Source of the DNA: Chloroflexota bacterium
GTDB taxonomy: Bacteria; Chloroflexota; Anaerolineae; VGOG01
DNA: 64,000 nucleotides
Assembly: GCA_016875995.1 (NCBI GenBank)
Contig: VGOG01000003.1
Location: 7,650-71,649 of the forward strand
Direction: 5' to 3'
The position numbers were made by a program, and so were the translations under genes. The notes under the pieces were generated by a model. That model was given only the letters and a program-made list of their open reading frames with translations. It did no database searches and had not been told where the DNA came from. This document shows, one piece after another, positions 1-64,000 of this stretch. Numbering within the stretch: the first letter of the stretch is position 1; every line of letters starts with the position of its first letter.

Positions 1-589
1 CAAAGCCCAGCCCTATGCAGCGGCCGACCAAGAGGGTGACCGCTATTCCGCAAAACCAGCCCCCTATTGTTCCCTCCCAGGTCTTCTTGGGACTCAACCT
101 GGGGAAGAACTTGTGCCGTCCCAGGGATAGACCGATAAAGTAAGCTCCTGTGTCAGCTCCCCAGGTGGAGAGCAGCGTCAGGACCATCCATTCGAACCCC
201 CGCGGGGAGTCTCGCAAGGAGATGAAGTGGCCAGCTATCCAGCCGAGGTACAGCGCGCCGGCCATGGTTAGAGCCCAATCAACGGTCGGGGTAGCGGAGT
301 CCTTCTTGAACATCTGCCAGGATAGGGATAGAACTATCACTCCCGTCAGGGCTGGTCTAGCCAGTTGCCAGGCAGGATAACGGGCGTCCACCAGCAGCAG
401 CCAGATCAGAACCAGGCCCACAAAACAGGAGGGCTTGTAACCGCTCAGCCTCATCAGGTGAAAGAACTCGTAACCCGCTATGCTGGCGGCGAAGACTATG
501 ATGGCGAAAAACCAGACTCCACCTGCGTAAGTGGCCCCCACCACGAGGGGGATTAGGACGATGGCACTTAGAAGGCGCTGAGTGAACAC
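1..589 (-). CDS. cdsA: phosphatidate cytidylyltransferase (partial; C-terminus lies beyond window start)
   Basis: Absent from the ORF track because it runs off the window. My minus-strand translation from GTG (587-589) reads VFTQRLLSAIVLIPLVVGATY...STWGADTGAYFIGLSLGRHKFFPRLSPKKTWEGTIGG. It has the CdsA signature SPKKTWEG and the conserved uppS-cdsA synteny. Confidence 0.85.
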   Translation of the reverse strand, partial: MFTQRLLSAIVLIPLVVGATYAGGVWFFAIIVFAASIAGYEFFHLMRLSGYKPSCFVGLVLIWLLLVDARYPAWQLARPALTGVIVLSLSWQMFKKDSATPTVDWALTMAGALYLGWIAGHFISLRDSPRGFEWMVLTLLSTWGADTGAYFIGLSLGRHKFFPRLSPKKTWEGTIGGWFCGIAVTLLVGRCIGLGF

Positions 590-592
590 CTG

Positions 593-631
593 CTCCAATC
601 TCCAACCTCCAACCTCCAATCTCTAATCTCC
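593..631. repeat. stuttered repeat arm, CTCCAA(T/C)CTCCAA family
   Basis: ctccaatctccaacctccaacctccaatctctaatctcc lies between the cdsA start and the uppS stop. The same unit recurs at 33510-33549 and 62400-62435. Confidence 0.7.
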
Positions 632-1339
632 ACTTATAAGCCCAAACCTACGCTCCCGTCCGCTGTACTCGAGGAGAGCACTATGCAGCTCCTCCTCGTC
701 GAAGTCGGGCCAATATGTGGGTGTGGCATAGTACTCGGCATAAGCACCCTGCCAGATGAGGAAGTTGCTGATGCGCAGTTCGCCAGCGGTGCGGATGATC
801 AAATCCGGGTCCGGCAGCCCAGCCGTGTACAAGTATTGGCTGAACAGGCCCCCATCTAGCCGGTCTGGGTCCACCCCGTTCTCGACGATGCGCCGCACAG
901 CGTCCAGGATCTCGGTTCGACCACCGTAGTTGAAGGCCACGTTCAAGATTATGCGGTCATTGTGCTTGGTCAGTTCGATAGCCTGGCGCACCTTTTGCTT
1001 GAGCTTTTCGGAGATGCCCTCTAGACGACCGATGTGACGTAATTGCACACCGTTCCGGTGTAACTCCGGCAACTCGCGATCAATGGTTTGTTCCAGGATG
1101 CGCATTATGCCTCGCACCTCTGCGCTGGGGCGTCCCCAGTTCTCCGTGGAGAAAGCGTAGAGGGTCAGGATCTTGATGTCGTGCTCGACGCAACTTTTCA
1201 AAATCCGGCGGATGTTCTCTGTGCCGGCTCGGTGGCCGGCCAGCCGTGGCAGGCCACGGGACTGCGCCCAGCGGCCGTTGCCGTCCATTATGATGGCCAA
1301 GTGATGTGGGACTTTAGTCAACTGCGTTATCGTTCCCAT
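623..1339 (-). CDS. uppS: isoprenyl transferase / undecaprenyl diphosphate synthase
   Basis: ORF 623-1423 contains [14 protein letters not shown] and [23 protein letters not shown] moved the start to ATG 1337-1339 (MGTITQL) because the upstream 28 codons are a translated repeat element. Confidence 0.9.
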
Positions 1340-1340
1340 A

Positions 1341-1424
1341 GTGGTCAGGTGGTCAGATGGTCCTTGGTCAGGTGGCCAGATGGTCCTTGGTCCGACCATC
1401 TGGCCATGCGGCCATCCGACCATC
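1341..1424. repeat. stuttered palindromic element (GGTCAGATGGTCC units plus their complement)
   Basis: gtggtcaggtggtcagatggtccttggtcaggtggccagatggtccttggtc is followed by cgaccatctggccatgcggccatccgaccatc. It sits between frr and uppS. Confidence 0.7.
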
Positions 1425-1435
1425 AGGGGGGCAAC

Positions 1436-1993
1436 TCAGATCTCCAGGATCTCCTGTTCCTTATCGCGGCCGATCTCGTCCATCCTGGCCACGAATTTAT
1501 CGGTTATTTCCTGTATATCGTCCTTGGCCCGATAGAATTCGTCCTCGGAGATCAGCTTCTCGCTCTCCAGTTCGCGCAAGTCCTCTACGGCGTCGCGGCG
1601 AATGTTGCGGATGGCTACCTTTCCTTCTTCGACCCGCCTGCCTACAACCTTGACCAACTCCTGGCGTCGCTCTTCAGTCAGACGAGGGATGGTCAGGCGG
1701 ATGATCTTGCCATCGTTGGAAGGGGTCAGCCCCAGATCCGATTTCAGGATGGCTCTCTCGATGTCGGCCAGGGCACTAGGGTCCCAGGGGCGGATTGCCA
1801 GTAGCCGTGGCTCAGGGACGGAGATAGTTGCCAATTGGTTGAGGGGGGTAGGCGTGCCGTAGTACTCCACAGGCAGCCGCTCCACCAGGGCCGGGGAAGC
1901 CCGTCCGGTCCTGATGGTCACCAGGTTATCTCGGAGAGCGTCCACTGCCTTGTTCATCCTATCCTCGGTCTCTTTAAGCAGGTCTTTGATCAT
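1436..1993 (-). CDS. frr: ribosome recycling factor
   Basis: [37 protein letters not shown] is a typical RRF N-terminus. Start set at ATG 1991-1993, preceded by GGGAGG. Confidence 0.93.
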
Positions 1994-2029
1994 GGCTAAG
2001 CACCTCCCACTGAGTAACGGGTACAAAAG

Positions 2030-2746
2030 CTATCTGCTGATGATCGTGCCCACTGACTCACCGAGGACGGCTCGCTCGATGCTCTTTGGTTCCCAGAGGT
2101 TGACGACGATGATGGGGAGGTCGTTGTCCATGCACAAAGAGATAGCTGTACTGTCCATAATTCTCACTCCCATGTTCAGGGCGTCAATGTAGGTCAGGTG
2201 ATCCAGTTTCCTGGCCAGAGGATCGAGGTGGGGGTCGCTCTCGTAGACGGCGTCAACCTTGGTGGCTTTGATCAGAACCTCAGCGCCAATCTCCATAGCT
2301 CGCAGGGCAGCGGCCGTGTCGGTGGTGAAATAGGGGTTACCTGTTCCTGCCCCAAGGATGACGACTCGGCCTTTCTCCAGGTGGCGGGTCGCCCGTAACC
2401 GGATATAGGGCTCCGCGAAGGCTCTCATCTCGACGGCCGTCTGCACCCGCGTGGTTACCCCGATCCTCTCTAAAGCGTCGTGGAGGGCCAGGGAGTTCAT
2501 GACCGTGGCCAGCATCCCCATGTGGTCAGCAGTGGCCTGATCCATGCCATGAGCCAGGCCGTCCTTGCCCCGCCACAGGTTGCCGGCTCCCATGACGATG
2601 GCTATCTGCACATCGTGATCCTTAACTTGGCGGATCTTGTCCGCCACCTTTGCGGCTCTTTCCGGATCAATGCCATATCCTTCGGGCCCGGCCAAAGCTT
2701 CGCCGCCCAGCTTAAGCATGACCCGCTTGTACTTCGCCTCAGACAT
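2030..2746 (-). CDS. pyrH: UMP kinase
   Basis: [12 protein letters not shown]...[12 protein letters not shown]...[17 protein letters not shown], in the conserved tsf-pyrH-frr order. Confidence 0.95.
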
Positions 2747-2897
2747 TGCGCTCCTCTAACTTGTCGAACGGCCTTGGCGCGTCCTCCGATATCCCGCAGG
2801 CAGGCAGCGCCATTCGGTTAAAATTCGGTGAACTCGCGCCGTCTCAGCCCTGCCAGATCTAGCTCTCCCGTCAAACAGCGCCACAGCCTGCTGGCCC

Positions 2898-3524
2898 TCA
2901 ATTTCGATGGCCTTGATAATTCGTGCCATCCTCACCTCCCAACTCAAACCTCGCGAAGCGCCGCACCACGATGTTCTCGCCTAACTTAGCAATCATTTGG
3001 GTGAGCAGATCCTGGACGGTCAGGTCATCGTCTTTGATGAAGGACTGTTTCATGAGACAAACTTCCTGGTAATACTTCTGTAGTTTGCCTTCCAATATCC
3101 TCTCTACTACACGTTCAGGTTTGCCCAAATCCCTCGCCTGGGTCCGGTAAATCTCCTTTTCCTTCTCCAGCACATCAGGAGGGATGTCCTCAGGGGTCAG
3201 ACAGAGGGGATTGGTAGCCACGATCTGCATGGCCAGATCGTGGGCCAGTTCCTTGAACCCTTCGAGCCTGGCCACGAAATCGGTCTCACAGCCCAGCTCG
3301 ATGAGGGCCCCGACGCGGCCGCCAGCGTGAACGTAGGCTTCGATGAGGCCTTCTTTCACTTCCCGGTCGGCTTTCTTGGCGGCGGTAGCCAACCCCTTCT
3401 CTTGCAGAAAGGCTTTGGCCTTCTCCAGGTCGCCACCGCTGGCCTCCAGAGCCTTCTTGCAATCCAGCACCCCGGCCGCTGTCGCCTCGCGCAGCTCTTT
3501 TATCATTGACGTTGTGATCTCCAA
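2898..3524 (-). CDS. tsf: translation elongation factor Ts (short form)
   Basis: (M)EITTSMIKELREATAAGVLDCKKALEASGGDLEKAKAFL, ending ...VRRFARFELGG. TTG start. Confidence 0.92.
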   Translation of the reverse strand: MEITTSMIKELREATAAGVLDCKKALEASGGDLEKAKAFLQEKGLATAAKKADREVKEGLIEAYVHAGGRVGALIELGCETDFVARLEGFKELAHDLAMQIVATNPLCLTPEDIPPDVLEKEKEIYRTQARDLGKPERVVERILEGKLQKYYQEVCLMKQSFIKDDDLTVQDLLTQMIAKLGENIVVRRFARFELGGEDGTNYQGHRN

Positions 3525-3566
3525 TTGAATCTTTACCTCCTCGATGGATTGATGTTGATTTCTGAT

Positions 3567-4388
3567 CTACTCTTCTTCGTCGTCCGGTTCCTCTTCCTCG
3601 AACTCGAGTTCGCCTGATTTGAGCTTGGCCAGGGTAGCAGCACCCAGGTATTTCTCGGCATCGAATTCCATCTCTAGCTCTTCTTCCTCAGGCGCGAGGG
3701 ATGCTCGCATATTCTGCCCCTCGATGACCGCATCGGCGATCTTGGTAGTGACGAGTTTTAGAGCTCGGATGGCATCGTCGTTGGCGGGGATGACGTAGTC
3801 AATATGATCCGGGTCGCAGTTGGTATCCACCATGGCCACAATCGGTATGCCGAGTTTGTTGGCCTCTTTCACCGCGGTGGCTTCGCGTCGCACATCGGTA
3901 ACGAAGAGCACGTCGGGCAAGTGTCGCATGTCCTTGATGCCACCTAAGCGCTGATTCAGCTTGGCGATCTCTTGCTGCAGTTGCAAGGCTTCCTTCTTGG
4001 TAAGTCGCTCGAAATCCCCTCGTTGCTGGCGTTCTTCCAGGTTTGACAAGTAATCTATTCGTTGGCGTATGGTGCGCCAATTGGTCAGGGTTCCCCCCAG
4101 CCAGCGCTGGTTGACGTATGGCATGCCACATCGCTGGGCTTGTTCGATAAGACTCTCCTGAGCCTGCCTTTTGGTACCTACGAAGAGGACAATGCCTCCT
4201 TCACTGACGGTATCCCTGACCGCATTGTAGGACTTATCCAAGGCGGTTATGGTCTGCTGCAGGTCAATGATGTGGATGCCGTTGCGCTCAGTGTAGATGT
4301 AGGGTTTCATCTTCGGATTCCAACGTCCTGTGCGATGCCCAAAGTGCACCCCCGTCTCCAATAGCGCTTTCATCGAAATTACAGCCAC
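3567..4388 (-). CDS. rpsB: 30S ribosomal protein S2
   Basis: [26 protein letters not shown], with an acidic C-terminal tail. GTG start preceded by AAGGAGG. Confidence 0.95.
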
Positions 4389-4524
4389 TTTTCTTTTCCT
4401 CCTTACTTACGTTTTTGGTCTTCCACCCTTTTCATCCTGACGAGGGGCCTGTCTAGCCGCCGTATGCTAAGTTGGCACGTCTTCGTCAGTCAAAGGGTGT
4501 GCTTAATTGGAAACTTCAGGTAAA

Positions 4525-4553
4525 AGTATAGCACATACTTGGCTATCAGGCAA
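4525..4553 (-). promoter_or_regulatory. sigma70-like promoter for rpsB-tsf
   Basis: On the minus strand: TTGCCT-17 nt-TATACT with an extended TG (tgtgcTATACT). Confidence 0.45.
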
Positions 4554-4562
4554 GTCGGCGGT

Positions 4563-4591
4563 TTGAGATTTCAACCTGTTTGTGCTATACT
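4563..4591 (+). promoter_or_regulatory. sigma70-like promoter for the Trm112-family gene
   Basis: TTGAGA-17 nt-TATACT with the same tgtgcTATACT extended -10. It is divergent from the rpsB promoter. Confidence 0.45.
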
Positions 4592-4623
4592 ATTGGTGAT
4601 TTTGAATCGAGGAGGAACGTAAA

Positions 4624-4836
4624 ATGGTGAGCCAAGACCTGTTAGACATCCTGCGTTGTCCTGCCTGCGTGCGGAATGGCCCCGACGCTGGCCTCCTTGA
4701 CTTTATTAAGGAGCAGTGGCTCGTCTGCCGGGATTGCGGACGGAAGTACCCTGTCCGCGATGACATCCCGGTGATGCTCATTGATGAAGGGGATAAGTAT
4801 CGCCATGTGGCGGTGGAGGAGTTAGGGGAACCATAA
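4624..4836 (+). CDS. Trm112/YcaR family small zinc-ribbon-like protein
   Basis: LLDILRCPAC...LVCRDCGRKYPVRDDIPVMLIDE is the typical UPF0434/Trm112 pattern. Confidence 0.8.
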   Translation: MVSQDLLDILRCPACVRNGPDAGLLDFIKEQWLVCRDCGRKYPVRDDIPVMLIDEGDKYRHVAVEELGEP

Positions 4837-4850
4837 CGGGAGGCCACACC

Positions 4851-5594
4851 TCAGTGTGAATCGGTTTCCAAGAAACAGATGATGCCATTGGCAATCCCTT
4901 CCGCCACCTTGTCCTGTTGGTTTACGAGGATCTGGCGGTCGGCGGCCATGAAGCCGGTCTCGATGATCGCCGCCGGGGTCTGCGGAGCGATCTCGTAGAA
5001 GGCATGGTACTCGCGCATGTCATAGGTTATGCTATGCTCGTGGAACGATAGACCCGTGGCCGCTTGATACTCCTCTCGCAAGCATTTCACCAGGCGATCT
5101 TCTTCCTCGGGCATAGCACTGTAGAGTACACTGGCTACTTTAAAACCGCTGGCTCTGGGTACGTCGCAAGAGTCGGCGTGGATGGAGACCAGGACATCAG
5201 CTAGATAGCCATCTAATGCCGCATCGAACTCTTCGAGGAGGTCTACTGCGTAGCCTCGGTCCTCCAGCAGGGCCTTCACCAACTGGGCGACGGCCAGATT
5301 GATCTCCACTTCCGTCAGACCATCGGGACAGACGGCCCCTGAATCGTATCCCCAGTGCCCGGCGACCAAGCCGACTCTTTTGGGAGGCCTGGTGGGAGTC
5401 GGCGAGGGAAGGACCCTGGTGGCAGTGGGAATTCTAGTCGGGGTTAGTGTGGCAGGGACAGGCGTTGACCGGGCGGGCCTGGGCTCAGACGCCCACAATG
5501 CATGCAGGATCATGTAGGCGATGGACAAGGCAATGGCAACCATCACCGCTATCAGTATCCTTTGGGCTACTTCCAGCGCCCCCCTTCTCACCAA
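4851..5594 (-). CDS. N-acetylmuramoyl-L-alanine amidase (Amidase_3) with N-terminal TM helix and Pro/Thr linker
   Basis: GLVAGHWGYDSGAVC...LVSIHADS...IIETGFM. A hydrophobic N-terminus is followed by a PT-rich segment. Confidence 0.85.
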   Translation of the reverse strand: MVRRGALEVAQRILIAVMVAIALSIAYMILHALWASEPRPARSTPVPATLTPTRIPTATRVLPSPTPTRPPKRVGLVAGHWGYDSGAVCPDGLTEVEINLAVAQLVKALLEDRGYAVDLLEEFDAALDGYLADVLVSIHADSCDVPRASGFKVASVLYSAMPEEEDRLVKCLREEYQAATGLSFHEHSITYDMREYHAFYEIAPQTPAAIIETGFMAADRQILVNQQDKVAEGIANGIICFLETDSH

Positions 5595-5699
5595 TTCCCC
5601 GAGTCCTCCCCGAAGCGCGCGTCTTCAAGCAACAGGCTTTGCTCAATCATACCTCTGATTTCCAATTTAGTCAATTTCTGCATGGCTAGCCTTGCCGAT

Positions 5700-5728
5700 T
5701 TGCGCTTATCAAACTTTTGTGGTAAACT
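5700..5728 (+). promoter_or_regulatory. sigma70-like promoter
   Basis: TTGCGC-17 nt-TAAACT with an extended TG (tgtggTAAACT). Confidence 0.4.
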
Positions 5729-5734
5729 TGTTCG

Positions 5735-5955
5735 CAATGGAGGTTATAGGAGCAATGATCGTGTTGTTGCATCACCGCCGCATCTGAGGGGCGGCCTGGG
5801 GCGCCGGTTGGCGTCCGCAGGCCGGCTTGCATACGCCAGAGGCTTCAGCCAGGCTCAGACCAGGAGGCGGTGATGTGACCGCGCCCTGAGTCTGGACGTG
5901 GTGTCCCTCCTGGGGCAATTGCCGCCGCTGGCGTGTGCCGGCGGCGGTTTTTTTG
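5735..5955 (+). ncRNA. unassigned structured RNA or leader ending in an intrinsic terminator, upstream of yedE
   Basis: A 10-bp long-range helix pairs CATCACCGCC (5771-5780) with GGCGGTGATG (5866-5875) and encloses nested GC-rich hairpins. It is followed by a strong terminator. I could not match it to any known RNA class by eye. Confidence 0.3.
5921..5955 (+). terminator. rho-independent terminator
   Basis: ccgccgctgg/ccggcggcgg forms a stem of about 10 bp, followed by TTTTTTT (5948-5954). Confidence 0.7.
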
Positions 5956-6012
5956 TTGCCCACACTGCGCTCCCCGGACCGCGTGGAGATCATATTTCAG
6001 GAGGTTTGTACC

Positions 6013-7119
6013 ATGTCCGAACGTCTTACCCGTTTCTTTGCCTCACGTTGGGGCATCGTCCTGGCCGGAGTCGCCATCGGCGTCCTGGCCCCGCTCTTGC
6101 AGAAGGCCGGCAACCCCCAGAACATGGGCATCTGCGTGGCCTGCTTCGAGCGGGACATCGCCGGGGCGCTGGGGCTGCACCGCGCCGCTGTCGTCCAGTA
6201 CATCCGCCCGGAGATCATCGCCTTCGTCCTGGGCGCGACCATTGCGGCGCTCCTCTTCCGCGAGTTCAAGCCCCGCGCCGGCTCCGCCCCCATCGTCCGC
6301 TTCGTCCTGGGCGTGTTCGCCATGATCGGCTCACTGGCCTTCCTGGGCTGCCCCTGGCGGGCGCTCCTGCGGCTGGCTGGTGGTGACCTGAATGCCATCC
6401 TGGGCCTGGCCGGGCTGGTCACCGGCGTTACCATCGGCGTCCAATTCCTCAAAGCTGGCTACAACCTGGGCCGCTCCTCCAAGACCTATGCCGCTGTTGG
6501 CTGGATCATGCCGGCCACGATGATCGGCCTGCTCTTGCTGCGCATCTTCGCTCCCAAGTTCAGCGCAGATGGCGCCATCTTCTTCAGCGAGAAAGGCCCC
6601 GGCTCGCTCCACGCGCCACTGCTAATCTCTCTGGGCGCAGGGCTAGTCATCGGCTTCCTGGCCCAGCGCACCCGCTTCTGCACCATGGGCTCCATCCGCG
6701 ACGTCCTGCTGATGGGCGACACCCACCTCATCAGCGGCGTCGGTGCGCTGCTGGTAGTGGCTTTCATCACCAATTTGCTCCTGGGGCAGGTGAACTTCGG
6801 CTTCTTCGGCCAGCCGGTGGCCCACAGCAGCTACCTGTGGAACTTCCTGGGGATGGTGCTGGCGGGCCTGGCCTTCGCCCTGGCTGGTGGCTGTCCGGGC
6901 CGGCAACTGTTCCTCTCCGGCGAAGGAGACGGCGACGCAGGGGTCTTCGTCCTGGGGATGATCACCGGTGCAGCCTTTGCCCACAACTTCGCGTTGGCCG
7001 GCAGTCCCGATAACGTCGCAGACGGCATCGTGGGCGGTATCTCGCCCTACGGGATGGCTGCCGTGCTCCTGGGGCTGGTGGTCTGCCTGGTCATCGGCTT
7101 GACCATGCGCGAGAAGTAG
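6013..7119 (+). CDS. yedE: YedE/YeeE family selenium/thiosulfate-related membrane protein
   Basis: MSERLTRFFASRWGIVLAGV...GNPQNMGICVACFERD...RTRFCTMGSIRD...GGCPGRQ, with multiple TM helices. Start at ATG 6013 after AGGAGG. The track ORF 5935 is an upstream extension. Confidence 0.85.
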   Translation: MSERLTRFFASRWGIVLAGVAIGVLAPLLQKAGNPQNMGICVACFERDIAGALGLHRAAVVQYIRPEIIAFVLGATIAALLFREFKPRAGSAPIVRFVLGVFAMIGSLAFLGCPWRALLRLAGGDLNAILGLAGLVTGVTIGVQFLKAGYNLGRSSKTYAAVGWIMPATMIGLLLLRIFAPKFSADGAIFFSEKGPGSLHAPLLISLGAGLVIGFLAQRTRFCTMGSIRDVLLMGDTHLISGVGALLVVAFITNLLLGQVNFGFFGQPVAHSSYLWNFLGMVLAGLAFALAGGCPGRQLFLSGEGDGDAGVFVLGMITGAAFAHNFALAGSPDNVADGIVGGISPYGMAAVLLGLVVCLVIGLTMREK

Positions 7120-7136
7120 AAACTGGAGGTGTGACA

Positions 7137-7346
7137 ATGGCTAAAGTGGTAGATGCTCGTGGCTTCTCCTGCCCTCAGCCGGTCATCCTGACCAGGAGGG
7201 CCATCCAGGAAGGCCAGTTCCCCATCGAGGTGCTGGTGGAGACCGTGACCTCGCGTGAGAACGTGCGCCGCGCGGCCGAGAAACTCGGCTGCCAGGTCGA
7301 AGTCGAGGAGATGGGGGGCGAGCTCAAACTAACGATCACGAAGTGA
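7137..7346 (+). CDS. yedF: TusA/SirA-like sulfurtransferase (YedF-type)
   Basis: MAKVVDARGFSCPQPVILTRRAI contains the CPxP active-site motif. It lies directly downstream of yedE. RBS GGAGG at 7125-7129. Confidence 0.85.
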   Translation: MAKVVDARGFSCPQPVILTRRAIQEGQFPIEVLVETVTSRENVRRAAEKLGCQVEVEEMGGELKLTITK

Positions 7347-7398
7347 TAGCCGCAGGTGCCGGGCACTTGCCAAGTGCCCGGCACCTCTGGAGGTACAG

Positions 7399-8553
7399 AT
7401 GATTTATCTCGACAACGCTGCCACCTCCTGGCCGAAGCCGCCGGGCGTGGCCGAGGCGATGGTTCACTTCATGAACGAGGTGGGGGCTAACCCGGGCCGC
7501 TCTGCTCATCGCCTGGCGGTGGAGTCCGGGCGCATCGTGTACAACACCCGCGAGGCAGTGGCTGAGCTGTTCAACGCGCTGGACCCGCTGCGAGTGGTTT
7601 TCGGCTTCAACGCCACCGAGGCCCTCAACCTGGCCCTGTGCGGCCTGCTGCGCCCAGGCCATCACGTTATCACCAGCAGCATGGAGCACAACTCGGTGAT
7701 GCGCCCCCTGCGCGCCCTGGAGCGGCAAGGGGTAGAGGTGACAGTCGTGCAGTGCTCACCGCAGGGCTTCCTTGATCCATCTGACGTGGAGGCGGCGATC
7801 CGAGTCAACACAGTGATGATCGTCCTCAACCACGCCTCCAACGTGGTGGGCACCATCCTTCCCATCGCCAAGGTGGGGAAGATCGCCCGCCGCTACAACT
7901 TGCTCCTCCTGGTTGATGCCGCCCAAACGGCGGGAGCTTATCCCATGGACGTGGAAGCCGACAAAATTGACCTCCTGGCCTTCACCGGCCACAAGTCCCT
8001 CCTCGGCCCGATGGGAACGGGTGGGCTCTACATCGGTGAGAGGGTGAACCTGAGGGAGTTAGAGCCACTCGTGCGTGGGGGAACGGGAAGCCGCTCTGAG
8101 TTGGAAGAGCAACCCAACTTCCTGCCCGATATGTGCGAGAGCGGCACGATCAACGCCGTGGGGATAGCGGGGCTTCTGGCAGGCGTCCGCTTCGTCTTAG
8201 AGCGAGGCGTGGACGACATACGCCGTCATGAGATGGAGTTGATCCAAAGGCTCATCGAGGGTCTCTCAGCGATAGCGGGTGTTACCGTCCACGGCGGTCA
8301 CGACGCCCGGCGCCAGACGGCCACGGTCTCCTTCAACGTCGTCGGGATGGAGCCTTCGGAAGTGGGGCTACGGCTGGACGAAGAATATAGCATCATGTGT
8401 CGGGTGGGATTGCACTGCGCCCCTGCTGCCCACAAGACTATTGGCACTTTCCCGGTCGGCACGGTGCGCTTCGGGCTGGGAGCCTTGAACACACTGGAGG
8501 AAGTGGACATCGCCGTGGCCGCCGTGGACGCAATTGTCCAGGAGGCACGATGA
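7399..8553 (+). CDS. class V aminotransferase: cysteine desulfurase / selenocysteine lyase family
   Basis: IYLDNAATSWPKP...FTGHKSLLGPMGTGGL (PLP lysine)...HCAPAAH. Confidence 0.9.
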   Translation: MIYLDNAATSWPKPPGVAEAMVHFMNEVGANPGRSAHRLAVESGRIVYNTREAVAELFNALDPLRVVFGFNATEALNLALCGLLRPGHHVITSSMEHNSVMRPLRALERQGVEVTVVQCSPQGFLDPSDVEAAIRVNTVMIVLNHASNVVGTILPIAKVGKIARRYNLLLLVDAAQTAGAYPMDVEADKIDLLAFTGHKSLLGPMGTGGLYIGERVNLRELEPLVRGGTGSRSELEEQPNFLPDMCESGTINAVGIAGLLAGVRFVLERGVDDIRRHEMELIQRLIEGLSAIAGVTVHGGHDARRQTATVSFNVVGMEPSEVGLRLDEEYSIMCRVGLHCAPAAHKTIGTFPVGTVRFGLGALNTLEEVDIAVAAVDAIVQEAR

Positions 8554-8777
8554 CTGGCAAACCATACGCCGTCATCCTGGTCCACTCCACCAGCCACGCT
8601 ATTCGGGCTGAGAAGGCCCTGCACCAGGCAGGAATTCGCTGCAAGTTGATCCCCGTCCCCCGCCACCTCAGTTCCGACTGCGGGGTGTGCGTCCGAATCG
8701 AGCGGGCCGATCAACAGGCAACCCTTCAAGCACTGCAAGCTGCCCGCGTGGAGTTAGAGGGAATTCACGAGATCTGA
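8550..8777 (+). CDS. DUF3343 family protein (putative S/Se carrier)
   Basis: MTGKPYAVILVHSTSHAIRAEKALHQAGIRCKLIPVPRHLSSDCGVCVRI. Its start overlaps the upstream stop (ATGA). The track lists only a longer upstream extension (8397). Confidence 0.75.
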   Translation: MTGKPYAVILVHSTSHAIRAEKALHQAGIRCKLIPVPRHLSSDCGVCVRIERADQQATLQALQAARVELEGIHEI

Positions 8778-8797
8778 GGAGAAAAGTCGTACTTTCA

Positions 8798-9103
8798 CTA
8801 CTCGGCTCGCCTTGCCGCCAGGTGGTAAGCCTCGAATCCCGTCCGTCTGGCAATGGCAATCATCCAGACGATAAGGTTTGTCTCATCTACACGATAGACG
8901 ATGCGATAACGTTTGCCGCCGAAGTAGAGGGAGCGATACCCCGTCAGGTCAATGCCGTACTTATGGCCCAGAGGTTTGCCAGCGAAGGGATGGCTTTGCA
9001 GTTTACGGAATTGTTTAGCTGCTTGCCTCTGTAAAGCTTTGTCCAGAGTGGCCAGGTCGGAGCGGACATCAGGGTGAAGCTTCACCTGATATTGGGTGCT
9101 CAT
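8798..9103 (-). CDS. type II toxin, RelE/ParE superfamily
   Basis: About 100 aa: ...FRKLQSHPFAGKPLGHKYGIDLTGYRSLYFGGKRYRIVYRVDETNLIVWMIAIARR. It abuts the upstream antitoxin gene. Confidence 0.8.
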   Translation of the reverse strand: MSTQYQVKLHPDVRSDLATLDKALQRQAAKQFRKLQSHPFAGKPLGHKYGIDLTGYRSLYFGGKRYRIVYRVDETNLIVWMIAIARRTGFEAYHLAARRAE

Positions 9104-9104
9104 T

Positions 9105-9392
9105 TCACGCCTCGATGCCCAACTCCTGCAGCACGTCGTCCAAGTCCAGATACTTTTCCGGCCCGACCTGCTCCCGTGTCTCGATGAGGCGCGCCAGGGC
9201 GATATGCTCCATCATTTCTTCTAACGCCAGTAAACGCTTGTACTCTTCCAGGCTGATGAGCACCGCTTCGATCTTTCCCCGGCGTTGGATGAACCACCGT
9301 TGCTCCGCTAGCTTATCCAGCAGGCGGGGAAACTCAGCCGTTGCCTTAGTGCTGGTGATCAGCTCGTTGGGAGAGAGCAATGGTTCAGCCAT
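9105..9392 (-). CDS. type II antitoxin, Phd/YefM-like
   Basis: MAEPLLSPNELITSTKATAEFPRLLDKLAEQRWFIQRRGKIEAVLISLEEYKRLLALEE. Start set at ATG 9390-9392. It ends 1 nt before the toxin start. Confidence 0.7.
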   Translation of the reverse strand: MAEPLLSPNELITSTKATAEFPRLLDKLAEQRWFIQRRGKIEAVLISLEEYKRLLALEEMMEHIALARLIETREQVGPEKYLDLDDVLQELGIEA

Positions 9393-9496
9393 TGTAATGC
9401 TCCTTTTTATCGCTATTTTAGATGGACTTTTTAATCCAGTTAAAATTATATCTAAAATCTGGTGAATAGTCAAGTGGAAAATTCAAAGGAGAATGT

Positions 9497-10543
9497 ATGA
9501 CCCGCGAGGAGATACGTTTAACGGCGCTGACCAGCGCCGCCGGTTGAGCGGCCAAAAGAGGGCCCGAGGCTCTGGCGCAGGTCCTGCGCCCATTACGCGA
9601 CATGTTTCGCGCTGAAGAGTTTCCCAGCCTGCTCGTCGGCCTGGAAGTGAGCGACGACGCCGCCGTCTACAAGATCAACGACGAGATAGCCGTGATCCAG
9701 ACCCTCGACTTCTTCCCGCCCGTGGTGGACGATCCCTACGACTATGGGGCCATCGCTGCCGCCAACGCCATGAGCGACGTCTACGCCATGGGCGGCGAGG
9801 CGGTGCTGGCGCTCAACATCTGCGGCTTCCCCCCTGACCTCCCGTCGGAGATTGTAGCTGAGATCCTGCGGGGCGGGGCGGAGAAAGTTGCCGAGGCGGG
9901 GGGCATCCTGGCTGGCGGCCACACCCTGGACGACAAAGAGCCCAAGTACGGCCTGGCAGTGATGGGTTTCGTCCATCCCGATCGCGTACTGACCAAGGCC
10001 GGCGCCCGGCCCGGCGATGCGCTGGTGCTGACCAAACCGCTTGGAGTGGGCATCATCACCACCGCCCTCAAGGGAGGGGTAGCCGATCCAGGCCACGTGG
10101 AGGCGGCGGTAGAGAGCATGAAAAAGCTGAACCGCCTGGCAGCCCGGCTGATGCAACGCGTGGGGGTGAACGCCTGCACCGACATCACCGGCTTCGCCCT
10201 GCTGGGCCACGCTCAGGAGGTGGCCGAAAAGAGCGGGGTGAGGATACGATTCTATTTGGAGAAACTGCCCTTTTTGGAAGGGGCAAAGGGGTATGCTGAG
10301 AACTGGCTTTTCCCGGGTGGCTCTTGCCGAAATCAGGAGCACTATGCACCTCACGTACATTTTGCCTCGGACATTCCAGAAGATATGCAGATGCTCCTCT
10401 ACACCCCCGAAACGTCGGGAGGACTGCTCATCGCTGTCCCATTTGAGAAACTGGAAGAGCTGACCAATCTCTTTGCCGCCGATGGCCAGGAGCATTGGAC
10501 GATTGGCGAAGTGATGGAGGGAGAAGGGATCGAGGTGGTTTAA
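9497..10543 (+). CDS. selD: selenide, water dikinase (selenophosphate synthetase), selenocysteine-containing; TGA 9545-9547 read as Sec
   Basis: The track ORF 9602-10543 lacks the SelD N-terminus. Reading in frame from ATG 9497 gives MTREEIRLTALTSAAG-U-AAKRGPEALAQVLRPLRDMFRAEEF, which matches the SelD G(C/U)GxK active-site loop. 9602-9497 is 105 nt, so the two parts are in frame. Confidence 0.85.
9574..9590 (+). promoter_or_regulatory. candidate bacterial SECIS apical hairpin
   Basis: GGCGCAG-GUC-CUGCGCC lies 27 nt after the UGA. The apical GCAGGUCCUGC resembles the E. coli fdhF SECIS apex GCAGGUCUGC. Confidence 0.5.
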
Positions 10544-10572
10544 GAAAAGCCTCGTCAAGGTCGAGACGGCCC

Positions 10573-10619
10573 AGCCCCAACCCGGCGGTTCACGCTGTTG
10601 GGTTGGGGCTTTTCTTTTC
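10573..10619 (+). terminator. rho-independent terminator after selD
   Basis: agccccaaccc...gggttggggct stem followed by ttttcttttc. Confidence 0.75.
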
Positions 10620-10633
10620 CCCGGCCAGGGCAC

Positions 10634-10661
10634 TTGACATCACGAGCGAAAGGTGTATAAT
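10634..10661 (+). promoter_or_regulatory. near-consensus sigma70 promoter
   Basis: TTGACA-16 nt-TATAAT. Confidence 0.55.
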
Positions 10662-10696
10662 TAGGTATGCCTTAAAATAGCACCTGGGTATGCCTA
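10661..10696 (+). promoter_or_regulatory. candidate DtxR/IdeR-family operator (direct GGTATGCCT repeats)
   Basis: TTAGGTATGCCTTAAAATAGCACCTGGGTATGCCTAT. The left half matches the iron-box half-site TTAGGT(T/A)AGCCT. It overlaps the -10 of the regulator gene. Confidence 0.3.
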
Positions 10697-10715
10697 TTCT
10701 TCTGAGGAGAAGCCG

Positions 10716-11369
10716 ATGGTCACTGAGAGTGCTGAGGAGTATCTGGAGGCGATCTACAAGCTCGGGGAGGAAGGACAGCCGGTTGCACTCTCCGCCCTGG
10801 CCGAGCGTTTGGCGATTTCGTCCGTGTCGGCCAACGAGATGGTCAGGAAGCTGGTCGAGCGGGAGTTGGTCCTCTATGAGCCTTACAAAGGGGTATCACT
10901 GACCCCGGCGGGCCAGACCCAGGCTCTGGCGGTGATCCGCCGCCATCGCCTGTGGGAGCGTTTTCTGACCGACGTGTTGGGCCTCTCTTGGGACCAGGTG
11001 CACGAGGAAGCCTGTCGGCTGGAGCATGCCACCTCGCCCCTGGTGGAGGAACGGCTGGCCCGGCTTCTCGGCGAGCCGGAGACCTGCCCTCACGGCCACC
11101 CCATGCCGACCGTCGAGGGCGAGATGGCTGTCGAAGCTGGGCGCCCCCTGGCCGAACTCACGCCAGGACAAAGGGCTAGAGTACTGCGCGTGCCGGAGGG
11201 AGACGACGCCCTGTTGCGGTATCTGTCTACCCTGGGGTTAGAACCCCAGGCCACGGTCCAGGTTGAGGCAGTGGCTCCCTTCCAGGGCCCGCTCACGGTG
11301 CGGGTCGGGGAAACGCGACACATCCTGGGTCGAGAGCTGGCCTCACAAATCGTGGTGCAGCCACTGTGA
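10716..11369 (+). CDS. DtxR/MntR family metal-dependent transcriptional regulator with C-terminal FeoA/SH3-like domain
   Basis: SAEEYLEAIYKL...SVSANEMVRKL...RRHRLWERFLTDVLG...CPHGHPMP. Confidence 0.9.
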   Translation: MVTESAEEYLEAIYKLGEEGQPVALSALAERLAISSVSANEMVRKLVERELVLYEPYKGVSLTPAGQTQALAVIRRHRLWERFLTDVLGLSWDQVHEEACRLEHATSPLVEERLARLLGEPETCPHGHPMPTVEGEMAVEAGRPLAELTPGQRARVLRVPEGDDALLRYLSTLGLEPQATVQVEAVAPFQGPLTVRVGETRHILGRELASQIVVQPL

Positions 11370-11425
11370 TCGCTTCCTTCTTCGCCGTTGGATTGTGAAT
11401 GCTGGGCAAAAGCGGGAGGGTCTTA

Positions 11426-11668
11426 ATGAGTGAAGAGTGGGTATCGCTGAGCGATCTGGCCCCCGGCCGGGTGGGCGTGGTGCGCCAGTTAGTCGGAGGC
11501 CGGGGGTTCATAAGCCGCCTGGCTGCGTTGGGCTTCACTCCTGGGGTCGAAGTGACGATGGTGCAGAACTTCGGCCACGGCCCCCTCATCGTCCTGGTGC
11601 GGGACACCCGGCTTGCTTTTGGACGGGGCGAGGCGGCGAAGGTGATGGTGGAGAAAGCAAGCGAATGA
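11426..11668 (+). CDS. feoA: ferrous iron transport protein A
   Basis: LSDLAPGRVGVVRQL...RLAALGFTPGVEVTMVQN. RBS GGGAGGG. The stop overlaps the feoB start (ATGA). Confidence 0.85.
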   Translation: MSEEWVSLSDLAPGRVGVVRQLVGGRGFISRLAALGFTPGVEVTMVQNFGHGPLIVLVRDTRLAFGRGEAAKVMVEKASE

Positions 11669-13686
11669 ACGAATCAGCGAATCAGCGAATCGGCAATCAA
11701 ATCACCGTGGCGTTGGCCGGACAGCCCAACGTGGGGAAGTCCACTGTCTTCAACCTGCTGACCGGCCTCAGCCAGCACGTGGGCAACTGGCCAGGCAAGA
11801 CCATCGAGCAAAAGAGCGGCACCTATCATCACCACGGCACCACAGCGCACATCGTGGACCTCCCCGGCACCTACAGCCTGACCGCCAACTCTCTTGAGGA
11901 GCGAATCGCCCGCGACTACATCATCAGGGAGCGGCCTGACGTGGTGGTGGCCATCGTGGACGCGGCGGCTCTGGAACGGAATTTGTACCTGGTGGCGGAG
12001 CTCCTCTCCTTGCCAGCGCCGCTGGTGCTGGGCCTGAACATGGTAGATGTGGCCGAGCGGCAGGGGATGCACATCGAGCCCCACGTGCTGCAGGCGGCCC
12101 TGGGCCTTCCGGTAGTGCCCATGGTGGCGACTAAGAACCAGGGCGTGTGGGAGTTGATGGAGGCCGTGGACCGGGTATCCCACGATACGGCTGATTACAC
12201 TCCCAGCCGCCCGGAGATTCGGGCCGATCACCAGGCGGTGTTGGCTCACATCCAGCAACTCATCGCCGGGGCTGTGCCGGATCCCTACCCCGAGGATTGG
12301 GTGGCCCTCAAGCTGTTAGAGGGCGACGAAGAGATCACCTCCATGATCCAGGAGCGACTGGACGAGGCTCGTTGGCAGGAGGTGCACACCGTCCTGATGC
12401 AGCACGAGGACGCCATCCTGGCCGTGGCCGGCGGCCGCTACGAGTGGATCGGGCGGATGGTTCGTGCCGCCGTGGTCCGTCCCCGGATGGGCCAGGTCAC
12501 CCTGACCGATCGGGTGGACCGCTACGCCGCCCACCCCGTCTGGGGGTTGTTCATCCTGCTGGGGATGCTGGGCCTGGTCTTCTGGCTGACCTACGCCGTG
12601 GGTGCGCCGTTGCAGGAGCTGCTGGACACCTACCTGGTGCAGGCCGGGGCAGAATGGGTGCGCGCGGCTCTGAATGGCGCGCCTGCCTGGTTGGTGGGGC
12701 TCCTGGCCGACGGGGTGATCGGCGGGGCGGGGATGGTGATCACCTTCCTGCCCATTCTGGTCATCTTCTTCGCTGCGCTGGGACTGCTGGAGGACGTGGG
12801 GTACATGGCCCGGGCGGCCTACGTCATGGACCGCTTCATGCACCTGATGGGGCTGCACGGCAAGAGCTTTCTGCCGCTGTTCCTGGGATTCGGCTGCAAC
12901 GTGCCGGCGGTGATGGGGGCACGGGTGGTGGAGGGACAGAAGGCCAGGCTTCTGACCATCCTGGTGGCCCCGCTGGTGCCCTGCACGGCGCGGATGGCTG
13001 TCCTGGCCGTGCTGGCCCCTATTTTCTTTGGCCCCCACGCCGCGCTGGTCTCCTGGGGCCTGGTGGGGCTCAGCCTGGTGATGCTGGCCATCGTAGGCAT
13101 TGCCCTCCACGAACTGATGCTGGGGGGCGAGCACGTGGCCTTCATCATGGAGCTGCCGCTGTATCACCTGCCCAATGCTCGCACCATCGGCCTCGCGGTG
13201 TGGCAGCGGTCGGTGGCCTTCCTCAAGAAGGCGGGCAGCATCATCCTGGTCGTCTCGGTGGTAGTGTGGGCCCTCTCGGTCCTGCCAGGCGGGGATATCG
13301 AGTCCAGCTACCTGGCGGCGATTGGGCGGCTGCTGGCGCCGTTGGGATCGCTGATGGGCCTGGGCTGGCGGATGATGGTGGCCTTACTGACCAGCTTCGT
13401 GGCCAAGGAGAACACCATCGCTACCCTTGGCGTTCTCTATAGCGCGGGCGAGGAGGGGACACGTCTAGCCGATGCCCTGTCTGGGGCGCTGAGCCCAGCA
13501 GCGGCGCTGGCCTTCCTGGCCGTGCAGATGCTTTTTATTCCCTGCGTGGCTACGGTGGCCACCGTCCGCCAGGAGACAGGGAGTTGGCGCTGGACAGCTT
13601 TCAGCGTGGCCCTGCTCCTGGTGGTGTCCTTTGCTGCGGGCATCGTCGTCTATCAGGGGGCCATGCTGGTGGGATGGGGGGTGTAA
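11665..13686 (+). CDS. feoB: ferrous iron transporter B
   Basis: ITVALAGQPNVGKSTVFNLLTG...DLPGTYSL, followed by a long polytopic membrane domain. The track ORF 11437 is an upstream extension. Confidence 0.93.
   Translation: MNESANQRIGNQITVALAGQPNVGKSTVFNLLTGLSQHVGNWPGKTIEQKSGTYHHHGTTAHIVDLPGTYSLTANSLEERIARDYIIRERPDVVVAIVDAAALERNLYLVAELLSLPAPLVLGLNMVDVAERQGMHIEPHVLQAALGLPVVPMVATKNQGVWELMEAVDRVSHDTADYTPSRPEIRADHQAVLAHIQQLIAGAVPDPYPEDWVALKLLEGDEEITSMIQERLDEARWQEVHTVLMQHEDAILAVAGGRYEWIGRMVRAAVVRPRMGQVTLTDRVDRYAAHPVWGLFILLGMLGLVFWLTYAVGAPLQELLDTYLVQAGAEWVRAALNGAPAWLVGLLADGVIGGAGMVITFLPILVIFFAALGLLEDVGYMARAAYVMDRFMHLMGLHGKSFLPLFLGFGCNVPAVMGARVVEGQKARLLTILVAPLVPCTARMAVLAVLAPIFFGPHAALVSWGLVGLSLVMLAIVGIALHELMLGGEHVAFIMELPLYHLPNARTIGLAVWQRSVAFLKKAGSIILVVSVVVWALSVLPGGDIESSYLAAIGRLLAPLGSLMGLGWRMMVALLTSFVAKENTIATLGVLYSAGEEGTRLADALSGALSPAAALAFLAVQMLFIPCVATVATVRQETGSWRWTAFSVALLLVVSFAAGIVVYQGAMLVGWGV
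11667..11703. repeat. stuttered repeat arm (GAATCAGC/GAATCGGC units) inside the feoB 5' end
   Basis: gaacgaatcagcgaatcagcgaatcggcaatcaaatc. It is the inverted partner of 13687-13720. Confidence 0.65.
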
Positions 13687-13720
13687 GGATTTTCGATTGC
13701 CGATTGCCGATTTTCGATTG
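13687..13720. repeat. stuttered repeat arm (GATTGCCGATT units) immediately after the feoB stop
   Basis: ggattttcgattgccgattgccgattttcgattg, an approximate reverse complement of 11667-11703. Confidence 0.65.
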
Positions 13721-13739
13721 TTGACTTGGGGGGTGTTAG

Positions 13740-14009
13740 ATGTTGGAGGAGTTACTGCGGCGGATAGCCAGTGGCGGAACGCACAACCTGTCAGAACTGG
13801 CGCGGGAACTGGGGGTGAGCGAAGTGTTATTGAGGCAGATGATCGAGCACCTGGCGCGGATGGGGTATCTGCGGCCGGTGGCCGGCGATTGCCAGTCCCC
13901 ATGCACCGGCTGCCCCTTGGCCGAGACCTGTGCCGTGGGTGGGCCAACGCGGGTGTGGGCGTTGACGGAACGAGGTACAACGATCGCAGGCGAGCCATCC
14001 CTTCGGTGA
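13740..14009 (+). CDS. FeoC-like winged-helix protein with Cys cluster
   Basis: LEELLRRIASGGTHNLSELARELGVSEVLLRQMIEHLARMGYL...CQSPCTGCPLAETC. Its position after feoB fits. Confidence 0.65.
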   Translation: MLEELLRRIASGGTHNLSELARELGVSEVLLRQMIEHLARMGYLRPVAGDCQSPCTGCPLAETCAVGGPTRVWALTERGTTIAGEPSLR

Positions 14010-14150
14010 TGAACTGCTTCAATCAGGATTCGTAGATTCGTATGCCCGGCCAACGGCGTCCCCAAAGAAATCGTTGACGCTTACCTGCGGCGCAACCCGG
14101 TGATGCGCCGGGCGTGGGAGGAAAGTGGTTACCAAAATTAGGAGGGCTAA

Positions 14151-14915
14151 ATGAACAGCACAGTCGGATTCGCATTGTTACTCTCGACACTGGCCGGCCT
14201 GTCCACGACGCTGGGCAGCCTGCTGGGCATCTTTGTCCACCAGCCCGGGCCGCGCTTCATGACCCTCACCCTGGGCTTCTCTGGCGGGGTGATGATCCTG
14301 GTCTCCTTCGTCGAGTTGCTGCACGGGGGGATCGAGGCCATCGGTTTCGCCCCGGCCCACCTGGCCTTCTTCGGCGGGATGGGGGCCATGTTCCTGATTG
14401 ACGCCCTGATCCCGCACGACTACATGGCCGAGCAGCACCACACCGAAGAAGAGAAGCGCCAGGGCCAGTTGCTCAAGACGGGGCTGTTCGTCGCCCTGGG
14501 CATCGGCATCCACAACTTTCCCGAGGGGATGGCCGCCTTCGCAGGCGCACTGGAGGACCCATCCCTGGGTATCGCCATTGCTGTCGCCATCGCCCTCCAT
14601 AACATACCGGAGGGATTGGCCGTGTCGGCGCCGGTTTACGCCGCCACCGGCAGCCGGGCCAAGGCCTTCTGGTGGTCGTTTCTCTCAGGTGTGGCCGAGC
14701 CGGTGGGGGCGGGGCTGGCGGCGTTGGTGCTGATGCCTTTCCTCAACGAGACCGTGCTGGGCTTCGTGCTGGCGGCAGTGGCAGGCGTCATGGTCTTCAT
14801 CTCGCTGGACGAGCTGGTGCCCGTGGCGCGTTCCTTGGGCGAGGAGCATTTGTCCATCGTGGGCGTTGCCTCGGGCATGATGGTCATGGCCTTTAGCCTG
14901 TGGATGTTGCGGTAA
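14151..14915 (+). CDS. zupT: ZIP family zinc transporter
   Basis: GIGIHNFPEGMA...AIALHNIPEGLAVS, with about 8 TM segments. Confidence 0.9.
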   Translation: MNSTVGFALLLSTLAGLSTTLGSLLGIFVHQPGPRFMTLTLGFSGGVMILVSFVELLHGGIEAIGFAPAHLAFFGGMGAMFLIDALIPHDYMAEQHHTEEEKRQGQLLKTGLFVALGIGIHNFPEGMAAFAGALEDPSLGIAIAVAIALHNIPEGLAVSAPVYAATGSRAKAFWWSFLSGVAEPVGAGLAALVLMPFLNETVLGFVLAAVAGVMVFISLDELVPVARSLGEEHLSIVGVASGMMVMAFSLWMLR

Positions 14916-14950
14916 CGATTCGTTCGTGCGGGAGGCCGGAAGGAGGAGTT

Positions 14951-15814
14951 ATGATCATCGGTGTGATTGACGGCATGGGAGGTGGCATCGGCGCCCAGAT
15001 CGTGACCCAACTGCGGCAGGAGTTGCCGTTGGAGGTGGAGATCCTGGCCCTGGGAGCCAATGCCATCGCCACCGACAGGATGATGCGGGCCAAGGCCAGC
15101 CGGGGGGCCAGCGGGGAGAACGCCATCCGGGTCTCTGTAGACCTGGCCGATTTCATCATCGCCCCCATCGGGGTGGTGATCCCCAACTCCATGATGGGCG
15201 AGATTACCCCGGCCATCGCTGAGGCCGTGGCCGGAGCCCGGGGCTACAAGCTCCTCCTCCCCATCAACCAGCCCCATTTCGAGATCGTGGGCATCGAGTG
15301 GAAAGCCCTGACCAGGCAGATCAGTGCGGCCATCGCCGTGGCGCGGGAGCGGGCCGGGCGGCCCTCACCTGGTGCTCATGGAGAAGGAAAGGAAATAGGT
15401 GGGGACCTGGAGCTGGCCAGGACTGTCCTGCAAGCCCAGGATAAGGCGTTGGTCCTGGTGAAGGACAGGAAGGTGTTGGGAACGGGCGAGCGCAAGGGGG
15501 TGGCCGATTTGCTGGCCCTGGCGGAGCAATTGGGCAAAGAGGCCCAGGGGGCGTCTTTGGCCGACCGGGTGGTAGGCAAGGCAGCGGCGGTAGTAGCGCG
15601 GTCTATGGGGGTGGCCTCGATCTACGCCCTGCTGGTGAGCGAACCAGCCAGGGAGACGCTGGTGAGGGGTGGCGTCTCCCTGGAGTATGAACAACTCGTG
15701 CCCACGATCCTGAACGAGAAAGGCGATGGGCCCTGCCCGCTGGAGAGGCTCGTGGCTGCCATTGAGGACCCCGCGGAAGCGGTAAGGGTGCTGCGGAGCT
15801 TCCTGCAGCGGTGA
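14951..15814 (+). CDS. DUF3842-like N-terminal domain fused to DUF1893 (TM1506-like) domain
   Basis: MIIGVIDGMGGGIGAQIV...GANAIATDRM in the N-terminal part and ...DRVVGKAAA...CPLERL in the C-terminal part. RBS AGGAGG at 14941. Confidence 0.55.
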   Translation: MIIGVIDGMGGGIGAQIVTQLRQELPLEVEILALGANAIATDRMMRAKASRGASGENAIRVSVDLADFIIAPIGVVIPNSMMGEITPAIAEAVAGARGYKLLLPINQPHFEIVGIEWKALTRQISAAIAVARERAGRPSPGAHGEGKEIGGDLELARTVLQAQDKALVLVKDRKVLGTGERKGVADLLALAEQLGKEAQGASLADRVVGKAAAVVARSMGVASIYALLVSEPARETLVRGGVSLEYEQLVPTILNEKGDGPCPLERLVAAIEDPAEAVRVLRSFLQR

Positions 15815-15815
15815 C

Positions 15816-15844
15816 TTGCCAAAACCGGCCTTTTGTGGTACAAT
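15816..15844 (+). promoter_or_regulatory. sigma70-like promoter
   Basis: TTGCCA-17 nt-TACAAT with an extended TG. Confidence 0.5.
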
Positions 15845-15906
15845 TTTTCCAGTCGGCATGAAGCCGATTCTGTCGAGTCACTGCCTATCCAGCAACGATC
15901 ATGAAG

Positions 15907-15950
15907 ATCACCCCAGCCGGCCTGAAGGTCTGGCGACGGGTGATTTTTTG
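15907..15950 (+). terminator. intrinsic terminator inside the leader of the CooT-like gene
   Basis: ATCACCC...GGGTGAT stem followed by TTTTTTG, 20 nt before the CDS. Confidence 0.55.
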
Positions 15951-15969
15951 TTTGAAGGAGGTGAACGCC

Positions 15970-16173
15970 ATGTGCGAGGCCACAGTCTACGTGAAAAGCG
16001 ACGGCCAGGAGAGGGAAATCATGCGGGACGTGACCCGTGTGGAACCTGAAGGTGACAATCTGGTTCTATCCTCGCTCCTGGGAGAGCAAAAACTGGTGCG
16101 CGGCCGCATCGTCCGCCTCGATTTCCTGAAGCACACCGTGCTGATCGAGGAAACGAGGGAAGGAAATCGGTGA
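15970..16173 (+). CDS. CooT family nickel-binding protein
   Basis: MCEATVYVKSDGQEREIMRDVTRVEPEGDNLVLSSLLGEQKLVRGRIVRLDFLKHTVLI, with Cys2. RBS GGAGG. Confidence 0.7.
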   Translation: MCEATVYVKSDGQEREIMRDVTRVEPEGDNLVLSSLLGEQKLVRGRIVRLDFLKHTVLIEETREGNR

Positions 16174-16242
16174 TCAGGGAATGAGGGAATCAGTGATCAG
16201 GGAATCAGTGTCCTGATTCCCTGATTCCTGGTCCCTGATTAC
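16169..16242. repeat. stuttered palindromic element (GATCAGGGAATCAG units and complement)
   Basis: ggtgatcagggaatgagggaatcagtgatcagggaatcagtgtcctgattccctgattcctggtccctgattac. Confidence 0.75.
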
Positions 16243-16261
16243 TCAAGAAAGGGATTTTGCC

Positions 16262-17143
16262 ATGAAGAAACCTTACTTTATCAGCGTGGGTTTGCTGATC
16301 CTCAGCCTGGTGGCCCTGCTGGCGTTTCCCGCCTGCAGGCCAGCTCCCCAATCGGCGTCAGAGACGCCTCCGACGGGGGTGGTCACCACCACCTCGCTCC
16401 TGGGCTCCATCGTGGAGAGGGTGGGGAAGGAGAAGGTGGAGGTGACCGTCATCACCGCCCCGGCCACCTGTCCAGGGGAGGACGACGTGAAGCCAAGCCA
16501 GATCGAGGCCACGGCCAGGGCCAGACTCTTCTTCATGCACAACTGGCCGGGCGAGGCCTTCGTGGAGGGGCTGCTGGAGGCAGCCAAAAACCCAGACCTG
16601 AGGGTGGAGATCATCGAGCTGGAGGGCAACTGGATGACGCCCCCCATCCAGGCCCAGGGGGTGGAGAGGGTGACCGCCGTCCTGAGCGATGCCGATCCCG
16701 CCAACAAGGACTTCTATCAGGCCAACGCCGGAGCCCTGCTGGAGGTCATCCAGAGCCAGGGAGGGGAGTTGAAGGCCAGGCTCCCCCCGTTCCCCCCAAC
16801 TTTGGGGGGCCAGGGGGGCGGCCAGGTCAACGTCATCTGCATGGCGCACCAGGCCGGCTTCCTCAAGTGGGCGGGCTTCAACGTGGTCGCCACCTACCCG
16901 CCGCCTGCGGACCTCACCCCGGAGAAGGTGAAGGAGCTGGTGGACAAGGGGAGGGAGGCAGCGGTGGCCCTGGTCGTTGACAATCTCCAGAGCGGCCCCG
17001 AGGCAGGCGTTCAGATGGCCCAGGAGATCGGCGCCGTCCACGTCACCCTCTCCAACTTTCCCGGCGGCTTCGAGGGCACCGAGACCTGGGAAAAGGCCAT
17101 CAAGAAGAACGTCGAGCTGCTCCTGGAAGCGCTGGGCAAGTAG
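16262..17143 (+). CDS. metal ABC transporter substrate-binding lipoprotein (TroA/ZnuA-like)
   Basis: Signal peptide with lipobox LAFPAC. General TroA-like layout, adjacent to the ATPase and permease genes. Confidence 0.8.
   Translation: MKKPYFISVGLLILSLVALLAFPACRPAPQSASETPPTGVVTTTSLLGSIVERVGKEKVEVTVITAPATCPGEDDVKPSQIEATARARLFFMHNWPGEAFVEGLLEAAKNPDLRVEIIELEGNWMTPPIQAQGVERVTAVLSDADPANKDFYQANAGALLEVIQSQGGELKARLPPFPPTLGGQGGGQVNVICMAHQAGFLKWAGFNVVATYPPPADLTPEKVKELVDKGREAAVALVVDNLQSGPEAGVQMAQEIGAVHVTLSNFPGGFEGTETWEKAIKKNVELLLEALGK
16783..16820. repeat. GC-rich palindromic element inserted in-frame in the SBP gene
   Basis: ccccccgttccccccaactttggggggccaggggggcg, translated as PPFPPTLGGQGGG. Confidence 0.8.
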
Positions 17144-17157
17144 CAGGTAAAAAGGCG

Positions 17158-17961
17158 ATGGACGACGAGGTCGTGGTAGAGATCGAGAACGCCGTCGTCT
17201 CCTACCGCGAGGACGTGGCCCTGCGGGGCGTTTCGCTGAGGGTGAGGAGGGGCGAGTTTGTGGGCATCATCGGCCCCAACGGGGCGGGTAAGACCACCCT
17301 CCTCACCCTGATCAACGGCCTGGGCAAGCTGCTCCAGGGCCACATTCGGGTGCTGGGGCACTCCCCCCGTTCCCCCCAACTTTGGGGGGCAGGGGGGCGT
17401 AACGCCCGCCAGATCAGGACCAGGGTGGGCTACGTGGCACAGGTGCAGAATATTGACCCCCGCATGCCCATCGTCGTGCGCGAGGTGGTGATGATCGGGC
17501 GCTGCGGGCGGCTGGGGCTCTTGCGAAGGCCGAGCGGAACCGATTGGGAGATCGTGGAGCGGATGATCGAGCTGGTAGGGATGAACCATCTGGCGGACAG
17601 GCCCATCGGACACCTCTCGGGGGGCGAGCAGCAGCGCGTCGCCATCGCCCGCGCCCTGGCCCAGGAGCCCGATATCTTCCTGCTGGACGAGCCCACCGCC
17701 AACCTCGACTGGCGGGGCCAGAGGGAGATCCTGGAGCTGGTCAAGCGCATCCACACGACTCGTAAGCTCACTACCCTGTTCGTCACCCACGACCTCAACA
17801 CCCTACCCCGGGCGTGCAATCGGGTGGTCTTGATGAAGGATGGCCTCATCCGAGGGGAAGGCCACCCCAAACAGATGCTGCGGGAGGATGTGTTAAGCGA
17901 ATTGTACGATACGCCCATCCGCATCATCGAGCACGATGGAGGGCGGGTGGTGCTGTCGTAG
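17158..17961 (+). CDS. metal ABC transporter ATP-binding protein (ZnuC/TroB-like)
   Basis: GPNGAGKTT (Walker A), LSGGEQQRVAIARAL, FLLDEPTANLD. Confidence 0.92.
   Translation: MDDEVVVEIENAVVSYREDVALRGVSLRVRRGEFVGIIGPNGAGKTTLLTLINGLGKLLQGHIRVLGHSPRSPQLWGAGGRNARQIRTRVGYVAQVQNIDPRMPIVVREVVMIGRCGRLGLLRRPSGTDWEIVERMIELVGMNHLADRPIGHLSGGEQQRVAIARALAQEPDIFLLDEPTANLDWRGQREILELVKRIHTTRKLTTLFVTHDLNTLPRACNRVVLMKDGLIRGEGHPKQMLREDVLSELYDTPIRIIEHDGGRVVLS
17363..17399. repeat. second copy of the GC-rich palindromic element, in-frame in the ATPase gene
   Basis: ccccccgttccccccaactttggggggcaggggggcg, translated in a different frame as SPRSPQLWGAGGR. Confidence 0.8.
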
Positions 17962-17970
17962 GAGGCCCAC

Positions 17971-19425
17971 ATGGAAATCCTCCACTACCGCTTCATGCAA
18001 AACGCCATCCTGGCCGCGCTGCTGGGAGGGGTAGCTTGCTCAACCATTGGCGTCTTCGTGGTGACCATGGGCATCTCCTTCATCGGCATTTGCATCTCCC
18101 ACGCCGCCTTCGCTGGCGCTCTCCTCGGAATCCTGCTAGGCTTCGATCCCCTGGTGGGTGCCTTCGTCTTCAGCCTGCTGGCAGCGGCGGTCATCGGCCC
18201 CCTGGCCGACCGGGGGGAGTTCAACCCCGATACAGCCATCGGCATCGTCTTCTCCCTGATGCTGGGGCTGGCCTTTCTCTTCATGGGGCTCATGGTGGGT
18301 CCCAGAACCCAGGCCCTGGGCCTCCTGTGGGGCAGCATCCTCACCGTCACCGACGCCAACCTGATCCTGCTGGCCGCTGTCTGCGGGGTGGTGGTGATCC
18401 TGGTACTCCTCTTCTACAAGGAGATCCAGGCGGTTCTCTTCCATCGGGAGATGGCGCTGGCGGTGGGCATCCCGGCCAACGCCATCTTCTACGCCCTGCT
18501 TTTTCTGACGGGAGCCACCATCACCGCCTCCTTCAAGGCCATCGGTGGCCTGCTCATCTTCAGCCTGATCATCAACCCCGCCGCGGCGGCCTACCAGCTC
18601 ACTTACAGCCTGAAGCGGCTCTTTCTCCTCTCCGCCCTCTTCGGCGTCCTCTCCGGCTGGATGGGGCTCTTGGCCTCTTATCTCTTCGACGTCCCCAGTG
18701 GGGCGGTGATCATCATCGTCTCCAGTCTGGTCTTCGCCATCGCCACGCTGGTTTCGCCCAAGAGGAAGGTGAAAAGGTGGCCAGCAATAATGAACCATCG
18801 CCAGTTCTTCGACCAGGCGGCGGCCGAATGGGACGCGCTGGAGGTGGACGAGACCCTGATCCGGCTGCGCGAGATCGTGGCCGGGCTGGACTTCGGGCCG
18901 GGGGCAGCGGTGCTGGATGTGGGATGTGGCACCGGGATACTTTTTCCTTTGCTCCTGGAGGCGATGAATGGAGCAGGGCGGGTTGTGGGCCTGGACATCT
19001 CCGGCGAGATGCTCAGGTGCGCTCAGGCCAAGGGACATCCCGTCGAGTGCGTGCAAGGCGATGCCCAGAGCCTGCCCCTTTCGGACGAGAGCTTCGACTG
19101 GGTGATCTGCAACGCCGTCTTCCCTCACTTCCCGGATAAACTCCGCGCCCTGGGCGAAATTTGCCGCGTGCTGCGCAGCGGCGGCCGGCTGGTCATCTGC
19201 CATACCGCCAGCCGCCAGGCGATCAACGAGTTCCACCGTTCCATGGGTGGGGTCGTGGCTCACGACACCATCCCCGACGAGGGGGAGATGCTACGCTTGC
19301 TGGAAGAGGCCGGGCTGATGGAGGCTCAGGTGTGGGATGAGCCCGACTGTTATCTGATACTGGCCCACCGGAACCAAAGGAGGTCCAGATCATCCTCTAC
19401 GACCGGGAGCTGGCCCTGGCGGTGA
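17971..19425 (+). CDS. ABC-3 metal permease (residues 1-273) fused in one ORF to a class I SAM-dependent methyltransferase
   Basis: N-terminal part: polytopic ZnuB/TroC-like ...SLVFAIATLVSPKRK. From ATG 18790: MNHRQFFDQAAAEWD...VLDVGCGTGILF...GGRLVICH. There is no stop between the two parts. Confidence 0.8.
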   Translation: MEILHYRFMQNAILAALLGGVACSTIGVFVVTMGISFIGICISHAAFAGALLGILLGFDPLVGAFVFSLLAAAVIGPLADRGEFNPDTAIGIVFSLMLGLAFLFMGLMVGPRTQALGLLWGSILTVTDANLILLAAVCGVVVILVLLFYKEIQAVLFHREMALAVGIPANAIFYALLFLTGATITASFKAIGGLLIFSLIINPAAAAYQLTYSLKRLFLLSALFGVLSGWMGLLASYLFDVPSGAVIIIVSSLVFAIATLVSPKRKVKRWPAIMNHRQFFDQAAAEWDALEVDETLIRLREIVAGLDFGPGAAVLDVGCGTGILFPLLLEAMNGAGRVVGLDISGEMLRCAQAKGHPVECVQGDAQSLPLSDESFDWVICNAVFPHFPDKLRALGEICRVLRSGGRLVICHTASRQAINEFHRSMGGVVAHDTIPDEGEMLRLLEEAGLMEAQVWDEPDCYLILAHRNQRRSRSSSTTGSWPWR

Positions 19426-19463
19426 GGGTGTCTGCACGGCCGATCTACTACGCCATCATCGAG
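19377..19463 (+). pseudogene. about 29-codon remnant of an ABC-3 permease
   Basis: The alternate frame reads KEVQIILYDRELALAVRVSARPIYYAII, which aligns with KEIQAVLFHREMALAVGIPANAIFYALL of the intact permease. Confidence 0.45.
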
Positions 19464-19495
19464 AAAGAGCAGGGAATATCAACTGGCAGCGATGA

Positions 19496-19535
19496 GGAAG
19501 CGTCACAGAGTTGGCGCTTCCTTTGCTGTTTTTTG
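19496..19535 (+). terminator. rho-independent terminator
   Basis: ggaagcg...cgcttcc stem followed by tttgctgttttttg. Confidence 0.7.
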
Positions 19536-19571
19536 TACCAATATGCCCCGTAAATTTTAAGGTTCCAGCTC

Positions 19572-19600
19572 TTGACAAAATGCCAAAAAGGTGATATAAT
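19572..19600 (+). promoter_or_regulatory. consensus sigma70 promoter
   Basis: TTGACA-17 nt-TATAAT with an extended TG. Confidence 0.65.
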
Positions 19601-19656
19601 CTATATATGTAAAAAGTCACTATAGCTGTAAGACACTATTTGTCAGGAGGTGAGTG

Positions 19657-20064
19657 ATGCCACGTGGTCGTCGGCGCAGGTGGATGGGGGGCAGGGGCGG
19701 TGGGCCCTGCCCTACACGGATATACCGTTTCGTGGAGCCGGTGTTGCTTCTACTGCTCCATCGCGGCTCCTCCCATGGCTATAGCCTGCAGGAGGGGCTG
19801 AAACAGTTCGGCTTTGAAGAAGCCCCTATTGATCCCAGCATGGTCTACCGTGCCCTGCGGGAGATGGAAGGCCAGGGGCTCGTGACCTCAGTCTGGGACA
19901 CCGAGGGCTCAGGTCCGCCACGGCGGGTTTATCAACTGACCGCCGAGGGCGATGAGCACTTGGCCCAATGCGTGGCCGACTTGCGGGCGATGGACCGAGT
20001 GCTGCACGACTTCTTTGCTGCTTACGACGAGCACATGGAGGAGGGGGAAGGTGCCCATCATTGA
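19657..20064 (+). CDS. PadR family transcriptional regulator
   Basis: VEPVLLLLLHRGSSHGYSLQEGL...MVYRALREMEGQGLV...RRVYQLTAEG. RBS AGGAGG at 19645. Confidence 0.88.
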   Translation: MPRGRRRRWMGGRGGGPCPTRIYRFVEPVLLLLLHRGSSHGYSLQEGLKQFGFEEAPIDPSMVYRALREMEGQGLVTSVWDTEGSGPPRRVYQLTAEGDEHLAQCVADLRAMDRVLHDFFAAYDEHMEEGEGAHH

Positions 20065-20809
20065 CGATCTGATCGCCTCGCTGAGGGACGATGCGCGACT
20101 GCGCGAGGTGCGGGTCTGCGCTTTCTGGACGGCGGTGGTGCTCGACGATGGGCGCTGTGGGCTGGCCTCCACGCTGCGGCCTGAAGAGCCCCAGTGTGCC
20201 GGTCCCGCTCCACTGGTACCGCGGGCGGGCCATCTGCTGGACTGCAGCGCCCTGGAGCTGGCCGAATATGCCAAGTCCGATAGCCTCCTGGAGGCTTCCA
20301 TCGGGATGGCGGCCATAAACTCCCTGATAGAGATTGACGAGAGCCGCTGCGTAGAGCTGAACGCGGAGGAGGTCATACTAAAAGAGGGTGCGGGCAGAAA
20401 AGTGGCCATCGTGGGGCACTTCCCCTTCACCCCCAGGGTGAGGAAGGCAGCCGAGAAGATGTGGGTGCTGGAAAAGAGGCCGGTGCGGGGCGACCTGCCC
20501 GCCGAGAGGGCCACAGAGGTGCTCCCCCAGGCCGACGTGGCCGCCATCACCGGCACCTCGCTCATCAACCACACTTTTGAGGGATTGATGAAGTTGTGCC
20601 GCTCCGATGCTCTGGTCATCGTCCTGGGCCCCACGGCGCCCCTCTCGCCCCTGCTCTTCGACTACGGGGCGGATATAATCTGTGGAACCCTGGTCACCGA
20701 CACGGAATCCGTGCTACGGCTCATCGGCCAGGGAGCCAATTTCGGGCAGGTGAAGCGCGGCGAGGGTGTGCGATTGCTGACCATGGCCCGCACGCAACAT
20801 TCCATCTGA
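20051..20809 (+). CDS. DUF4213/DUF364 (putative heavy-metal chelation, Rossmann-like) protein
   Basis: (V)PIIDDLIASL...VCAFWTAVVLDDGRCGLAST...VAIVGHFP...AITGTSLINHT. The GTG start overlaps the PadR stop. Confidence 0.65.
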   Translation: MPIIDDLIASLRDDARLREVRVCAFWTAVVLDDGRCGLASTLRPEEPQCAGPAPLVPRAGHLLDCSALELAEYAKSDSLLEASIGMAAINSLIEIDESRCVELNAEEVILKEGAGRKVAIVGHFPFTPRVRKAAEKMWVLEKRPVRGDLPAERATEVLPQADVAAITGTSLINHTFEGLMKLCRSDALVIVLGPTAPLSPLLFDYGADIICGTLVTDTESVLRLIGQGANFGQVKRGEGVRLLTMARTQHSI

Positions 20810-20841
20810 CGAAAATTAATTGCGTGAGAAAGGAGCAAGAA

Positions 20842-21918
20842 TTGATTGACGAACAGCGGGTACATCAAGCTTTACGAGAAGTAAAACATCCCGAATCGGG
20901 TCATAGTTTGATAGAACTGGGCATGATCAGGGGTATAAGGGTGGACGACGAGCAGGTGAGATTCACCATCGTCCTGCCCTTCATGAACGTACCCGTCAAG
21001 GATCAGATCGTGGGCGAGGCGCGGGCGGCGGTGGAGGGGCTGCCAGGGGTCAAGGGAGTGGACGTAGAACTGGCCGAGATGACCCAGAGGGAGCGGACGC
21101 ACTTCATGGCCGCCCAGGAGAAAAGGGTTGGTTCGGCAGAGCAATTCAATCGCATCCAGCACGTCGTCGCCGTGGTGAGCGGCAAGGGCGGCGTGGGTAA
21201 GTCGCTGGTGGCTGGGCTGCTGGCCATTGCCCTGAAGCGCGAGGGCCACCAGGTGGGCGTACTCGACGCTGACATCACCGGCCCCAGCATCCCCAAGATG
21301 TTCTTCCCCACGCAGAGGCATCCAAATAGTAGCCCCCTGGGCATCCTGCCGGTGGAGAGCGAGACGGGCATCAAGGTCATGTCCATCAACCTGCTTCTCC
21401 CCCGCGAGGACGAGGCAGTCATCTGGCGGGGGCCGCTTATCAGCACAGCCATCAAGCAGTTCTGGGGCGACGTCTTCTGGGGCACCCTGGATTACCTTAT
21501 CGTGGATCTGCCCCCTGGCACGGCCGACGCCTCGCTCACGGTGATGCAGGCCATCCCTTTAAGCGGGGTAGTGTTGGTCACCTCGCCGCAGGACCTGGCG
21601 GCCATGGTGGTCAAGAAGGCGGCCCGCATGGCCCAGGTGATGGGGGTGCCCATCCTCGGAATTGTGGAGAACATGAGCTACGTCGTCTGTCCCGACACGG
21701 GCAGGCGATTGGAGGTCTTCGGGCCCAGCAAGGCTAAGATAATGGCGGCCCAACTGGGCGTGCCTCTTCTGGGAAGATTGCCCATTGATCCCCAGATCGC
21801 CCAGCTCTGCGATGAGGGACGGATTGAGGAGTATCGGTCCGATGACTTCGCTGCCATCGCTAAACGCCTGGTGGAGAGCGCACCGCAGCCAAGGACCTCG
21901 CTGTTCTCTCAGCCTTAG
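20842..21918 (+). CDS. Mrp/NBP35/ApbC family Fe-S cluster carrier ATPase
   Basis: N-terminal MIP18-like domain (VKHPESGHSLIELGMI) followed by VVSGKGGVGKS and CPDTG. The start is uncertain (TTG 20842 or GTG 20824). Confidence 0.88.
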   Translation: MIDEQRVHQALREVKHPESGHSLIELGMIRGIRVDDEQVRFTIVLPFMNVPVKDQIVGEARAAVEGLPGVKGVDVELAEMTQRERTHFMAAQEKRVGSAEQFNRIQHVVAVVSGKGGVGKSLVAGLLAIALKREGHQVGVLDADITGPSIPKMFFPTQRHPNSSPLGILPVESETGIKVMSINLLLPREDEAVIWRGPLISTAIKQFWGDVFWGTLDYLIVDLPPGTADASLTVMQAIPLSGVVLVTSPQDLAAMVVKKAARMAQVMGVPILGIVENMSYVVCPDTGRRLEVFGPSKAKIMAAQLGVPLLGRLPIDPQIAQLCDEGRIEEYRSDDFAAIAKRLVESAPQPRTSLFSQP

Positions 21919-21934
21919 GAGGGAGGTGAATGAC

Positions 21935-22222
21935 ATGCCAGCTTTTGATGGCACCGGACCCCGGGGGCTGGGTCCCATGACCGGGCGCGGGGAGGGGTAC
22001 TGCGCCATCGCGTTTCCTCCTCCCGAAACGGGGAAGGCCCCTTACGGCTACGCGGGACTGGCAGGCATACCGGTGCGGCTTGCCCGGAGCCCCGTCGAAG
22101 GGACTGGGGTTCCCTACAGCGCGCCGCCGGTTCCCGCAACACCCTTCGCGCCTGTCCCCGCCACACGATTTGGCCGGGGATTGGGACGACGCCGGGGCCG
22201 GGGTAGAGGGCGATGGCGATAG
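21935..22222 (+). CDS. DUF5320 family protein
   Basis: MPAFDGTGPRGLGPMTGRGEGYC, with the tail RRRGRGRGRWR. Confidence 0.75.
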   Translation: MPAFDGTGPRGLGPMTGRGEGYCAIAFPPPETGKAPYGYAGLAGIPVRLARSPVEGTGVPYSAPPVPATPFAPVPATRFGRGLGRRRGRGRGRWR

Positions 22223-22266
22223 CCCTACATCGCCCATAATTGTCGAATGGGAAGGAGGTGAACGAG

Positions 22267-22530
22267 ATGCCAGGCTTTGATGGAACAGGACCGGCCGGGA
22301 TGGGCCCTATGACCGGTGGTGGACGAGGCTGGTGTAATCCGTACAGCCCGCTCTATGCCGGCTATGGCCCTTACCCCGCTCCCTACGCCTATCGGGCTCC
22401 TGGGGCTGGATGGCCAACTGGGGGCTACGGCTTCCGACCCTACGGCTTTGGGCGTCCCCGCTGGGGCATGCGAGGCTTCTGGGGCCGGGGCATAGGCTGG
22501 GGAGGTCGTGGCCGGGGACGTTGGTGGTAA
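22267..22530 (+). CDS. DUF5320 family protein
   Basis: MPGFDGTGPAGMGPMTGGGRGWC, with the tail GGRGRGRWW. RBS GGAGG. Confidence 0.75.
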   Translation: MPGFDGTGPAGMGPMTGGGRGWCNPYSPLYAGYGPYPAPYAYRAPGAGWPTGGYGFRPYGFGRPRWGMRGFWGRGIGWGGRGRGRWW

Positions 22531-22576
22531 CTTTTGACCGGTGAGGAAATCCGCCAAAGAGAGGAGGTGAACAAAA

Positions 22577-22891
22577 ATGGGCTACAGGCATCGCTGGTGG
22601 TACTACGCCACCGGGCTACCGGGTTGGATGCGCTTCGGTTACAGCCCAGGCTGGCTGGGCCGCAGCTCTACGGGGCTAGGCCCCTGTGCCGAGTATCTCA
22701 TGACGGGGCAATGGCCCACGCCGCAGATGGCCACCGCCTGGGAGGCTGGACCGTGGGCTTACGGCGCTCCAGCGCCCGGCCCGATGCCGCGCCAGCAGGA
22801 GCTGCAGATGCTGAGGGATCACGCCGAAGCGCTGAAGGCCCAGCTCGATCAGATCAGCGCGCGCATCGAAGAACTCGAAAAGGAGGCTTAA
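22577..22891 (+). CDS. DUF5320-like protein (Trp/Gly-rich N-terminus, C-terminal coiled coil)
   Basis: C-terminal ELQMLRDHAEALKAQLDQISARIEELEKEA. RBS GGAGG. Confidence 0.55.
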   Translation: MGYRHRWWYYATGLPGWMRFGYSPGWLGRSSTGLGPCAEYLMTGQWPTPQMATAWEAGPWAYGAPAPGPMPRQQELQMLRDHAEALKAQLDQISARIEELEKEA

Positions 22892-22916
22892 CAGTGGATA
22901 CCAGGGGGATAAAAGT

Positions 22917-22958
22917 CGGGGCGGGTGAACGGAATCGGAAGACTCGCCACCCGCCCCG
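22917..22958 (+). terminator. strong GC hairpin without a U-tract after the DUF5320 genes
   Basis: cggggcgggtg...cacccgccccg. Confidence 0.35.
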
Positions 22959-23157
22959 AGCCCCCAACCTGCACGGATGTTTAACAACCGGCAGGAGAGG
23001 TGCAACCAAATCACCTGATGGCCTGGAGTTGCACTCCAGGCCCTATCCCTTGGAGGTGCGTACTTGCGAACCACAAGGTGTGCCGTAGGAGTACAACTCC
23101 GACGGATCAGGTGAATGGTTACCCAAATTATACCGTCAATAAGGAGGAATTGCAAAA

Positions 23158-23753
23158 TGAAAATCGTCGTCACATCCAACGGCGCAGACCTGGACGCGCC
23201 TGCCAGTCCGGTCTTCGGGCGGTGTTCCACTTACATCTTCGTGGATACAGAGAGCATGGAATTCGAGGCCGTTTCCAACCCGGCCATGGCCGCCCCGGGC
23301 GGAGCAGGCATCCAGGCAGCCCAGTTCGTCGTCCAGCAGGGCGCCCAGGCGGTGCTGACCGGTAACGTCGGCCCCAACGCCTACAATGTCTTCCAGGCCG
23401 CCGGCGTGCCCATCTACTTGCTCACCGGCGGGACGGTGAGAGAAGCCGTCGAGGCGTACAAGGCGGGGCGGCTGCCATCCGCTGCCGACGCCAGCGTCCA
23501 GGCTCATGCCGGGATGGGCATGGGCCGTGGTATGGGGCGTGGAATGGGGCGAGGGATGGGCATGGGCCGAGGCATGGGTATGGGCCAGGGTGCCTACGGG
23601 CCCGGTGCCTGGGGGACAACGCCTCCGCCGCAGCCCGCGCCACCCACTTCCCGCGAGGAAGAGGTCGTGGCCCTGAAACAGACAGCCAGCAACCTGCGCC
23701 AGCAGTTGGCTCAGATCATAGAGCGGCTCGATAAGCTGGAAAAGGGGGGCTAA
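23158..23753 (+). CDS. NifB/NifX-family (dinitrogenase FeMo-cofactor-binding fold) protein with GMGR repeats and a coiled-coil tail
   Basis: MKIVVTSNGADLDAPASPVFGRCSTYIFVD...VLTGNVGPNA. Then GMGMGRGMGRGMGRGMGMGRGMGMG. Then LRQQLAQIIERLDKLEK. Confidence 0.8.
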
Positions 23754-23756
23754 GTC

Positions 23757-24239
23757 ATGCGTATCGCTATCTCTGCCGACGACCAAAACGGTCTCGACAG
23801 CGTGGTCAGCCCTCACTTCGGGCGTTGCCCGTACTACATCCTGGTGGACGTGGAGGGTCAGGAGGTCAAAGCCGTGCAGGAGGTGGACAATCCCTACTAC
23901 GGCCAGCACTCGCCGGGCATGGTGCCAGGCTTTATCCATAGCCAGAGAGTGAACGTGATGCTCACCGGCGGGATGGGCCACCGGGCCATTGGCTTCTTTG
24001 AGCAGTACGGCATCGAGGCCGTGTCTGGCGCGTCGGGCACAGTGCGCCACGCCCTGGAGCGCTACCTGGGCGGTGAGTTGCAGGGTGTCCAACCTTGTCG
24101 CGAGAGCATCGAGCACGCCGCCGTCCCGGCCGAAGACGAGTATGAGCAGGATGAGGTGGGCCGCCTGCGCGAAGAGGCCGAGATGCTCCGCAGCCAACTG
24201 GACGAAGTGATAGCCCGGCTGGAGGGGTTGGGTAAGTAG
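23757..24239 (+). CDS. NifB/NifX-family protein with a coiled-coil tail
   Basis: MRIAISADDQNGLDSVVSPHFGRCPYYILVD...MLTGGMGHRA, with the tail LRSQLDEVIARLEGL. Confidence 0.8.
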   Translation: MRIAISADDQNGLDSVVSPHFGRCPYYILVDVEGQEVKAVQEVDNPYYGQHSPGMVPGFIHSQRVNVMLTGGMGHRAIGFFEQYGIEAVSGASGTVRHALERYLGGELQGVQPCRESIEHAAVPAEDEYEQDEVGRLREEAEMLRSQLDEVIARLEGLGK

Positions 24240-24272
24240 CGCGGAGGTGACAAATCGATACTGACCATCGAA

Positions 24273-24677
24273 TTGGACCGCTGCGATGGCTGCGGTGACT
24301 GCGTGGAGGTCTGTCCCGAAGGGGCCATTCAGCTTGTCGGGGGGCTGGCCCAGATCAACTCTGAACTGTGCACCGAGTGTGAGGCCTGCGTCCAGGCCTG
24401 CCCCAGCGGGGCGATCAAAGTGGCCAGGCCGATCGCCGTCAGGGAGGAGCCAGTGGCTGCCGTGGCAGAGAGGCCCCGGCCCAGCGCGCTGGGAACGCTG
24501 GCCGGCGCAGCCCTCACCTTCATAGGAAGCCAGACTTTGCCCCGGGCGGCCAATGCTATCGTCGGGGCCCTGGACAGGTGGCTTAGCGGAAAGCTAGCAG
24601 CCGAATCCCGCAGAGTGGCCCCGAGCGAAGGGAAGCCTAGTGGCCGTCGCCATCGAAGGCGTGGAGGGCGAGAATGA
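24273..24677 (+). CDS. 2x[4Fe-4S] ferredoxin-domain protein with a conserved Arg-rich C-terminal extension
   Basis: CDGCGDCVEVCP and CTECEACVQACP. Tail ...PRAANAIVGALDRWLSGK...GRRHRRRGGRE. TTG start. Confidence 0.8.
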   Translation: MDRCDGCGDCVEVCPEGAIQLVGGLAQINSELCTECEACVQACPSGAIKVARPIAVREEPVAAVAERPRPSALGTLAGAALTFIGSQTLPRAANAIVGALDRWLSGKLAAESRRVAPSEGKPSGRRHRRRGGRE

Positions 24678-24754
24678 TCGTTCTCAAATCTTCCCGCGAG
24701 TTGGCGCTCATGCGCCAAGCGGGCCGCATCGTGGCCCAAGTCCATGAGTGTTTT
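24674..24754 (+). pseudogene. 5' remnant (about 27 codons) of methionine aminopeptidase
   Basis: MIVLKSSRELALMRQAGRIVAQVHE matches the Map N-terminus (compare B. subtilis [25 protein letters not shown]). The remainder of ORF 24674-24895 is unrelated sequence. Confidence 0.6.
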
Positions 24755-24791
24755 GATTTTAAGGGAGAGAGAGGATTGAAATCAGAGTCTA

Positions 24792-25241
24792 ATGGAGCAC
24801 CAGGGAGAAGCAACAGACTTCGAACGCATGGTCACGGAACTGCAAAGGCAGATCATCGAACAGGCGCGGGCACTCTATTCGGCCAAGGTCATTGAGGAGT
24901 TCTACAATCCCAAGAACCTGGGCCGTATGTCTGCGCCTGATGCTCGCGGGAGCGTGCACGGTTGGTGCGGCGACACGATGGAGATCTACCTGCGGCTGAA
25001 CGAGGATAGGATCAAAGAGGCCACTTTTATGACCGACGGCTGTGGACCAACCGTGGCCTGTGGAAGCATGCTAACCACGATGGTGACGGAGATATCGCTG
25101 GAGGAAGCGAGCGAGATCAAACCGGAAGACCTGATAGCTGCTTTGGACGGCTTGCCCGAGGAAAGCCTCCATTGCGCCGAACTGGCGGTGAGCACGCTGC
25201 GAGAGGCAATTGCCAATTGGCATGCAGAAGACAGAGCGTGA
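24792..25241 (+). CDS. NifU/IscU-like Fe-S scaffold domain protein
   Basis: FYNPKNLGRM...GWCGDTMEIYL...FMTDGCGPTVACGS...HCAELAV. Confidence 0.8.
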   Translation: MEHQGEATDFERMVTELQRQIIEQARALYSAKVIEEFYNPKNLGRMSAPDARGSVHGWCGDTMEIYLRLNEDRIKEATFMTDGCGPTVACGSMLTTMVTEISLEEASEIKPEDLIAALDGLPEESLHCAELAVSTLREAIANWHAEDRA

Positions 25242-25271
25242 AACAAGGAGGTTAGCCTGGCCGCGAGTGGA

Positions 25272-25745
25272 ATGTCGGACTACTTCGTTCGCCTGCGGAG
25301 CTGCATAGGGCACGATCCGCTGTTGCATCCCGCCGTCGCTGCCTGTATCCGCGATGAACAGGGTCGTATCCTGCTCCTGCGGCGCAGCGACGGCCTCAAT
25401 CTGTGGAGCTTTCCCGGCGGAGCGATGGAGCTGGGCGAGCGTGCCGATGAAGTGGTGGTACGCGAAGTGCACGAGGAGACGGGGTTGAAGGTGGAACCGG
25501 TGGCGCTCATCGGCATCTACTCCAGTCCCGACTATGCCATCACCTATCCCAACGGCGACCAGGTTCAGCCAGTGATAGCCTTCTTCGAGTGCCGGGTGGT
25601 AAGTGGCACGCTTCAGCCGGACATGGAGGAGATCCTGGGGGCGCGTTACTTTGGCCCGGACGATGAGCTGCCGCCGATGTTCCCCTGCTGCGTCGCCAAG
25701 GCCCGCGATGCGTTCATTTTTGACGGGCGGGCTTTCTTTCGCTAA
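25272..25745 (+). CDS. NUDIX hydrolase
   Basis: Nudix box GGAMELGERADEVVVREVHEETGL. Confidence 0.88.
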   Translation: MSDYFVRLRSCIGHDPLLHPAVAACIRDEQGRILLLRRSDGLNLWSFPGGAMELGERADEVVVREVHEETGLKVEPVALIGIYSSPDYAITYPNGDQVQPVIAFFECRVVSGTLQPDMEEILGARYFGPDDELPPMFPCCVAKARDAFIFDGRAFFR

Positions 25746-25800
25746 TTATGATGCTTGCGCATCAGGCGTAAACCACGTCACGGTGCGAGTCTGACTGGAG

Positions 25801-25839
25801 GGATTGAATCGTCCGATTGCGGATTGTGGATTATTGAGG
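25801..25839. repeat. stuttered repeat arm (GATTG-rich units)
   Basis: ggattgaatcgtccgattgcggattgtggattattgagg. Confidence 0.5.
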
Positions 25840-25891
25840 ATGACCACCGGTTTCACGGGAGGGGTAGGGGAAAGCATGCAAGGGACAAGCG

Positions 25892-26497
25892 ATGCGACTT
25901 GACCATTTCGACCTCGTCGCCCGTTTCTACGACCGCGTGTTCCACTTCCTGGGCCCGGAGCAGCTCATGAGTCTGCTCCAGGCTCGGCCATTGGAGCGCA
26001 TATTGGACATCGGCGGCGGCACGGGCCGTGTCTCTCAAACCTTCGGCGACGATTACGTGGTGGTCGTTTGTGACCCCTCCTGGGGGATGTTGAGAGAGGC
26101 TGGCCAGAAGCAGATGATCGCTTGCTGCGGCCTGGCTGAGCACCTCCCTTTTGCCAATGGGGCTTTCGACCGCATGGTGATGGTGGACACCTTCCATCAC
26201 CTTCGCGACCAGCACGTCGCCGCAAAGGAGATCCTGCGAGTGTTACGTCCCGGTGGGCGATTGGTCATTGAGGAGCCAGACATTCGTCGCCGAGCGGTTA
26301 AGTGGGCTGCCTTGGGCGAGAGGCTGCTCCTTATGCGCAGCCATTTCTACTCCATCGCCGACCTGGCCCGCATTTTTGAGGAGGCCGGCGCCACAATCGT
26401 GGCCCTGGAGGAGGGACACGATTACAACGTGCGTCTGGCTGTGGAAAAAGTGAAGGAGATGATCAATGGCGAGAAGCAAGGACGAGGTGGCCCGTGA
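25892..26497 (+). CDS. class I SAM-dependent methyltransferase
   Basis: RILDIGGGTGRVS...LRPGGRLVIEEP. Confidence 0.85.
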   Translation: MRLDHFDLVARFYDRVFHFLGPEQLMSLLQARPLERILDIGGGTGRVSQTFGDDYVVVVCDPSWGMLREAGQKQMIACCGLAEHLPFANGAFDRMVMVDTFHHLRDQHVAAKEILRVLRPGGRLVIEEPDIRRRAVKWAALGERLLLMRSHFYSIADLARIFEEAGATIVALEEGHDYNVRLAVEKVKEMINGEKQGRGGP

Positions 26498-26891
26498 GGC
26501 CGGCGATTTGATGAGGAGAGGCTATCACTGAGCCGAGGCGATCATGCTTGCCGTGGGCGGGCACGTTTTGGACGATCTCGACCCCCGTTTCGTGAGGATG
26601 ACCACTGGTTTCGCCGGTGGCGTGGGGGAAAGCAAGCAGGAGATGTGCGGGGCATTCAGCGCCGGGGTGATGCTCATCGGGGCGCTCTACGGGCGCAACA
26701 GCCTGGACGATGATGACCTCCCGTCTCAGCGGCTGGCTACCCGCTACCGCGAGCGCTTCGCCGCCGAGTTGGGCGCTACCCGCTGCGGTCCCCTGTACGA
26801 ACGGATCCATGCCCCTGGCGGACCTGGGTCATGCTCCGTCGTGGTCGAGCGGGCCGCCCGAATCCTTCTGGGACTGCTGGCTGAGGAGTAA
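26466..26891 (+). CDS. C_GCAxxG_C_C family redox protein, selenocysteine-containing; TGA 26529-26531 read as Sec
   Basis: The track ORF 26544 lacks the first conserved Cys. In frame upstream: MARSKDEVAREAGDLMRRGYH-U-AEAIMLAVGGH, so Sec sits where the family has GYNCAEAV. The downstream part has EMCGAFSAGVM, RCGPL and GSCSVVV. Confidence 0.72.
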
Positions 26892-26894
26892 AGG

Positions 26895-27872
26895 ATGAAC
26901 GAGCGAGGTCTGGCTCGATTGGCGCTCTCGGTGCTGATCGGGTTGACTTGTATGTTGGCAATTGGGTGCACGCCGTCGGAGATAGCTTCTCCCGCGCTGG
27001 AGCGGGCGACCGCTACGCCTCCACCCACACCCACCGCCACTCCGGTTCCAACCAGGACGCCCATCCCGACTGCTACCTTAACTCCTGCGCCCACTGCCAC
27101 CCCGACCACGATGCCCAGCCCGACCCCCACGCCTGAGCCGATGCCCACCGAGACCGTCGAAGGGCTGACCATCACCATCGTCTACGACAACAACGAGTAC
27201 GACGAGCGACTGAAAACGGCCTGGGGATTCTCTTGCCTGGTGGAACGAGGCAATCTTATCCTGCTCTTCGACACCGGAGGCGATGCAGATACCCTACTCA
27301 CGAATATGGCGACGCTGGGGCTGGACCCAACCGACGTTGACATCGTCGTTCTATCCCACATCCACGGCGACCACGTCGGCGGGTTGGGAGGCATTCTGGC
27401 TGCCAACCAGGAAATCACCGTATACCTCCCCCGCTCCTTCTCGGCCAGCTTCAAGGAGCAGGCTGGGGCCCATGCCCTCGTGGTAGAGGTGCACGAGCCG
27501 ATGGAGATAGCCGATGGCATCTACACTACCGGGGAGCTTGGAACTGGAATCATCGAGCAGTCGTTGGTGGTGGTCACAGAATCCGGCCTGGTGGTCATCA
27601 CCGGCTGTGCCCATCCTGGCATCACCAACATCGTCGCCAAAGCGAAGGAGATAACCGGCGAAGAGGTCTACCTCGTGATAGGCGGCTTTCATCTAAGCGG
27701 CGTGAGCCAGGCCGTCATCGAGGGCATCGTCGAGGAATTCCGAGAGTTGGGGGTGCAGAGGGTAGCCCCCTGCCACTGCTCCGGCGACCCGGCCCGGAGC
27801 ATCTTCGAGAGGAAATATGGGGAGGACTTTATCCGAGTGGGCGTGGGAAGGGTCCTGGATATCGGGCCATAA
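26895..27872 (+). CDS. MBL-fold metallo-hydrolase (COG1237-type) lipoprotein with a Pro/Thr linker
   Basis: Lipobox LAIGC and a long PTPT linker. LLFDTGGD...VLSHIHGDHVGGL...GCAHPG. Confidence 0.8.
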   Translation: MNERGLARLALSVLIGLTCMLAIGCTPSEIASPALERATATPPPTPTATPVPTRTPIPTATLTPAPTATPTTMPSPTPTPEPMPTETVEGLTITIVYDNNEYDERLKTAWGFSCLVERGNLILLFDTGGDADTLLTNMATLGLDPTDVDIVVLSHIHGDHVGGLGGILAANQEITVYLPRSFSASFKEQAGAHALVVEVHEPMEIADGIYTTGELGTGIIEQSLVVVTESGLVVITGCAHPGITNIVAKAKEITGEEVYLVIGGFHLSGVSQAVIEGIVEEFRELGVQRVAPCHCSGDPARSIFERKYGEDFIRVGVGRVLDIGP

Positions 27873-27956
27873 CGACTTGTAAAACCCCGAGTCCTGAACT
27901 TGTTCGGGCTGTAGCGAAACGGGTTTCACACTCCCATAAAACGCGGAGAGAAAGAA

Positions 27957-28346
27957 ATGGAAGATTTGATCCAGGAATTCATCAACCAGCGCGTCTGGGC
28001 AATAGCGGGGGCCTCGACGAACCCAGAGAAATACGGCCACAAGATATTCCGCGACCTGCGGGCGGCAGGCTACATCGTCTACGGCGTTAACCCCAGCGGG
28101 GGCGAGATTGAGGGCCAGCGGCTATACCCCAGTCTGGCTGACCTGCCGGAGAAGCCTGCGGTGGTGGACATCGTCGTCCCACCGCAGGTCACTGAGGAAA
28201 TCGTCCGCCAGTGCGCGGAGCTGGGGCTGGGGAGGGTCTGGATGCAGCCCGGCTCCGAGTCCGAGGAAGCCATTCGCTTCTGCCAGGAAAAGGGCATCGA
28301 GGTCGTCCACGGCGCCTGCGCCATGATCCGAAAACGGGCGTGGTGA
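27957..28346 (+). CDS. CoA-binding protein (YccU/YneT-like)
   Basis: VWAIAGASTNPEKYGHKIFRDL...YGVNP...VDIVVPP...WMQPGSES. Confidence 0.88.
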   Translation: MEDLIQEFINQRVWAIAGASTNPEKYGHKIFRDLRAAGYIVYGVNPSGGEIEGQRLYPSLADLPEKPAVVDIVVPPQVTEEIVRQCAELGLGRVWMQPGSESEEAIRFCQEKGIEVVHGACAMIRKRAW

Positions 28347-28362
28347 GAGGTGATAGAGCAGA

Positions 28363-28803
28363 ATGGTTTACGTTGATATCGAAAAGTGTATCGGCTGCGG
28401 AACCTGTGCCCAGGCTTGCCCTGTGGCGGCCATCAGCCTGGTCGGAGGCACAGCCCAAGTTGACCAGGAGAAGTGCACGGACTGCGAGGCCTGCGTGGAG
28501 GTTTGCCCCAATGGGGCCATGCTGGCCGTGAGGGAGCCGGTCGCAGAGCGGGTGGCGGTGCCCAGCGTGCGCCCGGCGCCCGAGGCCATCCGGGTCAGGC
28601 CGCAGCCAGTCCCTGTTTCCTTGCGGGCCAGGCTGGTCCCCTTTGTGGGATCGGCCCTGGCCCTCCTGGGCCGCAACATTGCTCCTCGCTTAGCAACTTA
28701 CCTGGTCAATGCCTTGGACCGACAACTCAGCGGGCAGGCCGGGTTCACTGCAAGGGGGCGAGGCTTTCGCCGAAGGAGGAGGCGGGGGAGGGGTGGACAG
28801 TGA
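28363..28803 (+). CDS. 2x[4Fe-4S] ferredoxin-domain protein with an Arg-rich C-terminal extension (paralog of 24273-24677)
   Basis: CIGCGTCAQACP and CTDCEACVEVCP. Tail ...PRLATYLVNALDRQLSGQ...RGRGFRRRRRRGRGGQ. Confidence 0.8.
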   Translation: MVYVDIEKCIGCGTCAQACPVAAISLVGGTAQVDQEKCTDCEACVEVCPNGAMLAVREPVAERVAVPSVRPAPEAIRVRPQPVPVSLRARLVPFVGSALALLGRNIAPRLATYLVNALDRQLSGQAGFTARGRGFRRRRRRGRGGQ

Positions 28804-28816
28804 TGAGGAGGACCCC

Positions 28817-29629
28817 GTGAATTACGTTTACGGCCCGGTCCCCTCGTGGCGGCTGGGACGGTCATTAGGGATAGACCCGGTCTCAACGCAAGGGAAGACC
28901 TGTTCCTTCGACTGCATTTACTGCCAATTGGGACGCACGGTGCATCCCCTGACGGTGCGCCGATGTTTCGTGAAGCCCGAGGCCCTGCGCCGCGAACTGG
29001 CCCAGGTGGGCAGCGTGTCGGTGGACACTGTCACCTTCTCCGGGGTAGGTGAGCCAACCTTGGCGGCTAACCTGGCTGAACTGATGGCCGTGGGGCGGGA
29101 GACGTTGCCTGGGCGGCCTGTCGCCATCCTGACCAACGCCTCGCTTATCTCCCGCGAGGACGTACGCCGCGATCTGGCCCTATTTGACGTGGTGGTGGCC
29201 AAGTTGGATGCGGCCAACGAGGAGCTATTCCGCCAGATCAACTGTCCCTTTGTTTCCTGCACCCTGGCTGACATCGTGGTGGGCCTCCGCCAATTTCGAG
29301 GGGCCTTCAGCGGGAAGCTGGCTCTACAGATGATGTTCGTTGAGGCGAACCGAAAGTGGGCGGTGGAAATGGCGGCCTTAGCCCGTTCGTGTGCCCCAGA
29401 CGAAGTGCAACTGAACACCCCGCTGCGTCCCAGCCCGGTGCCGCCTCTAAGCCCGGCAGAAATGGAAGAGATCGAGGCCGCCTTTGCCGGGTTGCCAACG
29501 GTGAACGTGTACAAAGCGAAACGGCCGGAAGTGACTCCGCTGGGCGAGACGGAGACGGGACGGCGGCGGCCAACCTCGGGTCCACCATCCACTACTGAAA
29601 AGAGGTTTGAGAAGGAGGGTGAAAGATGA
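28817..29629 (+). CDS. radical SAM protein
   Basis: (V)NYVYGPVPSWRLGRSLGIDPVSTQGKTCSFDCIYCQ contains CxxxCxxC. GTG start after GAGGAGG. The start is uncertain. Confidence 0.8.
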   Translation: MNYVYGPVPSWRLGRSLGIDPVSTQGKTCSFDCIYCQLGRTVHPLTVRRCFVKPEALRRELAQVGSVSVDTVTFSGVGEPTLAANLAELMAVGRETLPGRPVAILTNASLISREDVRRDLALFDVVVAKLDAANEELFRQINCPFVSCTLADIVVGLRQFRGAFSGKLALQMMFVEANRKWAVEMAALARSCAPDEVQLNTPLRPSPVPPLSPAEMEEIEAAFAGLPTVNVYKAKRPEVTPLGETETGRRRPTSGPPSTTEKRFEKEGER

Positions 29630-30261
29630 GCGCACAACAAGAACACTGGCGTGATAAGGGAAGAGCCCAGAGATACGCCAGATGGAGGGGGATAAGCTCA
29701 AGAATAGTTTATGCCTCTTTCGCCAGAAAGATCGCGAAATGCATGGCCCCTTTGCCAGAAGAGGCAATCATCGTGGACCTGGGCACCGGACCGGGCCTTC
29801 TTCCCATTGAGCTTCATAAGCTATGGCCCCAGGCAAAGATCATCGGAGTTGACCCCTCCGCTGAAATGCTCGACATAGCCAGGAAGAACGCCAATGAAGC
29901 GGGGATAGCAAATTTGGAGACACGGGTGGGAACAGCGGAGGAGATACCGATAGCGTCAAACTCGGTGGATCTGGTGGTCACCCAATCCTCGTTTCACGAA
30001 TGGGAGAACCCGCAGAAAGGCCTGGCAGAGATATTCCGGATTTTGCGACCCGGCGGCTGCCTGATCCTCAAGGACTATAACCGGGCCTGGCTCTCCGGCT
30101 GGAAGCGCAAACTGTTGGGGCTCTTTCACTACCTGGACATGTTCAAATTCACCTTCGAGGAAGTGGCTGGCTTATTGAGAGAGGCTGGCTTTGGTAAGAT
30201 CAAAGACCAGGGAAAAAGGTTGCAATTGTTTGTGCAGGCGTCTAAACCAACAGGAGGCTAA
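29626..30261 (+). CDS. class I SAM-dependent methyltransferase
   Basis: IVDLGTGPGLLP...LRPGGCLILKD. The start overlaps the upstream stop (ATGA). Confidence 0.8.
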   Translation: MSAQQEHWRDKGRAQRYARWRGISSRIVYASFARKIAKCMAPLPEEAIIVDLGTGPGLLPIELHKLWPQAKIIGVDPSAEMLDIARKNANEAGIANLETRVGTAEEIPIASNSVDLVVTQSSFHEWENPQKGLAEIFRILRPGGCLILKDYNRAWLSGWKRKLLGLFHYLDMFKFTFEEVAGLLREAGFGKIKDQGKRLQLFVQASKPTGG

Positions 30262-31173
30262 GTGAACAACAGCAAAGCCATCCAGGTCTCCGGCCTCACC
30301 AAGTACTACGGCGACCTCCTCGCAGTGGATCACATCAGCTTCGAGGTGCCCCAGGGCCAGGTCTTCGGCTTCCTGGGGCCCAACGGGGCAGGGAAGACCA
30401 CGACTATCCGCATGCTGACCGGGCTGACCAGGCCCACGGAGGGGAACGCCTGCGTCCTGGGCTATGACTTGGCCACCGAGATCACGCGCATCAAGAAGGC
30501 CATCGGCGTTGTCCCTGAGACCTCCAACCTCTACGATGAGCTATCGGCCTGGGATAACCTGGTGTTCATGGGCCAGCTCTACGGCGTGCCTAGACAGGAA
30601 CGGGGCGAGCGGGCCGATGCGCTTCTGCGGCGCTTCCGCCTGTGGGAGAAGCGGAACACGCCCTTCGCCAAGCTTTCCAAGGGGATGAAACGCGCGCTGA
30701 CGGTGGCGGCGGCGCTGGTCCACTGCCCTCAACTGGTCTTTTTGGACGAGCCAACCACCGGCCTGGACATCCTCTCCGCCCGCTCCCTGCGAGCGCTGAT
30801 CGGGCAACTGCGCCAGGAAGGGGTGACGGTGTTTCTGACCACCCACTATCTGGAGGAGGCGGAGCGGCTGTGTGACCAGATAGCCCTCATCGTTAAGGGC
30901 CGCCTCGTGGCCCTGGATACGGTAGAGGGGCTTAAGGCCCGGGTGTGGGGGCGGGCGACGGTAGAGGTAACCGTGGGGCCCAGCGCCGAGGAACGCCTGC
31001 GCTTCACTGCCGAGGACGTGGTGACAGCGTTGCGATTGGCGTTAGCCGAGGCCGAGCAACAGAGACGACCGGTGCTCTCGGTGCGCACCGTCGGGCCCAC
31101 TCTGGAGGACGCCTTCATCGAGCTGACCGGCCTGAGCGCTGAGGTGATGTTGATGGAGAAGGGGAATCAGTGA
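30262..31173 (+). CDS. ABC transporter ATP-binding protein (ABC-2/DrrA-like)
   Basis: GPNGAGKTT, LSKGMKRAL, VFLDEPTTGLD. Confidence 0.92.
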   Translation: MNNSKAIQVSGLTKYYGDLLAVDHISFEVPQGQVFGFLGPNGAGKTTTIRMLTGLTRPTEGNACVLGYDLATEITRIKKAIGVVPETSNLYDELSAWDNLVFMGQLYGVPRQERGERADALLRRFRLWEKRNTPFAKLSKGMKRALTVAAALVHCPQLVFLDEPTTGLDILSARSLRALIGQLRQEGVTVFLTTHYLEEAERLCDQIALIVKGRLVALDTVEGLKARVWGRATVEVTVGPSAEERLRFTAEDVVTALRLALAEAEQQRRPVLSVRTVGPTLEDAFIELTGLSAEVMLMEKGNQ

Positions 31174-31236
31174 CGAGTGACAAGGGACCAGATACCTCAT
31201 CCCTAGTCCCTTGTCACTGATCCCTGATCACTCATT
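31165..31236. repeat. stuttered palindromic element (CAGTGAC/GTCACTG units)
   Basis: aatcagtgacgagtgacaagggacc...ggtcccttgtcactgatccctgatcactcatt, between the ABC ATPase and permease genes. Confidence 0.75.
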
Positions 31237-31251
31237 CGCTGGAGGACGCAA

Positions 31252-31983
31252 ATGTGGCAGGATGACCTTCGCGGAATCACCTACATCGCCCTCAAGGACC
31301 TGCGGGCCTACTACCTGAAGCCGCCCAACATCAGTTGGGGTATCCTCTTCCCCTTTGCCCTCATTCTGGCCTTTGCCCTCCGCCAGCCGGGGGAGATGCG
31401 GGATCTGGTGCCTGGGTTGTTAGGGATGACCGTCCTGTTCGGCACTACTTCTATGGAGGCCATCGTCATCACCTTCGAACGCCGCATCGGGGCGCTGGAA
31501 CGGCTGATGCTGGCCCCGGTTTCGCTGCCGGCCCTACTGCTGGGCAAGGTGGTGGGGGGCATGGCCTTCGGGCTGGTCACGACAGTGGCTGTCTTGGCGG
31601 TGGCCGTGGTGGGCCTGGGGCTGTGGGGGATCAACTGGCCTCTCCTGATCCTGGCTCTTGTCCTCTCGGCGACCGCTTTCTCGGCGCTGGGGGCCTTCGT
31701 GTCGGTGGCCGTGCGGGAGGTGTTCGAGGCCCAGACCCTGGCCAACTTCATCCGTTTTCCCATGGTCTTCCTTTGTGGCGTCTTCGTCCCCCTGGCGGCC
31801 ATGCCGTCGGGGTTGCAGCTAGTGGCTCGCTGCTTGCCGCTGACCTATGCGGTGGAGGTGCTGCGAGAGGCCCTGGCCGGGGCCACCTTTTGGACTGCGG
31901 GGGCGGATTTGCTGGCCCTGGGCGCATTTGCTGTAGTCCTATTCGCCCTGGCGGCCAGGACGCTGGCGACACGCCTGGACTAG
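31252..31983 (+). CDS. ABC-2 type transporter permease
   Basis: Six predicted TM segments, adjacent to the ATPase gene. Confidence 0.85.
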   Translation: MWQDDLRGITYIALKDLRAYYLKPPNISWGILFPFALILAFALRQPGEMRDLVPGLLGMTVLFGTTSMEAIVITFERRIGALERLMLAPVSLPALLLGKVVGGMAFGLVTTVAVLAVAVVGLGLWGINWPLLILALVLSATAFSALGAFVSVAVREVFEAQTLANFIRFPMVFLCGVFVPLAAMPSGLQLVARCLPLTYAVEVLREALAGATFWTAGADLLALGAFAVVLFALAARTLATRLD

Positions 31984-32007
31984 AGACGTGTGCAAGAGGT
32001 GATGCCA

Positions 32008-32202
32008 ATGCCGATTTACGAGTACCGATGTTCGGAATGTGGGGAGAGGTTCGAGAAGCTGGTGCGCTTCGGCACCTCGACATCTGAGATAGAGTGTCCT
32101 AAGTGCGGCGGCCGCAGGGTGGAGAAGCTCATCTCCGCCTTCAGCACTATGATGGTGAGTACCACAGCGGCCTCCGCTAGCGCCTGTGCTCCCTCCACCT
32201 GA
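32008..32202 (+). CDS. FmdB family zinc-ribbon protein
   Basis: [16 protein letters not shown]...CPKCGG. Confidence 0.8.
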
Positions 32203-32283
32203 AAGGTGTGAGGGGAAGGCAGGTTGCTTTCAGGGACATCTCCGATGCCAAGGCCGATAGTCTACGAATAGGGGAGGTCCTCT

Positions 32284-32490
32284 ATGAAGGAGATTGAGAA
32301 ACTGCGGATACTGTTACCTCACTGGATAGAGCACAACGCTGAACATGCGGCCGAGTTTCGGGAGTGGGCAGAGCGGGCCCGCGTTGCGGGACACGAAGGC
32401 CCGGCCTCGGACATCGCCCTGGCCGCTGAAGAGATGGGATGGGTCAACGAGCAACTGGCGGCGGCTCTGGAGAAACTGGGCCGAGGATGA
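32284..32490 (+). CDS. small helical hypothetical protein with the His-rich motif HWIEHNAEH
   Basis: 68-aa ORF with RBS GGGGAGG. I do not recognise the family. Confidence 0.5.
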   Translation: MKEIEKLRILLPHWIEHNAEHAAEFREWAERARVAGHEGPASDIALAAEEMGWVNEQLAAALEKLGRG

Positions 32491-32552
32491 GGCCGAGGCT
32501 GGGGGGAGTGAGGATAGACTGCACCGAAATAGTCTACCGAGAGGAGGTTCAA

Positions 32553-32786
32553 ATGCCGATTTACGAGTACCGCTGTGGAAACTGCGGGGAACGAGTTGAG
32601 GTGCTGGTGCGATCAGCAGCAGCGAAGCCAACATGCCCTCGTTGCGGCCAGCCACTGCACGACCGGCTGATCTCAGCTCTTCACGTGCTCTCTAACCCCC
32701 GCCCGGCGGGGCAGACCTGTTGTGGTCGGGATGACCGCTGCGAAGCCCCGCCCTGTTCGACAGATGAAGTTTGCAGAAGGAGGTGA
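32553..32786 (+). CDS. FmdB family zinc-ribbon protein with a Cys-rich tail
   Basis: [16 protein letters not shown]...CPRCGQ...CCGRDDRCEAPPC. RBS GAGGAGG. Confidence 0.8.
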   Translation: MPIYEYRCGNCGERVEVLVRSAAAKPTCPRCGQPLHDRLISALHVLSNPRPAGQTCCGRDDRCEAPPCSTDEVCRRR

Positions 32787-32792
32787 TGAAAG

Positions 32793-33002
32793 ATGGTCCA
32801 GAGGCTTTTTGCCCGAGGCGGTGGCCGCGGCGGCGGTCGCGGCGGTGGTCGTGGGCCGGGGCGCATGGGTGGTCCCAAGGCAGCCGGGCCAAGTGGCAAC
32901 TGCGTGTGCCCCAATTGCGGCCACAAAGTGCCTCACCAGGTGGGACAACCATGCTACCAGGTGACTTGTCCCAAGTGTGGTACCAAAATGACCCGCGAGT
33001 AG
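32793..33002 (+). CDS. small RGG-repeat / double CPxCG zinc-ribbon protein
   Basis: RGGGRGGGRGGGRGPGRMGG...CVCPNCGHKV...CPKCGTKM. RBS GGAGG. Confidence 0.6.
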   Translation: MVQRLFARGGGRGGGRGGGRGPGRMGGPKAAGPSGNCVCPNCGHKVPHQVGQPCYQVTCPKCGTKMTRE

Positions 33003-33061
33003 AGCAAGGCAGCCCCACGATTGTGAGGGAGTTCAACTCCCTCACAGCGGAGATGTGAAGG

Positions 33062-33496
33062 ATGGCACACGTGGTTGCTGTCTGCCAAAGCCAGCAGCGC
33101 ACTGATCCTAAAGTGGACGTCGGTGAGGGCGAATTGCGCGCCGGGCACGGCCTGGTGGGCGACGCCCACGCTGGACTCAGCGAACGCCAGGTCAGCCTCT
33201 TGGCCATAGAGAGCATCGAGCGGGTCAATCGTGAGTACGGCATCACTGCCGTGCCCGGTAGCTTTGCCGAGAACTTGACTACGGCCGGGCTGGATTTGAG
33301 TGCCCTCAAAGTGGGCGACCGGCTGCGGGCAGGGGAGGCTGAGCTGGTTGTGGTGCAACTAGGCAAGCCGCCCGGAGCAGCCCACAACTACAACTACCAA
33401 GGAGTGTCCATCCTGCCTCGGGAGGGCGTGTTCTGCCAGGTGGTGCGTAGCGGTCGAGTGCGCTGTGGCGATGAGATTGCTGTGGTTGGAAGTTAG
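33062..33496 (+). CDS. MOSC domain-containing protein
   Basis: GHGLVGDAHAG...RQVSLLAIESI...GENLTTAGLDL...GDEI. Confidence 0.85.
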   Translation: MAHVVAVCQSQQRTDPKVDVGEGELRAGHGLVGDAHAGLSERQVSLLAIESIERVNREYGITAVPGSFAENLTTAGLDLSALKVGDRLRAGEAELVVVQLGKPPGAAHNYNYQGVSILPREGVFCQVVRSGRVRCGDEIAVVGS

Positions 33497-33549
33497 AAGT
33501 TGGAGGTTGGAAGTGTGACTCCACTCTCCAGCCTCCAATCTCCGACCTC
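33485..33549. repeat. stuttered palindromic element (GGAAGTTGGAGG / CCTCCAATCTCC)
   Basis: ggttggaagttagaagttggaggttggaagtgtgactccactctccagcctccaatctccgacctc. It overlaps the MOSC stop codon. Confidence 0.75.
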
Positions 33550-33569
33550 ATCAAGAGAAGGGATGAGAG

Positions 33570-34403
33570 ATGAAGATAACCTGCATAGTAGACAATGCTG
33601 TCAGCGATCATTCGTCGTTCTGGGGCGAGCACGGGGTGGCCTTCTTGATCGAGACAGCGAGCGGATCCATACTTTTCGACACCGGTCGGAGCGGCACCGT
33701 GCTGCTACACAATCTGAAACTGCTGGGCGTAGAGCCGAAGGTGATCAACGCTCTGGCCCTCAGTCACGCCCACTACGATCACAGCGGCGGGCTGCCGGCC
33801 CTGCTGGATCAGGTGGCTGGAATCCCCCTCCATGCTCACCCCGACCTCTTCCGCGAGCGCTTCTCGCGGCGGGAGGGGACGCTCAAGTCGGTGGGCTTGC
33901 CTTTGGAAAGGCAAGCCTTGGAGGAGCGTCTGGAGTTGCGACTGGGCGCCGAGCCAATGGAGATTCTACCCGGCGTGTGGACGACGGGAGAGATCACAGG
34001 CCGTGCAGAGCCGGAGGGACGGAGCGCCCATCATCTGATCTGTGGCCCAGAGGGCTGGGAGCCTGATCCCTACCGCGACGACATGGCTCTGGTGCTGGAG
34101 ACCGATGAAGGGCTGGTGGTGCTCTACGGCTGCTGTCACGCCGGGCTGCTTAACACCCTGGCCCACGTGGGCCGCACTTTTGGAGCAGACATTATTGCCG
34201 TGGCTGGAGGAACCCATCTGCTCAGTGCCGACGAAGCCCATCTGCGGCGCGTCATTGAGGTATTGAGGGAACTCGGCGTGCCGCGGCTCTATCCTAACCA
34301 CTGCACTGGCCAGCGGGCCTATGTCACCCTGGCCCAGGCTTTCGGCGAGAAGGTAGCTCCCTGTCCGGCAGGCACCAGGTTAAACTTTGGCGGCGCCGAA
34401 TGA
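33570..34403 (+). CDS. MBL-fold metallo-hydrolase (COG1237-type; paralog of 26895-27872)
   Basis: ILFDTGRSGTVLLHNL...ALSHAHYDHSGGL...GCCHAG. Confidence 0.8.
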   Translation: MKITCIVDNAVSDHSSFWGEHGVAFLIETASGSILFDTGRSGTVLLHNLKLLGVEPKVINALALSHAHYDHSGGLPALLDQVAGIPLHAHPDLFRERFSRREGTLKSVGLPLERQALEERLELRLGAEPMEILPGVWTTGEITGRAEPEGRSAHHLICGPEGWEPDPYRDDMALVLETDEGLVVLYGCCHAGLLNTLAHVGRTFGADIIAVAGGTHLLSADEAHLRRVIEVLRELGVPRLYPNHCTGQRAYVTLAQAFGEKVAPCPAGTRLNFGGAE

Positions 34404-34430
34404 AAATTTCAATGCCATACGGAGGTCACA

Positions 34431-35084
34431 TTGGAAAAACTTCGCTGTGCTAGATGTGGGGTGTGGGCGTGCCGGGCCGAGCCTGGCAGCGAAAAGTATC
34501 CGCCTTTTTGCCCCATGACTACGGAGCCAGCCATTCTCTCCACCGCAGAGGAGGCATATCTAAGCCAGGACGATCTGCGAGAGTTCGCCCTGGCCGCTGC
34601 TCGCACCGAGGCAGCAGGATATGGCAAGGAGCCTCGGGTGGAAGAAATCATGAACTTCGCCCGGCGCATCGGCGCGCGGCGGCTGGGCGTCGCCAGTTGC
34701 ATCGGCCTCATCCGCGAGGCTCGTCTTTTGCAGGAGATCTTAGAGGCCAATGGGTTCGAGGTGGACAGTGTCTGTTGCAAAGTGGGCTCCATTGACAAGG
34801 AGAAAATCGGCCTGAAAGACGAAGAAAAGATACACCCTGGGCAATACGAGTCCCTGTGCAACCCTGTGGGGCAGGCTATGTTGCTGAACGAAGCCGGCAC
34901 AGAGCTGAACATCGTGGTGGGGCTGTGTGTGGGCCACGACAGCCTGTTCTTCAAACATTCCGAGGCCCCGGTCACGGTGTTGGTAGCCAAAGACCGCGTT
35001 ACAGGCCACAACCCAGTAGCAGCTCTTTACACCAGCCATTCCTACTACCAGCGGCTGCGACTAGGGAAGGGAGAACAGCCATGA
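34431..35084 (+). CDS. DUF1847 domain-containing protein
   Basis: CARCGVWACR...YPPFCPM...GLCVGHDSLF...VAKDRVTGHNP. TTG start. Confidence 0.72.
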   Translation: MEKLRCARCGVWACRAEPGSEKYPPFCPMTTEPAILSTAEEAYLSQDDLREFALAAARTEAAGYGKEPRVEEIMNFARRIGARRLGVASCIGLIREARLLQEILEANGFEVDSVCCKVGSIDKEKIGLKDEEKIHPGQYESLCNPVGQAMLLNEAGTELNIVVGLCVGHDSLFFKHSEAPVTVLVAKDRVTGHNPVAALYTSHSYYQRLRLGKGEQP

Positions 35085-36055
35085 TCATCGCCGTGGCCAG
35101 CGGCAAAGGCGGCACGGGCAAGACCACCGTGGCGGTGAATCTGGCGTTCTCGATAGCGTCTCAGCGTCCTAGCGTCAAAGCGTCTAAGCATCAAAGCGAT
35201 AAGAGGGCTGAGGCGCTGGGCCGCTACGATGCTAAGATGCTGTTTTTGGATTGCGATGTAGAAGAGCCCAATGCCCACCTTTTTCTAAATCCCACCATCG
35301 AACGCCGGGAGGAGGTGGGCATCCTCATCCCGGAGGTGGACTACAGCAAGTGCACCTTCTGTGGGCGCTGTGCGGAGGTGTGCGCCTACCACGCCATCGC
35401 CGTCGTGAAGCAGCAGGTGCTCATCTTCCCTGAGCTTTGCCACGGCTGCGGCAGTTGCACCCTGAATTGTCCTGAGAAAGCCATCCACGAGGTGCTGAAG
35501 GTAACGGGGGTTATCGAGGAAGGATGGGCCCTTGCCCAACCTCAAAGTTCAAAGCTCAAAGCTCAAACAGGGCAGGCACGGATTATCCGTTTCGCTCACG
35601 GTATTTTGAACATTGGCGAGCCAATGGCCGTGCCTGTCATCCGCCAGTTGAAGAAGCGCATCGGGGAGGCGGACTTGCATCCGCACTCAATGGTCATACT
35701 GGATGCCTCGCCGGGCACTGCCTGTCCGGTGGTGGAGACCATGCGTGGGGCCGACTTCGTGTTGATGGTCACCGAGCCGACCCCCTTTGGCCTGCACGAT
35801 CTGAAGCTGGCCGTCGAAGTGGCCCGCGACGAGCTGGGGCTGCCCGTGGGGGTGGTGATCAACCGCGACGGCGTGGGCGACCGGGGCGTGGAGGACTACT
35901 GCGCCGCCGAGGGCATCCCCATCCTGATGCGCATCCCCCTCGACCGGCGCATCGCTGAGGCCTACTCAGAGGGAGTAGTAATGGTGGAAGCTTTGCCGGA
36001 GTATCGAGAGCGATTGGTCAAGCTGTACCGCCGCATCGCAGAGGAGGCCCGATGA
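35081..36055 (+). CDS. MinD/ParA-type P-loop ATPase with an inserted 2x[4Fe-4S] ferredoxin domain (COG1149-type)
   Basis: MIIAVASGKGGTGKTT...CTFCGRCAEVC...CHGCGSCTLNCP. The start overlaps the DUF1847 stop (ATGA). The track ORF 34856 is an upstream extension. Confidence 0.85.
   Translation: MIIAVASGKGGTGKTTVAVNLAFSIASQRPSVKASKHQSDKRAEALGRYDAKMLFLDCDVEEPNAHLFLNPTIERREEVGILIPEVDYSKCTFCGRCAEVCAYHAIAVVKQQVLIFPELCHGCGSCTLNCPEKAIHEVLKVTGVIEEGWALAQPQSSKLKAQTGQARIIRFAHGILNIGEPMAVPVIRQLKKRIGEADLHPHSMVILDASPGTACPVVETMRGADFVLMVTEPTPFGLHDLKLAVEVARDELGLPVGVVINRDGVGDRGVEDYCAAEGIPILMRIPLDRRIAEAYSEGVVMVEALPEYRERLVKLYRRIAEEAR
35155..35243. repeat. stuttered palindromic element inserted in-frame (AGCGTC/GATGCT units)
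   Basis: agcgtctcagcgtcctagcgtcaaagcgtctaagcatc...gctacgatgctaagatgctg encodes SQRPSVKASKHQSDKRAEALGRYDAKM. It sits between the P-loop helix and the LFLDCDVEEPN motif. Confidence 0.6.
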
Positions 36056-37008
36056 AGCAACTGGTCATTCTCAGCGGCAAAGGGGGCACCGGCAAGACCA
36101 CGGTAGCGGCGGCGCTGGCTCACCTGGCCTCAAGGGAAATGCCCATCGTCCTGGCCGACGCCGACGTGGACGCGGCCAACCTGGAGTTGGTATTGTCTCC
36201 AGAGGTGCAGGAGACCCACGACTTCGTCGGCGGCAAACTGGCTATCATTGACCCCGACCTGTGCACCGCCTGCGGCATCTGCGCCGAGGTCTGTCGTTTT
36301 GAGGCTGTCGTTCCGCCCTCACCCCCACCTCCCCATCCCCCCTCCCCCTCTCCCAACCTTGGGAGAGGGGGAGGGGGGCGCAGGGGGGAGAGGGTGAGGG
36401 CCTACGCCATAGACCCCATCGCCTGCGAGGGCTGCGCCTCCTGCTTCTACCAGTGTCCGGCAGGGGCCATCCGCATGGAGGAGCAAGTGGCCGGGCGGTG
36501 GTTCCACTCCGATACCCGTTTCGGCCCCCTCTTTCATGCTCACCTCTTCGCCGCGCAAGAGAACTCCGGCAAGCTGGTGACGCTGGTCAAACAGCAGGGG
36601 CGACTGCGGGCTCTGGACGAGGGGCGTGAGCTGCTCATCGTGGATGGCCCGCCAGGCATCGGCTGTCCGGTCATCGCCGCCAGCGCGGGGGCCGACCTGG
36701 CCCTGCTGGTGGTGGAGCCCACTGTCTCCGGCGTCCACGACCTGGAGCGCATCCTGACCACCACCAACCACTTTGGCGTGCCGGCCCTGGTCTGCATCAA
36801 CAAGGCCGACATCAACCCACGGCGGGCCAAGGAAATCGCCGCTTTCTGTGCCACGCAGGGGATCGCGTTGGTGGGACAGGTGCCCTTTGACACCGTGGTT
36901 ACTGAGGCCATGGTGCAGGGCCTGCCGGTGACGGCCTTCAGCGATGGCCTGGTGAGCCGAGCATTGCGGTGCATCTGGGCACGAACCAGGGAGGTATTGA
37001 GGCCATGA
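36052..37008 (+). CDS. MinD/ParA-type P-loop ATPase with an inserted ferredoxin domain (second paralog)
   Basis: ILSGKGGTGKTT...CTACGICAEVC...CEGCASCFYQCP. Confidence 0.85.
   Translation: MKQLVILSGKGGTGKTTVAAALAHLASREMPIVLADADVDAANLELVLSPEVQETHDFVGGKLAIIDPDLCTACGICAEVCRFEAVVPPSPPPPHPPSPSPNLGRGGGGRRGERVRAYAIDPIACEGCASCFYQCPAGAIRMEEQVAGRWFHSDTRFGPLFHAHLFAAQENSGKLVTLVKQQGRLRALDEGRELLIVDGPPGIGCPVIAASAGADLALLVVEPTVSGVHDLERILTTTNHFGVPALVCINKADINPRRAKEIAAFCATQGIALVGQVPFDTVVTEAMVQGLPVTAFSDGLVSRALRCIWARTREVLRP
36316..36400. repeat. about 85-nt GC-rich imperfect palindrome inserted in-frame between the two Fe-S motifs
   Basis: gccctcacccccacctccccatcccccctccccctctcccaaccttgggagagggggaggggggcgcaggggggagagggtgagggc encodes PPSPPPPHPPSPSPNLGRGGGGRRGERVRA. 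Confidence 0.8.
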
Positions 37009-37143
37009 CCGACAAGGGGCAATTTGACATTGCCTGCACTTCTGTTTATGATTATGAGAGGGTGAGCGCAAGATCCAGAGGTACGTCAGGAGGATAACTT
37101 CGTCAAAGGCAATGCACCAACTGTGCAATGCTACCCGGTCTCG

Positions 37144-38217
37144 TCAGGTAAATCGGCTACGATTGGCAGCCAGCGCGACGATGTGGCTGGCCATGTCGGG
37201 GTAACTGAAACCGGCTACTTCCGCCGCCAGAGCAAAGCTCCCGTCGTCGCAGATGTCAGGATTGGGGTTAACATCCAGCACGTAAGATACACCGTCCCGC
37301 ACGCGGATGTCCATCCGTCCGTAGTCACGGCAACCCAGGGCCCGATAGGCAGTCACGGCCACGGTCTCGATGCGGGCCTTGAGCCCGCCATCCACCGGCG
37401 CCGGGCACAGGGTGCGGATCAAACGGTACGGAAGTGATCCCGGCTCCCACTTCGACTCGTAGGTGCACAGGCGGTCGTGCACATCGCCAAAGGCGGAGAA
37501 GTCCATCTCCGCCAGGGGGAGCACCTGGGGGCGGCCATTGCCCCACACCGCCACGTGGAATTCGCGGCCGTCAATGAAGTCCTCCACCAGAGCAGGCTGG
37601 TTGAACGTCTCCAGGACGTAGGCCACGCGGCGCTCCAGGTCCTGCGGCGTGTCCACTACCGCTTCTCGGGTGATGCCAAAGCTACAATGCTCGGCCACGG
37701 GCTTGACAATGGCCGGGAAGTGGTCCCACCCATCGGCCTCTGGTTGGCGAAATACACGTCCGCGTGGCGTGGAGATGTGGCGCGTGTGGAGAATTCTTTT
37801 GACCCGCCACTTATCCTGGGAGATGAGCAAGGTCTGGGCATCGGCACCCGTGTAACTGAAGCCCAGAGCTTCCAACACCCACGGCACTAGATGTTCTGCC
37901 TTGGGAGCACCTTCCAGGCCGTCGCACCAGTTGAAGATGATATCCTGTGACGGGTCGAAATCCCTGATCACGGCCTCCACGTCCCGGTGGACGGCTCGCG
38001 AGGTCATGGGATGCCCGGCCTCGATCAGCGCTGATTCTAACTTCTCGACGGCGGTCAGCACTTCTTGGAGGTCCGGCTCGCTCCAGGTTCTGTCCAGATT
38101 GTAGAGGAGTAGGACAGACGCTTTCGAGGTGCTCGTTCTCCGTGCCCACGGGGTTGGGCCGGAGACGTCCGGCTTGCGCACATTGCGGCCGCTCGTCTTT
38201 GCCGTAGCCTGCACCAT
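37144..38217 (-). CDS. ATP-grasp enzyme, D-alanine--D-alanine ligase family
   Basis: VLLLYNL...FNWCDGLEG...PAIVKPVAEHCSFGI...ALVEDFIDGREFHVAVWG...GRMDIRV...YVLDVNPNPD. Confidence 0.8.
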   Translation of the reverse strand: MVQATAKTSGRNVRKPDVSGPTPWARRTSTSKASVLLLYNLDRTWSEPDLQEVLTAVEKLESALIEAGHPMTSRAVHRDVEAVIRDFDPSQDIIFNWCDGLEGAPKAEHLVPWVLEALGFSYTGADAQTLLISQDKWRVKRILHTRHISTPRGRVFRQPEADGWDHFPAIVKPVAEHCSFGITREAVVDTPQDLERRVAYVLETFNQPALVEDFIDGREFHVAVWGNGRPQVLPLAEMDFSAFGDVHDRLCTYESKWEPGSLPYRLIRTLCPAPVDGGLKARIETVAVTAYRALGCRDYGRMDIRVRDGVSYVLDVNPNPDICDDGSFALAAEVAGFSYPDMASHIVALAANRSRFT

Positions 38218-38443
38218 GGCTCGTCTCCTCCTTGTTGTACGGCCGCTCGCAAGCCGTATGATTCTGCATGGCGGCCATCAGCACATCGGCCATGTCAACG
38301 TCTTGATTCCTGGCCTGCGTAAAGAATCAGCAGACAGATTTTAGCAGAGCTTCTGGGGTCTGTCAAATAGAGATAGTCCTTCTACCAAACAAAGTGACCG
38401 GTGGTTAATTTCAGTTACAGGAGCGGCCACTGGCGCGGAGCGC

Positions 38444-39223
38444 GTGTGGGCCGACTTCAACCCAGAGGAAGGCGAGCGGAGCATCATCGAGCGCTTCAAG
38501 TCCTTTGGCGTTTTCACCGTCGTCTTCGCCGGGCTGGTGGGTGTACTCAACCTTTGCGCCTTCGCCACGCTTATCTTCTTCGTCTCCTATCTGACGCTGA
38601 GCGGGCGCAAGGGGCGGGAGGTTCTGGTGGTGGGGGCGGCTTTCACCCTGGGCGTGTTCCTGGCCTACCTGGTGGTGGGGTTGGGCTTCTACAAAGTACT
38701 CGATCTGCTGGGCGACCTGCTGACGACGTTAGGACGCTGGGTGTATGGGCTGACCGCCCTGTTGTGTGTCGGGCTGGCGGTGTTCAGTTTCAACGATTTT
38801 CTCAAGGCCCGGCGGGGCGAGATCGGCGACATGGCGCTGAACCTGCCCCACGGGCTGCGGATGCGCATCAACGCCGTGATTCGCCGGGGGCGCAAATCGC
38901 AGGCCTTCGTCGCAGGAGCCTTCGTCACCGGTATAGTGGTATCGTTCCTGGAGCTGGCCTGCACGGGCCAGGTCTATCTGCCGACCATCGTTTTTGTGAT
39001 CAGCCAGCCGGCCATGCGGGTGCGGGCCTTGCTCTTCCTGGTGCTCTACAACCTGCTCTTCATCCTGCCGCTGGTGGTGGTTTTCATCCTGGTCTACTAC
39101 GGCAGTGCTGGCTCGAAGCAGTTGACTCACTTCCTCCAGCAGCGTGCGGCGACGGTCAAGCTGGGGATGGCGCTGCTCTTCGCAGCGCTGGCGACCTGGC
39201 TGACTGTCGGGATAATCGCATAA
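38444..39223 (+). CDS. DsbD_2/CcdA-like polytopic membrane protein (two conserved Cys: NLCAF, ELACTG)
   Basis: Six TM segments, with Cys in TM1 and TM4. GTG start. The family assignment is tentative. Confidence 0.5.
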   Translation: MWADFNPEEGERSIIERFKSFGVFTVVFAGLVGVLNLCAFATLIFFVSYLTLSGRKGREVLVVGAAFTLGVFLAYLVVGLGFYKVLDLLGDLLTTLGRWVYGLTALLCVGLAVFSFNDFLKARRGEIGDMALNLPHGLRMRINAVIRRGRKSQAFVAGAFVTGIVVSFLELACTGQVYLPTIVFVISQPAMRVRALLFLVLYNLLFILPLVVVFILVYYGSAGSKQLTHFLQQRAATVKLGMALLFAALATWLTVGIIA

Positions 39224-39299
39224 GATCAAGCTCACGCTGAACCTGTTTGTCCTGGCAGCAAAGCAGTGAAAATCCTGGCCAAGCCTATGAAATTGGGTA

Positions 39300-39328
39300 T
39301 TGATTTTTGCCTCAGTCTGTGGTACAAT
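39300..39328 (+). promoter_or_regulatory. sigma70-like promoter (distal) upstream of the island operon
   Basis: TTGATT-17 nt-TACAAT with an extended TG. Confidence 0.45.
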
Positions 39329-39459
39329 AAATAGTAGAGATTGGAGGGTAGCATCGTCGTAGTCCTTGTTCCAGACTAGTTCACCGAGGAGGGTAGTGTG
39401 AATGATTGACAGCCATCTTCTATCCTGGGAGCAATCCTAGTAGGCGGTTGGCTGTTTAT

Positions 39460-39488
39460 TTGTGCCGGCGCCGCCGTTGCGATATAAT
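39460..39488 (+). promoter_or_regulatory. sigma70-like promoter (proximal) upstream of the island operon
   Basis: TTGTGC-17 nt-TATAAT, 154 nt before the methyltransferase ATG. Confidence 0.45.
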
Positions 39489-39641
39489 TGGGGTGAGCTG
39501 ACTTCCACGGCGACACCGGCGCGCTGGAGGCAGGTTGGCAGTAGCATAAACGGAGCAAATACTTCTGTACCGCAGTGGCTCGTTGCCTGTCATCATAACT
39601 ATCGCGCAACAGGGTTCATTCGCTTTTGGGTATCAAGTTTA

Positions 39642-41642
39642 ATGACTAAGCCCGAGAACCTCCAAAACATACTCACAGAGATAGCACAGGATGTTGCCAG
39701 CAAAAGTGACAGCCGAATTGCTGCGGAAGCTTTTGACGTCTACAGACGATGTTTGGAGCCTCTTGCAGAACCTTATGTTCGCAATGGGTTTCTCGATGAG
39801 GACAAGGCACTGCCCCGTTTCTTGTCTGAGACAGCTACCTTACATTTGGTCGTGTCACTTATCCCTCAGTGGTGTGCTGTGCATAATCTCGGCTGCGCAG
39901 AGAGTTTCTGGGATATCCATCCAGAAGCACGTTTTTTCTCATGGTACAAAGTCCCAAAGGCACTTTCATCCGAAATAAGAAACTGGGTTATCGCTCACTC
40001 AGATATTACCGATGTGCTTCAAGCTGTCGCTCTAGTTGCAGAGAGTTCTCTAGCAGGACTCAGACGTCGTTCCCTGGGAGAGTTCTTCACTCCTACTGAG
40101 ATAGCTCAGCACTTGGTGGCTCTCACTGATTATGATCCCCTCACAATGCTTGAATATAAGGTGGCTGATCCAGCTTGTGGGAGCGGAAATCTGTTAGCGG
40201 CTGTGGTTGCAAAGACTGTTCAGGCAGCGCAATCAGGTTTACTAGACCCAGTTACAGCTATCTCCAGCATAAATCGTAATATCTGCGGCTTTGACATACA
40301 GCCTATTGCAATCCTTTTGACTCGACTCCAACTCCTACTTGCGAGTCTGTCTATTCTAAAGTGCTCTGGATTGTCCGACACGAATGTGTACGAAACCTTA
40401 TCGTTTCCTTGTGTGCAATTACGTGATCCGCTCTCAACTCCTGAAGATCTTTGGGACTTGTTTGCGCCATTTGACATTGTAATAGGCAATCCGCCTTTTC
40501 TGAAAGTAACCAAAAAGCAGTTGCCTTTCGTGACACACTATAAGGATATTCTAGCAGGCCAGCCCAATCTCTATCAGTTGTTCCTATGGTGGGCTATACG
40601 GGCAACTCGAGTTGGGGGTCGTGTGACCTTCTTGGTTCCTCAATCCATGAGGGCAGGACAATACCTTCGCAAGCTACGCAGGGAGATTGCCAACACCTGT
40701 GAGATGACTGCTATCACCTGCTTTGTGGATCGTACTGGCGTGTTTGACTCCGTGGATCAGCAGATGATGATCTTAGCCCTAAGAAAGCTAACAGAAGAGT
40801 CGAAGAGGGCTGATGTTGCTGTCCAGATAAGCGCAAATGGGCAATCACTGGCGCGCCGGTCTGTGTTAAAAGTAGGCCAGGATCAGTTGGTTTGGATGCA
40901 AGAAGATAAGCCTATCTGGTGTATCTCAAATGAGATGATGGATTATGCGATTCTGGCCAAAGTGTGTGAGGGACAACCTGTTCTAGGAAGATCGAAGGAG
41001 TTCAAGATCCTCAACGGTGGTTTCGTGTGGAATCAACACAAGGAAAGATTGAGATCAACAGAAAGCGATAACACATTACCACTTATCTCCTCCGCTTCAA
41101 TAGGTGTTCATCAATTTACGTTCCCGCCGTCTGGTAAGCGGGTTTCCCAACGATTGTTTGCAGACGCAACACCCCCAATCGCGGAACCTACTCATAAGAC
41201 TCGACCTATTCTGCTGAAGCGCACTACTCCAAGAAAAGCGAGAGGGCGACGAATTGTCGCAGCCCTGTTGTCCGATGATTTTCTTGCTAAATACCCAACC
41301 TACTTTGTGGAAAATCATGTTAATCTCATTTGTGCAACACAGCGTAGCACAGCAGACCGCCATCTGTCTGGACTTTCCGCTTGGCTCAACTCCAGACTAG
41401 CCAACTTCGTCTTCAGTATGATGAATGGGTCATCTCATCTATCGAAGTTTGAGCTGGAACTCATACCTGCGCCTATGCCCCTGTTGGGAGAATTGAGCGA
41501 TCTTGCCAACACCTTGCTCACTAGCCCCACTGAGAAGCGGCGTGAGATACTGAACCAGATCGATACGAGCGCGTTCAAGTTCTTCGGGCTTTCGCCGGAG
41601 GAATCTCATCGAGTTATGCAAGTAGTCCCGCCTGTTATTTAG
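39642..41642 (+). CDS. N6-adenine DNA methyltransferase, gamma class (Eco57I-type catalytic domain with a TaqI-like C-terminal target-recognition region); no nuclease domain
   Basis: GEFFTP (40077-40094), ADPACGSGNLL (motif I, 40167-40196) and VIGNPPF (motif IV; NPPF 40488-40499). Start set at ATG 39642. The track start 39462 lies in the higher-G+C leader. Confidence 0.88.
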   Translation: MTKPENLQNILTEIAQDVASKSDSRIAAEAFDVYRRCLEPLAEPYVRNGFLDEDKALPRFLSETATLHLVVSLIPQWCAVHNLGCAESFWDIHPEARFFSWYKVPKALSSEIRNWVIAHSDITDVLQAVALVAESSLAGLRRRSLGEFFTPTEIAQHLVALTDYDPLTMLEYKVADPACGSGNLLAAVVAKTVQAAQSGLLDPVTAISSINRNICGFDIQPIAILLTRLQLLLASLSILKCSGLSDTNVYETLSFPCVQLRDPLSTPEDLWDLFAPFDIVIGNPPFLKVTKKQLPFVTHYKDILAGQPNLYQLFLWWAIRATRVGGRVTFLVPQSMRAGQYLRKLRREIANTCEMTAITCFVDRTGVFDSVDQQMMILALRKLTEESKRADVAVQISANGQSLARRSVLKVGQDQLVWMQEDKPIWCISNEMMDYAILAKVCEGQPVLGRSKEFKILNGGFVWNQHKERLRSTESDNTLPLISSASIGVHQFTFPPSGKRVSQRLFADATPPIAEPTHKTRPILLKRTTPRKARGRRIVAALLSDDFLAKYPTYFVENHVNLICATQRSTADRHLSGLSAWLNSRLANFVFSMMNGSSHLSKFELELIPAPMPLLGELSDLANTLLTSPTEKRREILNQIDTSAFKFFGLSPEESHRVMQVVPPVI

Positions 41643-41654
41643 GGAGCGAGCGTT

Positions 41655-43931
41655 ATGGCAAAGAAACCAGGGGATCAAGAAGAGCTCTCTTTCTCTATCA
41701 CCGCTCGAACTGCGCTCTTGTTGGGCCGAGAGAGCATCTCGAGCCCAGTAGTGGCGGTGCTTGAACTCGTCAAGAACGCCTACGACGCTGATGCCAATAA
41801 CGCAACTGTCCGTTTTCGCAAGGCAGGCACATCTGAGGGTACAATCGAGATTTCAGATGATGGCCATGGAATGACTTGGGAGGATATTAAGACCAAATGG
41901 ATGGTCATCGGGACAGACAATAAGCAGAGGGAGCCGATTTCTCCAGGTGGGCGCATCAGAGTCGGTGAAAAGGGTATTGGGCGTTTTGCTTTGGATCGTT
42001 TGGCATCTCAGGTGGTTTTAGAAACGACACCCAAGCTTCCTGACCGTGAGCCAGCAGAACCTACTTATCGCCTGACCATAGATTGGGATAGTTTTGTGAA
42101 CACGAACAAGCCACTGCATGAGATTCCGCAGCCTGCTGAGGTACTGGAGCGTCGAGAAAAGCCAGGAACTCGCTTATTGCTAAGAGGGCTGCGAGATAGC
42201 TGGACACGCAGAGACTATGAGCGATTATACCGCAACTTAGCAGTGTTGGTCCCTCCTTTTGAGTCAAAGCTAAAAGGATTCGGTATCAGATTCGATTGCG
42301 ACGAGGCCAGGGATCTCTCTGGACGTGTTCGCAGTCCGATGGCGAAGGCCGCGCTTTTCAAGATGCGAGCCAGACTAGACGAGGACAACCAGGTAAGAAT
42401 CTCTATCACGACCAGAGACAGCTCACCTGGTGGTAAACTCAGACCCTTCAAACGTTATAAGCGTACGTGGCAGGAGTTGTTTGATATTCCAGAAGATCAG
42501 CCGGTACAGCCACAATGTGGTCCTCTCGAGTTCGAATTCTATTTCTACCTACGTGAAGCACCGGCTCTCGAGGGTACTGGTATTACTCTTGGCCAGTTAA
42601 GAGAGTTTCTTGACATATACGGGGGCGTGCGAATCTATCGGGATAGTTTTCGCGTGAAGCCCTATGGTGACCCAGGTGGGGCTGGAGATTGGCTGGGTCT
42701 AAGTGCACGGAGAGTGCGGCATCCTGCAGGAGTTAGGAGTCGCAAAGCAGGTAAGTGGGCCGTAGGCGAGAACCAAGTAGCTGCCAGTGTCTTCGTTTCT
42801 CGACACACTAATCCCGATCTCAGAGATCAAACGAATCGGGAAGGCTTGTTTGACAATCAAGCCTTTCGCGACATGCGCGGCTTTGTACTGCAGTGCATTG
42901 AGATTTTTGAGACAGATCGCAAACAGTATGAACTCAGCAAACTCCCCGATGAACCTCAAACAGTCGGGGATGCTATGGAGGAGGCAAAAGGAGAGATCCT
43001 CACGGAGGTTGAGAGGCTCGAAGAAGTTCTTGTCTCTCAGCCCGATACTCCTCAGAAGGCTGCCCTTATTGGCGCGCTGGATCAGTTCAAGGAAACCCAG
43101 GTTGAGAGGTTCGAGACACTGGAAGTCGCTTATGAAGCAGAGCGACAAGAGACAGTAAGCAAGCTCCAATTATTGCAGAACCTGGCGACTGTCGGGATCG
43201 CTGTATCTTCAATGGGGCACGAAGTATTGGAGACCAGCCGTCATATCATGAACGCTGTCAAGCGGTTGAAAGAGCGTCTCACTTCGCTGTTGCTCTTCTC
43301 CGATGAAAAAGCCGATCAGTATATGGAACGGCTTCACCGCTATGGTCAGATTATGTATTCGGTGAGCAACTTTGCCCTTGGCCACATAGACCGTGATAAA
43401 CGTCACAGACAGGAGGTCAATGTAGATTCCATAATCCGGAAGTTGTATAAAGAAACGTTGGAAGAGATGTGTTCGACCAATAATGCAGATATCGGCCTCA
43501 AATTAGGAGGAGTGCCCGATATCTACGCTTTCCCCTATGAGGTAGAGTCGATTGTTATTAACTTTGTCACCAACTCACTGGCTGCGTTTCGCCGTGGCCG
43601 TACACCTGTAGCAGACAGACGCATCGAGATTGAGACCCAGTATAATGAGTCAGCTCGCCAGATACAGATAATTGCACGTGATAGTGGACCTGGTATCCCC
43701 AAAGGAGATGCAGAACGTATCTTCAATATCTATTCCACGAAGGTGGATAATGAAGGAAAACCAATAGGAACTGGGCTGGGATTGGTAATCGTTAAAGATA
43801 TCGTCGAGAGCCATAAGGGCACAATTAAAGTTGTAGAGAACGGACGTGTACTGCCTGGAGCCGAGTTTGTTGTGACTTTGCCGGCGCCGCGGAAGCGAGG
43901 TCGAAGAAAGGGAAATGGAGATGGACGATAA
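41655..43931 (+). CDS. dual-GHKL protein: N-terminal MORC/HATPase_c_3-like ATPase, about 300-aa linker, then a DHp plus HATPase_c histidine kinase
   Basis: N-terminal part: LELVKNAYDADA, ISDDGHGMT, GEKGIGRFA. C-terminal part: H-box VSSMGHEVLE (His522, 43218-43220), N-box NFVTNSLAA, G1 DSGPGIP, G2 GTGLGLVIV. No TM segments seen. Confidence 0.85.
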   Translation: MAKKPGDQEELSFSITARTALLLGRESISSPVVAVLELVKNAYDADANNATVRFRKAGTSEGTIEISDDGHGMTWEDIKTKWMVIGTDNKQREPISPGGRIRVGEKGIGRFALDRLASQVVLETTPKLPDREPAEPTYRLTIDWDSFVNTNKPLHEIPQPAEVLERREKPGTRLLLRGLRDSWTRRDYERLYRNLAVLVPPFESKLKGFGIRFDCDEARDLSGRVRSPMAKAALFKMRARLDEDNQVRISITTRDSSPGGKLRPFKRYKRTWQELFDIPEDQPVQPQCGPLEFEFYFYLREAPALEGTGITLGQLREFLDIYGGVRIYRDSFRVKPYGDPGGAGDWLGLSARRVRHPAGVRSRKAGKWAVGENQVAASVFVSRHTNPDLRDQTNREGLFDNQAFRDMRGFVLQCIEIFETDRKQYELSKLPDEPQTVGDAMEEAKGEILTEVERLEEVLVSQPDTPQKAALIGALDQFKETQVERFETLEVAYEAERQETVSKLQLLQNLATVGIAVSSMGHEVLETSRHIMNAVKRLKERLTSLLLFSDEKADQYMERLHRYGQIMYSVSNFALGHIDRDKRHRQEVNVDSIIRKLYKETLEEMCSTNNADIGLKLGGVPDIYAFPYEVESIVINFVTNSLAAFRRGRTPVADRRIEIETQYNESARQIQIIARDSGPGIPKGDAERIFNIYSTKVDNEGKPIGTGLGLVIVKDIVESHKGTIKVVENGRVLPGAEFVVTLPAPRKRGRRKGNGDGR

Positions 43932-44712
43932 GCTCACTATTCTTTTTGTTGAAGACGATCCAGATAGTGCCAGCGATTATAAAGGAGACATTGAGGCACT
44001 GATTGATGTGACGGTGATCGCCATCGCTCCCCCGGCAGATCTTCTGGATCTAACAGCACTGGTCAACGAAGTTAATGCCAGCGCGGTTATCCTTGACGAG
44101 CGGTTGCAACAACTTTCAGATGCCACATATGCGGGGATCGATGCGTTCGATTACTTGCGAAGTGCTTTCCCTGGATTGCCCGTAGATATCTTGACCGCTT
44201 ACCCCCATAGTTCTGAACTAAAACGGCGCGGGCTCCAGATAGATCATCTGATAAGAAAACGGGATCTTGACGATGACGAGGCTTATAAGCAGTCGTACTT
44301 GCAAGAGCTTTACCAAAGAATGAGACGTTATCGGCAAAGAGAGGATGAACGTCACGAGTTCATGGCAGCGTCCGATACAGTCACCAAGGAATTTGTCGAA
44401 AGCCTTGCTCAACTTCATTTCGAAGCCGACGATGGGATAGAGCAGATCATTTGGGTGAGGAGCGGCGATGAGAAGGAGATACGCCTGATTGAGGTCAATC
44501 GGACCGCCCTGCCGACTGAGAGCATTCAAATATTTCGATTTGCGCCTTCTGAGGATGTGCCTTTCCCGACATTCATTGCTGACATCAGACCCACGGAGTG
44601 GGAGCGCATCCAAAGCGGGGATATTCCACTACCTGAAGGCTGGTCTCTCGAAGAAACTCGAGTATTCCGACGCTCTGAGGTACTACCGAAGGGAAGAGAA
44701 GATGTGGGCTAA
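43915..44712 (+). CDS. response-regulator receiver domain protein with an uncharacterised about 120-aa C-terminal domain
   Basis: REC landmarks at CheY-like spacing: ED14D15, D61 (ILDERL; 44095-44097), T94, K115. It overlaps the kinase gene by 17 nt. Confidence 0.8.
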   Translation: MEMDDKLTILFVEDDPDSASDYKGDIEALIDVTVIAIAPPADLLDLTALVNEVNASAVILDERLQQLSDATYAGIDAFDYLRSAFPGLPVDILTAYPHSSELKRRGLQIDHLIRKRDLDDDEAYKQSYLQELYQRMRRYRQREDERHEFMAASDTVTKEFVESLAQLHFEADDGIEQIIWVRSGDEKEIRLIEVNRTALPTESIQIFRFAPSEDVPFPTFIADIRPTEWERIQSGDIPLPEGWSLEETRVFRRSEVLPKGREDVG

Positions 44713-45193
44713 TGCGTATCTTGAGCAAGCGCGTTCAGATTGGGATACTCGTAGGTTAATTGTGGAGAACGCATGTGCGGCTTGTCATGAACTCCACTAC
44801 CTGCAGATGACGACTGAAAAACTTGGCAAGGCAGTGCTGTTAAGAAGTGGGGCCGAGCTGGATGATCTGAGTACAACACACAAGACATTTATTCGCTTTC
44901 TACGAGTTGTTGCTAGAAACTCTGGTCTTCGACGAGAGTTTCAATTCAACGCTCGCCAACTGCAAGCGTATGTGACGGGAATCCTGCCTGTTGCCGATCA
45001 AATCGAACGGCTGGTTCCTGCACTTGCTCATGATGGCCCAAACGCTGAGTATCCCTGGGAGACTCCTTCTGGAGAAGTGCAGGTTCCCGCATCTTATGCT
45101 TTCCCCGTGGCCGAAGAACTGAGAGGACCCCAAGGACGCAAGCTGTTAAGCCTGATCTCTGTTATCCTCGATAGATTTGACGCCTTCTTTTGA
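44702..45193 (+). CDS. small helical protein, HEPN-like (tentative)
   Basis: AYLEQARSDWDTRRLI...LHYLQMTTEKLGKAVLL...THKTFIRFL resembles HEPN helices 1-3. A candidate Rx6H motif RLVPALAH lies at 45008-45031. It overlaps the REC gene by 11 nt. Confidence 0.45.
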   Translation: MWANAYLEQARSDWDTRRLIVENACAACHELHYLQMTTEKLGKAVLLRSGAELDDLSTTHKTFIRFLRVVARNSGLRREFQFNARQLQAYVTGILPVADQIERLVPALAHDGPNAEYPWETPSGEVQVPASYAFPVAEELRGPQGRKLLSLISVILDRFDAFF

Positions 45194-45458
45194 TATGATA
45201 GCCCGATTTGAACCGCTGAACTTGGACGTTATCTGTGACCTCAGCCCCAACCCAATGTAACCTTCCGCTTCGCTCAGGGCAAACCCTGTCGAACCATGAC
45301 TAAATGGCGCACCTGCGCCATCAAGTATAGGTGCAAAAACTCCTCAGTTGATAGCCTGTCCTCGACTGTTCCTCCTAATCGACCATTCACCACCTAATCC
45401 TCGACTCCTGCAGCCTGTTCTGCTATTGCAGGGCGCACAGCGGCACCACAGTGTTGTT

Positions 45459-45487
45459 TGCACGCAAAGTCAGACCGTAGTATACTT
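45459..45487 (+). promoter_or_regulatory. sigma70-like promoter (copy 1 of a duplicated 37-nt cassette)
   Basis: TTGCAC-17 nt-TATACT within tgtttgcacgcaaagtcagaccgtagtatacttggtg. Confidence 0.5.
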
Positions 45488-45727
45488 GGTGCGGGGGAAA
45501 AGTCGGCTACCGCTTTTCGAGCAGAAGACCGCAGGAGGTAGCGCAGACGGATGAATCTCTTTCGGCCCTTTGGGTGAATAGCCAGCGTTTGCGTGCTAGC
45601 TCTGAGACGCTGGCGACACGGGAATTTCGGAACTAGCAATGCTGAACTGATTTCTTCAGTGGGCAGGCGCATCCAATTCCAGATGCACCAGCCTGAAATA
45701 GAGCAAATCTTCTCAAGGAGGTGCTAT

Positions 45728-47116
45728 ATGACGAAACTAGACGTAGTGATCCGTCACGGGGAGATCGTGACCGCTGCTGGCTCAACTGGCCGCGCCGATG
45801 TTGGAATCTCTAACGGTACCATCGTCCAAATTGGCGGCGTAGTTGAGGGACACCTGGAGCTTGACGCAACAGGAAAGCTGGTCCTGCCCGGTGGCATAGA
45901 TGCCCACGTACATCTATCGGTTCCCCCCGAAGAAGAGAATGTAGACCCCAGATGGGTGGACGATTTCACCAGCGGGTCCGCTGCTGCGCTTGCGGGTGGC
46001 ATCACGACTCTTGGGAATATGACCTTTCCGTCACCAGAGGAAACACCCCTGGCCGAGCTGGAGCGTGAGACGGCCGTGGCCCGCGAGCAAATTATCGCCG
46101 ACCTCTTTCTGCATCCAGTGCTCGATAAAGTGACTCCGCAGGTTCTGGACGAGATCCCCAGGTTGCTGGACACAGGCTGCAACAGCATCAAGGTTTTCAT
46201 GGTCACCTCGAACTTCGAATCTCAGGTGCGCAGCTATGTAGAAGCCATCCGGCGTGCCGGTGAGAACGGGCTGATAACGCTCATCCACTGCGAGGACTAT
46301 GCTTTGATTGAAGACGCGACGGCGCGTTTGGTGGCAGCAGGCAAGTCCTCGCTCCGCTACTATGCGGAGAGCCGCCCGGTGATCTCGGAGGTCGTTGCGA
46401 CGCAACGGGCAGTAGCCTTTGCGGAGGCGACAGGGGCGCCTGTTTACATCGTTCACTTGTCATCAGCACGCGCTCTGGAGGTATGTGCCGAGGCCCAGTC
46501 TCGCAATGTGCCGGTCTATGTCGAAACACGGCCGCTCTACTTGCACCTCACGCGCGAGCGTTTCGAGGACGAAGATGGGGCGAAGTACGTGGGACAGCCC
46601 CCCTTACGCGAGCAGCAGGATATTGACGCTTTATGGGCTGGCATTCGTCAGGGCACTGTCCATACCGTCTGTACCGACCACGCCCCCTGGTTGCTGGCTG
46701 CCAAGCTGGATCCGGCCCACACCATCACCAACCTGCGACCGGGGGTCGCGAACCTGCAGACCATGCTGCCGATGCTCTTCTCGGAAGGGGTGCGTTCCGG
46801 TCGTATCACGCTGGGCCGATTTGTCGAAGTGACTTCAACCAACGCCGCCAAGCTGTTTGGCCTCTATCCGCGTAAGGGCACCATCGCCGTTGGTAGCGAC
46901 GCAGACCTGGTGATTTTTGATCCAGACCTCACGCTCGCCATCGAGGGTTCCAGGCTGAAATCCAACTCAGACTACTCGGCATTCGAAGGATGGCAGGTGA
47001 CTGGCTGGCCTGTGGTTACCTTGCGCCGGGGCGAAATCGTCTTCCGCGATGGGGAGATCATTGGCCGTCCGGGTAGCGGCACCATTGTGCCGCGTGGCGC
47101 AACCACCCCCCTGTAG
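45728..47116 (+). CDS. dihydropyrimidinase / D-hydantoinase family amidohydrolase
   Basis: MTKLDVVIRHGEIV...PGGIDAHVHL...NSIKVFM...LIHCED...TDHAP. RBS AAGGAGG. Confidence 0.9.
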   Translation: MTKLDVVIRHGEIVTAAGSTGRADVGISNGTIVQIGGVVEGHLELDATGKLVLPGGIDAHVHLSVPPEEENVDPRWVDDFTSGSAAALAGGITTLGNMTFPSPEETPLAELERETAVAREQIIADLFLHPVLDKVTPQVLDEIPRLLDTGCNSIKVFMVTSNFESQVRSYVEAIRRAGENGLITLIHCEDYALIEDATARLVAAGKSSLRYYAESRPVISEVVATQRAVAFAEATGAPVYIVHLSSARALEVCAEAQSRNVPVYVETRPLYLHLTRERFEDEDGAKYVGQPPLREQQDIDALWAGIRQGTVHTVCTDHAPWLLAAKLDPAHTITNLRPGVANLQTMLPMLFSEGVRSGRITLGRFVEVTSTNAAKLFGLYPRKGTIAVGSDADLVIFDPDLTLAIEGSRLKSNSDYSAFEGWQVTGWPVVTLRRGEIVFRDGEIIGRPGSGTIVPRGATTPL

Positions 47117-47160
47117 CACCAGACAATCTACTGGACCTAGAGCAGAAACAACGGGAACGG

Positions 47161-47196
47161 GGCCAGCACCTCAGTTCTGCTGGCCCTCTTTTGTTT
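47161..47196 (+). terminator. rho-independent terminator
   Basis: ggccagca...tgctggcc stem followed by ctcttttgttt. Confidence 0.65.
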
Positions 47197-47223
47197 GCAC
47201 GCAACGTCGGACTGTAGTATACT
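47195..47223 (+). promoter_or_regulatory. sigma70-like promoter (copy 2 of the duplicated cassette)
   Basis: TTGCAC-17 nt-TATACT within tgtttgcacgcaacgtcggactgtagtatacttggtg. Confidence 0.5.
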
Positions 47224-47243
47224 TGGTGTGATTAGGTGCGAAT

Positions 47244-48089
47244 ATGGGAAACTCGAATTGGAACAACGAAGAAGTGAATGTTGAAGTGAGCTACCTGAGC
47301 ATGGCGGCTAGTATCCACCGTGTGACAGGGCCCGCCATCCGTTCCGCGATCCGCGCTCTCCAACTCCCGTCGGGGAGTCGGGGACTCGATGCGGGGTGTG
47401 GAATCGGCACCCACACGCTGTGGCTGGCGGAAGCCGTATCGCCCGATGGACACGTCACCGGTGTAGATATTTCGCCCGAATGTCTGGCCCGCGCAGAGGA
47501 GATCGTGGGGTCGAGCGAACTGGCGGAAGCGGTTTCCTTCCAGTATGGAGACATGAATGATCTCCCCTTTGAGGACGATGCGTTTGATTGGGTGTGGAAT
47601 GTGGATACTTTGTGGCCTGTCGGTGGCAAGGATCCTCGGCCATTGGTGAATGAGCTTGTACGAGTGGTGAAGCCTGGAGGGACTCTCGCCATCCTTTTCT
47701 GGTCTTCCCAGAGATTGCTTCCGGGGTATCCCTTGCTGGAGGCCCGGCTGAACGCCACATTAGCGGCGAGCTTCCCCTACACCGACGATACGAAGCCGGA
47801 GTTGCATATTCTGCGTGCACTGGGATGGCTTCAGGAGGCGGGCCTGGGGGAGCCCCGGGTTCGCACTTTCGTGGCCGATGTTCAAGCCCCGCTAGATGGC
47901 GCAGCGCGGAACGCTTTGACGGCAAGCTTTCAGATGTTGTGGGGGAAAGCAGAATCAGAGGTAACACCAGATGATTGGGCGGAGTTTCGACGGCTCTGTC
48001 AGCCGGAGTCGCCGGATTTCATTCTGAATCTTCCCGACTACTATGCCTTCATCACGTATTCGCTTTTCTATGGCAAAGTACCCAAGTAG
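47244..48089 (+). CDS. class I SAM-dependent methyltransferase
   Basis: GLDAGCGIGTHTLWLAE...VKPGGTLAILFW. Confidence 0.85.
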   Translation: MGNSNWNNEEVNVEVSYLSMAASIHRVTGPAIRSAIRALQLPSGSRGLDAGCGIGTHTLWLAEAVSPDGHVTGVDISPECLARAEEIVGSSELAEAVSFQYGDMNDLPFEDDAFDWVWNVDTLWPVGGKDPRPLVNELVRVVKPGGTLAILFWSSQRLLPGYPLLEARLNATLAASFPYTDDTKPELHILRALGWLQEAGLGEPRVRTFVADVQAPLDGAARNALTASFQMLWGKAESEVTPDDWAEFRRLCQPESPDFILNLPDYYAFITYSLFYGKVPK

Positions 48090-48138
48090 GCCGTTCGGAT
48101 TGATAGCGACATGGGCTGGGTGCCCAGGGGGAGGAAAG

Positions 48139-48933
48139 ATGATAGAAGATGCATCGAGAGATAGTGGAGGGATCAGGAAAGGGTGGGACGAGCGTGCTAA
48201 CAGATATGATGCATGGTACGGGACTTTTCAGGGCGCTGTTGAACACCAGGTGGATTGGGAGCTGCTGAGAGCATATCTCCCCCAGAACAGGGATGTAAAC
48301 ATCCTGGATGCTGCTGGCGGAACCGGGAGGATCACACTCCCCTTGACGAAGATGGGATACTCGGTGACTCTATGTGATATCTCTCCCGCAATGCTCAACG
48401 TGGCAAGGCAGAAATTGCTGAGAGAGGGGGTGTTAGACAAAGTAGAGATACTGGAGTGTGATGTTCGCAAACTTCGCTTTGCCGACGAGAGTTTCGATTT
48501 TGTCCTTTGCTGGAATGGTGGGATCGAAGCCGCCAAAGAGCTCATACGGGTGACGAGGAAGGGAGGAAGGATTTCGATATTCCTGGTGAACAAGTGGGCC
48601 GCAGCCATCGGGGGTTTCTCCAGAGATTCCACCTCCGCCCTCGCATTGATCAAGTCCACGCCAGGTTATGTGGAAGATGAAGGAGAGAGATACAGGGCCG
48701 TCAGCGCAGAAGAAGCTAGAGAGTTGTTTAAGGCTGGGGGGATCAGAGTCATGGACATCTATGCTGTTTGCGGCTGGATGGACGTGCTCCGTATACCGCA
48801 AGAAGTTCAGAGGTCTCGTGATTGGGATGAGCAATTCTTCAGCCAGGCAGTTGAGATGGTGTTAAGACTGGCTAAAGAGCCTTCTGTCAGAGGAATGTCA
48901 AGGCATTTGGTTCTATATGGAGAGAAGATGTAG
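48139..48933 (+). CDS. class I SAM-dependent methyltransferase
   Basis: ILDAAGGTGRITLPL...TRKGGRISIF. RBS GGAGG. The track start 48043 is an upstream extension. Confidence 0.85.
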   Translation: MIEDASRDSGGIRKGWDERANRYDAWYGTFQGAVEHQVDWELLRAYLPQNRDVNILDAAGGTGRITLPLTKMGYSVTLCDISPAMLNVARQKLLREGVLDKVEILECDVRKLRFADESFDFVLCWNGGIEAAKELIRVTRKGGRISIFLVNKWAAAIGGFSRDSTSALALIKSTPGYVEDEGERYRAVSAEEARELFKAGGIRVMDIYAVCGWMDVLRIPQEVQRSRDWDEQFFSQAVEMVLRLAKEPSVRGMSRHLVLYGEKM

Positions 48934-49032
48934 CATGGGAAAGCAAAGGTTTGCCTGATGTGGCAGGTGGTGCTATAATTCTGTTGCTGTACAGGAACGC
49001 ACGATTGCTGGGATTTGCGTGAGGGGAGGCGA

Positions 49033-49828
49033 GATGTCTGATAGTGTGCTGAAGGTGGCGACGTTCAACACGAACTCCATCCGCTCCCGGTTGGAACAGG
49101 TGGTGGACTGGCTGGATCGGGAGGCTCCAGAAATCCTATGCCTGCAGGAGACGAAGGTGCAGGACGAGGATTTCCCGGCGGAGCCGATCCGAGACGCGGG
49201 CTACCACGTGGTCTTCCGCGGACAGAAAGCCTATGCGGGCGTGGCCATCGTCAGCCGGGAGCAGCCCCAGGAGGTCGCCTTCGGCTTCGACGATGGCGGC
49301 GAGCCCGACGAGGCACGCCTGATCCAGGCGGTGATCTGGGGCATCCCGGTGGTCAACACTTACGTCCCCCAGGGACGCTCCCCGGATTCGGAGCACTTCC
49401 AGTATAAGCTGAAGTGGCTGGCCCGACTGCGGGCTCTTTTTGAGCGAAACTACGCGCCCGATGAGCCACTCCTGTGGATGGGCGACTTCAACGTGGCCCC
49501 CGAGCCGATTGACGTGCACGATCCCAAGCGGCTGAAGGACCACGTGGACTTCCATCCTGAGGCTCGCGTTGCTCTGGAGCGCGTGCGGGAGTGGGGCTTC
49601 GTGGATGTCTTTCGGCTACACCATCCTGGGGAGCCGGGGCAGTACACTTTCTGGGATTACCGGGTGCGGAACGCACTGGAGCGAGGGATCGGCTGGCGGG
49701 TGGATCACATCTGGGCCACTGAGACGCTGGCCCGCAGGTCCACCGGGGCGTGGATTGACGTGGAAGCGCGAAGGGCGGAGCGGCCCTCGGATCACACCTT
49801 CCTGGTGGCCGAGTTCACGCCAGCGTGA
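49033..49828 (+). CDS. xth: exodeoxyribonuclease III
   Basis: [15 protein letters not shown]...ILCLQETK...WMGDFNVAP...WDYR...DHIW...SDHTF. Confidence 0.92.
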
Positions 49829-49851
49829 GATTGTCTTTTCATCATGTTCAC

Positions 49852-51060
49852 CTATCCCAGCAGTAGATAAGGGTTCTCGATCAACTGCTTGATCCGTTGC
49901 AGAAAACGGGCCGCTGGCGCACCGTCTACCAGCCGGTGGTCGAAGGTCAGGCTAAGCCACATCGTTTGTCGCACACACAGTTCTCCCTCCACCACCGCTG
50001 GCCTGGCCTTGATGCGTCCCACCCCCAGGATCGCTGCCTCCGGCAGGTTGATGATGGGGGTGAAAGCATCAATCTCGTGCATCCCCAGATTAGTTATCGT
50101 GAAGGTGCTGCCACTCAGCTCATCTGGCAGGGCCTTGCCTGCCCGCGCGCTCTCTGCCAACCCTCTCACTTCACGGGCAATCTCAGCCACACCCTTGCGG
50201 TCGGCATTGCGGATGACTGGCGCCAGCAATCCGCGATCCGTGTCCACCGCCAGGGCAATGTGAATCTCGCGCAGATGGCGGACACACTCTCCATCCAGCC
50301 TGGCGTTCATGTAGGGAAACTGTCGCAGCGCGTGGGCAACCACTCTGATCAGCAGGTCGTTATAGCCGATGTCGAAACCCAGCTCCGATGCCAAAGCCGC
50401 CTTCAGTCGCTCGCGCAGCTCGACGAAGGCGGTGGCGTCAGCCTCGGTGGTCAGGGTGACCGGTGCAGTCGTCTGATGACTCTCGCCCATGCGCCGAGCG
50501 ATGACCGCTCGCACGCCAGTCAGGGGGACCTCAGCGATAGCCTCGACTGCTTCAGCCAGCGCTGGCGGAGCAGGAGGAGTTGGGGCCAAAGGCGGAGCCA
50601 GCACCAGGGTTTCCAGGTAGGTCACCACATCCCGCTCCACGATCCGGCCATCGGGACCGCTACTGGTCACCAGCGCCAGATCTACCCCCTTCTCCCGCGC
50701 CAATCTCCGCGCCCGTGGTGAGGCGAAGATCCGAGCGGGGGTGCTGGGGAGCGGGGGTGCGGAGGTGCTCTCCCTTGCTCCTCTGCCTCCCTGCTCCTCT
50801 GCTTCTTCCAGCGATTCGTCCATCGTGCTCGTGATAAGCCCCACCACCGTGAGGACCGGCACCATCTGGCCGGTAGGCACCACAATCTGGCGCAGAAAAC
50901 CCCGTGCCGGGGCCTCCACCTCCAGGGTGGCCTTGTCCGTTTCCACCATGAAGAGCACCTCGCCCCGTTCGACCGGATCTCCCTCCTTCTTGAGCCACTC
51001 GACGATAGTACCCTCGTTCATGGTCTCGCCCAACACGGGCAAAATAACTTCGGTAATCAT
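49852..51060 (-). CDS. 2-oxoacid dehydrogenase E2 (dihydrolipoamide acyltransferase)
   Basis: Lipoyl domain MITEVILPVLGETMNEGTIVEWLKKEGD...VETDKA, a PSBD, and a catalytic domain ending ...LSLTFDHRLVDGA. Start set at ATG 51058-51060. Confidence 0.9.
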   Translation of the reverse strand: MITEVILPVLGETMNEGTIVEWLKKEGDPVERGEVLFMVETDKATLEVEAPARGFLRQIVVPTGQMVPVLTVVGLITSTMDESLEEAEEQGGRGARESTSAPPLPSTPARIFASPRARRLAREKGVDLALVTSSGPDGRIVERDVVTYLETLVLAPPLAPTPPAPPALAEAVEAIAEVPLTGVRAVIARRMGESHQTTAPVTLTTEADATAFVELRERLKAALASELGFDIGYNDLLIRVVAHALRQFPYMNARLDGECVRHLREIHIALAVDTDRGLLAPVIRNADRKGVAEIAREVRGLAESARAGKALPDELSGSTFTITNLGMHEIDAFTPIINLPEAAILGVGRIKARPAVVEGELCVRQTMWLSLTFDHRLVDGAPAARFLQRIKQLIENPYLLLG

Positions 51061-51073
51061 CGTTCCTCCCTGA

Positions 51074-51137
51074 CTACGGAATACGCAATACGCAATACGC
51101 ACTACGTACTACGTATTCCGTATTGCGTATTCCGTAT
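51074..51137. repeat. stuttered palindromic element (GGAATACGCAATACG units and complement)
   Basis: ctacggaatacgcaatacgcaatacgcactacgtactacgtattccgtattgcgtattccgtat, between E1 and E2. Confidence 0.75.
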
Positions 51138-53230
51138 CACGCTAACGCCTTACGGATGCCGGCAATCACCGCGTTGACGTTCGGCACGGCGGCGTCTTCC
51201 AACGGCTCGCTCATGGGGACGGGCACGTCGGCGGCGCACACCCGCACCACCGGCGCGTCGAGCCAGTCGAACAGCTCCTCCTGGATGCACGTGGCCAGCT
51301 CGCTGATGAACGAGCCGGTCTTGTAGGCCTCGGTGACGCCCACCACGCGCCCGGTCTTTTTCACCGACCGGGCGATGGCCTCCATGTCCAGCGGCTTGAG
51401 CGTGCGCAGGTCAATCACTTCTACACTGATCCCCTCTTCGCCCAGTCGTTCGGCAGCCTCCAGCGCGCGGTGTACCATGCGCGAGTAGGTGATCACCGTC
51501 ACGTCGCTGCCTTCCCGCTTCACGTCGGCCACGCCGAAGGGGATGATGTAATCCTCCTCGGGCACGTAGCCCTCCACGCCGTAGAGCATCTTGTGCTCGA
51601 TGAACATGACCGGGTTATCGTCGCGGATGGCCGCCTTGAGCAGCCCCTTGGCGTCGAAGGGGGTGCTGGGCATGACGACGTAGATACCGGGGAAGTGCAC
51701 CCACAACACTTCGAGCGACTGCGAGTGGTGGGCGGCGATGCAGCGCCCGGCCCCGCCCTCGGTGCGGATGACCATCGGCACGACCGTCTTGCCGCCGAAC
51801 ATGTAGCGGTTCTTGGCTCCCTGGTTGGCAATCTGGTCCATGGCCAGCGGGGTGAAGTCCACGTACATGATCTCGGCCACGGGCCGCAGGCCGCACATCG
51901 CCGCCCCCACCGCCGCTCCGCCGATGGTGGCCTCGGAGATGGGCGTATCGCGCACGCGCTCTGGCCCAAATTCACTGAACAGGCCGCGCGTGGCCCCGTA
52001 GGCCCCGCCGTACAGGCCCACGTCCTCTCCCATCACGAACACGTTAGGGTCACGGTGCATCTCTTCGCGCAGGGCCTCCTGGATGGCCTGCCAGTAGCGG
52101 ATCTTGCGCGTGCCGGGGCCGCCCTTTCGGCAGCGCTCTCGTAGCTCCCGCTCGCGGGCCACGTCCGCCTCGGTCCACTTGAACGGCGCGTAGACGTAGA
52201 GTTCCAACTCCTCCACTGGCGGGGTGGGAGAGTTGAGGGCGAACTCAGTTGCCTGCTTGATCTCCTGCTCCACCTTCCTCTGAATCGCGTCTATCTCTTC
52301 GTGCGTGGCAATCCCTGCTTCGACCAAACGGGCGGCGAAGTTGGGGATGGGGTCGCGCTCCTTCCATGCGGCCTCTTCTTGCTTCGTGCGATACTCGCGC
52401 GGGTCGGAGCGGGAATGGCCGTACCAGCGGTAGGTCTGGCACTCGATCAGGGAAGGGCCTTCGCCACGGCGGGCGCGCTCTACAGCCTTGCCCACCGCCT
52501 GGCGGACGGCCAGCACGTCCATGCCGTCCACTACCTCGCCAGGGATGCCGTAGGCACAGGCCCGGTCAGCGATGTCCAGTTTGGCCGCGGCTTTCTGGAT
52601 GGGCACGGACATGCCGTACAGGTTGTTCTCCACGATGTAGATCACAGGCAAACTCCAGAGGGCCGCCATGTTGAGCGATTCATGGAAATTGCCGGTATTG
52701 GACGCGCCATCGCCGAAGAAGCAGAGCACCACCCCCCCCCGGCCCCCCCCGCTAGCAGGGGGGGAGGAGGTGGTGCGTAGCCGAAGGGCCAGCCCCGCGC
52801 CGGTGGCCACCGGAATGTTGCCGCCCACGATGCCGGTGGCCCCTAGATTCCCCTTCTCCACGTCGGCGATGTGCATGGAGCCGCCGCGCCCCAGGCAGTA
52901 GCCGGTGGCGCGACCGCACAGCTCGGCCATCATCTTGTTGTAGTGCTCCTGTCGCGCCTCCTCAGTCCTGGCCAGGGAAGCGCCCCGCGCGTGGCAGTGG
53001 CCGTGGCCGCGATGGGTACTGGTGATGAGATCGTCATCCCGCAGGGTAGAGATAGCCCCCACCGCCACCGCTTCCTCACCCGCGTAGAGGTGCGAGGCGC
53101 CCTTGATGAGGTTGCGCCCCAGTAAATCGTACACCGTCTCTTCGAACATGCGGACCTCCCACATCTGCCGCAGGAGCTCGAGGGCCTGTTCCTTGGTCAG
53201 TTCGTATGGTTTTAGTGGATTGTCAGACAT
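51137..53230 (-). CDS. 2-oxoacid dehydrogenase E1 component, fused alpha and beta subunits (TPP-dependent)
   Basis: 697 aa. The alpha part has YAGEEAVAVG...FFGDGASNTG...YRWYGHS. The beta part has ...MGEDVG.YGGAY.... Confidence 0.9.
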   Translation of the reverse strand: MSDNPLKPYELTKEQALELLRQMWEVRMFEETVYDLLGRNLIKGASHLYAGEEAVAVGAISTLRDDDLITSTHRGHGHCHARGASLARTEEARQEHYNKMMAELCGRATGYCLGRGGSMHIADVEKGNLGATGIVGGNIPVATGAGLALRLRTTSSPPASGGGRGGVVLCFFGDGASNTGNFHESLNMAALWSLPVIYIVENNLYGMSVPIQKAAAKLDIADRACAYGIPGEVVDGMDVLAVRQAVGKAVERARRGEGPSLIECQTYRWYGHSRSDPREYRTKQEEAAWKERDPIPNFAARLVEAGIATHEEIDAIQRKVEQEIKQATEFALNSPTPPVEELELYVYAPFKWTEADVARERELRERCRKGGPGTRKIRYWQAIQEALREEMHRDPNVFVMGEDVGLYGGAYGATRGLFSEFGPERVRDTPISEATIGGAAVGAAMCGLRPVAEIMYVDFTPLAMDQIANQGAKNRYMFGGKTVVPMVIRTEGGAGRCIAAHHSQSLEVLWVHFPGIYVVMPSTPFDAKGLLKAAIRDDNPVMFIEHKMLYGVEGYVPEEDYIIPFGVADVKREGSDVTVITYSRMVHRALEAAERLGEEGISVEVIDLRTLKPLDMEAIARSVKKTGRVVGVTEAYKTGSFISELATCIQEELFDWLDAPVVRVCAADVPVPMSEPLEDAAVPNVNAVIAGIRKALA
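52727..52775. repeat. GC-rich palindromic element inserted in-frame just before the TPP-binding FFGDG motif
   Basis: caccaccccccccccggccccccccgctagcagggggggaggaggtggtg encodes (minus strand) TTSSPPASGGGRGGVV. Confidence 0.75.
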
Positions 53231-53240
53231 TTTCTCTCCT

Positions 53241-53284
53241 GATAACAGGGATAAGTAGACAAGGGATAAGTAGACAAGGGGGGG
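53241..53284. repeat. stuttered repeat arm (GGGATAAGTAGACAAG units)
   Basis: gataacagggataagtagacaagggataagtagacaagggggggc. It is the inverted partner of 53745-53796. Confidence 0.75.
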
Positions 53285-53290
53285 CGTTGG

Positions 53291-53737
53291 CTATTTTTCG
53301 AGGGGGGTGGGGATTTCGTCAGGAGTTGGGATGTACTTGTCGCCGTAGGTGTCGCTACCGGTCCTTTGGCGGTGTACGTGGTTGATGTAACCGTTCAACG
53401 TGCGCTCTGCCTCTCGTCCCAACTGGTATAGCTCCTTATAGCGGACATCGGCAAGGTAGGCCAGGTCGTGTGCAGTAATGACGTGGTTGATCGTCTCGTT
53501 TAAGGAGCCGCGGGCGATGTAGAGAAAGCGCAGACGGTCCAGGTAGTGATAACGGCCATACCCCTCGGCGATGTTGGCCATGACGCTCTTGGACGAGCGA
53601 CGCATCTGCGGAGCCAGGTCGTAGCGTTCCTTGGCTGGCAGGCTATCGGCGACCTGGTGGCACCCGATCATCAACTGCCGCGCCAACTGCCACGCCTTCA
53701 GATCCTCAAACCCTCTCCCCGTCACCTGTTCTGCCAT
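53291..53737 (-). CDS. four-helix-bundle protein (23S rRNA intervening-sequence protein family, TIGR02436-like)
   Basis: FEDLKAWQLARQL...RYDLAPQMRRSSKSVMANIAEGYGRY...FLYIARGSLNET. Confidence 0.85.
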   Translation of the reverse strand: MAEQVTGRGFEDLKAWQLARQLMIGCHQVADSLPAKERYDLAPQMRRSSKSVMANIAEGYGRYHYLDRLRFLYIARGSLNETINHVITAHDLAYLADVRYKELYQLGREAERTLNGYINHVHRQRTGSDTYGDKYIPTPDEIPTPLEK

Positions 53738-53744
53738 TCTCTCT

Positions 53745-53796
53745 CCCCCCTTATCCCTTATCCCTTGTCTACTTGTCTACTTACCCCTTGTCAGGG
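53745..53796. repeat. stuttered repeat arm (CTTATCCCTTGTCTACTT units)
   Basis: ccccccttatcccttatcccttgtctacttgtctacttaccccttgtcaggg. Confidence 0.75.
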
Positions 53797-54990
53797 CCTC
53801 CTTTGCCACTGTGGTTCTTCCAGCAACAACCGATAACGGCTGCGCACCAGATCCGCCAAAGGCTCATTCTCTTGAATCGCACAGAGGCGATGTAGTATCC
53901 GGGTGAGCCCTTCCCGCGCCAATCTCGCCTGTAGTTCCATGGCGTAGGTGTCATCGGGGTTATCGTAGGCAAGGGCGGCGGCAATCCCCCAGCTAAGTCC
54001 TTCCGGCCGGATGCCGTGCTTTTCTGCCAGGCGGGCGGCGCCTACCAGCCGATCGCCAGGGGCCAGTTTGCGTAACGGGTCCCGGGCCAGGCGGCTGACA
54101 GGGTCGGCCAGGGCACGGTTGGCGAAACGCAGCAACAAGTAGCCTATGTGCTCCTGGAATGCCACGGGCTCAAAACCGTGTTCAGCGACGAGGGCGCGCC
54201 TGGCCTCATCGAGAGCCCGATCCAGCAGTGGCCGCACCCACGGGTCGTCCAACGCCTCATGACCAAACGCATAACCACGGCGATAGCCGAGGTAACCGAG
54301 CATGGCATGGGCAGTGTTGTGAATGTAGAGCTTCCGCTCCACGTAGGCGGTAAAAGGGGCTACCGGTTCCAGGCCGACGATGTGGGGAATGTCTCCTACG
54401 AAGGCCGCGCGGTCCACCGGCAGCACCTTGTACGGTTCGGCGACGATGAGCGTCAGGGCAGCGGCGCGCTGTTCAGGGGTTGGCACGGGCGACATACGGG
54501 CGATGACAGCAGGGACGAACCCCACCCGCTCCTGAACGTAGGGCTTCAATCCGTCTGGCAGAGCCTGGCGCACGTAGCCGCGCAACAGATTGGGCGCGTC
54601 GGGCAGATTTTCGCAGATGATAAGATTTAGAGGCGTGGTCTGGCCTGCTTCCCACCGCTGGGCCAGGCCGGCGGCGATGGGCCTGGCGATGGTGGCGAGC
54701 GCCCGCACGCCGACGGCCGTGGCCATCAGGCTCGCTCTGGCTACTGCGGTGGCCACCTGCGCGGTGTGCAGCCCATTGATGGCCCACACCGGGCCAATGG
54801 TCAGATCCTCCACCTTGTCCAGGCCAGCCAGACGGAGCGTGTAACTCCCCCGACGAGCCAGGCTCTCCACGAGGGGTTCGTCAATGTCTACAAAAACGAC
54901 CTCGTACCCCGACTCGCTAAAGAGCTGACCCAGGAACCCTCGCCCCACGCTGCCCGCGCCGAAGATGACGGCGGTGGAACCTTCCTGCAT
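53791..54990 (-). CDS. mtlD: mannitol-1-phosphate 5-dehydrogenase family protein
   Basis: AVIFGAGSVGRGFLGQL...LNLIICENL...ERVGFVPAVIARM...VERKLYIHNTAHA...DPLRKLAPGDRL. It can be aligned by eye to E. coli MtlD. Confidence 0.82.
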   Translation of the reverse strand: MQEGSTAVIFGAGSVGRGFLGQLFSESGYEVVFVDIDEPLVESLARRGSYTLRLAGLDKVEDLTIGPVWAINGLHTAQVATAVARASLMATAVGVRALATIARPIAAGLAQRWEAGQTTPLNLIICENLPDAPNLLRGYVRQALPDGLKPYVQERVGFVPAVIARMSPVPTPEQRAAALTLIVAEPYKVLPVDRAAFVGDIPHIVGLEPVAPFTAYVERKLYIHNTAHAMLGYLGYRRGYAFGHEALDDPWVRPLLDRALDEARRALVAEHGFEPVAFQEHIGYLLLRFANRALADPVSRLARDPLRKLAPGDRLVGAARLAEKHGIRPEGLSWGIAAALAYDNPDDTYAMELQARLAREGLTRILHRLCAIQENEPLADLVRSRYRLLLEEPQWQRRP

Positions 54991-55002
54991 AGGTTATACC
55001 CC

Positions 55003-56199
55003 TCATGGACTAGCTGGCCCCACCCAGATCTCGTAGAGGTCATCGAAGTGCCAACCAGGGGCATCGAGGCATAGTTCGTGGCGTGCCCAGCCGCACTCTA
55101 CGCGACGCCACGTCTCCTCCCAGGGGCGGACTCCGCTCAGTGCGTCGGCTGCCTCCACGTTGCAAGCACCCACGGCCACGGCTGCCGTCAGCGCATCTTG
55201 GGGAGACATGTCTCGCAGTAATGCGCTGAGGAAACCTGCTATCGTCGCATCGCCCGCGCCGGTGGTGCCCACCACGTCTACTTTGAAACAGGGGGACCAC
55301 AGTTCCTTGTTGGCCCAACTGGCCGAATCGGAAGGACGCGCCGCCCCCAGCGCTTCGATAGCCTCCCGGTGGGCTGTGCGTACATACAGTCCTCGGTCTC
55401 CTAGTTTGAACCCGACGATCTTGGCCCCGAGCTGCAGCAACTCGCGACTTAAGTCGGAAAGCAAAGACGGAGTGATAAGCGACAAGAAGCTACCCCCGCC
55501 CGCGGCCCGTGAAAGCTCCTCATACGTCTGTCGTCGGAGCATGTAGAGCGTCTCATCAATGCTGGGCAGAAAAATATCTACATAGGGGATCACGGCGTAG
55601 AGTACGGCGCTCCAGTCGGCGCGGCCGGCCGCTGAAGTCGGATCGGGGAGGGCCATATCCAACGAAGTGGTAACCCCCAGCTCTTTGACCCGTCGAAGGA
55701 TTTCCATTAACTGAGCGCCATTGCTCTCGAACATCCTCTTCATCAGCGGGGGATAACCGAAGTGAAACAGGGTTGCTTTGGCCACCACCTCGTAACGTAC
55801 GTCCTCGGCGCCAAAGGTGTCATTGGCTCCCGGACAATGGAGGAAGATGCGGTCCACACCGGGAGGGCTGATGATGATGGTGTAGGAAGTATCCGCTGCC
55901 TCGTCCACCACCATACCTTCCGCCAGATGGGGTCCAAACGAGGCCACGATTTCCCGAACGGCCTGCCCCAGCAGGTCATCTCCTACCTTGCCCATCAACT
56001 GAGTTGGTATGCCCAGCTTATGCAGCGACAGTCCCGTGTTAGATACCGGGCCGCCGGTTGAAAAGCTGACTGGCCCGACCTTCAACAGTTGCCCGGCCCG
56101 GAAGAGTGCTTCCCACTTCTCTCGGGCGCTCGCAGAGAGATCGGGTATCACGTCCAGGCAAATGTGTCCTGCCACAACCGCACAACGGTTTTCAGACAT
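55003..56199 (-). CDS. PfkB family carbohydrate kinase
   Basis: VVAGHICLDVIP...GGPVSNTGLSL...DVVGTTGAGDATIAGFL. Confidence 0.88.
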   Translation of the reverse strand: MSENRCAVVAGHICLDVIPDLSASAREKWEALFRAGQLLKVGPVSFSTGGPVSNTGLSLHKLGIPTQLMGKVGDDLLGQAVREIVASFGPHLAEGMVVDEAADTSYTIIISPPGVDRIFLHCPGANDTFGAEDVRYEVVAKATLFHFGYPPLMKRMFESNGAQLMEILRRVKELGVTTSLDMALPDPTSAAGRADWSAVLYAVIPYVDIFLPSIDETLYMLRRQTYEELSRAAGGGSFLSLITPSLLSDLSRELLQLGAKIVGFKLGDRGLYVRTAHREAIEALGAARPSDSASWANKELWSPCFKVDVVGTTGAGDATIAGFLSALLRDMSPQDALTAAVAVGACNVEAADALSGVRPWEETWRRVECGWARHELCLDAPGWHFDDLYEIWVGPASP

Positions 56200-56399
56200 C
56201 TGACAACTTCCTCTGTTTCGACAAGCTCAACACAAGTGGCTACGCGCCACTCCATAAGCCTGTCCCACGAGATAGCTGAGGATTAGGCGGGCATTTCTCC
56301 TTCCGGCTTCTTTTTTCACAAGAGCAAGGAGGACCGATACCGATCCTCCTGTATCACTGCCCTATAGATGAACGCAGACTTTCGACCTCTCCGTGCCCG

Positions 56400-57296
56400 C
56401 TATTTCCCAAAGGCCATACTGAGGCCGCTGGTGATGTAGTTACGGAAAACGAGAGCGAAGACTATGGGCGGTATGATGGCCAATACCACTGCTGTCGAAG
56501 CCAAAGCGTAACTCACATCATGGTTGATAGCCGCTGCACTAAGAACCACGGGCACTGTCTTGGAAGCCATGGTCTTGGTGAGCAGCACGGCGAAGAGGAA
56601 CTCGCTATAGGCATTCATGAAAGCAAAGGCTCCGGTAGCCGCTATTCCTGGAGCCACCACCGGGATAACCGCCTTGGTCAAGGCCTGAAACCGGGTGCAG
56701 CCATCCACCATGGCTGCATCTTCCAAATCCGGGGGCATGAAGTCGAAGTACTTGGTCATAAACCAGATGGTGAAGGGAAGGGTAAACGCCAGATAGACCA
56801 GGATCAAAGCCAGGTGGGTATCCAAAAGGCGCAATCTCTGTATGATGGCGAAGAAGGGTATGGCTACGGCTATAGCTGGGATCAAACGGCTGAGCATGAT
56901 GAAACTGAAAGAGGTATTTCGCCCCGTGAATTTCAATCTACTAAAGGCGTAAGCGGCCAGGACGCTGATAGCCACGTTGAGAAACATGGTGGCTACAGAC
57001 ACGATGAAGCTATTCTTGAGGGCAGGGATGGCCGCGAGAGCCTCCCCGGAAGCCTTATGGCCCATTTTTATTTGGCCAGGATCGTAATCATAAGCAGGTG
57101 GCGGTACTCGCGTGATGATGTACTTGTAGTTGTCCAGGGTGGGATTGTGGGGTATCCAGTGGGGCGGGATGGAGAAGAGCTCGTTGTCCAACTGGAAACT
57201 CGCGTCCACGATCCACAATATGGGACCGATCAGCCAGATGGCTAAAATAACGCTCATCACATACAGGAAAATCCGCTTCCCTATTGACATTCTCAT
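56400..57296 (-). CDS. carbohydrate ABC transporter permease (MalG-like)
   Basis: EAA-type loop ...DLEDAAMVDGCTRFQALTKAVIPVVAPG, with six TM segments. Confidence 0.92.
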   Translation of the reverse strand: MRMSIGKRIFLYVMSVILAIWLIGPILWIVDASFQLDNELFSIPPHWIPHNPTLDNYKYIITRVPPPAYDYDPGQIKMGHKASGEALAAIPALKNSFIVSVATMFLNVAISVLAAYAFSRLKFTGRNTSFSFIMLSRLIPAIAVAIPFFAIIQRLRLLDTHLALILVYLAFTLPFTIWFMTKYFDFMPPDLEDAAMVDGCTRFQALTKAVIPVVAPGIAATGAFAFMNAYSEFLFAVLLTKTMASKTVPVVLSAAAINHDVSYALASTAVVLAIIPPIVFALVFRNYITSGLSMAFGK

Positions 57297-57317
57297 AGCC
57301 GCAACTCCTTTTTCTAC

Positions 57318-58220
57318 CTACTGGTAGATTTCTTCGCTACGCAGAGCCCAGAAGTAGAACACTGCCATCACCAGAGTGAGAAGGGCTATGATGAAAGCCA
57401 ACGCCGCCCCTCTTCCCAGGTTCAGATGGGTGAAGATCTCGGTATAGGTGTACCAAGCAAGAAGCATGGTGGCATCGGCTGGGCCTCCACCGGTCATCAC
57501 ATACACCAGGTCGAAGGTGACGAAGCCGATCAAGGTCTCCAGGATCAAGAGCACGGTCAAAGTTGGCCTCAGGAAGGGAAAGGTCACATACCGGAAGACA
57601 GCCCAGACCCCTCCCCCATCAATCTTGGCTGCGTCGTAAAGTTCGTGAGGTATGACCTGGAGGGTGGCCAAAAGCAGTATGGTCGCCAGGGGAACATCCT
57701 TCCATAGGCGAGCCACGGTCAAGGCCATCTTGGCTGTCATTGGGTTGCCAAAGAAGGAGTAGTATTTGTCTATGATACCTAAGGAGTAGAGAAGCCCGTT
57801 GATCACCCCTACGTTTCCGGCAAACATCCAGCGCCAGATGATCCCGGCCATGACCACCGGGATGGCCCAGGGGATGAGGATGAGAACTTGCAGCACCCTG
57901 GCCCCAAGGAACTTCTCATTCAGTAACAAGGCGATCAATATCCCCAGAATAACATCACCCACCACGATCACGGCGGTAAATTGCGCTGTCGTTTTGAAGG
58001 ACCGAATAAGGCCGGGGTTCTTCAAGACATCAACGAAGTTCTTTGGGCCGGTGAAGGGGTGCTTGCCGGGAGCGGTGAGAACGTTCTTATGCAAAGCCAG
58101 GTCCAGGTTGTACAAGACCGGGTATACAGTGAATAGGACAATGATCAAAATGGCGGGGAGAATGGAGAGATAAGCGTAGATGTGTCTTCTTCTCGCTGCA
58201 GAGTAAGCACTTGCTTTCAA
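57318..58220 (-). CDS. carbohydrate ABC transporter permease (MalF-like)
   Basis: ...ELYDAAKIDGGGVWAVFRYVTFPFLRP, with six TM segments. Confidence 0.92.
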   Translation of the reverse strand: MKASAYSAARRRHIYAYLSILPAILIIVLFTVYPVLYNLDLALHKNVLTAPGKHPFTGPKNFVDVLKNPGLIRSFKTTAQFTAVIVVGDVILGILIALLLNEKFLGARVLQVLILIPWAIPVVMAGIIWRWMFAGNVGVINGLLYSLGIIDKYYSFFGNPMTAKMALTVARLWKDVPLATILLLATLQVIPHELYDAAKIDGGGVWAVFRYVTFPFLRPTLTVLLILETLIGFVTFDLVYVMTGGGPADATMLLAWYTYTEIFTHLNLGRGAALAFIIALLTLVMAVFYFWALRSEEIYQ

Positions 58221-58459
58221 TGCTATCTCCTCTCTTTCTCAATAGCTATCGTGACTACTCAGGCTGTCATTGTGAGGAGGCGGTTCCTTCGACTGTGCTC
58301 AGGACAAGTTTTGCCGACGAAGCAATCTCCAAGCCACGAGCAGGAGATTGCTTCGCAAAAACCGCTCACAATGACAACCGTGCATGAACCTTCATCCTTT
58401 GGCTCCAGGGAGGCCGGCGGTGCCGGCCTCCCTGGCGGCACTAGGCTTGGGTAGAGGGT

Positions 58460-59923
58460 CTACCCCTCGTACTCGGCCTTCAGTTCCAGCCACTTCATGC
58501 CGATGTTCTTGACGCACTCCTCGACGGAGACCTGTCCCAGATAGCCTCGTTGAAGTTCAGCTCTGGTGAAGACATCCCACGAGGAGTACCAGGGGGACAG
58601 CTTCCGTGCCCGGGCTGTCTTGGCGATCTGCTCTAACTGATCCACATCGGTCCATGAGCCAAAGGCTTTCCGGATCTCTGGATCCTCATACAAAGGCATA
58701 GGCCCGAAGCCCAGCCCGTGCTCCAGTGCCCACCTCTTGACCACCGGCCAGTTGCCCGCGGGGCCCGGCCCGGCGAAGTACTGCATGAACTTCCAGGCCG
58801 CATCCTGAGCCGCCGGGTGCCGCTCGGCCAATTTGCTGCTGACGCAGTAGAAGCGGACGAAGCCCAGGGTACGGTGCATGGGGCCGGGATTGGGGATCAT
58901 CTTGAAATTCCCCGCCTCCTTAGACGCCTTGGGGTCCTGCCAGAAGGCCATGCCGGAGGCTCGGGTCATGCCGTAGACCTGGGTGCCGGCCATGATGGCC
59001 TGGCCAGCGACCACCCCGTCCCGGGTCAGGCTCTCGGGGTCCATGAGCCCCTCATCCAGAGCCGTCTTCACCCACCTGATATGTTGCTCCAGGGTGCTGT
59101 TGGGAACGGGGTTCCCATTGGCGTCGAGGAAGGTGGGTTCCAGGTACTCGTCGAAGAACTCATCGCCCCGGGACATGAGCATGGCGGTGACGATCTCGAT
59201 GGAGAAAGGCTCCATCTGAGACCAGCCGAAGCCGATGGGGTATTCCACCAGCCCCTTCGCCTTGATGATGCGGGAGTGCTCCAAGACATCCTCCCAGGTC
59301 TCCGGGTCGCCCTTGATCCCCGCTTCTTTGTAGAAGCGTGTGTTGTAGATGAAAGCGATGGGATCGGCATAATAGGGCAGCCCATACAACTCCCCCTTAT
59401 AGGTCATGCCAGCCAGAGTGTAGGGGAACATGTCCGCGGTCAAGGCGTCCAACTCGGCCGCAGGAAAGACTTTCTTCAGAGGTATGATCCAGCCGGCGCT
59501 GGCCCACTCCTGCAACCAGTGGTCCGAACCGTAGAGGATATCCGGCACGGCGGTTCCCGCGACGAAGTTAGTGACCACGGTATCATGGTAACGGCCCCAG
59601 TCGTAGTCGGTCAAGGCCCCCTTGACCCCAGGGGCTGTGGCCTCGAACTTGCTGATGTTGTCCTGGATCATGTCCACGGCATAGGTCCAGACTACGAAAT
59701 CCAGGCTCACCTCCTTCGGCGGTGGCAAGGGCGTGGGCGTGACCACCACCTCGACTGGGACCTCCTTCTCGACCACCACTTCCTTCTCCACCTCGACGGT
59801 GACCGGAACCTCTTTCTCGACGACTACCTCCTTTTCGACCACCTGGGGGGTGGGCGCGGCGCAGCCAGCCACAAAGCTGGCCAACATGGCCACGACTACC
59901 AGTAATGTTGCTAACCTTTTCAT
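58460..59923 (-). CDS. extracellular solute-binding lipoprotein of the sugar ABC transporter
   Basis: Lipobox FVAGC, followed by the repetitive linker VVEKEVVVEKEVPVTVEVEKEVVVEKEVPVEVVV and then an SBP_bac_1-like body. Confidence 0.9.
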   Translation of the reverse strand: MKRLATLLVVVAMLASFVAGCAAPTPQVVEKEVVVEKEVPVTVEVEKEVVVEKEVPVEVVVTPTPLPPPKEVSLDFVVWTYAVDMIQDNISKFEATAPGVKGALTDYDWGRYHDTVVTNFVAGTAVPDILYGSDHWLQEWASAGWIIPLKKVFPAAELDALTADMFPYTLAGMTYKGELYGLPYYADPIAFIYNTRFYKEAGIKGDPETWEDVLEHSRIIKAKGLVEYPIGFGWSQMEPFSIEIVTAMLMSRGDEFFDEYLEPTFLDANGNPVPNSTLEQHIRWVKTALDEGLMDPESLTRDGVVAGQAIMAGTQVYGMTRASGMAFWQDPKASKEAGNFKMIPNPGPMHRTLGFVRFYCVSSKLAERHPAAQDAAWKFMQYFAGPGPAGNWPVVKRWALEHGLGFGPMPLYEDPEIRKAFGSWTDVDQLEQIAKTARARKLSPWYSSWDVFTRAELQRGYLGQVSVEECVKNIGMKWLELKAEYEG

Positions 59924-59959
59924 CTTTGCTCCTCCTGGTATAATAGGTTTCGTGGATGG

Positions 59960-61790
59960 TTGACAAAACCATCAACAAGAGTAAAGTATCTCTGCCCCAT
60001 CCTATGAGGTCGGAGCCTGTTGACAAAGACGGGAGACGCACAGGGTTTTCGTTCCGTTCCGGCCTCACCGACGGGGACACTCATTATCAGGAGGGACCAG
60101 TCATGAGCCGAAAACGACGTACTCACCTACGAGGCAAACGAGGGCAAGCCTTTGCCGACCAGATTCGAGGCATTCCGTTGGACCGCATCCTGTGCGTCTC
60201 CATAGACGTTCACAAGTACTTTCACGTGGTCATGATTCACAACGCGCTGGGCGAGATCGTGACCCCCACCTTCGAGATCGACATCTTTCAGACTGGGTTC
60301 GAGCAGTTGTGTCGAGCGATAGACGAAGCTATTGCTCGGACGAAGGCCCAGGTGGTCTTGACGGGCATGGAACCAACGGGCCACTACTTTGAGAACCTGG
60401 CGCGACACCTGCGTCAACGACCACAGCCAGTGACGTTGATCAACAGCTACGCTGTCAGGAAGAATCGAGACCAACAGATGATGCACCACGAGAAGGACGA
60501 CGAGATTGACACGGCGTCTATCGGCGACCTGCTGCGACGCGGAGAAGGCACGCCTTTCAAGCCCGCCAGCGGGGTCTACCTGCAACTGCAACACCTGGAC
60601 CGCGTTCGCCTCAGCAAGATCAAGATACGCACCATGTTGCAGAATCAGGTGCTCGGCCACCTGGACCGGATCTTCCCTGGCCTGGTCATCATCGCCAAAG
60701 AGGCCAAAGCTCGCTATACCCCTCTGTTCGCCACCGATTTCTGGAAGTGTCAGACGCTGCAGCATCTGATCCGGGTGTGTCCTGACCCGCGCCAGCTGGC
60801 GGCCATGTCCCCGCAGGACTTGATAGATGCTTTCCACGCTCACCACTATGCCATGGGCCCCATCACCGCCGCCAAGATCATCGCCTACGCCCAGAAAGTG
60901 CTCCTGCCCGATGCCGAGTTGATTGCCATCCGCTGCGAGTTATTGGCTCACGACTTGGCTTTGCTGGAGGCAGTCGAAGGCCATATTGCCCAACTCGAAG
61001 ACCGCCTGCGCACCTTGCTGGCTGAAACGCCGTACCAGATATGGGTCAAGCTCAAGGGCCTCAGTGACATCCAGGTAGCCAGCCTGGCGGCGGCCATCGG
61101 CGACCCGGCCAACTACTCCTACGCCGCTCAAGTCTTCCGTCGTAGTGGCTTGGTCAGTGGACGCGATGACTCTGGCATTCGTCAGCGCAAGGGCAAAGGC
61201 AAGCGGGTCGTCAAGGTCGGCGACGTTTATCTGCGCCGCGCTTTGATGAATGCCCTTGCGACCTTGATTCTGCATCAACCCGTCTTGCAGCAGTATCTCA
61301 ACAAGCTCAGGAAATCCAAACCTGCCGGAGTCGCCCGCGTGGCCACAGCCCGCCGCGCCACCGGTATCCTGTGGGCCACACTGCGTGACCAACAGGCCAA
61401 GACGCTGATCCTCAAGAAAGGGGCTGCCATGTAGACAACCACCATGACCAATGCGTCGCGGACCCAACTCTGCAGGCGTGGTCTTGACCTTTGAATCGTT
61501 GCCTTGGACAACGCGCTAGGCGGACCGGGGGCCGGCCGCCAACCTCCTTGAGGCTAACCAGACCCTCGCACAGAAGCTTGGACCGCCCCTGGCCCGTGGC
61601 GCTGAAACCCTGGATAACGTAAGGTGAGCCCCTGCCTTCGGCACGCTCGAATACCAGGATAGGGATAACAGTGCTCGCTGCTTCTTGGCTGTCGCTGGCA
61701 AGTTGTCCCTGGCGGCTGTTCGGTTGTTAAGTATCGCGTGTGCAGTGCATAGTTCGGTCGGCAACTCGAAAAAATCGCGTTTTTCAGAGC
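59960..61790 (+). mobile_element. IS110-family insertion sequence (boundaries approximate)
   Basis: One transposase gene flanked by about 140 nt upstream and more than 350 nt downstream of non-coding sequence. I saw no terminal inverted repeats, as expected for IS110. Confidence 0.4.
60103..61434 (+). CDS. IS110 family transposase / DEDD recombinase
   Basis: VSIDVHKYFH, GMEPTGHYF, DEIDT. C-terminal part: LKGLSDIQVASLAAAIGDP...RQRKGKGKR. RBS AGGAGG. The track start 59956 is an upstream extension. Confidence 0.9.
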   Translation: MSRKRRTHLRGKRGQAFADQIRGIPLDRILCVSIDVHKYFHVVMIHNALGEIVTPTFEIDIFQTGFEQLCRAIDEAIARTKAQVVLTGMEPTGHYFENLARHLRQRPQPVTLINSYAVRKNRDQQMMHHEKDDEIDTASIGDLLRRGEGTPFKPASGVYLQLQHLDRVRLSKIKIRTMLQNQVLGHLDRIFPGLVIIAKEAKARYTPLFATDFWKCQTLQHLIRVCPDPRQLAAMSPQDLIDAFHAHHYAMGPITAAKIIAYAQKVLLPDAELIAIRCELLAHDLALLEAVEGHIAQLEDRLRTLLAETPYQIWVKLKGLSDIQVASLAAAIGDPANYSYAAQVFRRSGLVSGRDDSGIRQRKGKGKRVVKVGDVYLRRALMNALATLILHQPVLQQYLNKLRKSKPAGVARVATARRATGILWATLRDQQAKTLILKKGAAM

Positions 61791-61953
61791 TATGTTTGCA
61801 CGCCTACTCGCCGTTCGCTAGAGAAGGATTTGACAAAATGATAGTAAGCTTCTTAGTTTGAGTTTTGGCTGGCGACGCCCTCAGCGAGCGTCTACGCTTT
61901 AACCGACGAGAATGCTCGATCTATCACCTCCTTCCTGCAGTTTGCGACGATAT

Positions 61954-62706
61954 TCAAAACCTCCCCCGTCTATCATCGAACCTGATGGCTCCAAAACAGC
62001 GAGGCAGATGAAAATTCAACTCATCAATTGGTGCCCAGGACGCCCAGTGCGGGTGGGAGGTATCATCAGCGCATTTGTAGAGATTCGCCCGCCACTCTTG
62101 GTCACACACATGGCCAACCGGACCTACATACTTCTCCAGTAGAGCGAAGGGGATGAAGAACTCCAAGAGCCACTCCGTTGGCACAGTGATCTCCGGTTCG
62201 ACGATCTGCGGCGTGGAGTGGTATATAGCCACCTGTTTTCCATCTTCTTCAGGGAGAGGAGTGAAGTCCTTGAAACCGCCCGGTTCTCGCGTGGGGTCCA
62301 CAATGTAGAAGCAAAGCAGCGAACCGCCGCAGTTGAACTCGAAGTTAAAGTAGCCTCGGTCGGAATTGGAAGTTGGATGCTGGATGCTGGATGTTGGATT
62401 TCCAATCTCCAACCTCCAATCTCTAACCTCCAATTTTGGTTGTACGAAGAACTCTACACAACTGTCTTTGTAGACGGCGTTCATATAGCCTGTATGCACG
62501 CAGCGCACGTACCTGTCCTTGACCAGGAAAATACCGAACAGCCCATCTTCGTCATAAAGCAATCTGGCATAGGTCTGCGGACGATGGTCACTGCTCTCAG
62601 GGCGGAAGTGGGCGATCTCCAGAGTATCAGCCTGGGTCCACGCCTCCCCGTACCACTTCCCCGTCAGTTCTGGTCGAATGGTTGCATACCGTACCGTATA
62701 GCGCAT
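61954..62706 (-). CDS. carbohydrate-binding family 9-like (DOMON-like) protein
   Basis: ...DGLFGIFLVKDRYV...DSCVEFFVQP...YFNFEFNCGG...WRANLYKCADDTSHPHWASWAPI. Confidence 0.6.
   Translation of the reverse strand: MRYTVRYATIRPELTGKWYGEAWTQADTLEIAHFRPESSDHRPQTYARLLYDEDGLFGIFLVKDRYVRCVHTGYMNAVYKDSCVEFFVQPKLEVRDWRLEIGNPTSSIQHPTSNSDRGYFNFEFNCGGSLLCFYIVDPTREPGGFKDFTPLPEEDGKQVAIYHSTPQIVEPEITVPTEWLLEFFIPFALLEKYVGPVGHVCDQEWRANLYKCADDTSHPHWASWAPIDELNFHLPRCFGAIRFDDRRGRF
62362..62435. repeat. stuttered palindromic element inserted in-frame in the CBM9-like gene
   Basis: ggaattggaagttggatgctggatgctggatgttggatttccaatctccaacctccaatctctaacctccaatt encodes (minus strand) LEVRDWRLEIGNPTSSIQHPTSNS. Confidence 0.8.
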
Positions 62707-62736
62707 AGGAACTTTCAGCCTATCCTGGCCTACCCG

Positions 62737-64000
62737 CTACGCGATGTCGTCCGACGCGTCGCAGACAGCAAAGAACTGGCCGCGCTTCATTCGTTGGAAT
62801 TCCTTCGGGTTCTCAAGGTTGATCTGCAACGTCGGCTGATCTTGAGGGAGGATGTGCCAGCTCCCGACCATGTAGACTCGGCCCCCCTGATCGGCTGCCA
62901 GCGAGTCAACATGCCTGGGAACACGCCCCTTTTGGTCCACGATCGCGCCGTGGTCTGTCACCTGACCGTAGCTGCCGTCTGCCAGGGAGATGCTTTTCAG
63001 GTGATAGTCCTCGTTCTTGCCAACCACGTCGGGGTCTTCATCTCGCTTTGCCTCGCCAGAGTAGCCTCGGTGGCTCACGAGGTCGCCCCGCTGGATGTAG
63101 AAGACACGGTCCTTTCCTAATGCAAGCGCCAGGAACACCGGGCCGACAAAACCGACCGGCCGGAACGCCTCGCCGGTGGCGATGTTCTTGCCAGGATCAA
63201 AGACCCACAGCCGCTCGTCATCGCTGCCGCCCATGCCCATCGCAAACAGGCAGCGCTCTCTCCCTGGCAGGGACTGGGCCCAGCTCCATGACCGGTCTGC
63301 TTGCTTCTCCTCGGAACGGCGTTTCCCATCGGGCCAGAGCCTGGCTTCGGGGAGCACATCTTCAAAGCACTCGATCCGGCCGGAACCAGCCGCGAGCCGG
63401 TAGAGATTCCCGCGCCCGCCCGCCGAGAACCGTCCACCTGCGCCCCACATTGTGAACCAGCAATCCCCGTCGGGGTCCACGTAAGACCAGAACGATGCGT
63501 TCCGTCCTTTCTCCGCCGGTTTTCCCAGATCCTGCATTTCGCCGGTCTGAATGTCAATGCTGTAAACGTGGCAGCCGTCATTCTGCTGGTCTTCTTCGGC
63601 AAAAGGCACCGAGAACACGTAGAGCTTGTGGCGATCGGGGTCAACATTGATGAAAGAGTAGATCGAGTAGCGGGGACGGACGATCCCAAAGTCGTGGAAG
63701 CACCCCGTCGCCATCTCGTACCCGATCACGTGCGCCCCGGTGTAGCGGTCAATCGCCTCCTTCCAATAATTGGACAGGTGTGTCGTGAGGTAGAGCCAGC
63801 CATCATGCTCCACGATCGGGCTGTGGATCTTCCCCTGCGATGGCGTCCTGGTCAGGTCCTCTCCACACACTACGGTCATGTCTTTGGCCAAGGTGGTCAG
63901 TTCTTGCGTCCTGGGATCGAAGCGGAAGAATCCGGCCCCACAGCGATAGGAATGGGTGGAGGAGCCGAAATAGCAGTGGCCGTCGGACGCCACGGTGATC
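62737..64000 (-). CDS. hypothetical protein (repeat-rich, possibly beta-propeller), probably N-terminally truncated by the window end
   Basis: ORF 62737-63993 stays open to position 64000. I do not recognise the family. Confidence 0.5.
   Translation of the reverse strand, partial: ITVASDGHCYFGSSTHSYRCGAGFFRFDPRTQELTTLAKDMTVVCGEDLTRTPSQGKIHSPIVEHDGWLYLTTHLSNYWKEAIDRYTGAHVIGYEMATGCFHDFGIVRPRYSIYSFINVDPDRHKLYVFSVPFAEEDQQNDGCHVYSIDIQTGEMQDLGKPAEKGRNASFWSYVDPDGDCWFTMWGAGGRFSAGGRGNLYRLAAGSGRIECFEDVLPEARLWPDGKRRSEEKQADRSWSWAQSLPGRERCLFAMGMGGSDDERLWVFDPGKNIATGEAFRPVGFVGPVFLALALGKDRVFYIQRGDLVSHRGYSGEAKRDEDPDVVGKNEDYHLKSISLADGSYGQVTDHGAIVDQKGRVPRHVDSLAADQGGRVYMVGSWHILPQDQPTLQINLENPKEFQRMKRGQFFAVCDASDDIA

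Follow-up and report, generated by a model that had tools for sequence, protein, structure and literature searches.

Positions 26466 to 26891 (forward strand) of the 64-kb stretch of DNA analysed here (the window), which comes from a lake-water bacterium of the Anaerolineae, very probably encode a small selenocysteine-containing protein that gene callers have shortened at an in-frame TGA. Judged from sequence comparison, there is little reason to doubt that this TGA is a genuine selenocysteine (Sec) codon, residue U22, and that the region is one selenoprotein gene with a SECIS inside its coding sequence. Five observations carry this reading: the product belongs to the C_GCAxxG_C_C family, its Sec pairs with Cys in homologues, the TGA is conserved, the codons upstream of it are under coding constraint, and a conserved, covarying hairpin follows it.

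ORF calling under table 11 gives a 115-aa ORF at 26544-26891. Read from the ATG at 26466, with a Shine-Dalgarno sequence legible 7 nt before it (AAGGAG, 26453-26458), the frame gives MARSKDEVAREAGDLMRRGYH, the TGA at 26529-26531 (the only one in the frame), AEAIMLAVGGH, and so on up to the TAA at 26889-26891, 141 residues with Sec at residue 22. The start position is kept in relatives, with in-frame stops upstream of it. The original prediction had extended the ORF at 26544-26891 upstream, in frame, across the TGA, and both sequence and frame are as it described. The full product matches PF09719 from the first position of the model (68.1 bits against a cutoff of 27, E 9.4e-19, residues 20-134 on model positions 1-115 of 118) and also matches TIGR01909 of NCBIfam (54.2 bits, cutoff 47.4, positions 1-117 of 120). 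At the four cysteine positions of the family (C ... CGAxxxG ... C ... C) stand U22, C61 (in MCGAFSAG), C107, and C123, which are invariant in 18 aligned sequences and also in a broader set of 18. Contigs from four independently assembled lake-water runs (24-80x depth) carry the stretch 26400-26700 without a single difference, so the TGA is not an assembly error.

What occupies the TGA column elsewhere in the family was read from a full HMMER search of 1.84 billion representatives, which found 1403 C_GCAxxG_C_C family members. The column was checked in the best 150 of these (representatives at 50% identity) together with P0003 and P0119, and 97 sequences cover it. Cys occupies the column in 94 of these 97 full-length representatives, in the context G-Y-H/N-C-A/S-E-A, so that the TGA does stand at the first conserved Cys of the family, as had been proposed before the alignment was made. 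The three others have one 'W', one Gly, and one Arg. The 'W', in P0185, is a TGA codon (L104:681-683) that the gene caller translated under table 4; since this locus also carries its own AU-rich version of the hairpin described below, P0185 is probably a Sec form as well. The full-length homologue P0134 (L105:495-497) does have a Gly codon, GGT, at the column and is a rare member without the first Cys and without the hairpin. In an orthologue on a Logan contig (L003:350-352, 75% identical, with a metallo-beta-lactamase-fold (MBL) neighbour), the codon is CGA (Arg), one base from TGA; its stem has a G.G mismatch and its loop is GUA, which possibly reflects a recent loss of Sec, or else an error in a single run. 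A further 41 representatives among the best 150 of 1403 begin exactly after the column (MLAVG...). All three of these that were checked at the DNA level (36-41% identity) have an in-frame TGA at the column, preceded by the conserved context G-Y/F-H/R.

The TGA itself is constant. It is found at the column in 16 of 16 species-level relatives from GTDB (all MAGs of Anaerolineae/Chloroflexota, 49-85% identity), in every metagenome locus that could be placed (80 of 80), and in the four distant relatives examined at the DNA level. The metagenome loci were recruited by a peptide pattern far from the TGA site, because a pattern with 'HC' cannot match a TGA codon, and the count is thereby independent of the site. 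With the window included, the codon is TGA in 17 of 17 sequences of the GTDB alignment and 97 of 97 of a larger DNA alignment, never TAA or TAG, and the same is true of L104. Upstream, from residue -15 to residue -1 before the TGA, the amino acids are kept in the 17 sequences while third positions vary freely (Ala-10 is GCC in 6, GCT in 10, and GCG in 1; the Tyr is TAT in 9 and TAC in 5; the His is CAC in 11 and CAT in 5). Such a pattern in these 15 codons is typical of translated sequence under purifying selection, and all 21 codons upstream of the TGA evolve like coding sequence, down to 49% identity. The database entries show nothing of this: all but two of the 120 closest proteins are annotated as 103-126 aa (one of 140 aa), starting after the TGA.

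TGA also serves as a stop in this organism. The methyltransferase gene just upstream (25892-26497) ends with one at 26495-26497, homologues aligning to its last residue, and several orthologues of the selenoprotein themselves terminate with TGA; a reassigned code is thereby excluded. Evidence that UGA is decoded as Sec comes from selD (9497-10546, forward strand), which has an in-frame TGA of its own at 9545-9547 (SAAG-U-AAK) and scores 380.6 bits on TIGR00476 when read through it. An organism whose own SelD depends on Sec should be able to decode UGA in this way, in line with the earlier suggestion that SelD in the window points to active Sec decoding. The selD gene has a GC-rich hairpin of 7 bp at 9574-9590 (GGCGCAG-GUC-CUGCGCC), with 33 nt between the UGA and the loop; the loop begins with G-U, like that of the selenoprotein at 26466-26891. 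Near selD, in a selenium-related cluster, lies a gene for a cysteine desulfurase family protein (7399-8553; TIGR01977, 478 bits; 388 bits on the model for selenocysteine lyase SclA, cutoff 525). No tRNA, SelA, or SelB was found within the 64-kb window.

The candidate SECIS is a hairpin at 26545-26563 on the forward strand, with an 8-bp stem (26545-26552 with 26556-26563) and an apical loop GUG (26553-26555), 21 nt separating the UGA from the loop. RNAalifold on 17 sequences gave this as the single structure (columns 17-24 with 28-35, loop GUG). Covariation within those 17 sequences was not significant (146 of 500 shuffles). In the alignment of 97 DNA sequences (77 distinct), 98.4% of the hairpin cells are paired, and five of the eight pairs show compensatory, double-sided changes; on four of five measures none of 500 shuffles reached the observed value, and on the fifth one did, in a test that ignores phylogeny. 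Slid registers of the same hairpin pair at just 34-50%. Much of the conservation is confounded with that of the peptide MLAVGG, which the same bases encode, but the pairing persists where the peptide has changed: L021, with MLFAVGKY, has UAUUUGCC-GUG-GGCAAAUA, and L104, with IVIAVGNK, has UUAUUGCC-GUU-GGCAAUAA. Codon choice within the hairpin is narrow (Ala is GCC in 17 of 17, Val is GTG in 15 of 17), with a mean third-position entropy of 0.60 against 1.09 elsewhere (permutation P=0.005), the second lowest of 41 contiguous blocks.

Checked against the four features of bacterial SECIS elements taken from Fig. 2 of PMC13188914, a comparison that the original prediction had proposed, the hairpin has all of them (a 3-nt loop beginning with G-U, an 8-bp stem, 21 nt between UGA and loop, and a folding energy of -10.9 kcal/mol). 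Its stems differ from the two that had been put forward, at 26537-26552 and 26552-26565; pairing in those reaches 84% and 93% of cells, without excess covariation in either the 17 or the 97 sequences, and they were given up. The fixed structure has only -1.3 kcal/mol in the Cys form L020 (z +1.1), which is without the hairpin, and -0.8 in the Gly form L105. Folding energy compared with shuffles is weak evidence in such G+C-rich sequence, and it is only modestly better than theirs (z -2.6 for a 45-nt stretch and -0.25 for one of 62 nt). Rfam returned no SECIS-type match for the whole window at gathering thresholds, nor for 26400-26700 at E<=10, where chance snoRNA matches alone appeared (E>=0.8).

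Might the real gene nonetheless be the 115-aa ORF from the ATG at 26544, the TGA ending a short unrelated ORF or lying in an untranslated leader, in a clade that simply has no first Cys? This is what table-11 gene calling yields and how nearly all of the closest proteins are annotated. The 21 upstream codons, however, are conserved as protein while varying synonymously, with their residues the match to the Pfam model begins at its position 1, the in-frame stop of the 97 aligned sequences and L104 is TGA without exception, and a good Shine-Dalgarno sequence precedes ATG 26466, so such a reading is very improbable. The original prediction had named an internal ATG start, with the motif missing from close relatives, as the finding that would count against it, and the relatives keep both the in-frame TGA and a conserved N-terminal extension (16 from GTDB, 80 from metagenomes, and 4 distant ones). 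A stop inside a conserved domain could also mark a pseudogene with a nonsense mutation, but some 100 loci (36-85% identity) all carry the identical TGA between intact frames, which makes the chance of this negligible. It is just as hard to credit as the 115-aa gene that UGA is read here as Trp, Gly, or Cys, through stop-codon reassignment or near-cognate suppression. One homologue's database entry is indeed translated with TGA as W, yet TGA terminates the overlapping methyltransferase where its homologues end, as well as several orthologues; the TGA column pairs specifically with Cys; a SECIS-type hairpin goes with the TGA, and the Cys, Gly, and Arg forms lack it; and SelD is present with a UGA of its own.

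Somewhat more room, though still not much, is left for a real selenoprotein whose functional SECIS is different or larger, the hairpin at 26545-26563 reflecting nothing beyond amino-acid and codon-usage constraint; we consider this unlikely. Its bases do encode the highly conserved MLAVGG, and the minimum free energy (MFE) fold of the window adds a lower stem (26533-26540 with 26564-26571) that brings the stability to -20 kcal/mol. Against it, only 70% of the lower-stem cells are paired when relatives are compared, for which reason this stem was left out of the SECIS, whereas pairing in the apical hairpin is kept by compensatory changes where the peptide changes (in L021 and L104), and variation at synonymous sites is suppressed there.

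On the preferred reading, a single Sec-containing gene at 26466-26891, the product would be a 141-residue cytoplasmic protein of the C_GCAxxG_C_C family in which the UGA at 26529-26531 is decoded as Sec, in place of the first conserved Cys. Decoding would be directed by the SECIS hairpin within the coding sequence, whose bases double as codons for M-L-A-V-G-G-H. If the known bacterial pathway applies here too, the apex of the hairpin would be bound by SelB with its Sec-tRNA(Sec), and Sec would be delivered as the ribosome arrives at the UGA; SelD, encoded 17 kb upstream, would provide the selenium donor.

The gene sits in a run of genes in the order NifU_N (IscU-like), NUDIX, methyltransferase, selenoprotein, MBL-fold protein, CoA_binding_2, ferredoxin, and radical SAM; beyond NifU_N upstream lie Mrp/NUBPL, two NifX-like proteins, and a ferredoxin. 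The stop codon of the SAM-dependent methyltransferase lies 32 nt inside the selenoprotein coding sequence (translational coupling), and the MBL-fold gene (26895-27872, forward strand) starts 3 nt after the selenoprotein stop. Of the 16 GTDB relatives, 8 have the methyltransferase immediately upstream, and in 7 the two genes overlap. The gene for the NifU_N Fe-S scaffold (24792-25241, forward strand) recurs as an upstream neighbour, beyond the methyltransferase or further, in the GTDB relatives L004, L006, and L007. Sufficient flanking sequence was available at 69 metagenome loci. As upstream neighbour, 24 of them have the methyltransferase, 22 NifU_N, and 1 NUDIX, while the other 22 have none of the genes tested; as downstream neighbour, 26 have MBL, 5 NUDIX, 4 CoA_binding_2, and 1 NifU_N, and 33 have none of these genes. 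The MBL neighbour is found also downstream of the Cys orthologue (P0119, locus L020) and at the Arg-form locus. Two distant Sec forms, L022 and L023, have other neighbours (phosphotriesterase-family, creatininase, and URO-D-family genes), so the gene context is not conserved across the C_GCAxxG_C_C family. An association of the selenoprotein with Fe-S scaffold genes is suggestive only. The MBL-fold protein begins (26895-27000) with MNERGLARLALSVLIGLTCMLAIGCTPSE, which resembles a signal peptide with a lipobox-like Cys at its end; unlike the selenoprotein, then, it may be exported. Elsewhere in the window, 59956-61434 is an ORF for an IS110-family transposase (NF033542, 158.6 bits, above cutoff).

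An AlphaFold2 model built on an 18-sequence alignment is all-alpha, with seven helices (pLDDT 94.9, pTM 0.90). Helices start at residues 22, 62, 107, and 123; three of these thus begin with U22, C107, and C123 themselves, and the other directly follows C61. Just two residues of the model, 60 and 106, form beta-bridges; they flank C61 and C107, which are therefore probably adjacent in the predicted fold. Invariant in the 18 sequences are U22, E24, A25, G51, G52, C61-G62-A63, G67, G72, G76, R77, F98, C107, C123, and E128. A sequence search of the PDB gave no match at E<=1, and Foldseek with this confident model gave nothing in the PDB below E=1.9. The model is consistent with U22, C61, C107, and C123 forming a single redox-active or metal- or cluster-binding site, in which Sec would serve as reactive nucleophile or ligand. 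A more specific role can be imagined, doubtful as it is: the Sec-containing protein might be a dedicated partner of the recurring IscU-like (NifU_N) scaffold and the SAM methyltransferase, with Sec22 and the three Cys, at the converging N-termini of helices, as the reactive centre in an all-alpha fold not described before. It could then carry or reduce metal-sulfur or metal-selenium species (perhaps as a persulfide/perselenide or cluster relay, or in metalloid handling). If so, this would be the first biochemical role for a widespread family without a solved structure.

Sec forms of the family were known. Two reviews list C-GCAxxG-C-C as a prokaryotic selenoprotein family (PMC9312934, PMC13188914); the tables of the second divide it into 'form 1' and 'form 2' (listed reference sequences MGD8741185.1, WP_012158890.1), which go back to Zhang & Gladyshev 2007 and 2008. 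With the NCBIfam name of TIGR01909, 'C-GCAxxG-C-C family (seleno)protein', these sources bear out what the original prediction had supposed of Sec forms in this family. The tables give no motif for the Sec position that defines each form, and neither the 2007 nor the 2008 paper calls the family by this name. The protein of the window resembles the known members in scoring above the curated cutoffs of PF09719 and TIGR01909, in its length of about 140 aa, in its four conserved Cys positions, and in its one Sec; it differs in that the members described here are a clade of Anaerolineae/Chloroflexota annotated in public records as truncated proteins of 113-126 aa.

The hairpin, for its part, shares with the bSECISearch consensus and with the SECIS of E. 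coli fdhF its place in the ORF just after the UGA, a small G-U loop, a spacing within 16-37 nt, and a stable upper stem. The stem of the fdhF element has a bulged U, whereas the hairpin of the window has none and is a GUG triloop closed by C-G.

Two other systems come close without fitting. DVU_1555 and DVU_1556 (NF045669 and NF045667) likewise pair a C-GCAxxG-C-C protein with a neighbouring SAM methyltransferase, but the proteins of the window score 46.4 bits (cutoff 103) and 60.2 bits (cutoff 155), far under the cutoffs, and so are not members of those families; moreover, no more than roughly one in three metagenome loci pairs the gene with a methyltransferase. The best match in the window to the DVU_1556-family model (89.9 bits, cutoff 155) is the methyltransferase domain (residues 300-458) of a single ORF at 17971-19425 that begins with a metal ABC-transporter permease domain (residues 3-267); this methyltransferase domain also matches models of arsenite-methyltransferase selenoproteins. 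The HUGP/GUXX-star fusion selenoprotein (NF045501) aligns through its N-terminal half to residues 4-94 (38.6 bits), and its name indicates an H-U motif where the protein of the window has GYH-U. The score is far under the cutoff of 325, however, and the protein, with 141 aa as against about 236 for the two-domain fusion, has no second domain and no C-terminal Sec.

Since the family is already listed among selenoprotein families, the established picture is unchanged, and with its Sec forms on record since 2007-2008, the find is correct but fairly ordinary. What is new, and well supported, are the unannotated members from Anaerolineae and a newly defined SECIS for the clade, backed by covariation, which could help improve SECIS models for Chloroflexota. 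A whole clade of the family is stored in the databases truncated at the N-terminus, without its probable active-site residue, a fault that touches not only nearly all of the 120 closest entries but also about 40 of the best 150 clusters at 50% identity. For the organism, it means that a lake-water member of the Anaerolineae very probably reads UGA as Sec in two proteins or more. For the family, which has neither a solved structure nor a structural relative, Sec at the position of the first Cys would mark that residue as the reactive one.

Follow-up and report, generated by a model that had tools for sequence, protein, structure and literature searches.

Ambrosia (AbrR-AbrA-AbrB-AbrC-AbrD) is an anti-phage system that was validated against Pseudomonas phages in a 2025 preprint (bioRxiv 10.1101/2025.09.30.679545). 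In that work, defence was abolished by mutating conserved residues, whichever of the predicted functional domains was hit (AbrB N40A and AbrC D60A among others), and phage methylated by AbrA was still restricted. Reporter fusions of abrA and abrD were strongly induced during infection, AbrC was described with a wHTH, and the authors preferred transcriptional control by AbrC, the operon being induced on infection. The kinase/receiver architecture had been predicted to be R-M-linked in 2021 (HEF_HK / Response_reg_2; Bellieny-Rabelo et al. 2021, PMC8011034); the published set, whose function was predicted, was linked mostly to C5 methylases.

A four-gene cassette of this kind was analyzed in a window of 64,000 nt of Chloroflexota DNA (Table 1). 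As in Ambrosia, an N6-adenine methylase (g1), a double-GHKL histidine kinase (g2) and a receiver (g3) follow each other in the same gene order and with the same translational coupling, and AbrB N40 and AbrC D60 correspond to N41 and D61 of the window proteins. Unlike Ambrosia, the cassette is without the HNH endonuclease (AbrD) and the XRE regulator (AbrR), its effector being g4; the receiver protein ends in a g4-partner domain instead of the helical tail of AbrC, the methylase has 666 aa rather than 448 aa, and the hosts are Chloroflexota rather than Pseudomonadales. The original prediction was made without knowledge of any described system of such composition. The core (methylase, kinase, receiver) is in fact already described: the 2021 study (PMC8011034) predicted it and the 2025 preprint validated it as Ambrosia. 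Only the effector is new, a toxin-antitoxin-like pair that replaces the HNH nuclease. With HEF_HK / Response_reg_2 the locus shares a soluble HATPase_c_3 + DHp + HATPase_c kinase, an atypical adjacent receiver and the R-M linkage, but PF19192 was matched by none of 64 receivers and PF19191 by 1 of 59 kinases (E 0.0048). Detocs (DtcA/DtcB/DtcC) reportedly also places a His-Asp phosphorelay ahead of its effector, the phosphorylated receiver controlling a cell-killing effector; it is said to lack a methylase, to use a different sensor and to have the effector fused directly to the receiver. PADLOC gave no system-level match on the window and only weak unrelated matches of g2 and g3 to its models, a release that may not hold those for Detocs.

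Table 1. Features of the cassette in the window.
Feature	Coordinates	Strand	Evidence
Whole transferred cassette (6,361 bp, G+C 0.497)	39236..45596	+	Comparison with L005 and L088-L090
Non-coding leader	39236..39641	+	90-94% identical to L005; no codon phase in substitutions
g1, gamma-class N6-adenine DNA methyltransferase, 666 aa	39642..41642	+	Pfam, PADLOC, AbrA homology
g2, soluble sensor kinase, 758 aa, AbrB homologue	41655..43931	+	Pfam, NCBIfam, BLASTP
g3, receiver + antitoxin-like partner protein	43915..44712	+	AlphaFold, fold matches, sequence comparison
g4, helical toxin-like candidate effector, 163 aa	44702..45193	+	Homologue alignments, AlphaFold
Conserved non-coding tail	45194..45596	+	83-96% identical to L005; no codon phase in substitutions

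Extent, Composition and Layout of the Cassette

The windowed G+C was 0.47-0.52 over 39250-45250 compared with 0.58-0.69 in the flanks, and the remainder of the window has a G+C of 0.607; the lowest value among its other 6.36-kb stretches was 0.561 (mean 0.612, sd 0.019). GC3 was likewise lower in g1-g4 (0.43-0.50) than in five of the six measured neighbour genes (0.64-0.84), the sixth being an ORF in a separate lower-G+C stretch near 48 kb (0.57). The ends of the island were set by comparison with another genome, an Anaerolineae MAG, in which a nucleotide identity of 88% (L005 and L088-L090) extends over exactly the cassette interval while the flanks are unrelated on both sides. Judged from these comparisons, the four-gene cassette is horizontally acquired and was transferred as a unit. 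The G+C drop and the horizontal acquisition proposed in the original prediction were thus borne out, as was its view that no integrase, tRNA or convincing direct repeats mark the ends, since searches for tRNA, integrase and terminal repeats there found none; its right end at about 45.4 kb has to be moved to 45596.

The tight coupling of the four genes was also confirmed, with a gap of 12 nt between g1 and g2 and overlaps of 17 nt (g2/g3) and 11 nt (g3/g4). A promoter scan of the leader revealed a promoter-like site at 39300-39328 (TTGATT, a 17-nt spacer and TG-TACAAT), and a search for an XRE/C-protein ORF in the leader found no plausible small ORF. As the XRE regulator (AbrR) is missing from the window, regulation may differ from that of Ambrosia. 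The tail had no Rfam match and a fold z-score of 0.10. The genes neighbouring the cassette in the window are housekeeping genes.

Methyltransferase and Sensor Kinase

The g1 protein, which starts with ATG at 39642 in a frame open from 39462, matched Eco57I (9e-19) and N6_Mtase (9e-16) in Pfam and MTase_II (1e-68) in PADLOC, and it contains the FFTP, DPACGSGNLL and NPPF motifs and its own target-recognition region. No nuclease domain was detected in it by Pfam and PADLOC profiles, in keeping with the Eco57I-type N6-adenine methyltransferase without nuclease that had been proposed. BLASTP aligned AbrA to g1 with 26% identity over 269 aa (E 8e-12), and AbrA scored 3e-65 against an HMM built from the g1 family.

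The g2 protein has a MORC/paraMORC-like GHKL ATPase (aa ~14-196) at its N-terminus, followed by a conserved middle domain with the motifs RIYRDxFRVKPYG and DQTNREG, a DHp domain with His522 and a C-terminal HATPase_c; its Pfam matches were HATPase_c_3 (aa 31-130, 8e-21) and HATPase_c (aa 630-745, 2e-23). Among 59 relatives, H522, N640 and G705/G707/G709 were invariant, and the N-terminal E37, N41, D68, G70 and G72, together with D676, G678 and G680, were conserved at 90% or more, which supports the predicted fusion of a MORC-like GHKL module to a complete histidine kinase. Residues 1-400 of AbrB aligned to g2 with 38% identity over 411 aa (E 2e-76, BLASTP). The N-terminus also matched the NCBIfam BbrUII/HgiDII restriction-enzyme family (3e-20) and the REase_II models of PADLOC. 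A GHKL module of this type is shared with BbrUII/HgiDII, Shedu type I-D (VcSduA, PMC12137116) and paraMORC (Iyer et al. 2008, PMC2292703); in those proteins, however, the ATPase is fused to a nuclease, whereas g2 joins it to a histidine-kinase core and has phosphotransfer as its output.

Receiver, Partner Domain and g4

In the g3 protein, a receiver (aa 7-120, with Asp61) is followed by a long helix (aa 122-152) and then by the C-terminal partner domain (aa 158-256, nt 44386-44682). The match to Pfam Response_reg reached only 17 bits, under the cut-off; the AlphaFold model (pLDDT 85) matched solved structures of receiver domains with E values from 2e-5 to 1e-3. D61 was invariant across 64 relatives, and in the window clade D14 and T94 were invariant and K115 nearly so. 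The receiver part, and only this part, aligned to AbrC (31% identity over 117 aa, E 3e-14, BLASTP). The BLASTP and profile comparisons identify g1 as a homologue of AbrA, g2 as one of AbrB and the receiver part of g3 as one of AbrC. The receiver called in the original prediction was thus upheld; the domain that it left as unknown is homologous to the proteins that accompany g4 elsewhere, being 33-67% identical to free-standing partner proteins of ~108 aa. By this homology, the C-terminal domain of g3 is the cognate partner of g4 and its antitoxin-like half.

The 224 homologues of g4, none of which carries a Pfam domain, belong to an unannotated family of 1,416 cluster representatives. Q9, Q35, M36, H60, N114, E116, P118 and W119 were invariant in both family alignments, and D13, H32, E39, K40, K43 and Y117 were conserved at 90% or more; invariant polar residues were found in g4 and were absent from the partner. 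The AlphaFold model of g4 is helical (pLDDT 95), with no match in PDB or BFVD and no recognisable catalytic fold. The HEPN-like assignment of the original prediction is not established, given that Pfam HEPN did not match the window protein, the fold searches returned nothing and the signals were weak: PF05168 was matched by 3 of 55 g4 relatives (E about 0.004-0.01), and an Ex3K motif lies in helix 2. The window protein has R103 and H110 of the proposed Rx6H motif, but the family does not conserve them. g4 might be a divergent HEPN-type RNase.

The partner domain lies directly upstream of g4 in 79 of 82 metagenomic g4 loci. About 70 are free-standing two-gene modules, and in only 8 is the partner fused to a receiver and preceded by the kinase. 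The pairs are often multi-copy, and lone pairs also occur in ordinary gene contexts. Further architectures are RHH/ParD-like or AF2212-like N-termini fused to the partner, at scores below Pfam thresholds (ParD 0.006, RHH_1 0.028, AF2212-like 0.056), and tandem arrays of two or three partners. The receiver-partner fusion is kept across 45 protein clusters, with identities as low as 40%, and is always accompanied by the kinase and methylase where contigs are long enough.

Distribution and Effector Exchange

Relatives of g2 are encoded in at least 592 species genomes with a patchy distribution across phyla, and 65 plasmids carry full-length relatives. Among 85 loci, 67 have a g3-family gene immediately after g2, and in 55 the methylase adjoins the kinase; the fourth, tightly coupled gene was HNH (32), a metallo-beta-lactamase fold (17), an unknown family (5) or the g4 type (4). 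g4 occupies the slot held by HNH or MBL-fold effectors in sister cassettes. Tail types at the receiver C-terminus and effector types correspond one-to-one, which could reflect co-inheritance within clades instead of physical contact. The four genes co-occur outside this genome as a conserved functional unit, not as a housekeeping two-component system.

Proposed Mode of Action and Alternatives

The island is probably a mobile cassette of four genes that belongs to the anti-phage Ambrosia family, in which an R-M-like methylase goes with a two-component module, but that has a different effector, which a phosphorelay would release. The MORC-like N-terminal ATPase of g2 would sense an infection cue, probably on DNA, and drive autophosphorylation of His522, from which the phosphoryl group would pass to Asp61 of g3. 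The change in the receiver would be carried via the long helix to the antitoxin-like domain, which would then release, or no longer neutralise, the putative g4 toxin, and freed g4 would halt phage production, possibly by abortive infection. Because the receiver and the antitoxin-like half form a single protein, phosphorylation is suggested to unleash the toxin directly. By analogy with AbrA, g1 would be required, either for self-marking or for creating the signal; the methylation-marked self of the original prediction is an unsafe assumption, as AbrA-methylated phage is still restricted in Ambrosia. The predicted defence system signalling from His to Asp to an effector agrees with the homology of three of the four proteins to AbrA, AbrB and AbrC.

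It is unlikely, in our estimation, that phosphorylated g3 instead acts on DNA or RNA polymerase and induces the operon on infection, in which case g4 would be no more than an effector that is induced and the C-terminal domain of g3 a nucleic-acid-binding output. Type II antitoxins often autoregulate their own operon, which would suit such control, as would the conserved, promoter-like leader, the induction of the abrA/abrD fusions and the wHTH of AbrC (bioRxiv 10.1101/2025.09.30.679545). However, no DNA-binding family of Pfam matched the g3 C-terminal domain, and a sequence search with its profile gave no solved structure; the partner is free-standing elsewhere and strictly paired with g4, and the tail type follows the effector type exactly. 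Its fusion to separate, weakly RHH- and AF2212-like N-termini would also be redundant if the partner itself bound DNA. Since the Ambrosia authors favour transcriptional control and induction was seen, a purely post-translational switch is something that we infer.

The free-standing, multi-copy pairs, which resemble classical TA modules, their presence in ordinary contexts and the lack of a recognisable nuclease in the window cassette are consistent with a hitch-hiking addiction (plasmid-stabilisation-type) module whose receiver fusion is incidental, defence being exerted by the methylase, kinase, receiver or an unlinked nuclease. We regard this as distinctly improbable, given that the fusion persists across its 45 clusters without any change at D14, D61 and T94 and with K115 almost invariant, that g4 takes the exact place of HNH or MBL-fold effectors, and that the fusion, on contigs of sufficient length, keeps the kinase and methylase beside it.

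A non-toxic g4, acting as a regulatory or adaptor subunit or as an inactive HEPN-like RNA/DNA binder, with killing exerted elsewhere (e.g., by the GHKL protein or host nucleases), is quite doubtful. In its favour, neither a catalytic fold nor a known active site was detected, the family does not conserve the canonical HEPN Rx4-6H motif, and catalytically inactive, binding-only HEPN domains are on record (PMC3710099); yet nine positions are invariant over 55 diverse cluster representatives and are mostly polar or aromatic (Q9, Q35, H60, N114, E116, W119), as is typical of enzymes, and both the position of g4 downstream of a small partner and the antitoxin-type fusions suggest that g4 is the toxic half. 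A role outside defence, with a soluble two-component system regulating an orphan methyltransferase in the epigenetic control of genes, would fit the housekeeping neighbours and the absent PADLOC system match, but it is very improbable in view of the homology to validated Ambrosia, the patchy spread across phyla with plasmid copies, the swapped nuclease effectors and the horizontal transfer of the cassette as a unit.

A phosphorelay-released effector would resemble PrrC-EcoprrI and the 'backup effector' modules of BREX and related systems, in which a latent toxin is held in check inside a methylation-based defence (PMC3710099; PMC12839542). It would differ from these in that g4 would be controlled by a phosphorelay together with a fused antitoxin-like domain instead of by binding directly to the R-M complex, and g4 is not recognisable as a HEPN anticodon nuclease. 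As in HEPN-MNT and type II toxin-antitoxin systems, a small upstream partner, sometimes with an RHH-type N-terminus, precedes a ~165-aa helical protein, often in several copies, and g4 shows weak HEPN-T hints; unlike in HEPN-MNT, the partner is no nucleotidyltransferase and did not match any known antitoxin family, Rx4-6H is absent from the g4 family and the toxicity of g4 is putative. Pairs of g4 and its partner were also found inside BREX-like and DUF499/DUF1156 methylation-based defence loci (PMC12839542).

Extent and acquisition of the island

From about 39.25 to 45.25 kb, the G+C content computed in a sliding window was down to 0.47–0.52, compared with 0.58–0.69 in the flanks. The island as a whole averaged 0.497 and the remainder of the window 0.607; the island aside, every 6.36-kb stretch of the window had a G+C content of at least 0.561 (mean 0.612, sd 0.019). 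The third-position G+C (GC3) was also lower, at 0.43–0.50 in the four island genes (g1–g4) versus 0.64–0.84 in five of the six neighbouring genes, the sixth (0.57) belonging to another region of lower G+C close to 48 kb. The low-G+C island of the original prediction was thus borne out by computed values, and its four ORFs, with the spacing given in the table, were as claimed.

Coordinates of the island, its genes and other features of the window
Feature	Position	Remark
MinD/ParA-like 4Fe-4S protein ORF	36052-37008	Pro/Gly-rich low-complexity insert
Island	39236-45596	
Leader	39236-39641	
Promoter-like site	39300-39328	within the leader
g1, N6-adenine methylase	39642-41642	opens the operon
g2, GHKL/histidine-kinase fusion (758 aa)	41655-43931	12-nt gap after g1
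g3, receiver protein	43915-44712	overlaps g2 by 17 nt
g4, 163-aa helical protein	44702-45193	overlaps g3 by 11 nt
Divergent segment of g4	44836-45035	aa 46-111, insert between helices 2 and 3
Tail	45194-45596	
Class-I SAM methyltransferase-like ORF	47244-48089	
Class-I SAM methyltransferase-like ORF	48043-48933	
Second low-G+C stretch	48000-49250	

Exactly the island interval was found at 88% identity in an Anaerolineae MAG (locus L005; identical sequence in L088-L090), where the flanks on both sides were unrelated to those of the window and the junctions were sharp. Judged from this alignment, the cassette was transferred as one unit together with its leader and its 400-nt tail, and the horizontal acquisition proposed at the outset is upheld. 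No tRNA was found in the window, no terminal direct or inverted repeats at the island ends, and no integrase or other mobility gene within the cassette, in agreement with what was originally stated for the island ends.

The leader and the tail were conserved with L005 on a par with the genes, and both are non-coding, given that their substitutions showed no codon phase. A promoter-like site was located in the leader by a promoter scan; terminator-like sites were no more frequent than in shuffled sequences, and the sole Rfam match was a chance-level sRNA match inside g4. The tail (∼400 nt, 83–96% conserved with L005) gave no ORF phase signal and no Rfam match, and its predicted RNA fold was no better than those of shuffles. 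The substitution density relative to L005 was highest in g4 (0.22 per site, 0.08–0.14 in the others). A segment of g4 was only 63.5% identical to L005, with 74–99% elsewhere in the island, and by this measure it is fast-evolving or recombined.

The methylase and the kinase

The g1 protein is a gamma-class adenine methyltransferase of the Eco57I/N6_Mtase type, which aligned nearly end to end with the PADLOC type II methylase model (1e-68). A nuclease domain was found neither in g1 nor in any other of the four window proteins (Pfam, PADLOC and NCBIfam), and a classical type II restriction-modification system was rejected, the methylase having no cognate restriction endonuclease beside it.

In g2, Pfam recognized an N-terminal HATPase_c_3 (8e-21) and a C-terminal HATPase_c (2e-23) domain. 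The N-terminal 170 residues also matched the NCBIfam BbrUII/HgiDII restriction-enzyme family (3e-20) and the PADLOC REase_II models, a likeness to the BbrUII/HgiDII enzymes that is confined to their ATPase part. Among 59 aligned relatives, H522, N640 and G705/G707/G709 were invariant, and the Bergerat residues E37, N41, D68, G70 and G72, as well as D676, G678 and G680, were at least 90% conserved; given this conservation, both ATP-binding modules and the phospho-accepting histidine look functional. Apart from REase_II, PADLOC returned for g2 only a weak PDC-M43B match, and for g3 only a weak Csm6 match. No other PADLOC defence-system model matched g2 or g3, Detocs being covered insofar as the release contains its models. 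A literature search on the NCBIfam name LM5578_1851 returned nothing.

Relationship to Ambrosia and other described systems

The original prediction held that no described system had this composition. The core has in fact been described and validated as Ambrosia, an anti-phage system comprising AbrR (XRE), AbrA (N6A methylase), AbrB (kinase/HATPase), AbrC (receiver) and AbrD (HNH), which shields Pseudomonas aeruginosa from two phage groups and for which the authors gave a range of Gammaproteobacteria, chiefly Pseudomonadales (bioRxiv 10.1101/2025.09.30.679545). Defence was reportedly lost on mutating conserved residues of any predicted functional domain, and was abolished by AbrC D60A and also by AbrB N40A, while AbrA-methylated phage remained sensitive (10.1101/2025.09.30.679545).

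The Ambrosia sequences (preprint Table S1) were compared with the window proteins by BLASTP. Residues 1–400 of AbrB matched g2 with 38% identity over 411 aa (E = 2e-76). AbrC matched g3 with 31% identity over 117 aa (E = 3e-14) in the receiver part only, the C-terminal region of g3 not being homologous to AbrC. AbrA matched g1 with 26% identity over 269 aa (E = 8e-12) and scored 3e-65 on the g1-family HMM. Clear homologues of AbrA–AbrD were present in loci whose fourth gene is of the HNH type (L008, L032, L009 and L004). The HNH protein AbrD, in contrast, showed no similarity to any window protein, although HNH genes are present in sister loci, and the HipB-like XRE protein AbrR had no counterpart in the window leader, where no plausible XRE or C-protein ORF was found on either strand of 39224-39641. 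The lack of both the HNH and the XRE features marks the window cassette, at the level of sequence, as a variant of Ambrosia rather than a member. Homology to this validated system supports the proposal of a defence cassette in which a phosphorelay leads to an effector.

A purely computational study (Bellieny-Rabelo et al. 2021, PMC8011034) described pairs made up of a soluble HATPase_c_3 + HEF_HK + HATPase_c kinase and a Response_reg_2 protein, and found them enriched in the vicinity of type II R-M genes. Like these pairs, the window cassette combines a soluble HATPase_c_3 + DHp + HATPase_c protein with an adjoining receiver gene and R-M genes nearby. Membership was nevertheless rejected for both proteins: PF19191 did not match the window g2 and matched 1 of 59 relatives (E = 0.0048), and PF19192 matched none of 64 receivers, PF00072 being matched instead by 26 of the 64.

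A kinase-centred family with an exchangeable fourth gene

More than 100 full-length homologues of g2 shared its two-GHKL architecture, and a relative was present in the genomes of at least 592 species, with hosts including Chloroflexota, Pseudomonadota, Bacteroidota, Cyanobacteria, Bacillota, Planctomycetota, Candidate Phyla Radiation bacteria and Nitrosopumilus archaea. The cassette is placed in a validated family, which is itself widened to this range. Full-length relatives were carried by 65 plasmids; in phage records, a long match occurred only in two fragmentary uncultured contigs.

By ORF calling and iterative HMMs, 85 loci were analyzed. The g3 family lay directly 3' of the kinase in 67 of them, and the methylase family adjoined the kinase cassette in 55, either just 5' (M-HK-RR-X) or behind the fourth gene (HK-RR-X-M). 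The expected co-occurrence of the genes elsewhere was thus observed for kinase, receiver and methylase, and the fourth gene, tightly coupled and nearly always there, was variable in type. It encoded a PtuB-like HNH endonuclease in 32 loci (Pfam HNH, 2.6e-6), a ComEC-like protein of the metallo-beta-lactamase (MBL) fold in 17 (Pfam Lactamase_B, 2.3e-9), a ∼250-aa family with no Pfam match in five, and the 163-aa type of the window in four (the window, L005, and L001 and L002, two contigs that share one cassette). The examined cassettes therefore use at least four interchangeable effectors.

The C-terminal tails of the receivers fell into clusters that mapped one-to-one onto the effector type. 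Cluster 0 accompanied the MBL-fold gene (17/17), cluster 3 the ∼250-aa family (5/5) and cluster 5 g4 (3/3), and all remaining clusters went with HNH.

A g4-type cassette (L001:4022-11512) and an HNH-type cassette (L003:6-7372), both on Chloroflexota-like contigs, lay directly 3' of urocanase (hutU), and this site may be a common insertion hot spot for different effector variants. The L003 setting is defence-island-like, with a second R-M gene (an 873-aa Eco57I + BsuBI/PstI-type fusion, L003:13935-13992) ∼6 kb downstream of the cassette. In Aggregatilinea lenta (L004:347-18316), an HNH-type cassette had a RecA-like/Y-family polymerase/DnaE2-like mutasome cluster on one side and genes resembling those of phage tails (Sipho_Gp37, Collar) on the other, neighbours which suggest a prophage or island border. 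The best plasmid match, on Klebsiella variicola plasmid pBM374-1 (L170:2706-7575), was a frameshifted methylase-kinase cassette with the kinase split into three annotated CDSs, apparently a decaying copy.

The receiver is fused to the partner of g4

The match of g3 to Pfam Response_reg (17 bits) was under the cut-off. D61 was invariant among 64 relatives, D14 and T94 were invariant in the clade of the window protein, and K115 was nearly so. The AlphaFold model (pLDDT 85) contained a (beta-alpha)5 receiver at aa 7–120 that resembled solved receivers such as StyR, CheB, MtrA and DesR. Receiver domains dominated the fold search with the whole model, and the C-terminal fold was not identified.

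The nature of this C-terminal domain was indicated by g4 homologues outside the kinase cassette, which are preceded by a small protein of ∼100–112 aa, here called the partner. Residues 158–256 of g3 were plainly homologous to these free partner proteins (33–67% identity), and the partner domain lay immediately 5' of g4 in 79 of 82 metagenomic loci. About 70 were modules of the two genes standing free, in some cases with several on one contig; a receiver-partner fusion preceded by the kinase occurred in only 8, and in these the methylase was also upstream wherever the contig extended far enough. The small upstream partner is thus strictly linked to g4 as a two-gene module, a feature of type II toxin-antitoxin systems.

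No relative of the partner domain was found in Pfam or the PDB. Fused to it was an N-terminus that weakly resembled RHH/ParD in L168 and L169 (in L168, ParD 0.006 and RHH_1 0.028) and AF2212 in L121 (0.056), all below the Pfam cut-off; the L121 architecture recurred in L116 and L143. Two and three tandem partner copies in a single ORF were found directly 5' of the g4 homologue in L136:6167-7000 and L147:5894-7000, respectively. Conserved polar residues were few in the partner and many in g4. The upstream position, the small size, the antitoxin-type fusions and the multi-copy distribution suggest that the pair is toxin-antitoxin-like, with g4 as the putative toxin.

The g4 family and its occurrence in other defence loci

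Clustering at 90% gave 224 homologues of g4, all ∼163 aa long and all devoid of Pfam domains. At the level of 50% identity, a full HMMER scan gave 1,416 cluster representatives, every one a single-domain protein of ∼120–185 aa. Q9, Q35, M36, H60, N114, E116, P118, W119 and P129 were invariant among diverse members, and D13, H32, E39, K40, K43 and Y117 were at least 90% conserved. The structural model was helical and confident (pLDDT 95.4). Nothing specific was found in Pfam, NCBIfam, PADLOC or PHROGs, no relative of the model with an E below 1 was found by Foldseek in the PDB or BFVD (best PDB hit E = 5; Csx1 second, with a probability of 0.06), and profiles from two family alignments (A4 and A7) found nothing relevant among PDB sequences. 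A putative toxin with no detectable fold relative is a candidate for new effector chemistry.

The original reading of g4 as a HEPN-like protein with an Rx6H motif was not supported. At the end of helix 3, where the HEPN motif canonically lies, the window protein has R103 and H110, but these vary across the family, so that a conserved Rx4-6H motif was rejected, and neither the Pfam HEPN and HNH models nor the fold comparison gave a match for the window protein. Weak hints of a relationship to HEPN-T were nonetheless obtained at the sequence level. Among the HEPN signatures is an acidic Ex3[KR] motif within helix 2 (PMC3710099). In g4 it is fitted by E39-x3-K43, which is invariant in A4, shows a conservation of at least 90% in A7, and falls within predicted helix 27–48. 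PF05168 was weakly matched by 3 of 55 g4 relatives (E = 0.004–0.01), and one relative (P0239) was co-linear with it, with aa 6–75 aligned to model positions 2–69 at a weak E of 0.16.

Pairs of partner and g4 were also found inside a BREX-like locus with PglX and PglZ (L086) and inside DUF499/DUF1156 "BREX-related" loci (L168 and L169); some others lay in ordinary genomic contexts. Auxiliary "backup" effectors are numerous in BREX and BREX-related loci according to a 2026 survey (PMC12839542). A large unannotated toxin-antitoxin-like family is thus exposed, with members embedded in several methylation-based defence systems. The two DUF499/DUF1156 loci (L168:1-12498 and L169:2156-10457) shared a triplet of RHH-like partner, g4 and DUF7680; L168 additionally carried a 1,154-aa reverse-transcriptase gene (RVT_1) and UvrD and SNF2 helicases, and L169 a PemK toxin gene.

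A possible protein-level switch

The comparisons show homology with a validated defence system whose catalytic residues are intact here, an effector slot that has been swapped between lineages, and, in g3, the fusion of a receiver with the domain that is its effector's cognate partner. In the mechanism proposed, the MORC-like ATPase module of g2 would detect an infection cue, which would lead to autophosphorylation of His522 and transfer of the phosphoryl group to Asp61 of g3. The receiver would then act through helix 122–152, and the fused antitoxin-like domain would release g4 or stop neutralizing it. By analogy with AbrC, in which D60A abolishes defence, phosphorylation of g3 should be activating. 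The methylase g1 is probably required.

The main rival is transcriptional control, favoured by the authors of Ambrosia, whose operon is induced upon infection (10.1101/2025.09.30.679545). Against it, the output region of g3 has no recognizable DNA-binding domain, and elsewhere the same domain carries additional, separate N-termini with a weak likeness to the DNA-binding domains of antitoxins; the window variant therefore argues against transcription as the sole mechanism. Moreover, the receiver output domain tracks the effector and here is the effector's own partner, which argues for direct post-translational control, as opposed to the published transcriptional working model.

The full proposal, advanced tentatively, is that Ambrosia-type systems contain a phosphorelay-gated switch at the protein level, in which phospho-Asp61 would free the toxin g4. 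The g4/partner pair would represent a new toxin-antitoxin family of high abundance, which has no entry in Pfam and comprises at least 1,400 clusters at the level of 50% identity. Methylation-based systems (Ambrosia-like cassettes, BREX and the BREX-related DUF499/DUF1156 loci) would have recruited it repeatedly as a backup effector for abortive infection, and its fold and activity would be absent among solved structures. New here are the fusion of a receiver with an antitoxin-like domain, the large and unannotated family of g4 and its partner, and the wide spread of the kinase-centred family together with the modularity of its effectors.

Other features of the window

A second, milder low-G+C stretch (0.51–0.55) with a strong positive GC skew was observed downstream of the island, overlapping two class-I SAM methyltransferase-like ORFs. 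Upstream, the ORF of the MinD/ParA-like 4Fe-4S protein, whose low-complexity insert reads PPSPPPPHPPSPSPNLGRGGGGRRGE, was located in the G+C-richest stretch of the region (0.69).

What the first reader, a model, noticed from the sequence alone, without database searches (positions are those of the whole stretch)
41655..43931. Unusual single polypeptide with two GHKL ATPase folds: MORC-like module and sensor-less histidine kinase
- The N-terminal about 130 aa carry the Bergerat-fold motifs of the HATPase_c_3/MORC/MutL type (ELVKNAYDA, DDGHGM, GEKGIGRF).
- The C-terminal about 240 aa form a DHp plus CA histidine kinase.
- There is no TM, PAS, GAF or TPR input domain. The MORC-like module and the roughly 300-aa region after it therefore appear to be the input.
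- MORC-type ATPases clamp or compact DNA on ATP binding. Coupling such a module to autophosphorylation would be a new way to turn a DNA-state signal into a phosphorelay.
Basis: partly seen in the sequence, partly recalled or inferred. Interest (0 to 1): 0.75.

Follow-up and report, generated by a model that had tools for sequence, protein, structure and literature searches.

The report
Kinase sensor of mobile defence cassette
The gene does encode a MORC/Hsp90-like ATPase fused to a histidine kinase, but this fusion is a widespread, already published sensor of methylase-linked anti-phage cassettes; the new part here is that the usual nuclease is replaced by an uncharacterised two-protein module wired to the receiver protein.

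Summary
ORF 41655-43931 (758 aa) has an N-terminal HATPase_c_3 domain (E 8e-21) and a C-terminal DHp plus HATPase_c kinase core (E 2e-23). The ATP-binding residues of both modules and His522 are conserved across phyla, and there is no TM or known sensor domain.

It is not unusual. Full-length relatives occur in at least 592 species genomes. The sensor module alone finds 1014 clusters (50% identity) at E<=1e-30.

The gene order DNA methylase, GHKL-kinase, receiver protein, effector is conserved. This architecture was described by Bellieny-Rabelo et al. 2021. A methylase/kinase/receiver/HNH cassette, Ambrosia, was shown to defend against phage in a 2025 preprint.

In the window the cassette is a 6.4-kb low-GC island (39236-45596) of four overlapping or near-abutting genes.

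The new feature is the output. The effector slot holds HNH in 34 and a metallo-beta-lactamase-fold protein in 19 of 79 related genomes. Here it holds a 163-aa protein ("B") with a confident predicted fold that matches nothing in PDB or BFVD. The receiver protein carries a C-terminal domain ("A") that elsewhere is a separate small gene always directly upstream of B.

Verdict: a new variant of a known kind, of moderate interest.

The parts
39236..45596 (+). Mobile island carrying the whole cassette
   Evidence: One collinear blastn match to L007 (uncultured Anaerolineae MAG), 88% identity over 6369 nt, with unrelated flanks. GC is 0.497 against 0.617 and 0.608 in the flanks.
39300..39328 (+). 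Promoter-like site upstream of the methylase gene (TTGATT, 17 nt, TG-TACAAT)
   Evidence: Consensus scan only. No XRE/C-protein ORF lies between 39236 and 39641.
39642..41642 (+). N6-adenine DNA methyltransferase (gamma class, Eco57I/Alw26I-like, NPPF motif). The mechanical ORF starts at 39462; gene callers on identical contigs give both 726 aa (start 39462; L003, L004, L006) and 666 aa (start 39642; L005).
   Evidence: Pfam Eco57I 9e-19 and N6_Mtase 9e-16; PADLOC MTase_II 1e-68.
41655..43931 (+). GHKL-ATPase/histidine-kinase fusion (the finding), 758 aa, soluble
41745..42044 (+). First GHKL ATP-binding domain (HATPase_c_3, aa 31-130)
   Evidence: Pfam E 8e-21. E37, N41, D68, G70, G72, G104, K106, G107 and G109 are conserved.
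42045..42854 (+). Middle (transducer-like) domain, aa 131-400, with the conserved block IYRDxFRVKPYG..DWL (aa 327-347) and R395
   Evidence: Invariant P336, G338, W346, L347, R395 and near-invariant K335. Together with the GHKL domain it aligns to Hsp90/TRAP1 N+M and MORC2/3 ATPase modules.
42858..43388 (+). Long coiled-coil linker and DHp helices (aa 402-578); phospho-acceptor His522 at 43218-43220
   Evidence: AF2 helices 402-429, 437-460, 466-545 and 551-578. H522 is invariant in 80 sequences, is followed by E523, and lies 118 residues before the N-box N640.
43410..43889 (+). Kinase catalytic (CA) domain, aa 586-745
   Evidence: Pfam HATPase_c 2e-23; phmmer to HK853 1.5e-10.
43915..44319 (+). 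Receiver (REC) domain of the 265-aa downstream protein; phospho-acceptor Asp61 at 44095-44097. The gene overlaps the kinase stop by 17 nt.
   Evidence: D14, D61 and T94 are invariant and K115 is near-invariant. Pfam Response_reg 1.6e-3 on the window protein alone. The profile of 76 homologues hits solved response regulators at 4e-14.
44395..44679 (+). 'A' domain fused to the receiver (aa 161-255)
   Evidence: 41-60% identical (pairwise E 1e-25 to 5e-45) to small proteins, or to the C-terminal domain of one 193-aa protein, encoded directly upstream of B homologues elsewhere. No Pfam hit.
44702..45193 (+). 'B' protein, 163 aa, candidate effector in the slot held by HNH or MBL nucleases in related cassettes. 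The gene overlaps the REC-A stop by 11 nt.
   Evidence: 224 homologues. 17 invariant residues including H32, E39, K40, H60, E102, N114, E116. AF2 pLDDT 96. No Foldseek match in PDB or BFVD. No Pfam, NCBIfam, PHROG or PADLOC hit.
45454..45491 (+). 38-nt promoter-like element at the right end of the island, repeated at 47191-47228

Best explanation
The 758-aa protein is the sensor kinase of a horizontally mobile, methylase-linked defence cassette. It belongs to the class described bioinformatically as 'paraMORC-derived two-component-like systems' and validated experimentally in one form as Ambrosia.

The four genes overlap or nearly abut (a 12-nt gap, then overlaps of 17 and 11 nt): N6-adenine methylase, GHKL-ATPase/kinase, REC-A fusion, and B.

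Proposed mechanism:
- The N-terminal GHKL plus middle-domain module is an active ATPase. Like MORC, MutL and Hsp90, it is expected to dimerise on ATP binding. [Inferred.]
- A cue linked to infection or foreign DNA alters this cycle. [Inferred; the cue is unknown.]
- The change travels down the roughly 120-residue coiled coil into the DHp and switches autophosphorylation of His522 by the C-terminal CA domain. [The residues are shown; the activity is inferred.]
- The phosphoryl group passes to Asp61 of the adjacent receiver. [Inferred from adjacency, conservation, and the D60A result in Ambrosia.]
- In this clade the receiver is fused to domain A, the obligate partner of protein B. The output is therefore most likely direct, post-translational release or activation of B, which replaces the nuclease of related cassettes. 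[Inferred from the fusion and the slot replacement.]
- The methylase marks host DNA. [Role inferred.]
For: Domains and conserved catalytic residues. Structure and fold matches.

Family size:
- More than 120 full-length relatives in the first protein search.
- At least 592 species genomes, including archaea and candidate-phyla (CPR) bacteria.
- 1014 clusters (50% identity) for the sensor module at E<=1e-30, nearly all 680-830 aa long.

Conserved context:
- A receiver-like gene lies directly downstream in 78 of 79 genomes.
- The next gene is HNH in 34 and MBL-fold in 19.
- Of 82 immediately flanking same-strand ORFs sampled from related loci, up to 32 match adenine-methylase models (Eco57I/N6_Mtase) and 7 match C5 methylase.
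- Annotated plasmid examples.

Island.

Literature: PMC8011034, Ambrosia preprint, paraMORC.

A-B pairing and the REC-A fusion. A/B inside a type 1 BREX locus.
Against: - No biochemical or genetic data exist for this locus.
- The Ambrosia authors favour transcriptional control by the receiver protein. Their REC has a wHTH, and reporters were induced on infection.
- The window cassette has neither a recognisable nuclease nor an XRE regulator.
- The functions of A and B are unknown, so B could be a regulator rather than an effector.
- The Foldseek output does not give aligned ranges, so assigning the Hsp90/MORC hits to the N-terminal half rests on alignment lengths.
Confidence: 0.62

Rival explanations
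1. The components are the same, but the output is transcriptional. Phosphorylated REC-A binds DNA and switches on the cassette (or only B) during infection, as proposed for Ambrosia AbrC. A would then be a DNA-binding, antitoxin-like domain.
For: The Ambrosia preprint reports strong induction of reporters placed in the cluster on infection, a wHTH in AbrC, and loss of defence with D60A. Many antitoxins of two-gene modules are DNA-binding autoregulators (general knowledge).
Against: A has no detectable HTH, wHTH or other DNA-binding signature. A is always paired with B, including when inserted inside a BREX operon, which points to a protein partner. The four genes overlap or nearly abut with no internal promoter needed.
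Confidence: 0.22
2. This is a conventional ATP-dependent restriction-modification enzyme complex. The GHKL/middle module works mechanically on DNA together with a nuclease, as proposed for paraMORCs and BbrUII/HgiDII-type enzymes. The kinase half is a vestigial or structural dimerisation module.
For: The N-terminal domain resembles BbrUII/HgiDII-family restriction enzymes and PADLOC REase_II models. paraMORCs sit in R-M operons.
Against: H522 and all the N, G1 and G2 box residues are invariant or nearly so across phyla. The receiver's D61 is invariant too, which implies selection on phosphotransfer. AbrC D60A abolishes Ambrosia defence.
Confidence: 0.08
3. This is a housekeeping cytoplasmic two-component system that regulates host genes in response to nucleotide or ATP levels. 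It lies next to an orphan methylase by chance.
For: Databases annotate it only as 'sensor histidine kinase'. Bellieny-Rabelo et al. speculated about NTP sensing.
Against: The gene order methylase-kinase-receiver-nuclease is conserved across phyla and on plasmids. The cassette is a low-GC island shared at 88% identity with another genome with different flanks. The distribution is patchy and includes decayed copies.
Confidence: 0.05

Closest known systems
Ambrosia anti-phage system (AbrR-AbrA-AbrB-AbrC-AbrD), bioRxiv 10.1101/2025.09.30.679545
   Same: Both have an N6-adenine methylase, a 'sensor histidine kinase/Hsp90-like ATPase' protein and a REC protein with an essential Asp (D60 there, D61 here), in one tight cluster. 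Relatives of the window kinase in Pseudomonas (L010, L035) have exactly methylase-kinase-REC-HNH.
   Different: The window has no HNH endonuclease and no XRE (AbrR) gene. The REC protein carries the A domain instead of a wHTH, and a 163-aa protein of unknown fold fills the nuclease slot. The host is an Anaerolineae-like Chloroflexota bacterium, whereas Ambrosia was reported in Gammaproteobacteria. Sequence identity to AbrA-D could not be measured.
HEF_HK / Response_reg_2 'two-component-like' elements associated with R-M systems (Bellieny-Rabelo, Pretorius & Moleleki 2021, PMC8011034)
   Same: The 'group 1' architecture is identical: HATPase_c_3 + DHp with an H-E motif + HATPase_c, soluble, with an adjacent receiver-like gene and neighbouring methylase and HNH genes. 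Derivation from paraMORCs was proposed there.
   Different: Pfam PF19191 and PF19192 do not match the window proteins or any of 64 kinases and 76 receivers sampled. The published set is mainly Proteobacteria with C5 methylases, whereas this one has an adenine methylase. The published work is purely computational.
Prokaryotic MORC/paraMORC GHKL ATPases of R-M systems (Iyer, Abhiman & Aravind 2008, PMC2292703); eukaryotic MORC2/MORC3
   Same: An N-terminal GHKL domain with intact motifs plus a middle domain, linked to methylases and HNH nucleases. The structure model aligns with the MORC3 (6o1e) and MORC2 (9cdj) ATPase modules.
   Different: The module is fused to a histidine-kinase core, and the output is phosphotransfer rather than a fused or neighbouring helicase or nuclease. 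Hsp90/TRAP1 score as well as MORC, so 'MORC-like' is no more specific than 'GHKL + middle domain'.
GHKL-nuclease fusions: Shedu type I-D/paraMORC3 (VcSduA, PMC12137116) and BbrUII/HgiDII-family restriction enzymes (NCBIfam NF050001)
   Same: The same kind of N-terminal GHKL ATPase acts as the regulatory or sensing head of a defence protein. VcSduA needs its ATPase Glu (E27A abolishes defence). NF050001 matches aa 30-196.
   Different: In those proteins the ATPase is fused directly to the nuclease. Here a kinase-receiver relay sits between the ATPase and the effector.

Membership tests
Histidine kinase (HisKA-type DHp + CA) | Conserved phospho-acceptor His on DHp helix 1, followed by an acidic residue | tested here: met
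   H522-E523. H522 is invariant in 80 sequences and lies on AF2 helix 466-545, 118 residues before N640. However, no Pfam HisKA-family model matches. HisKA matches 2 of 64 relatives.
Histidine kinase (HisKA-type DHp + CA) | CA domain with N, G1 and G2 boxes | tested here: met
   HATPase_c E 2e-23. N636, N640, D676, G678, G680, G705, G707 and G709 are conserved. It aligns to HK853 and, by Foldseek, to ZraS, HK853 and CpxA.
Histidine kinase (HisKA-type DHp + CA) | Autophosphorylation and phosphotransfer to a cognate receiver | not testable with these tools
   Needs biochemistry. A receiver gene with invariant D61 overlaps the kinase stop codon.
MORC / paraMORC GHKL ATPases | N-terminal GHKL domain with intact ATP-binding motifs I-III | tested here: met
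   HATPase_c_3 E 8e-21. E37, N41, D68, G70, G72, G104, K106, G107 and G109 are conserved.
MORC / paraMORC GHKL ATPases | S5-fold transducer domain after the GHKL domain, with a conserved basic residue reaching the ATP site | tested here: inconclusive
   Foldseek aligns about 480 columns to the MORC3/MORC2 and Hsp90/TRAP1 N+M modules, and K335 is near-invariant. Aligned ranges and the position of K335 relative to the ATP site could not be inspected.
MORC / paraMORC GHKL ATPases | MORC-specific signature motif that separates MORC proper from paraMORCs (Iyer 2008) | not tested
   No MORC reference alignment was at hand. The protein is therefore called paraMORC-like or GHKL + middle domain, not MORC.
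HEF_HK / Response_reg_2 two-component-like system (PMC8011034) | Architecture HATPase_c_3 + DHp + HATPase_c, soluble | tested here: met
HEF_HK / Response_reg_2 two-component-like system (PMC8011034) | Match to Pfam HEF_HK (PF19191) in the kinase and Response_reg_2 (PF19192) in the neighbour | tested here: not met
   No hit at E<=10 on the DHp fragment or the REC fragment. None of 64 kinases or 76 receivers matches at E<=1e-3. None matches at E<=1 in plasmid or Pseudomonas examples.
HEF_HK / Response_reg_2 two-component-like system (PMC8011034) | Adjacent receiver-like gene, with DNA methylase and R-M nuclease genes in the neighbourhood | tested here: met
   Window: methylase upstream and REC downstream. 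Relatives. The window itself has no recognisable nuclease.
Ambrosia defence system | N6-adenine methylase + HK/Hsp90-like ATPase + REC with essential Asp in one cluster | tested here: met
   compared with the description.
Ambrosia defence system | HNH (type IV-like) endonuclease AbrD | tested here: not met
   No HNH in the window. Gene 44702-45193 has no Pfam hit and does not align with the HNH proteins of related loci.
Ambrosia defence system | HipB-like XRE regulator AbrR | tested here: not met
   No plausible ORF between 39236 and 39641. The ORF upstream of the island (38444-39223) is a membrane protein outside the shared block.
Ambrosia defence system | Sequence homology to AbrA-D above the authors' HMM thresholds; anti-phage activity | not testable with these tools
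   The sequences and HMMs of the preprint are not held here, and activity needs experiments.

The most novel reading that the evidence does not exclude
In this clade the phosphorelay does not end in a transcription factor or a standard nuclease. It ends in a receiver fused to the partner (A) of a protein with a previously unseen fold (B). A-B would be a new toxin/antitoxin-like defence effector pair that also circulates alone and inside BREX loci. The fusion would show that GHKL-kinase cassettes control their effectors post-translationally, contrary to the transcriptional model proposed for Ambrosia.
Probability: 0.3. Interest if true: 0.65.

Novelty: new variant of a known kind. Interest (0 to 1): 0.42.

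Why it matters
How GHKL-kinase cassettes such as Ambrosia sense infection and switch on their effectors is still open. This locus offers a natural experiment. It has the same sensor kinase and methylase, but the receiver is covalently joined to the partner of a small effector of unknown fold. That makes a direct, phosphorylation-controlled protein switch testable with four small soluble proteins. It also flags the A/B pair as a candidate new defence module, found alone, in defence islands and inside a BREX operon. For genome annotation, it shows that hundreds of genes labelled 'sensor histidine kinase' are parts of restriction-like defence cassettes.

Tried and rejected
- Gene 4 as a HEPN RNase. 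The window sequence has RLVPALAH (Rx6H), but the Arg is not conserved in 40 homologues, and the confident model matches no HEPN or any other structure. Rejected.
- Gene 4 as a diverged HNH. It does not align with the HNH proteins of L001/L002 and has no Cys/His HNH motif. Rejected.
- An XRE/C-protein gene upstream, as in Ambrosia. None found.
- Membership in Pfam HEF_HK / Response_reg_2. No matches at any threshold tried. A bona fide PF19191 protein could not be fetched for a direct comparison. The E. coli genome search with an enterobacterial homologue found nothing, and the paper's supplements are not held.
- Sequence-profile searches of A8 (REC-A) and A7 (B) against PDB sequences gave only chance-level hits.
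- PHROGs and PADLOC gave nothing for A or B.
- No tRNA genes were found anywhere in the window, and no convincing terminal direct or inverted repeats. No integrase was noticed among the flanking genes with precomputed annotation.
- LM5578_1851 (the NCBIfam name of the weak receiver hit) led to no relevant literature.
Full report
**1. The observation**

The ORF 41655-43931 (+) exists as described and encodes 758 aa.
- Pfam finds HATPase_c_3 at aa 31-130 (E 8e-21) and HATPase_c at aa 630-745 (E 2e-23), and nothing else.
- Fragments scanned at E<=10 add no PAS, GAF, TPR or HisKA-type model.
- The protein has no hydrophobic segment (maximum KD19 of 1.38).
- NCBIfam aligns aa 495-747 with AtoS/PhoR-type kinases. 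It aligns aa 30-196 with the GHKL head of BbrUII/HgiDII-family restriction enzymes. PADLOC gives the same picture.

The AlphaFold2 model built on 34 homologues (pLDDT 77) shows:
- a GHKL domain;
- a beta-rich middle domain up to about aa 400;
- about 120 residues of long helices;
- a DHp hairpin carrying His522;
- a CA domain.

Foldseek matches the C-terminal 250 residues to ZraS, HK853 and CpxA. It matches about 480 columns to Hsp90/TRAP1 N+M domains and to the MORC3 and MORC2 ATPase modules.

In alignments of 34, 64 and 80 homologues, the catalytic residues of both ATP sites and His522 are invariant or nearly so.

**2. How common it is**

The first protein search returned more than 120 full-length relatives (34-89% identity) with the same two Pfam domains.

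They span Chloroflexota, Proteobacteria, Bacteroidota, Cyanobacteria, Planctomycetota, Bacillota, candidate-phyla (CPR) bacteria and Nitrosopumilus archaea.

The sensor half alone (aa 1-470) finds 1014 clusters (50% identity) at E<=1e-30. Nearly all top hits are 680-830 aa long, which is the size of the fusion. Sixty-five plasmid records carry it at >=80% coverage.

**3. Context**

In the window the gene is the second of four genes that overlap or nearly abut:
- an Eco57I/Alw26I-like N6-adenine methylase (39642-41642);
- the kinase;
- a 265-aa protein (43915-44712) that overlaps the kinase stop;
- a 163-aa protein (44702-45193) that overlaps the previous stop.

The block 39236-45596 is collinear at 88% nucleotide identity with a contig of another Anaerolineae MAG (L007) whose flanks are unrelated. 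Its GC content is 0.497 against about 0.61 around it. It is a horizontally moving island. No tRNA gene was found in the window, and no integrase was noticed in the flanks.

Gene maps of 79 related genomes gave the following.
- In 78 of them a gene follows the kinase directly on the same strand.
- These proteins share one invariant Asp, D61 of the window protein.
- 20 of 76 reach Pfam Response_reg.
- Their profile hits 178 solved response regulators, best E 4e-14. They are receivers.
- The next gene is an HNH endonuclease in 34 genomes and a metallo-beta-lactamase-fold protein in 19.
- Most of the remaining 26 have a longer receiver fusion followed by another small protein.
- Of 82 immediately flanking same-strand ORFs sampled from related loci, up to 32 match Eco57I/N6_Mtase models, 7 match C5 methylase and 2 match N6_N4 methylase.

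Annotated plasmids of Bacteroides, Bacillus and Campylobacter show the same order. Several copies are broken (L035, L064 and a Klebsiella plasmid).

**4. What is already known**

Bellieny-Rabelo et al. 2021 (PMC8011034) described the architecture HATPase_c_3 + DHp (their HEF_HK) + HATPase_c. They reported 91.6% linkage to a receiver-like gene and enrichment of methylases and type II nucleases. They proposed derivation from the paraMORCs of Iyer et al. 2008 and suggested that the first ATPase acts as the sensor.

A 2025 preprint (10.1101/2025.09.30.679545) validated 'Ambrosia', which consists of an XRE regulator, an N6 methylase, a 'sensor histidine kinase/Hsp90-like ATPase', a REC protein and an HNH nuclease. 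According to the preprint:
- all components are needed for defence;
- the REC D60A mutant is dead;
- expression rises on infection;
- methylation alone does not protect phage.

Two caveats apply. Membership in those named families is therefore by architecture and context only.

**5. What is different here**

The window has no HNH, no MBL-fold protein and no XRE gene.

The 163-aa protein B belongs to a family of 224 homologues with 17 invariant residues, including H32, Y33, Q35, E39, K40, K43, H60, E102, N114, E116, Y117 and W119. It has no hit in Pfam, NCBIfam, PHROGs or PADLOC. Its model is very confident (pLDDT 96, pTM 0.91), yet Foldseek finds nothing in PDB (best E 4.3) or BFVD (best E 1.4).

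I looked up six B homologues that lie outside kinase cassettes. In all six, the gene directly upstream encodes a homologue of the C-terminal 95 residues of the window receiver protein (A). Identity is 41-60% and pairwise E values range from 1e-25 to 5e-45. A is a stand-alone protein of 98-112 aa in five cases and has an N-terminal extension in one. The contexts were:
- one pair inside a type 1 BREX operon, between BrxC and PglX;
- one in a DUF499/DUF1156/reverse-transcriptase island;
- one next to AbiEi;
- three alone.

Only 45 REC-A fusions were found, against 224 B proteins. Only one of the 79 related genomes (L007) has this variant. The window cassette has thus captured a mobile two-gene module and fused its first gene to the receiver.

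**6. Mechanism**

Shown:
- two intact ATP sites;
- a conserved His and Asp;
- operon structure;
- mobility;
- replacement in the effector slot;
- the A-B pairing and the REC-A fusion.

Inferred:
- ATP-driven dimerisation of the GHKL/middle module responds to an infection-linked cue. This is by analogy with MORC, MutL and Hsp90.
- The coiled coil passes this change to the DHp.
- His522~P goes to Asp61.
- Phosphorylation changes how A holds B, releasing or activating B as the effector.
- The methylase marks self DNA.

The main rival is the transcriptional model proposed for Ambrosia, in which A would bind DNA. I rate the protein-switch version higher because A always travels with B and shows no DNA-binding signature.

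**7. Verdict**

The finding is real but describes a known and widespread kind of protein. The locus is a new variant of that kind because of its A/B output. Interest is moderate (0.42). The most novel reading still open is a new effector fold controlled post-translationally by a receiver fusion. I give it a probability of about 0.3.

Noticed in passing
window 45454-45491 and 47191-47228: A 38-nt direct repeat (3 mismatches; none expected by chance) with a sigma-70-like layout (TTTGCA, 18 nt, TATACT). Each copy lies upstream of a + strand gene: the amidohydrolase at 45593 and the SAM-methyltransferase at 47244. The first copy lies inside the block shared with L007.
   Followed up: partly
L090 6708-7489 (also L091-L097): The A/B two-gene module (A 98-112 aa, B 162-170 aa) circulates independently of the kinase cassette. 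It occurs inside a type 1 BREX operon between BrxC and PglX, in a DUF499/DUF1156/RT/helicase island, next to AbiEi/PLD/caspase-like genes, and alone. It looks like an undescribed accessory defence or toxin-antitoxin-like pair.
   Followed up: partly
L035 1692-3976; L064 6986-9201; plasmid NZ_CP063918.1 129249-131504: The GHKL-kinase gene is broken into two or three ORFs in Pseudomonas aegrilactucae, a Chloroflexia MAG and a Klebsiella variicola plasmid. This suggests recurrent inactivation of the cassette.
   Followed up: no
L002 347-5554 and 12200-18316: In Aggregatilinea lenta the cassette sits between a RecA-like/ImuB/DnaE2-type mutagenesis gene set and phage tail-like genes (Collar, Sipho_Gp37), so it is probably at a prophage border.
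   Followed up: no
L037, L044, L049, L054, L067-L069, L071-L073, L076, L078-L080, L083, L085 (gene after the kinase): A third cassette type has a long receiver protein (340-414 aa, with no Pfam domain beyond REC), often followed by a 230-250-aa protein. Neither is related to A or B. These are further unexplored output modules of the same sensor kinase.
   Followed up: no
window 47244-48933: Two tandem class I SAM methyltransferases score 1e-20 against the PADLOC mad2 model. The match covers only the generic methyltransferase fold, and they lie outside the island, so they are probably unrelated to defence.
   Followed up: no
window 38444-39223: A 259-aa multi-pass membrane protein (maximum KD19 of 2.94) with no Pfam, NCBIfam or PHROG hit ends 13 nt before the left edge of the island.
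   Followed up: no
L001 13935-13992 (gene runs off the locus): In the Chloroflexi MAG that carries an HNH-type cassette, an 873-aa Eco57I methylase fused to BsuBI/PstI restriction domains lies 8 kb downstream. That region is therefore a defence island.
   Followed up: no
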